Origin: Abditibacteriaceae bacterium
GTDB taxonomy: Bacteria; Armatimonadota; Abditibacteriia; Abditibacteriales; Abditibacteriaceae
NCBI GenBank assembly: GCA_031372065.1
Contig: JANMKN010000391.1
Location: forward strand, 1 to 15,976
Reading direction: 5' to 3'
Length of the DNA: 15,976 nucleotides
Below the pieces are notes generated by a model. The model was given only the letters and a program-made list of their open reading frames with translations. It was not told the DNA's origin and did not search any database. A program made the translations under genes and the position numbers. Positions 1-15,976 of this stretch are shown piece by piece (within the stretch, counting starts at the first letter, position 1; each line of letters begins with the position of its first letter).

Positions 1-2
1 CT

Positions 3-233
3 AAAGAGAAATCTGGGTTTTTTCAAGAGAAATCCAGATTTCCCTTGAAAAAAGCCACTTTCTTCAAAGGAAATCCAGACTGCGCTTTGGGAAATCTGGC
101 TTGCTCCAAGAGAAATCCAGCTTGCGCTTTGAGAAATCTGGCTGACTCAAAGCGACAGCGACTTTCCCGAAAGGGAATCCAGCTTTCTTCAAGGGAAATC
201 CAGATTTCCCTTGAAGAAAGCTGGATTTCTCTT
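3..233. repeat. Degenerate ~21-bp-period tandem array (about 11 units, core GAAATC(C/T)(A/G)G) containing two fold-back palindromes; may continue beyond the left window edge
   Basis: The core AAATC or a degenerate equivalent recurs at 9, 30, 51, 71, 92, 113, 134, 155, 175, 196 and 217 (steps of 21, twice 20). There is a perfect 25-bp inverted repeat at 176-200/203-227 with a CA loop and a 17-bp inverted repeat with one mismatch at 18-34/37-53, also with a CA loop. Confidence 0.9.
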
Positions 234-307
234 AAGATTGGGGCCATTTTGCGCCGTTTTGCGTAAAAAGGGCGACAGTTCAGGTCTTTTTATCTTCGCT
301 GCAAATG

Positions 308-1729
308 CTATGGCGTATACGACACGGTGCCCGACGCGTCGGTTTTGTAATTCCAACGCGCGATATATTTTTCGCCGGGCAGAAAATCGTCGTTTTGCTC
401 TTTTAATTTGCGATCCAGCAGCCAATCCATCTGTTTTTGCAGCGCCGCGCTTTGCGGCAGATTGACCAGATTATTCAATTGATACGGGTCTTTTTCGTTG
501 TCGAACAAGAGCCACGGGCCATTTAAATCGCGCACAAACGTGGTTTTTGGGGTGCGAACGCCGCGATATTCGCGCCCGCCGTTTTGCCTTGTGTATTCGC
601 CAAAAGGCGAAAGGCAACGAATAACCGTGGCGCCACCTGATGGATCAGCGCCGCCGCGCAGATAATCGGTGAAATCAAAGCCCTCGACAGTTTTGGGAAT
701 CGGCAAATTGCACAAACTCAGCAATGTCGGCATCACATCTTCGGTGTTGATGGTGCCGTTTACGCGGCGCGGCGCGATTTGGAGCGAAGCGGGCAGGCGA
801 AGCAGCATCGGCACGCGCGCCGATTCTTCCCACGGACGCTGTTTGCGCTCCTGACTTTGCGAGTGCAGCATATCGCCGTGATCGGATGTGAAAACCACAA
901 TCGTATTTTGCGCGAGGCCGCTTTCCTCCAGCGCTTTTAAAAGTTGCTGAAACGCATCGTCCAAAGCTGTGCAATGCGCATAATAACCGGCCAATTCGCG
1001 GCGCGCTTTTTCGCGGCGTTCGGGCGGCACATTGGGCGATAATTGAATGTCTTCGGGTTTATATAAATCGCGGTATTTTTGCGGCGCGGTTTCATAGGGA
1101 TTATGCGGCGGCCCCCACGCCAGCCACATCAAAAACGGTTTGTCTTTGCGCGCAGGTTCGCGCAGAAATTTTTCGGCATCGTCGGTTTGCGCGAAGGCAT
1201 CGTAGCCGTCCCATTTCAGTTTTTCAGGGCCATTGCTATAATACGGCGAATTATTGTAAGCGTGCGTGCATTCCAGCACTTTCCAGTAGTCGAAACCTTG
1301 TCGCCGCTCGCGCGGAATAAAAGCCGAGCGGCCATGCCCATCAACGTGCCACTTGCCGATGCACGCCGTATCATAACCCGCCGCTTTGAATTGCTTGGGC
1401 AGCGTCGCGGCATTGGGGTCGAGCGGCACATCGTTCAAAAAAACGCCATGCGTTTGCGGCCTTTGCCCGGTGAGAAGCGAAGCGCGCGTTGGCGAACAAA
1501 CCGGCATTCCCGCGACGGCTTGTGTGAAGTTCACGCACTCTTTTTCAAACGCATCCAAATGTGGCGTTTTGACATTGGCATCGCCCGCAAATCCGAACGC
1601 CTGCGCCCGCCATTGATCGGCAATAACAAACAAAATATTCGGCTTTTGCGCGGCGAAAAGCGGCGTTTGCACCATCAAAAATGCGACGGCAAGCAGCGCA
1701 CCGTAATAGAAGAATTTGACTTTTCTCAT
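308..1729 (-). CDS. Secreted Cys-type (formylglycine-dependent, S1 family) sulfatase
   Basis: 473 aa. N-terminal signal peptide followed by KPNILFVIADQ, the sulfatase signature CSPTRASLLTG (CxPxR), GKWH, PPH and SDHG. Its start overlaps the upstream sulfatase stop (ATGA, 1726-1729). Confidence 0.95.
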   Translation of the reverse strand: MRKVKFFYYGALLAVAFLMVQTPLFAAQKPNILFVIADQWRAQAFGFAGDANVKTPHLDAFEKECVNFTQAVAGMPVCSPTRASLLTGQRPQTHGVFLNDVPLDPNAATLPKQFKAAGYDTACIGKWHVDGHGRSAFIPRERRQGFDYWKVLECTHAYNNSPYYSNGPEKLKWDGYDAFAQTDDAEKFLREPARKDKPFLMWLAWGPPHNPYETAPQKYRDLYKPEDIQLSPNVPPERREKARRELAGYYAHCTALDDAFQQLLKALEESGLAQNTIVVFTSDHGDMLHSQSQERKQRPWEESARVPMLLRLPASLQIAPRRVNGTINTEDVMPTLLSLCNLPIPKTVEGFDFTDYLRGGADPSGGATVIRCLSPFGEYTRQNGGREYRGVRTPKTTFVRDLNGPWLLFDNEKDPYQLNNLVNLPQSAALQKQMDWLLDRKLKEQNDDFLPGEKYIARWNYKTDASGTVSYTP

Positions 1730-3345
1730 GGCCCCTTTTTTGAGTTTGGCGGTGCGGGATATTTTTCCATCAGCGCGGCAGTTTCGTCGGTTTGTTTTTG
1801 CCAGAGCGCGGCCATTTTTTCAACGCGCTCTGGTTGTTGCGCAGCGAGGTTGAGGCTTTCGTTGCGATCTTTGCCTAAATCGTAAAGTTCCCACGGCGCG
1901 TTCTTATCGGCGACAATTTTGTAATCGCCGAGGCGCAGAGCGCGGTTTTCTTCGTGCAGCCACCATAAATAATCGTGTGCCACGCTGTTATCTTTGGCAA
2001 AAGCGGGCAGCAAGCTTTTGCCGGGCGGCACGGGCAGTTTTTCGCCGTTCCATTCACTTAATCTTTGCCCGCCCGTCGCTTCCAAAACCGTTGGCACAAT
2101 ATCTACAACGTGGCCGACATTGCGGCGCAGTTCGCCTTTGGCTTTGATTCCAACGGGCCAATGCACAATGAGCGGCGTGGAAATACCGCCTTCCTGCACC
2201 CACGTTTTATGGCGGCGCAGGGGCGTGTTGCAGGCACTCGAAAAGCCCGGCCCGATAGATAAAAACGTATCTGCTGAACCCATTGGTGCGTTTTGGTCGT
2301 GGCCGTCGCCGCGCACCATCATTTCCGCGCTGGCGCCGTTATCGGATAAGAAAAATATCAGCGTGTTATCGTAGGCGTTCATCTTTTTCAGTTGCGCGAG
2401 GATGCGTCCGATTTCCTGATCCATGCGGTCAATCATGGCGGCGTGAATCGCCATTTTCGTGGCTTGAAAATCTTGCTGCGCGGGCGAAAGTTCCTGCCAC
2501 GGAAGCGGGCGATTGACTTCGTGAGGGCCAAGTTTTGCGATAGCGTCAGGAAATGCATAAGGAGGGCCGATTTCGCGCTCCATTACGGGCAAGGGATTGT
2601 TGATTAAGCCAATTTCAGTTTGTTTTTCCCAGCGCGCCTTCGCTAAGGCATTCCAGCCGCTGCGATATTTGTCTTTGTATTTGGCGATGTCTTCGGGCGG
2701 CGCCTGCAAGGGAAAATGCGGCGCGGTGTAACACAAGTATTGAAAAAACGGTTTATCGGCGTATTTTTGCTGATGCTCGTCCAGATATTTCAGGGCGTAA
2801 TTTGTAATCGCTGTGGTGCTGTAATAAGCGCTGTCTTTCTTGACAGGCGGCAGCTTTTTGCCGTCTTCGGTGTGATTTTGCGGATTGAAATAACGGTCAT
2901 GATCTTCGAGGGAATACGAATGATCGAAACCGGCTTCGAGTTGCCCGCCGTCAATGTGCCATTTGCCCGCATGGTAAGTGCGATAGCCCGCCGGACGCAG
3001 CATCGCGGGCAGAAGCTGCGCCCACGGCGGGCGAACGCCAACACCATCTTTTCGATTCGGCAAATTATCGCGTCGCACTTGCTGCGCGTAATAGCCCGTC
3101 ATTAACGCCGCGCGCGAAGGCCAGCAACGCGCCGTGTTATAAAACTGCGAAAAACGCAAGCCATTATTGGCTAAGGCATCGAGATTGGGTGTGTTGATTT
3201 CGCTACCATAACATCCAGCATCGGAATAGCCCATGTCGTCGGCTAAAATAATCAATACATTTGGCTTCGGTGCAGCTTGCACAATGGTGACTCCTAAAGT
3301 CAGTGCCGACAGGCACATCATGGTTTTGAGTGGCGGCGTGTTCAT
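1726..3345 (-). CDS. Secreted arylsulfatase (Cys-type, S1 family)
   Basis: 539 aa. Signal peptide ending VQA, then KPNVLIILADDMG, the signature CWPSRAALMTG, GKWH, APH and SDNG. The true start could be one of the nearby downstream Met codons. Confidence 0.95.
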   Translation of the reverse strand: MNTPPLKTMMCLSALTLGVTIVQAAPKPNVLIILADDMGYSDAGCYGSEINTPNLDALANNGLRFSQFYNTARCWPSRAALMTGYYAQQVRRDNLPNRKDGVGVRPPWAQLLPAMLRPAGYRTYHAGKWHIDGGQLEAGFDHSYSLEDHDRYFNPQNHTEDGKKLPPVKKDSAYYSTTAITNYALKYLDEHQQKYADKPFFQYLCYTAPHFPLQAPPEDIAKYKDKYRSGWNALAKARWEKQTEIGLINNPLPVMEREIGPPYAFPDAIAKLGPHEVNRPLPWQELSPAQQDFQATKMAIHAAMIDRMDQEIGRILAQLKKMNAYDNTLIFFLSDNGASAEMMVRGDGHDQNAPMGSADTFLSIGPGFSSACNTPLRRHKTWVQEGGISTPLIVHWPVGIKAKGELRRNVGHVVDIVPTVLEATGGQRLSEWNGEKLPVPPGKSLLPAFAKDNSVAHDYLWWLHEENRALRLGDYKIVADKNAPWELYDLGKDRNESLNLAAQQPERVEKMAALWQKQTDETAALMEKYPAPPNSKKGP

Positions 3346-3354
3346 GGGCTTTTA

Positions 3355-3759
3355 TCAGTTTCCTGCGCTGAGGAAGCGCGTTTGGGATTCGATTGTGATT
3401 TCGTTTTGTTGATCTGGCATTACCTGCCCCGCGCTAATGGCATCGGCACGTTTCAATGATTCTTCGGCCAATCGGCGCTCGAAGTTGTTGATGGTTTCCA
3501 AGTTGGCGAGGCGCTCTTCCAATTCTTTCAGGCGCTGCTCGGCAGCCAGTTCGGCTTTGTTATCGTGGCTTTTGTTACTTCTAAACCATACGCCGCAGGT
3601 GCCAACAGAAGCGCCGACAATAACCGCCAAGGGAATCAACGCGCTTTCTGTGATCGCCGCTAAAGGAATGGAAAAAACCATCATGCCCACCGCAGCGCCC
3701 CAGATAATAGCCGTCGTTTTCAAACGAATTTCATCTTTGGGTTCGAGATTTTGTCCCAT
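3355..3759 (-). CDS. Hypothetical two-TM membrane protein with a cytoplasmic coiled coil
   Basis: 134 aa. Two hydrophobic segments followed by the heptad-like RLKELEERLANLETINNFERRLAEE. GGAG lies just upstream of the ATG, and the stop is 9 nt from the sulfatase start. Confidence 0.8.
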   Translation of the reverse strand: MGQNLEPKDEIRLKTTAIIWGAAVGMMVFSIPLAAITESALIPLAVIVGASVGTCGVWFRSNKSHDNKAELAAEQRLKELEERLANLETINNFERRLAEESLKRADAISAGQVMPDQQNEITIESQTRFLSAGN

Positions 3760-3806
3760 GATAAGCTCCGATTTTGAATTAACTTTTAAAATGGTGTCCT
3801 ACTTCT

Positions 3807-4166
3807 TTAGTTCGCCTGACTTTGCCCGCGCATAGTCGGATTCCACAAGAAAAGTTGCAAGCAGCAACTCAGCGCAGCCAATACAGTTACGGCTTTATGC
3901 AATTGAAACCCTTTGCTTATCATGAGAATCAGCGAGACGCTGCTCATAAGCAGCAGGAAGCCAAACAAAAGCCAGCGCGCCGCCGATATTCCCAGCCAAA
4001 TGCCCAGCGATGATACAGTAAAAACCACGCCCGGTATAAGTAGATTCACATTGCTGTGAGTCACACCTTGATAAAGCCCATAAGGGCCAAGCACGCTATA
4101 AAGCAACGTCCAAAACGTAAGCCCCTGCCCTGGCGCCGCAAGACGCACTTCAGATTTTGTGTTCAA
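3807..4166 (-). CDS. Hypothetical membrane protein (about 4 TM, 119 aa)
   Basis: Hydrophobic 3' part of track ORF 3807..4316. The start is re-called at TTG 4164-4166, which overlaps the upstream TGA stop (TTGA coupling) and is preceded by GGAAGG. The longer ORF overlaps the serine hydrolase and is not credible. Confidence 0.65.
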   Translation of the reverse strand: MNTKSEVRLAAPGQGLTFWTLLYSVLGPYGLYQGVTHSNVNLLIPGVVFTVSSLGIWLGISAARWLLFGFLLLMSSVSLILMISKGFQLHKAVTVLAALSCCLQLFLWNPTMRGQSQAN

Positions 4167-5095
4167 TTTGCTGACAATCCTTCCAAAAATAAGCGCACAA
4201 CCGTGGGAATGATTTCTTTTTCGTTTGCCACGCCGGTTGTGAAAACAACAAGCACAAAACGCTGCCCTTGCGGCGTTTCGATATACGCTGCATCGTGGCG
4301 CGCTGTGCTGGTCCATCCGGCTTTGGAATACAGTTTGACACCCGCCATTTCTTGGAGTGCCAAGCCGGAAAAATCCGTCGCTTGCGAATCGCTTTTATTT
4401 TGGACATCGCGTTTGAGAAGTTCCATCATCTCATGGCTGCGCTCCTCCGAAACCCATTGGCCGAGCGCGATTTCAGCTAAAAGGCGTGCTGTGCCATCGG
4501 TTGTCAGTTTGTTGCGGTTTTCGTAATTCGGGCCTAAAAATTGGCGCTCGCGGCCATACGGCCCTTCGTTCCACGTCTTTTGGTTGACATTTAAATTTTC
4601 ATAGCCCAAATCGCGGAAAAAGCGATTGACGATATCCCGTTTTTCACCCCATGCTTTCAATTCGTCGGGCGAAAGTTCGGGGCCGCTGGTGGTTTGCGTC
4701 AGGCAATCGAGAATATAGCCGGTGGCATCGTTCGTCGAATCTACAATCATATCTTTGAGGCCGCGTTGTAGTTCAGGCGAGTCTTTGAGCGTGCCATCTT
4801 CGAGTTGGCGTTGGATGTGCGCCAGATAAAACAATTTGACCACGCTGGCCGGATAAATCGGCTGCGCGCCGTGAAAACTGCCGCTTTTCAAGGTTTTTTG
4901 GCGCAAATCTATCAGCGTAATGGCGAGATTTTCGGCTTTCAAGCCTTTGGCGGCAAACTTTTCCAATGTGGTTTGCGCGGCGGAACTGACCAGTTTTTGC
5001 AAAGGCGGGTCGGGAACAAGAGGTTTTGCCATAACGGGAAAAGTCGCGCCGAAAAGCGCGATAAAAACTCCTATTTTTGAAAAGAAACGAGACAT
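4163..5095 (-). CDS. Secreted serine hydrolase, class A beta-lactamase-related (Beta-lactamase2-type) fold
   Basis: 310 aa. Signal peptide, then penicilloyl-serine motifs in the canonical order: SxxK (PASVVK), SxN (STN) and KTG-like (SKAG), followed by RHDAAYI. Confidence 0.88.
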   Translation of the reverse strand: MSRFFSKIGVFIALFGATFPVMAKPLVPDPPLQKLVSSAAQTTLEKFAAKGLKAENLAITLIDLRQKTLKSGSFHGAQPIYPASVVKLFYLAHIQRQLEDGTLKDSPELQRGLKDMIVDSTNDATGYILDCLTQTTSGPELSPDELKAWGEKRDIVNRFFRDLGYENLNVNQKTWNEGPYGRERQFLGPNYENRNKLTTDGTARLLAEIALGQWVSEERSHEMMELLKRDVQNKSDSQATDFSGLALQEMAGVKLYSKAGWTSTARHDAAYIETPQGQRFVLVVFTTGVANEKEIIPTVVRLFLEGLSAN

Positions 5096-5148
5096 AGAGC
5101 GCAGTATTTGCGAATTCTCAAGAGTTCAACAATAAAAGCGCGGCGTTT

Positions 5149-5157
5149 TGCTAAAAT
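5149..5157 (+). promoter_or_regulatory. Candidate extended -10 promoter (TGcTAAAAT) for the plus-strand operon
   Basis: TG-n-TAAAAT lies in the 73-bp divergent intergenic region, 11 nt before ATG 5169. No SD is visible, so the transcript would be near-leaderless. Motif match only. Confidence 0.4.
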
Positions 5158-5168
5158 TCATTGCGCTC

Positions 5169-5771
5169 ATGAACAAACGCCGCGAAAAAAAGAAGTCGAA
5201 ATTTGGTTTGATTTTGTTGTGTCTGTTGCCGATTGCAGTCATTTCGTTTTTCAATTGGCGCGCGCAACGGGCGCCCGTTGGCGGCGTGGCGTTTAAGCAA
5301 TTGCCCGCCGTCGAACAGGAAAAACGCCGCGAACATTTGGCGCAAGTGGAAAATCAAGTCAAAGACCTGGAACGTAAAGTCAAGAACAACGAAAAAGCGC
5401 CCTTTGAACTGGTTGTCACCGAAGCCGACCTCAACACGTTTTTGCAAGACCGCATCAACACCGATAAATTTCCGATTCGCGAACCGCGCGCCGGATTTTC
5501 GCCGGGGCAAATCACAGTGCAAGGCACCGCCGATTATAAAGGCTTTTCTGCCCCGGCCAGTTTGAGCGGCACGCTGAAAGCGGAAAACGGACAGGCCGCA
5601 TTTCACGCCGATTCGCTGACCATTCAAGGCTTTCCCGCGCCGGGCAGCTTAAAGGAAAAGGCCGAACGAGAAATCAACAAAGTGGCACAGGAACTGACTC
5701 AAGATTCCGTCAATCTGGAAACCATCGCCGTTGAACAAGGGCAAGTTATTCTGCGCGGCACGACGAAATAA
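5169..5771 (+). CDS. Single-TM-anchored hypothetical protein, possibly DUF2993/LmeA-like
   Basis: 200 aa from ATG 5169 (the track uses TTG 5148). Basic N-terminus plus a TM helix, then ELVVTEADLNTFLQ and beta-rich segments. The family assignment is resemblance only. Confidence 0.7.
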   Translation: MNKRREKKKSKFGLILLCLLPIAVISFFNWRAQRAPVGGVAFKQLPAVEQEKRREHLAQVENQVKDLERKVKNNEKAPFELVVTEADLNTFLQDRINTDKFPIREPRAGFSPGQITVQGTADYKGFSAPASLSGTLKAENGQAAFHADSLTIQGFPAPGSLKEKAEREINKVAQELTQDSVNLETIAVEQGQVILRGTTK

Positions 5772-5773
5772 TT

Positions 5774-6391
5774 ATGAATTCCTCCCTTAATTTGCTGGAA
5801 CAGTTGAAAAGCAATTTCACCTTGATGAATTTGATTCTCGTCGCGGTGCGCGTGATATTTATCGCGGTGTTGTTTGAAGGTTTGGCGTGGTGGCTGACGC
5901 GGCGCATTGATGGCATGATTTCGCCGCTGATAACACTGGATTCTCAACGCGAACACAATTGGCGCATCCGTCGCCGCACGTTTTTGCGCCAGACGCCTAA
6001 AACTGTGATTCGCACGCTTTGTTATGTCGGCGCGATGATTGCCGTCTTGAGCATTTTTGAAACCAGCATTTCGCTGTTCTCCGTGCCGATTTTGCCGGTT
6101 TCGATTGTGGTTGGTGCTTTGATTCTCATCTTCGGCGTCGGTGCCATAAGCATGGTTCAAGATGCCGTGCAGTTTTATTCCCTGCTGGCCGACGACGCGA
6201 TTGCTCTGGGCGACATTGTGGAAATAGATTCGCAGCGCGGCACTGTGCAAGGCCTCGTCGAGCGCGTTTCGCCGCGCGGCGCTTATTTGCGCGATAGCAC
6301 GGGTCGTTTTCATTACATCGCTGCGCGCGAAATTCGCCATGTTGTCGTTCACCGCCGCCGCGAAGAAGCCGCGCGTGAAACGGAAGAATAA
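5774..6391 (+). CDS. Short MscS-family mechanosensitive channel-like protein
   Basis: 205 aa. TM helices, a TM3-like GALILIFGVGAISMVQD and a beta-domain pattern (IALGDIVEI...GLVERVSPR...LRDSTGRFHYI). The protein ends right after the beta domain. Confidence 0.75.
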   Translation: MNSSLNLLEQLKSNFTLMNLILVAVRVIFIAVLFEGLAWWLTRRIDGMISPLITLDSQREHNWRIRRRTFLRQTPKTVIRTLCYVGAMIAVLSIFETSISLFSVPILPVSIVVGALILIFGVGAISMVQDAVQFYSLLADDAIALGDIVEIDSQRGTVQGLVERVSPRGAYLRDSTGRFHYIAAREIRHVVVHRRREEAARETEE

Positions 6392-6402
6392 CAAGGCTGC
6401 GA

Positions 6403-9060
6403 ATGTATTCGCCGCTCATCATGTTGCAAGAAATTCTCGAAAAACTGCGCCGCCCGTTGGAAATGGAAGCGAAAACCAACTTCGCCAACGCTGCGATTAT
6501 CGGCGGCCTCGACAACCACGTTTTAACTCAAACACGCCGCGTTTTGGATTTAATGCGTAAAGGTGAAATGTCACGCGAAGGAGAATTTCATTGGCAACGC
6601 TTACACGATTCGTGGACGCAATATGAGCGTTCAGATGCCAAGCGGCGCGAAAGGATTGTGGAGGATTCACAGCGAATTTTGGATGTAATAGAGCGAGGAG
6701 GCTGGGCAATCGAACCGGATAGGGAGAGGAAGCAAACAAAAGCCAATTCACTCATGCCGAATCCTGACTCGGATTTGCCAAATCCGGCCTCGGACAGCCC
6801 AAATCCGGCCTCGGATTTTCAAAAACCGGACTCGGATTTCGTAAATTACCACTCGGATTCGGCAAATCCGAGGGCGGATTCGGCAAATCCGAGGGCGGAT
6901 TCGACCAATCCAAGTGATCTTTCAGCCCCTGAAAGCCCAAAACCGACCCCAAAAAGCGGATTTCGACCCGATTTAGGCACCGAATTGACGTATTTAAAGG
7001 GCATCGGACCAAAGCGCGCCGAGCTTTTGCAAAAATTGGGCTTGAAAACCGTTTACGACTTGCTGTATTATTTTCCGGCGCGCTACGAAGACCGCAGGCA
7101 AGCTAAACCGCTCTCGCACGTCGAAATCGGCGCCAAAGAAGCGCTCGTCGTGACGGTTTTATATCCGCCGTCTACGCGCGTTATGGGCGGGCGCATGAGT
7201 GGCCGCAAAGTCACCAAAGTGCGTGTTGGCGATGATTCGGGCCGCGCCGATTTGCAATGGTGGAATCAACCTTACCGCGAAAAGCAATTTCAGCCGGGAA
7301 TGCAATTGTTCGTTTATGGGAAAATCGGCGAATTCAACGGACTTTTGCAAATTGATTCGCCGGAATTTGAAATTTTAGGCGAAAACGACAAATTGCAAGT
7401 CGGGCGCATCGTGCCGATTTATCCGATGACCGAAGGCTTGCATCAAGGCCCGATTCGCCGCGCCATCCACGGCGCACTGGAAATGTGCGGCGGCAACCTG
7501 GAAGAAATGCTGCCCGATTGGTTGCGCGCCCAAAACGACTTTCCCGACCTTGAAACCGCGTTGCGCCAGATTCATTTCCCCGACAGTTGGGAAGCGCAAA
7601 AGGCGGCGCGCGAACGGCTGGTTTACGAAGAATTGTTCTTGTTGCAAGTGGCGCTTGCGCAAAAGAAAATCGCCGCGCATAGCGAAGAAATTGGTCTGCG
7701 CCATGAAGTCGAAGAAGAAAAAATCAAATCCTTCGTGCGCGCATTGCCTTTCAAATTAACCGGCGCGCAAAAACGCGTCATGAACGAAATTCGCCGCGAT
7801 TTTAAATCGCCGCGCCCGATGAATCGCTTGCTGCACGGCGATGTCGGCAGCGGCAAAACCATCGTCGCGGCCTATGCGCTGTGGACGGCGCACATGACCG
7901 GCCATCAAGGGGCACTTTTGGCCCCCACGGAAATTTTAGCCGAGCAGCATTTCTCCACTTTGACGCGCCTTTTTAAGCCGCTGGGCATCGAAGTGGCGCT
8001 CTTGGAAGGCTCAATTAGATCGAAAAACAAGAAACGCATTCAAGCCGATTTAAGCGAAGGCCGCGTTTCGATTGTCGTCGGCACGCACGCGTTAATTCAG
8101 GAAGGCATCGAGTTCAACAAACTCGGCATTTGCGTGATTGACGAGCAGCATCGCTTCGGCGTTATGCAACGCGCGGCTTTACAGAAAAAAGGCTTTGCCG
8201 GTTTGCGTCCCGATGTTTTGGTGATGACCGCCACGCCGATTCCACGCACCATGGCGCTGACGATTTACGGCGATCTGGACGTTTCGGTTTTGGACGAACT
8301 GCCGCCCGGACGCCAGCCGATAAAAACCGTCAAAATCAAGCCGCAACAACGCGAACGCGCTTATAAATTTGTGTTGGACGAAGTCAAAGGCGGGCGTCAG
8401 GCTTATGTCGTTTGTCCGCTTGTCGAACAATCCGAATCGGAAAGCATCGCGCATTTGCAAGCGGCGACGGCCTTGGCCGAGCGCCTGCGCCACGAAGAAC
8501 TCAAAGACCTGCGCGTGGGCCTTGTGCATGGACAATTAAACGTCATCGAACGCGAAGAGCAAATGGAACTTTTCCGCGCCGGAATGCACGATGTTTTGGT
8601 TTCGACAACCGTTATCGAAGTCGGCGTGGACGTGCCAAACGCCACAGTGATGCTCATCGAAGACGCCGAACGTTTTGGCCTGTCGCAGTTGCACCAATTG
8701 CGAGGCCGCGTCGGGCGCGGCATTCACAAATCGTATTGTGTTTTGATGGGCGACCCGCGCACCGACGACGGCAAAGCACGCCTCGGCGTGATGACCAAAA
8801 CGCAAAACGGCTTCGAGATCGCCGAACACGATTTACAACTGCGCGGCCCCGGCGAATTTTACGGCACGCGCCAAAGCGGCCTGCCCGATTTCCGTTTGGC
8901 GAACATCATTTCCGACGTTGAAATCATCCAGCAAGCCCGCGATGCCGCCCTGCAATTAGTCAGCGCCGACCCGCACCTGCAAGGCGAAGAACACGACGCC
9001 CTCAAACGCGCCCTGCGTAGATTCTGGGGCGAAAAATTGAGCTTGATTCAGGTGAGTTAG
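6403..9060 (+). CDS. recG: ATP-dependent DNA helicase RecG with an N-terminal extension containing a heptapeptide repeat
   Basis: 885 aa. LKGIGPKRA/DLLYYFPARYEDR N-domain, wedge region, LHGDVGSGKT, APTEILAEQH, DEQHRFG, MTATPIPRT, QLHQLRGRVGRG and the TRG motif DLQLRGPGE. An alternative start is ATG 6421. Confidence 0.98.
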   Translation: MYSPLIMLQEILEKLRRPLEMEAKTNFANAAIIGGLDNHVLTQTRRVLDLMRKGEMSREGEFHWQRLHDSWTQYERSDAKRRERIVEDSQRILDVIERGGWAIEPDRERKQTKANSLMPNPDSDLPNPASDSPNPASDFQKPDSDFVNYHSDSANPRADSANPRADSTNPSDLSAPESPKPTPKSGFRPDLGTELTYLKGIGPKRAELLQKLGLKTVYDLLYYFPARYEDRRQAKPLSHVEIGAKEALVVTVLYPPSTRVMGGRMSGRKVTKVRVGDDSGRADLQWWNQPYREKQFQPGMQLFVYGKIGEFNGLLQIDSPEFEILGENDKLQVGRIVPIYPMTEGLHQGPIRRAIHGALEMCGGNLEEMLPDWLRAQNDFPDLETALRQIHFPDSWEAQKAARERLVYEELFLLQVALAQKKIAAHSEEIGLRHEVEEEKIKSFVRALPFKLTGAQKRVMNEIRRDFKSPRPMNRLLHGDVGSGKTIVAAYALWTAHMTGHQGALLAPTEILAEQHFSTLTRLFKPLGIEVALLEGSIRSKNKKRIQADLSEGRVSIVVGTHALIQEGIEFNKLGICVIDEQHRFGVMQRAALQKKGFAGLRPDVLVMTATPIPRTMALTIYGDLDVSVLDELPPGRQPIKTVKIKPQQRERAYKFVLDEVKGGRQAYVVCPLVEQSESESIAHLQAATALAERLRHEELKDLRVGLVHGQLNVIEREEQMELFRAGMHDVLVSTTVIEVGVDVPNATVMLIEDAERFGLSQLHQLRGRVGRGIHKSYCVLMGDPRTDDGKARLGVMTKTQNGFEIAEHDLQLRGPGEFYGTRQSGLPDFRLANIISDVEIIQQARDAALQLVSADPHLQGEEHDALKRALRRFWGEKLSLIQVS
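6755..6924. repeat. In-frame 21-bp tandem array (8 units) inside recG encoding PNPxSDx-type heptapeptides; units are quasi-palindromic and the array inverts internally
   Basis: Unit cores at 6760, 6781, 6802, 6823, 6844, 6865, 6886 and 6907 (exact 21-bp step). Unit consensus is AAATCCG-N4-CGGATT(T/C). 6755-6779 matches the reverse complement of 6861-6885 at 22/25. Confidence 0.92.
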
Positions 9061-9064
9061 ATTT

Positions 9065-9676
9065 ATGGGACTTGACTACGAATATCACCTATATTTTCCA
9101 CGCGACGAAATGTGGAATGTGCTGGAATCTGTTGCGGCAATGGCAGCACCGGTTGGGGAAACGAAAATCATTTTGCCTAACCGCGAAATTGTTTTGCCTT
9201 TTACGGTGCGTTTTAAAAACGAAACGATTGTTTTTGACGAATCAGTTAAGCAACTGAATTTCGACACGAGTTTGTGGTTCACAAACGATGAATATATTGA
9301 AAGAGATTTGCACGAAGGTTATCCAGATGCCGAAGTTAGAAAAAAATACTACGATGAGAAAAATCATGTCCGTATTGGCTATATTTATCTGAGAGTAATT
9401 CCTGATTCACGAAATTCTGGTTACAAAAGCAGATGGAAACCGAACATTTGTTGCTTTGAATTTGCAGCCGCCACCACAAGTATGAGTTTATTATTTGAAG
9501 ATTCCATTTCCATCAAGCGTGCGTTAAAACGCTTACTGAAAAAACACAAAGGCTTTGGTGGTCATCTTTTTGATTCCGATTACGTTTACCATGCACCATC
9601 GGCGTTGTGGCCGCCTGACATGAGCGTGCGCGAAATGCTGCAAACTCTAATTGAGCCGGAAGAATCTGATTTGTAA
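9065..9676 (+). CDS. Hypothetical protein, AT-rich relative to recG
   Basis: 203-aa ORF starting 4 nt after the recG stop, with protein-like composition. Hand-counted GC is about 41% over 9061-9660. No motif recognised. Confidence 0.75.
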   Translation: MGLDYEYHLYFPRDEMWNVLESVAAMAAPVGETKIILPNREIVLPFTVRFKNETIVFDESVKQLNFDTSLWFTNDEYIERDLHEGYPDAEVRKKYYDEKNHVRIGYIYLRVIPDSRNSGYKSRWKPNICCFEFAAATTSMSLLFEDSISIKRALKRLLKKHKGFGGHLFDSDYVYHAPSALWPPDMSVREMLQTLIEPEESDL

Positions 9677-9851
9677 AGCTACTCCTTTGCGCGAGTGGTG
9701 AAAAATTGAAATTCGCCTGTGTGTCGTAACCTACGAAGAGAATCAACTTTGCGGTGCCTTTGTTACACTGCTTCGCGGTCAAAACGTGCCGGTGGAAACC
9801 AGCATTTTGCGGACATTATGAGCGTCTCTGTTGAAAACGATGGATTAGATA

Positions 9852-10700
9852 ATGATTCTGGAGGCGTGGAAAGTTGGGAAGATGATGGAACAGCATAACG
9901 AAAAAACCTCCGCTGAATTGGAAAGCGAATATCACGCGACAGTAGGCGATCATCGGGGCGAAAACGGTGATTTTGTGGGCGCGTTGGGAGAATACAAGAA
10001 AGCCGCGCACTTAGATGCCAGCCCCCATCGCTTGATGAAACTGGCCGATGGCTATGCTGCCGTTGACTTGCCGCAAAAAGCCTTTGATTTATATCAACGG
10101 GCGTTGCGAGCGCAGAGCGAAAGCGGTGACGAGGCCGATTTGACCGAGGCGCACATCGGAATGGGCGATATTTGCTGCACCTTTGCGCGCAGCGCGGCAG
10201 CCATTCGCTCTTATGAGCGCGCGGTGCGTTCGAGTCCGAAAAAACCCTTTTATCGCTGGAAATTAGCCGTCGCTTTGGCGACTTTGGGTTTGTATGACAA
10301 AGCCGCCGCGCAATTGAACGTCGCCCTTGAACTGGCGCCCGGCGATGCCTTCTATCATTTTCAATTGGCCGATGTGTATTTGTTAATGCGCCGCAGCGAA
10401 GACGCGATTTTGCATTTCGAAAGCGCGGTAAAGCGAGCGCCGCGCGACGAATACTATCACTTGCGTTTGGGCGCCGCGCTGTTGCGTTTTGATCGCACTC
10501 ACGAAGCAGTGCGGCATTTTGAGCGCGCCGTGGAATTAAAGCCGGAAAACTCTTCGTATCGCACGCTGCTGCGTTATGCCTATGCGCGCAATTTTCAGGA
10601 GCCAGCCATCAGCGTAGATGTGGAAATGCTGGAACTGGGGCCGTATGATGAAGATTTCGTCAAGCGCATTCAACGAATGGCCCAACCCACAGCATCCTGA
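9852..10700 (+). CDS. Tetratricopeptide repeat (TPR) protein
   Basis: 282 aa with successive ~34-aa TPR units (YERAVRSSP, LNVALELAP, FESAVKRAP, FERAVELKP). The start may be ATG 9882 or 9885. Confidence 0.88.
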   Translation: MILEAWKVGKMMEQHNEKTSAELESEYHATVGDHRGENGDFVGALGEYKKAAHLDASPHRLMKLADGYAAVDLPQKAFDLYQRALRAQSESGDEADLTEAHIGMGDICCTFARSAAAIRSYERAVRSSPKKPFYRWKLAVALATLGLYDKAAAQLNVALELAPGDAFYHFQLADVYLLMRRSEDAILHFESAVKRAPRDEYYHLRLGAALLRFDRTHEAVRHFERAVELKPENSSYRTLLRYAYARNFQEPAISVDVEMLELGPYDEDFVKRIQRMAQPTAS

Positions 10701-10726
10701 GCGCGTTGGCTTAAGCGCGTTTTGCC

Positions 10727-10755
10727 TTGACGAAAAAGGAGCAATTCGCCATAAT
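10727..10755 (+). promoter_or_regulatory. sigma70-type promoter of tRNA-Thr
   Basis: TTGACG (10727-10732), a 17-nt spacer, then CATAAT (10750-10755), 40 nt upstream of the tRNA. Confidence 0.75.
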
Positions 10756-10795
10756 GTGTCAGGCTGTTTGGTGGGAAGAATTGACCATTTAACTT

Positions 10796-10868
10796 GCCAT
10801 CTTAGCTCAGTTGGTAGAGCAGCTCACTCGTAATGAGCAGGTCGCCGGTTCGAGTCCGGCAGATGGCT
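10796..10868 (+). tRNA. tRNA-Thr(CGT), CCA not encoded
   Basis: Acceptor stem GCCATCT/AGATGGC, D arm GCTC-AGTTGGTA-GAGC, anticodon arm GCTCA-CT-CGT-AA-TGAGC, T arm GCCGG-TTCGAGT-CCGGC. 73 nt including the discriminator. Confidence 0.97.
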
Positions 10869-10973
10869 TTGAATTGATTTTGTATTGAGATTGTCCTTGT
10901 ATGCTAAAACACTATTGCTGTTCCCGTAGGCCGGAACGCTAAACCATCAAAACCAGATTTCGTCAGTTTTTGT

Positions 10974-11014
10974 AAAATCCGCCCCTGCGCAAAGCACATG
11001 GCGGATTTTTCTTT
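10974..11014 (+). terminator. Intrinsic terminator-like hairpin downstream of the tRNA
   Basis: AAAATCCGCC (10974-10983) / GGCGGATTTT (11000-11009) form a perfect 10-bp inverted repeat running into TTTTTCTTT. Confidence 0.7.
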
Positions 11015-11026
11015 GTCTGAATTACC

Positions 11027-12010
11027 ATGAAAACCAAATTAAAGATCACACGACTCCATCTGCTTTTTTTGACTGTTGCGCTGCCTTTGGTTGCGTGGGC
11101 GGCGTCTTATAGCGCGCCAACGCAAACCACCGAAATTTGGCGCACCGATTGGCGCGATGCCAAGCGCAATCGCACCGTGCCAGTCAAGATTTACTATCCC
11201 AAAAGCGAGGGCCTTTTTCCGGTGATTATCTTTTCGCACGGTTTGGGCGGCACGCGCGAAGGCTACGATTATGTCGGCAACTTTTGGTCAGCGCACGGCT
11301 ATATTTCCGTTCATTTGCAGCACGAGGGCAGCGACGATTCGGTATGGCGCAATGGCGGAATGCAAGCGATGGGCCGCGCCGCCAATGGCAAAAATGCCGT
11401 TGACCGCGCCGGGGACGTGTCATTTGCCATTGACCAACTGGAAAAGCTGAATAAGGACGCGAATTTCCCGTTGCGCGGCAAGTTGAACTTGCAAAAAATC
11501 GGCATGGCCGGTCATTCGTTTGGCGCCAACACCACGCTGCTGGTTTCCGGTTTGAAATTGCCTTTGGCGAAATCGCTGGCCGATCCGCGCATTCAATGCG
11601 CGATTGCAATGAGTTCACCCGCGCCGACTTTGAAAAATTATGATGAAATTTATGGCGGCATTGTAATTCCGATTTATCATCTGACTGGCACCAAAGATAT
11701 TTCGCCGATTGACAGACCGGGCAGCAGTGCCCAAGACCGGCAATTGCCTTTCAAGCACAGCAAAGGCGCCGATGCGTATTTAACGACTTTTCAAGACGGC
11801 GATCACATGGTTTTTTCAGGTCGTCGGCGCGGCGCTCCCGTGGCCTCGGATGAGCGCAATCACGCACTGATTCAACAAAGCACTTTGGCGTTTTGGGACG
11901 CTTATTTGAAAGGCGACGCAGGCGCCAAACGCTGGCTACAAAACGATTTCGCCATAGAACTGGCCGCTAACGGCACTTTTGAGCAGCGAATTGCCAAAAC
12001 AAAGCCATAA
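11027..12010 (+). CDS. Secreted alpha/beta-fold hydrolase (predicted dienelactone hydrolase / PAF-acetylhydrolase / chlorophyllase-like esterase)
   Basis: 327 aa. Signal peptide (AWA), PVIIFSHGLGG oxyanion region, nucleophile elbow GHSFG, candidate Asp in TGTKD and candidate His in GDHM. Confidence 0.88.
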   Translation: MKTKLKITRLHLLFLTVALPLVAWAASYSAPTQTTEIWRTDWRDAKRNRTVPVKIYYPKSEGLFPVIIFSHGLGGTREGYDYVGNFWSAHGYISVHLQHEGSDDSVWRNGGMQAMGRAANGKNAVDRAGDVSFAIDQLEKLNKDANFPLRGKLNLQKIGMAGHSFGANTTLLVSGLKLPLAKSLADPRIQCAIAMSSPAPTLKNYDEIYGGIVIPIYHLTGTKDISPIDRPGSSAQDRQLPFKHSKGADAYLTTFQDGDHMVFSGRRRGAPVASDERNHALIQQSTLAFWDAYLKGDAGAKRWLQNDFAIELAANGTFEQRIAKTKP

Positions 12011-12076
12011 GTGCAACTTGCCGCGTTATGCGGCTTCAAAACAGGCCGGAAATCTTCCATTTCATCGCGGCGCCGC

Positions 12077-12105
12077 CTGACCCATAGAAGCGCGCCGGGT
12101 AAAAT
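12077..12105 (+). promoter_or_regulatory. Candidate sigma70 promoter for the DUF1553 gene
   Basis: CTGACC (12077-12082), 17 nt, then TAAAAT (12100-12105), 19 nt before ATG 12125. This favours a start at 12125 over GTG 12011. Motif match only. Confidence 0.45.
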
Positions 12106-12124
12106 GGAAAGCATACGAACCGGC

Positions 12125-15100
12125 ATGAACATTTTTCCTTTTTTCAATCGCTTTGTAAGCCCGACGACTGAAGTCGCGGCTCAAGGCTCTGCGAGCCAAT
12201 CGTCGGCCTGCGCCGACGGTTTCATTGTGTCCACGAAGGTGGACATTTGGCGCTGTGCGCCCAGAGCCGCGATTTCAGTCGCCGGGCTTTTCCTGTTTTT
12301 CCTATCGTTGCCTGCGCACGCCAAAGTGGATTTTAATCGGGATATTCGTCCGATTGTCTCCAACACTTGCTTTCTTTGTCACGGCCCCGACCCCAACGCG
12401 CGCAAGGCGAAATTGCGTTTAGACGTGCGCGAAGAAGCCATCGCGCGCGGCGCCATTTTGCCGGGAAAACCTGAAGAAAGCGAGGCTTATAAACGCGTTG
12501 CTTCAAAAAATTCTGATGAAATTATGCCGCCGCCGGAATTGCACAAAGCCTTAACGCCGCAGCAAATCGCCACCTTTAAGCAATGGATTCTCGAAGGCGC
12601 CGAATACAAAAAACACTGGTCATACGAAAAACCGCAGCGCCCCCCCCTGCCCAAAGTAAAAAACGCGAAGTGGTCGCAAAACGCAATTGATAATTTCATC
12701 TTGGCGCGATTGGAAAAAGAAGGCCTCGCGCCGCAGCCTGAAGCCGAAAAAACCGCATTGGTTCGCCGCGTTTCTTTGGATTTAACGGGCTTGCCGCCCA
12801 CTCCCGAAGAAGTCGAAAATTTCGTGTCTGATAAAGCAAACAACGCTTACGAAAAAGTGGTGGATCGCTTGCTTGCTTCGCCCGCTTATGGCGAACATCA
12901 GGCGCGGCAGTGGCTGGATTTGGCGCGCTACGCCGATTCCGCCGGTTATGCCGACGACCCGCCGCGCACCATTTGGGCGTATCGCGATTACGTCATCAAA
13001 TCGTTTAACGACAACAAGCCCTTCGATCAATTTACCGTTGAACAAATCGCGGGCGACCTTTTGCCGAATCCGACCGAAGACCAATTGGTAGCGACAGCGT
13101 TTCATCGTAACACCATGACCAACAGTGAAGGCGGCACGGATGACGAAGAGTTTCGCAACGCCGCTATCGTTGATCGTGTAAATACGACACTAAGTGTGTG
13201 GATGGGCACTTCGATGGCGTGCGCGCAGTGCCACACGCACAAATATGACCCGATCACGCAAAAAGAATATTTTCAAGTGTTCGCGTTTTTTAATCAGTCG
13301 CAAGATTCCGATAAAAAAGACGAAGCGCCGCTGCTTTCGCTTTTCAGCGAAGACCAAAAAATGCAGCGCAAAGCGTGGGAAAGCGAAGCGCAAACCATTG
13401 AAAAACAATTCACTGCGCCGCGCCCTGAAATTGTGGCCACTGCAAAACAATGGGCGCGTGAATTCCCGACCAGTCTCGATTGGAAAACGCTGGCGCCCGA
13501 TACTTTAAAAACCGAATCGGGCGGCCAATTGAAGAACGAAAACGGCCTGCTTTTGGCAAGCGCGGCCAAGCAAGACACTTACACCATCGAAGCGCCGATT
13601 GAAGGAAAACTTTCAGCACTGCGTTTGGAAACTTTGCCCGATGCGCCCTTGCCGGGCAACGGGCCGGGCCACGCGGGCGGCAATTTTGTGGTCACGAAAA
13701 TCGGCGCGATGCTGCTTCCGCCTAACAACGCTCTGGGGCCAAAGGCGCGCTTTGTGCGCGTTGAACTTCCGGGCGCCGGAAAGCTGCTGCAACTCGCCGA
13801 AGTGCAAGTTTTCAGCGGCGGCGAAAACATCGCTTTGCGCGGCGAAGCCAAACAAAGCAGCACCTATGCCGACGCCCAGGCCAAGCGCGCTATTGATGGC
13901 AACATGGCGGGCGAATACGACAAAGGTTCTGTCTCGCACACCGGCGAAAACGATCCCAATCCGTGGTGGGAAGTTGACCTCAAAAGCGAAGTGCCCATTG
14001 ACCGTATCGTGATTTGGAATCGTGTTGAAGCTGGTGAACGCCTCGAAGGTTTTCGCCTTGTGGCGTTGGATGCAAACCGGCGCGAAGTGTGGACAAAAGA
14101 CAAAAATCCCGCGCCGCAATTGCAGGCGACTTTTGATGTCAGTGGTGCGCGTCCGATTTCTTTTAACAATGCCGTCGCCGATTTCACGCAAAACGAATTC
14201 GACGCGCGCGATGTCCTTGGCGGCAACGCTGATAAAAAAGATGCTTCGCGCGGTTGGGCCATTGGGGGCGCGCAAGGGCAAGCGCATTGGCTTTCGCTCT
14301 TGGCCGATAAACCTATTGAAGCGCCGCCCGGTTCGCGTTTGCGCATCACCATTGAGCAAAAATCGCCCTATGAAAATCACGTTTTAGGCCGCTTTCGCTT
14401 GTCGCAAACGACTGATGCGCGCGCGGACGAAACTTTGCGAACGCCATCGGAAATTTTAAAATTGCTGGCTGAAAAGAAATTCGATGACGCGCAAATCGCT
14501 GCTTATTACGCGCGGCAAATCGCGCCGGAACTCAAAAATGAACGGCAAAAATTAGCGACGCTCAACAAAAATATCGTCGAGCAAAAACCGGTCACCGTTC
14601 CTGTTTTGCGCGAAGTGGCTACCGAAGCGCAACGCAAAACGCGCGTCCAATTGCGCGGCAGTTATCTGGCGCTGGATGAAGAAGTTGGCCCGGCTGTGCC
14701 CGCCGTTTGGTCACCCTTGCCCAAAGACGCCACGCCCAATCGTTTGGCTTTGGCGCGCTGGCTGGTGGCCGATGATAATCCGCTCACGGCGCGTGTGGTT
14801 GCCAATCGCTATTGGGAAAATCTGTTTGGCATCGGCCTTGTGCGCACCGTCGAAGAATTCGGTTCGCAAGGCGAAATGCCAACGCATCCCGAATTGCTCG
14901 ATTGGTTGGCAACGGAATTAGTGCGGCAAAAGTGGGACATCAAACAGTTTTTGAAACTGCTGGTGATGTCGAAATCCTACCGGCAATCATCGAAAGTAAC
15001 GCCCGTCTTAATTGAAAAAGACCCGGAAAATATTCTCGTTTCGCGCGGCCCGCGTTTTCGCATGAGCGCCGAAATGGTGCGCGATCAGGCGTTAGCCGTC

Positions 15101-15676
15101 AGCGGCCTTTTGTCGCGCAAAATGTATGGCCCGCCGGTGCGTCCGGTGCGTCCCAATGCGGGCCTGAGCGCGGCTTTTGGCGGTGGCCTCGATTGGAAAA
15201 CCAGCGATGGCGAAGACTCACATCGCCGTGCGCTTTACACCGAATGGCGGCGCACCAGCCCGTATCCGTCGCTGGTCACTTTCGATGCGCCCAACCGCGA
15301 AGTTTGCACCTTGCGCCGCACGCGCACCAACACGCCGTTGCAAGCCTTGGTAACGCTCAACGATCCGGTTTATATCGAAGCCGCGCAAGCCTTAGCGCGC
15401 CGCATTGTTGAGCAAAAAGGCACGCCGTCCGACAAGTTAAAATTCGCCTTTCGCGTGTGCCTTTCGCGTTTGCCCAGCGAAAAAGAAATGCAACGTTTGC
15501 TGCGCTTACATGCTGAAACATTGGCAACTTATAAAGCCGATGAAAAAGCGGCTTTAGCCTTGGCAACCGAACCGCTTGGCCCCGCGCCCCCAGGCGCCGA
15601 CATCGCCGATTTAGCGGCATGGACAACCGTTGCCAATGTGCTTTTGAACTTGGATGAAACTTTGATGAAACGATGA
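12125..15676 (+). CDS. Secreted planctomycete-type cytochrome c / DUF1549 (PSCyt2) / DUF1553 (PSD1) protein with an internal discoidin/F-type-lectin-like domain
   Basis: VDFNRDIRP...CFLCHG...IMPP (PSCyt1). HWSY...RRVSLDLTGLPP...YGEHQARQWLDLARYADS...CAQCHTHKYDP (DUF1549). NRLALARW...NPLTARV.ANR.W...PTHPELLDWLA...NTPLQALVTLND...VLLNLDE (DUF1553). The start is re-called to ATG 12125 (1183 aa); in-frame GTGs at 12227 and 12239 are alternatives. Confidence 0.93.
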   Translation: MNIFPFFNRFVSPTTEVAAQGSASQSSACADGFIVSTKVDIWRCAPRAAISVAGLFLFFLSLPAHAKVDFNRDIRPIVSNTCFLCHGPDPNARKAKLRLDVREEAIARGAILPGKPEESEAYKRVASKNSDEIMPPPELHKALTPQQIATFKQWILEGAEYKKHWSYEKPQRPPLPKVKNAKWSQNAIDNFILARLEKEGLAPQPEAEKTALVRRVSLDLTGLPPTPEEVENFVSDKANNAYEKVVDRLLASPAYGEHQARQWLDLARYADSAGYADDPPRTIWAYRDYVIKSFNDNKPFDQFTVEQIAGDLLPNPTEDQLVATAFHRNTMTNSEGGTDDEEFRNAAIVDRVNTTLSVWMGTSMACAQCHTHKYDPITQKEYFQVFAFFNQSQDSDKKDEAPLLSLFSEDQKMQRKAWESEAQTIEKQFTAPRPEIVATAKQWAREFPTSLDWKTLAPDTLKTESGGQLKNENGLLLASAAKQDTYTIEAPIEGKLSALRLETLPDAPLPGNGPGHAGGNFVVTKIGAMLLPPNNALGPKARFVRVELPGAGKLLQLAEVQVFSGGENIALRGEAKQSSTYADAQAKRAIDGNMAGEYDKGSVSHTGENDPNPWWEVDLKSEVPIDRIVIWNRVEAGERLEGFRLVALDANRREVWTKDKNPAPQLQATFDVSGARPISFNNAVADFTQNEFDARDVLGGNADKKDASRGWAIGGAQGQAHWLSLLADKPIEAPPGSRLRITIEQKSPYENHVLGRFRLSQTTDARADETLRTPSEILKLLAEKKFDDAQIAAYYARQIAPELKNERQKLATLNKNIVEQKPVTVPVLREVATEAQRKTRVQLRGSYLALDEEVGPAVPAVWSPLPKDATPNRLALARWLVADDNPLTARVVANRYWENLFGIGLVRTVEEFGSQGEMPTHPELLDWLATELVRQKWDIKQFLKLLVMSKSYRQSSKVTPVLIEKDPENILVSRGPRFRMSAEMVRDQALAVSGLLSRKMYGPPVRPVRPNAGLSAAFGGGLDWKTSDGEDSHRRALYTEWRRTSPYPSLVTFDAPNREVCTLRRTRTNTPLQALVTLNDPVYIEAAQALARRIVEQKGTPSDKLKFAFRVCLSRLPSEKEMQRLLRLHAETLATYKADEKAALALATEPLGPAPPGADIADLAAWTTVANVLLNLDETLMKR
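12157..12289. mobile_element. 133-bp composite palindromic element (REP-doublet/REPIN-like) lying in frame in the 5' end of the DUF1553 gene
   Basis: 26-bp terminal inverted repeats at 12157-12182/12264-12289 (24/26 match), each with an internal CGAC-TGAA-GTCG-type hairpin, enclose four perfect small hairpins in mirror-symmetric positions. Mobility is inferred, not shown. Confidence 0.75.
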
Positions 15677-15682
15677 AAGATT

Positions 15683-15717
15683 TGTCATTCTGAAGGAGCC
15701 TCGGCGACTGAAGAATC
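15683..15717 (+). repeat. TGTC-tagged REP-like hairpin with two tandem GA/GA mismatches
   Basis: TGTC followed by ATTCT-GA-AG-GA-GCC[TC]GGC-GA-CT-GA-AGAAT. It resembles the (C/T)GTC-tagged REP class (GTCATTCTG...GAAGAATC). Only one copy is visible in the window. Confidence 0.7.
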
Positions 15718-15740
15718 CCCCATAGGCAAGGGTATTTAAA

Positions 15741-15976
15741 ATGCTTGAACAGCAATATTGGGTTTACAGCATGGCTGGTGCTGGTCAAACAATTTATATT
15801 GGTGTAACCAATAATTTAACTCGACGTGTATGGGAACACAAGACCAAAGCCATAAGGGGTTTTACTTCAAAATACAACTTGGACAGGCTTGTCTATTATG
15901 TTGAATTTTGTAACGTAGGTGATGCTATTGCTTATGAGAAAAAGCTGAAAGGTTGGGTCAGGCGGAGAAAGGATGT
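15741..15976 (+). CDS. Small stand-alone GIY-YIG nuclease family protein (3' end beyond the window)
   Basis: Not in the ORF track. Manual translation: MLEQQYWVYSMAGAGQTIYIGVTNNLTRRVWEHKTKAIRGFTSKYNLDRLVYYVEFCNVGDAIAYEKKLKGWVRRRKD. It has the WVY...YIG motif pair, RxxEH, FTxKY, the catalytic Glu in AIAYEK, and LKGWxRxxK. Confidence 0.92.
   Translation, partial: MLEQQYWVYSMAGAGQTIYIGVTNNLTRRVWEHKTKAIRGFTSKYNLDRLVYYVEFCNVGDAIAYEKKLKGWVRRRKD

Follow-up and report, generated by a model that had tools for sequence, protein, structure and literature searches.

The gene at 12125 in an Abditibacteriaceae contig codes for a predicted exported protein and holds, within the region for its signal peptide, a palindromic DNA structure, and this locus raises the question of what the structure is, how it reached a coding sequence and how it could persist there. 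An earlier note on the window (the whole stretch of 15,976 nucleotides that was analysed), made from its sequence alone, had read the structure as a non-autonomous mobile element whose translated product is tolerated in a signal peptide that is cleaved off. We think it on balance probable that a gene-less doublet, likely copied as single-stranded DNA by a TnpA-Y1 nuclease of subclass 1.2, persists here as a translated part of a cleaved signal peptide; the mobile-element part of this reading we regard as highly secure.

The note had delimited a unit of 133 nt and counted 44 codons. With the ends set by the termini of the repeat family and a covariance model each edge lies 2 nt further in (Table 1), and conservation begins abruptly at a GCC ahead of the outer hairpin in 143 family ends. 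The described layout was otherwise borne out: hairpins h1 to h4 form perfect stems and the arms (12157-12182 and 12264-12289) are complementary at 24 of 26 positions, but each arm also folds into a hairpin of its own with a TGAA loop. One residue of the left outer hairpin, A12164, is unpaired here and is a paired G in a related strain. Across the family a half-unit follows the same plan, with an imperfect hairpin on the outside that has a TGAA or TAAA loop, then in some copies a small hairpin corresponding to h1 or h4, and on the inside a GC-rich hairpin whose loop is C-T-N-C or its complement.

Table 1. Features of the locus and in-frame copies of the element in relatives. Genomes (G) and loci (L) carry our own handles; G000 is the genome of the window.
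Feature	Position or genome	Strand	Remarks
Sigma-70-like promoter match	12077..12105	+	CTGACC-17-TAAAAT, 9/12; -10 box overlaps ATG 12104
Host gene	12125..15676	+	1183 aa; PSCyt1 + PSCyt2 (DUF1549) + F5/8 + PSD1 (DUF1553); predicted exported
Native start and n-region of predicted signal peptide	12125..12158	+	11 codons + 1 nt; aligns with G001 start (DNA)
REPIN-like doublet, two inverted half-units	12159..12287	.	129 nt = 43 codons; host frame stop-free
Left outer imperfect hairpin	12161..12179	.	loop TGAA, one bulge
h1, small variable hairpin	12185..12197	.	in the window's subfamily, missing from sister subfamilies
h2, left inner hairpin	12201..12218	.	loop CTGC; conserved, compensatory changes
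h3, right inner hairpin	12228..12245	.	loop GAAG; overlaps GTG 12227, contains GTG 12239
h4, small variable hairpin	12249..12261	.	mirror of h1
Right outer hairpin	12267..12285	.	encodes AAISVAG, start of the hydrophobic stretch
Native remainder of h-/c-region	12288..12322	+	ends AHA; cleavage predicted before K67 (12323); matches signal-peptide ends of P0003 and of the G001 and G002 orthologues
In-frame copy L155/L276	G011		leader of DUF2961 gene
In-frame copy L295	G003		leader of DUF2961 gene
In-frame copy L377	G009		prepilin-type leader of 54 aa, strong SD; median 15 aa in 35 G000 paralogues
In-frame half-unit L187	G005		in leader; weakest case
In-frame copy L101	G003		RecQ HRDC-HTH linker, most of the linker being element

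Alignment of orthologous 5' ends, proposed in the note as a check, found the element missing from all three orthologues (G001, G002 and G003; 91, 87 and 77% identity over a 326-aa query). The exact empty site did not emerge; the orthologous signal peptides are too diverged to place the insertion junction. The upstream DNA, the TAAAAT box and the ATG are common to the G001 orthologue, in which an ordinary leader then follows; the closest named homologue of the host protein is labelled Abditibacteriaceae. Removal of the 43 codons leaves 23 native leader residues, where P0003 has 27 and G001 has 29; insertion may therefore have cost the gene a few native codons. Four contig runs yielded no joint that bypasses the element (X3 having no coverage of the site), and the first 26 nt of the gene had no match in metagenome_contigs. 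Run X1 returned the entire stretch in one identical contig, which may be the source of this DNA. A contig of a second study carries the element at the same site, in a 145-nt piece over the left junction that aligns ungapped with five differences; the four listed are two silent and two missense changes, too few to show selection on the peptide, and the frame from the ancestral ATG is intact in this related strain over the covered part. In G002 (L039) another inverted repeat occupies roughly the position of the window's element, though it lies immediately 5' of the orthologue's ATG, a new one followed by a short leader.

As the note had stated, the host frame has no stop within the element, which lies inside the predicted signal peptide; the frame is open from ATG 12125 through the element into the PSCyt1/PSCyt2/PSD1 protein. 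The database gene call begins at ATG 12104, within the -10 match of a promoter search that gave 2 sites in 501 nt against 0.1 in shuffles, and since the -10 box overlaps this ATG, 12125 is the likelier start. The resulting leader would be 67 aa long, as against 21-41 aa in nine paralogues, and is predicted to have a hydropathy of 2.5 over 10 residues, a net charge of +1 over its first 47 residues and an AHA before the conserved mature start. Sec signal peptides are cleaved after A-x-A, and the cleavage call at K67 is based on this rule. The best hydrophobic stretch starts in the element's right arm, in agreement with the earlier suggestion that this arm extends the hydrophobic region. We infer from these features that translation would begin at ATG 12125 and that the protein would be exported and cleaved.

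The alternative that survives best keeps the same mobile element but not its full translation: the start would be at an inner GTG, the right half acting as a new signal peptide, or the gene would be largely silenced. GTG 12227 and GTG 12239 are the only in-frame alternative starts within the element, and a start at the former alone yields a plausible signal peptide of 32 aa with positive residues, a hydrophobic stretch and the AHA, while the SD-like sequence at ATG 12125 is weak and a 129-nt structure of about -93 kcal/mol begins 34 nt 3' of that ATG. Di Nocera et al. 2013 (PMC3733652) report in-frame REPs, including N-terminal ones, and caution that most 5'-end REPs in three species may be untranslated; loss of the host gene could moreover be buffered by its paralogues, of which this genome gives 36 matches. 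However, the predicted fold hides both inner GTGs within or next to h3 (predicted unpaired values 0.33 and 0.28, against 0.58 for ATG 12125), the frame from the ancestral ATG is kept here and, as far as it is covered, in the related strain, and in a DUF2961 gene family of relatives the conserved start remains in frame with the gene through each of four different inserts. We regard incomplete translation as unlikely, and translation through the whole element, as argued from the conserved start and the parallel cases, as quite probable.

To survey such cases we drew up a census of 202 distinct family-locus sites, keeping the 179 with 300 nt or more on either side and leaving out the other 23; these sites are the best-scoring copies, mostly from G003, G005, G009, G011 and G019, with G004, G014 and G016 barely sampled. 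Frames were open across a copy in 49 instances, 18 of them with a stop-free homologue downstream in G000, and in 12 of these 18 the gene either starts independently downstream of the element or lacks any start upstream of it. Six of the 179 copies, the window copy included (5 of the 178 others), lie in frame in genes. At L018 and L028 the copies are spanned by long open frames, but neither frame has a homologue free of stops and both were discounted as shadow frames. Beyond the six, the tnpA gene of G005 (L014:1016-1561) reads into its own right half, there being no stop ahead of that half-unit, through which the frame continues. With the window copy excluded, four of the five in-frame copies fall within predicted cleavable leaders. 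Under a null in which codons 1-30 of ORFs having a hydrophobic stretch at the N-terminus make up 2.2% of codons, binomial P is ~1e-6 for four of five and 4e-5 for three of four, values that take no account of the fact that such repeats are known to favour gene boundaries and that include two cases from one gene family, one of which (L295) was first met through the orthologue search and is also in the model's list. The enrichment is therefore a pattern in the sequences, not a proven preference. A profile of 17 element peptides retrieved the host protein alone among 7,999 crowded candidates and was uninformative.

The start of the DUF2961 gene, M-x-x-F-I/T-K, is conserved and overlaps the upstream stop. 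Four of 14 leaders of this gene, G017 aside, carry a long palindromic insert, every one in frame: G011 and G003 have members of the window's repeat family here, while G019 has a GTAG-type doublet and G014 another repeat. In the G003 copy (L295) the sole hydrophobic stretch before the mature protein comes from the element's right arm, with a hydropathy of 2.8. Parallel in-frame cases with a conserved or SD-backed start are L155/L276, L295 and L377. Of the indirect evidence for translation of such inserts, the DUF2961 gene provides the strongest.

The note's expectation of many copies in this genome was not borne out: blastn against the assembly (6.1 Mb, 93.9% complete) gave one further copy, which is partial, and a family profile built from 33 copies found 11 sites at E<0.001 including that of the window, the remainder being partial, decayed or of sister subfamilies and none of them seen in frame within a gene. 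The window copy is the best preserved of its subfamily here. Relatives are richer, the element being present in 14 of 41 genomes by blastn and in 22 of 27 family genomes by the covariance model, which reaches at least 123 matches on both strands in the highest genome. These are multi-copy inverted hairpin doublets, mainly intergenic, that adjoin unrelated genes in either orientation. The commonest feet of the inner hairpin are CCCAG, TGTTG and GGTTG, with unconserved outer flanks; the GT(A/G)G tetranucleotide of REPs and REPINs at the hairpin foot is not a feature of the family, while the cyanobacterial copies have an inward-facing GTAG.

Several observations on repeats lie beside this description. 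Rfam models gave no match at the gathering score in five tnpA loci and only sub-threshold matches in five loci; CRISPR-DR28, the best relevant one, fell just below that score on the inner hairpin (32.5 against 35 bits; L295:2133-2156, L260:1949-2011), and this Rfam entry may be a piece of the present repeat. In relatives, 30 of 206 element ends adjoin a 17-nt motif, TTAACCCAAGTTGCTAC, which has 21 matches in G000. This motif also adjoins at least one family of repeats unrelated to the element, is often present on both sides, is missing at the window copy, and is either a separate small repeat or a preferred target. In IMG/VR, four arm matches lie on one 45-kb contig (L398, L399, L406 and L407), among 12 stretches from viral_contigs. 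Within the window itself, positions 1-236, at the contig end, form an inverted array of 21-nt units of the AGAAATCCAG type with 55-nt arms 84% complementary. Positions 6746-6926 hold a 21-nt tandem repeat with an inverted partner that reads as NPASDSP-type heptads in ORF 6403-9060, which we take to be recG-like. Arrays of 21 nt similar to the latter occur near the Y1 loci L006 and L007.

A different view of the locus would have the structure retained as a regulatory RNA, acting on translation control or mRNA stability, and not as a passenger. Its fold is very stable as RNA (z-score -10.4; -9.6 as DNA; 0 of 200 shuffles equally stable in each), the good preservation of the window copy would fit, and effects of MITEs and REPs on neighbouring mRNAs have been published. 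Against this, the element is missing from every orthologue, its copies stand by unrelated genes in both orientations, the two strands score almost alike over positions 1-137 of the covariance model (108 and 95 bits), and Rfam has nothing at E<=1 within 11800-12600. We consider a retained regulatory RNA quite improbable.

In an alignment of 30 copies, pairing in the four conserved local hairpins extends to 95.7% of 840 cells with 90 double changes, as high as in 0 of 500 shuffles, and the covariation is 0.287, whereas arm-to-arm pairing in the same 30 copies gives 90.1% and 0.157; these are related copies from which the structure was itself derived, so that the figures are not independent tests. 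The difference nevertheless suggests that the half-unit is the functional module. In G005 a 181-aa Y1 gene is bracketed by the left and right halves of the element, and whole or half copies flank related tnpA genes in G001, G004, G011 and G020. A homologue scan of genome_contigs confirmed at least 570 of 602 stretches, of which the best 80 were retained, mainly from Anaerolineae, Cyanobacteria and Armatimonadota. A profile match lies beside the nuclease gene in 67 of these best 80, on both sides in 38, the query alignment having been built partly from element-flanked genes, so that the sample represents nearest relatives and not the entire subclass. The inner hairpin occurs in 74 of the best 80 loci against 2 of 51 control windows, and the outer hairpin in 53 against 3 of 51. 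The linkage spans Armatimonadota, Chloroflexota and Cyanobacteria, and the non-autonomous, single-strand-structured repeat with an HUH/Y1 link that the note had supposed is borne out. A classical MITE with 26-bp terminal inverted repeats recognised by a DDE transposase would fit in size and termini, but the gene beside the repeats encodes a Y1 nuclease, local pairing at the variable arm position is kept in 28 and 29 of 30 copies as against 19 and 18 for pairing across the arms, and target-site duplications of k=2-6 (87, 29, 8, 2 and 1 of 103 copies) show no excess over shuffled-flank means (81, 30, 10, 2 and 0.6), which leaves this origin barely credible.

The note had linked such doublets to RAYT nucleases; the present partner is not a RAYT proper. 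The first enzyme member scores 30 bits with the RAYT model NF047646 (cut-off 80) and 75 with the IS200 model (cut-off 55), the best RAYT E-value over 10 members being 1e-8, and the motif is Y---Q--HH, not the Y---NP of class 2 TnpA-REP enzymes. Residues H55, H57, Y115, Q119 and H123, that is HuH plus Y---Q--HH, are invariant in 10 of 10 linked enzymes, a Y---Q--HH-type signature appears in 53 of 59 tree rows, and in the tree, which is midpoint-rooted and has long branches, the linked enzymes are grouped separately from four or five IS200-type rows (99/97). By this signature the partner is classed as an IS200-like TnpA-Y1 of subclass 1.2. The records closest to the linked transposase are labelled Abditibacteriaceae. 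Element-flanked enzyme genes occupy unrelated loci in different genera; among the top matches listed there are no near-identical duplicates, and one syntenic pair has 81-84% DNA identity. Similar flanks around tnpA and its half-units in several Nostoc genomes (L246, L258, L260 and L262) suggest one inherited locus. The note's expectation of copies flanking a Y1 gene thus holds in relatives, but none of the seven Y1 loci of this genome, at the assembly's 93.9% completeness, is flanked by the window's subfamily. The nearest tnpA of this genome (C5), syntenic with a G002 gene, has a sister subfamily at its flanks, for which there are 72 arm matches on 33 contigs. The window's subfamily thus looks like an orphan in this genome, or else its gene escaped assembly or the sister enzyme acts on both subfamilies.

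In Quentin et al. 2018 (bioRxiv 10.1101/279083 = PMC6006769), Y---Q--HH defines subclass 1.2, found mostly in Cyanobacteria and Bacteroidetes and generally without the terminal structures of IS200. The present enzymes share with that description the HuH and Y---Q--HH motifs, cyanobacterial occurrence and a syntenic member (G000/G002); they differ in having a defined partner of two or three hairpins and in occurring in Armatimonadota and Chloroflexota. Compared by description, the subclass probably overlaps IS200 Group 3 of Bertels et al. 2017 (PMC5581495), described there as non-duplicating and flanked by abundant 16mers. The repeats resemble the REP/REPIN (BIME)-RAYT system in being inverted hairpin doublets, mainly intergenic, with tens of copies per genome, flanking a Y1 gene and occasionally in frame; they are unlike it in that the enzyme is of class 1 and not class 2, half-units span 55-65 nt with two or three hairpins, and the outer GTAG foot is unconserved. 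The cyanobacterial form may be the GTAG-12 or 'double palindromic TIR' repeat of Di Nocera (PMC3733652), and the Nostoc form may have been described earlier under another name. The note's parallel with Rickettsia palindromic elements holds in that palindromes of about 130-150 nt are fused in frame into unrelated genes. It fails in frequency: nearly half of the Rickettsia elements lie in ORFs, as summarised in PMC10969869 and PMC3184786, while ours are mostly intergenic, with 6 of 179 in frame, show no excess of lengths that are multiples of three (21/103 in one set, 24/72 in another) and are linked to a partner nuclease gene. A literature search that left most subscription papers outside its reach turned up no report in which subclass 1.2 is tied to a defined repeat or repeats of this kind to signal peptides.

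Taken in sequence, the preferred reading of a translated mobile doublet would run as follows. The half-unit, an outer TGAA-loop hairpin with an inner C-T-N-C-loop hairpin, would serve as the nuclease's recognition signal, like the ends of IS200/IS605 elements or REPs. The doublet would likely have been inserted as single-stranded DNA by an IS200-like HUH/tyrosine nuclease of subclass 1.2, a mode of mobilisation we infer by analogy with the HUH/Y1 family. Its 43 codons would then be translated within a signal peptide predicted to be cut off, whereby the element likely persists. More tentatively, and with some doubt, there may be a REPIN-like system of subclass 1.2 nucleases across phyla, whose doublets are repeatedly recruited to cleavable leaders (Sec and prepilin), the right arm taking over signal function, with the L295 repeat alone providing the h-region of a working signal peptide in a conserved exported protein.

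In-frame REPs are already known (Di Nocera et al. 2013, PMC3733652), and the class of event is thus not new. Such inserts mislead start-site calls, the database ATG of the host gene being an example. Where these repeats survive in coding DNA, it is mostly within leaders predicted to be cleaved, and one of them apparently forms the hydrophobic core of its leader. For the HUH subclass described in 2018 as lacking one, they offer a candidate DNA substrate with covarying hairpins, on which cleavage and mobility could be tested directly.
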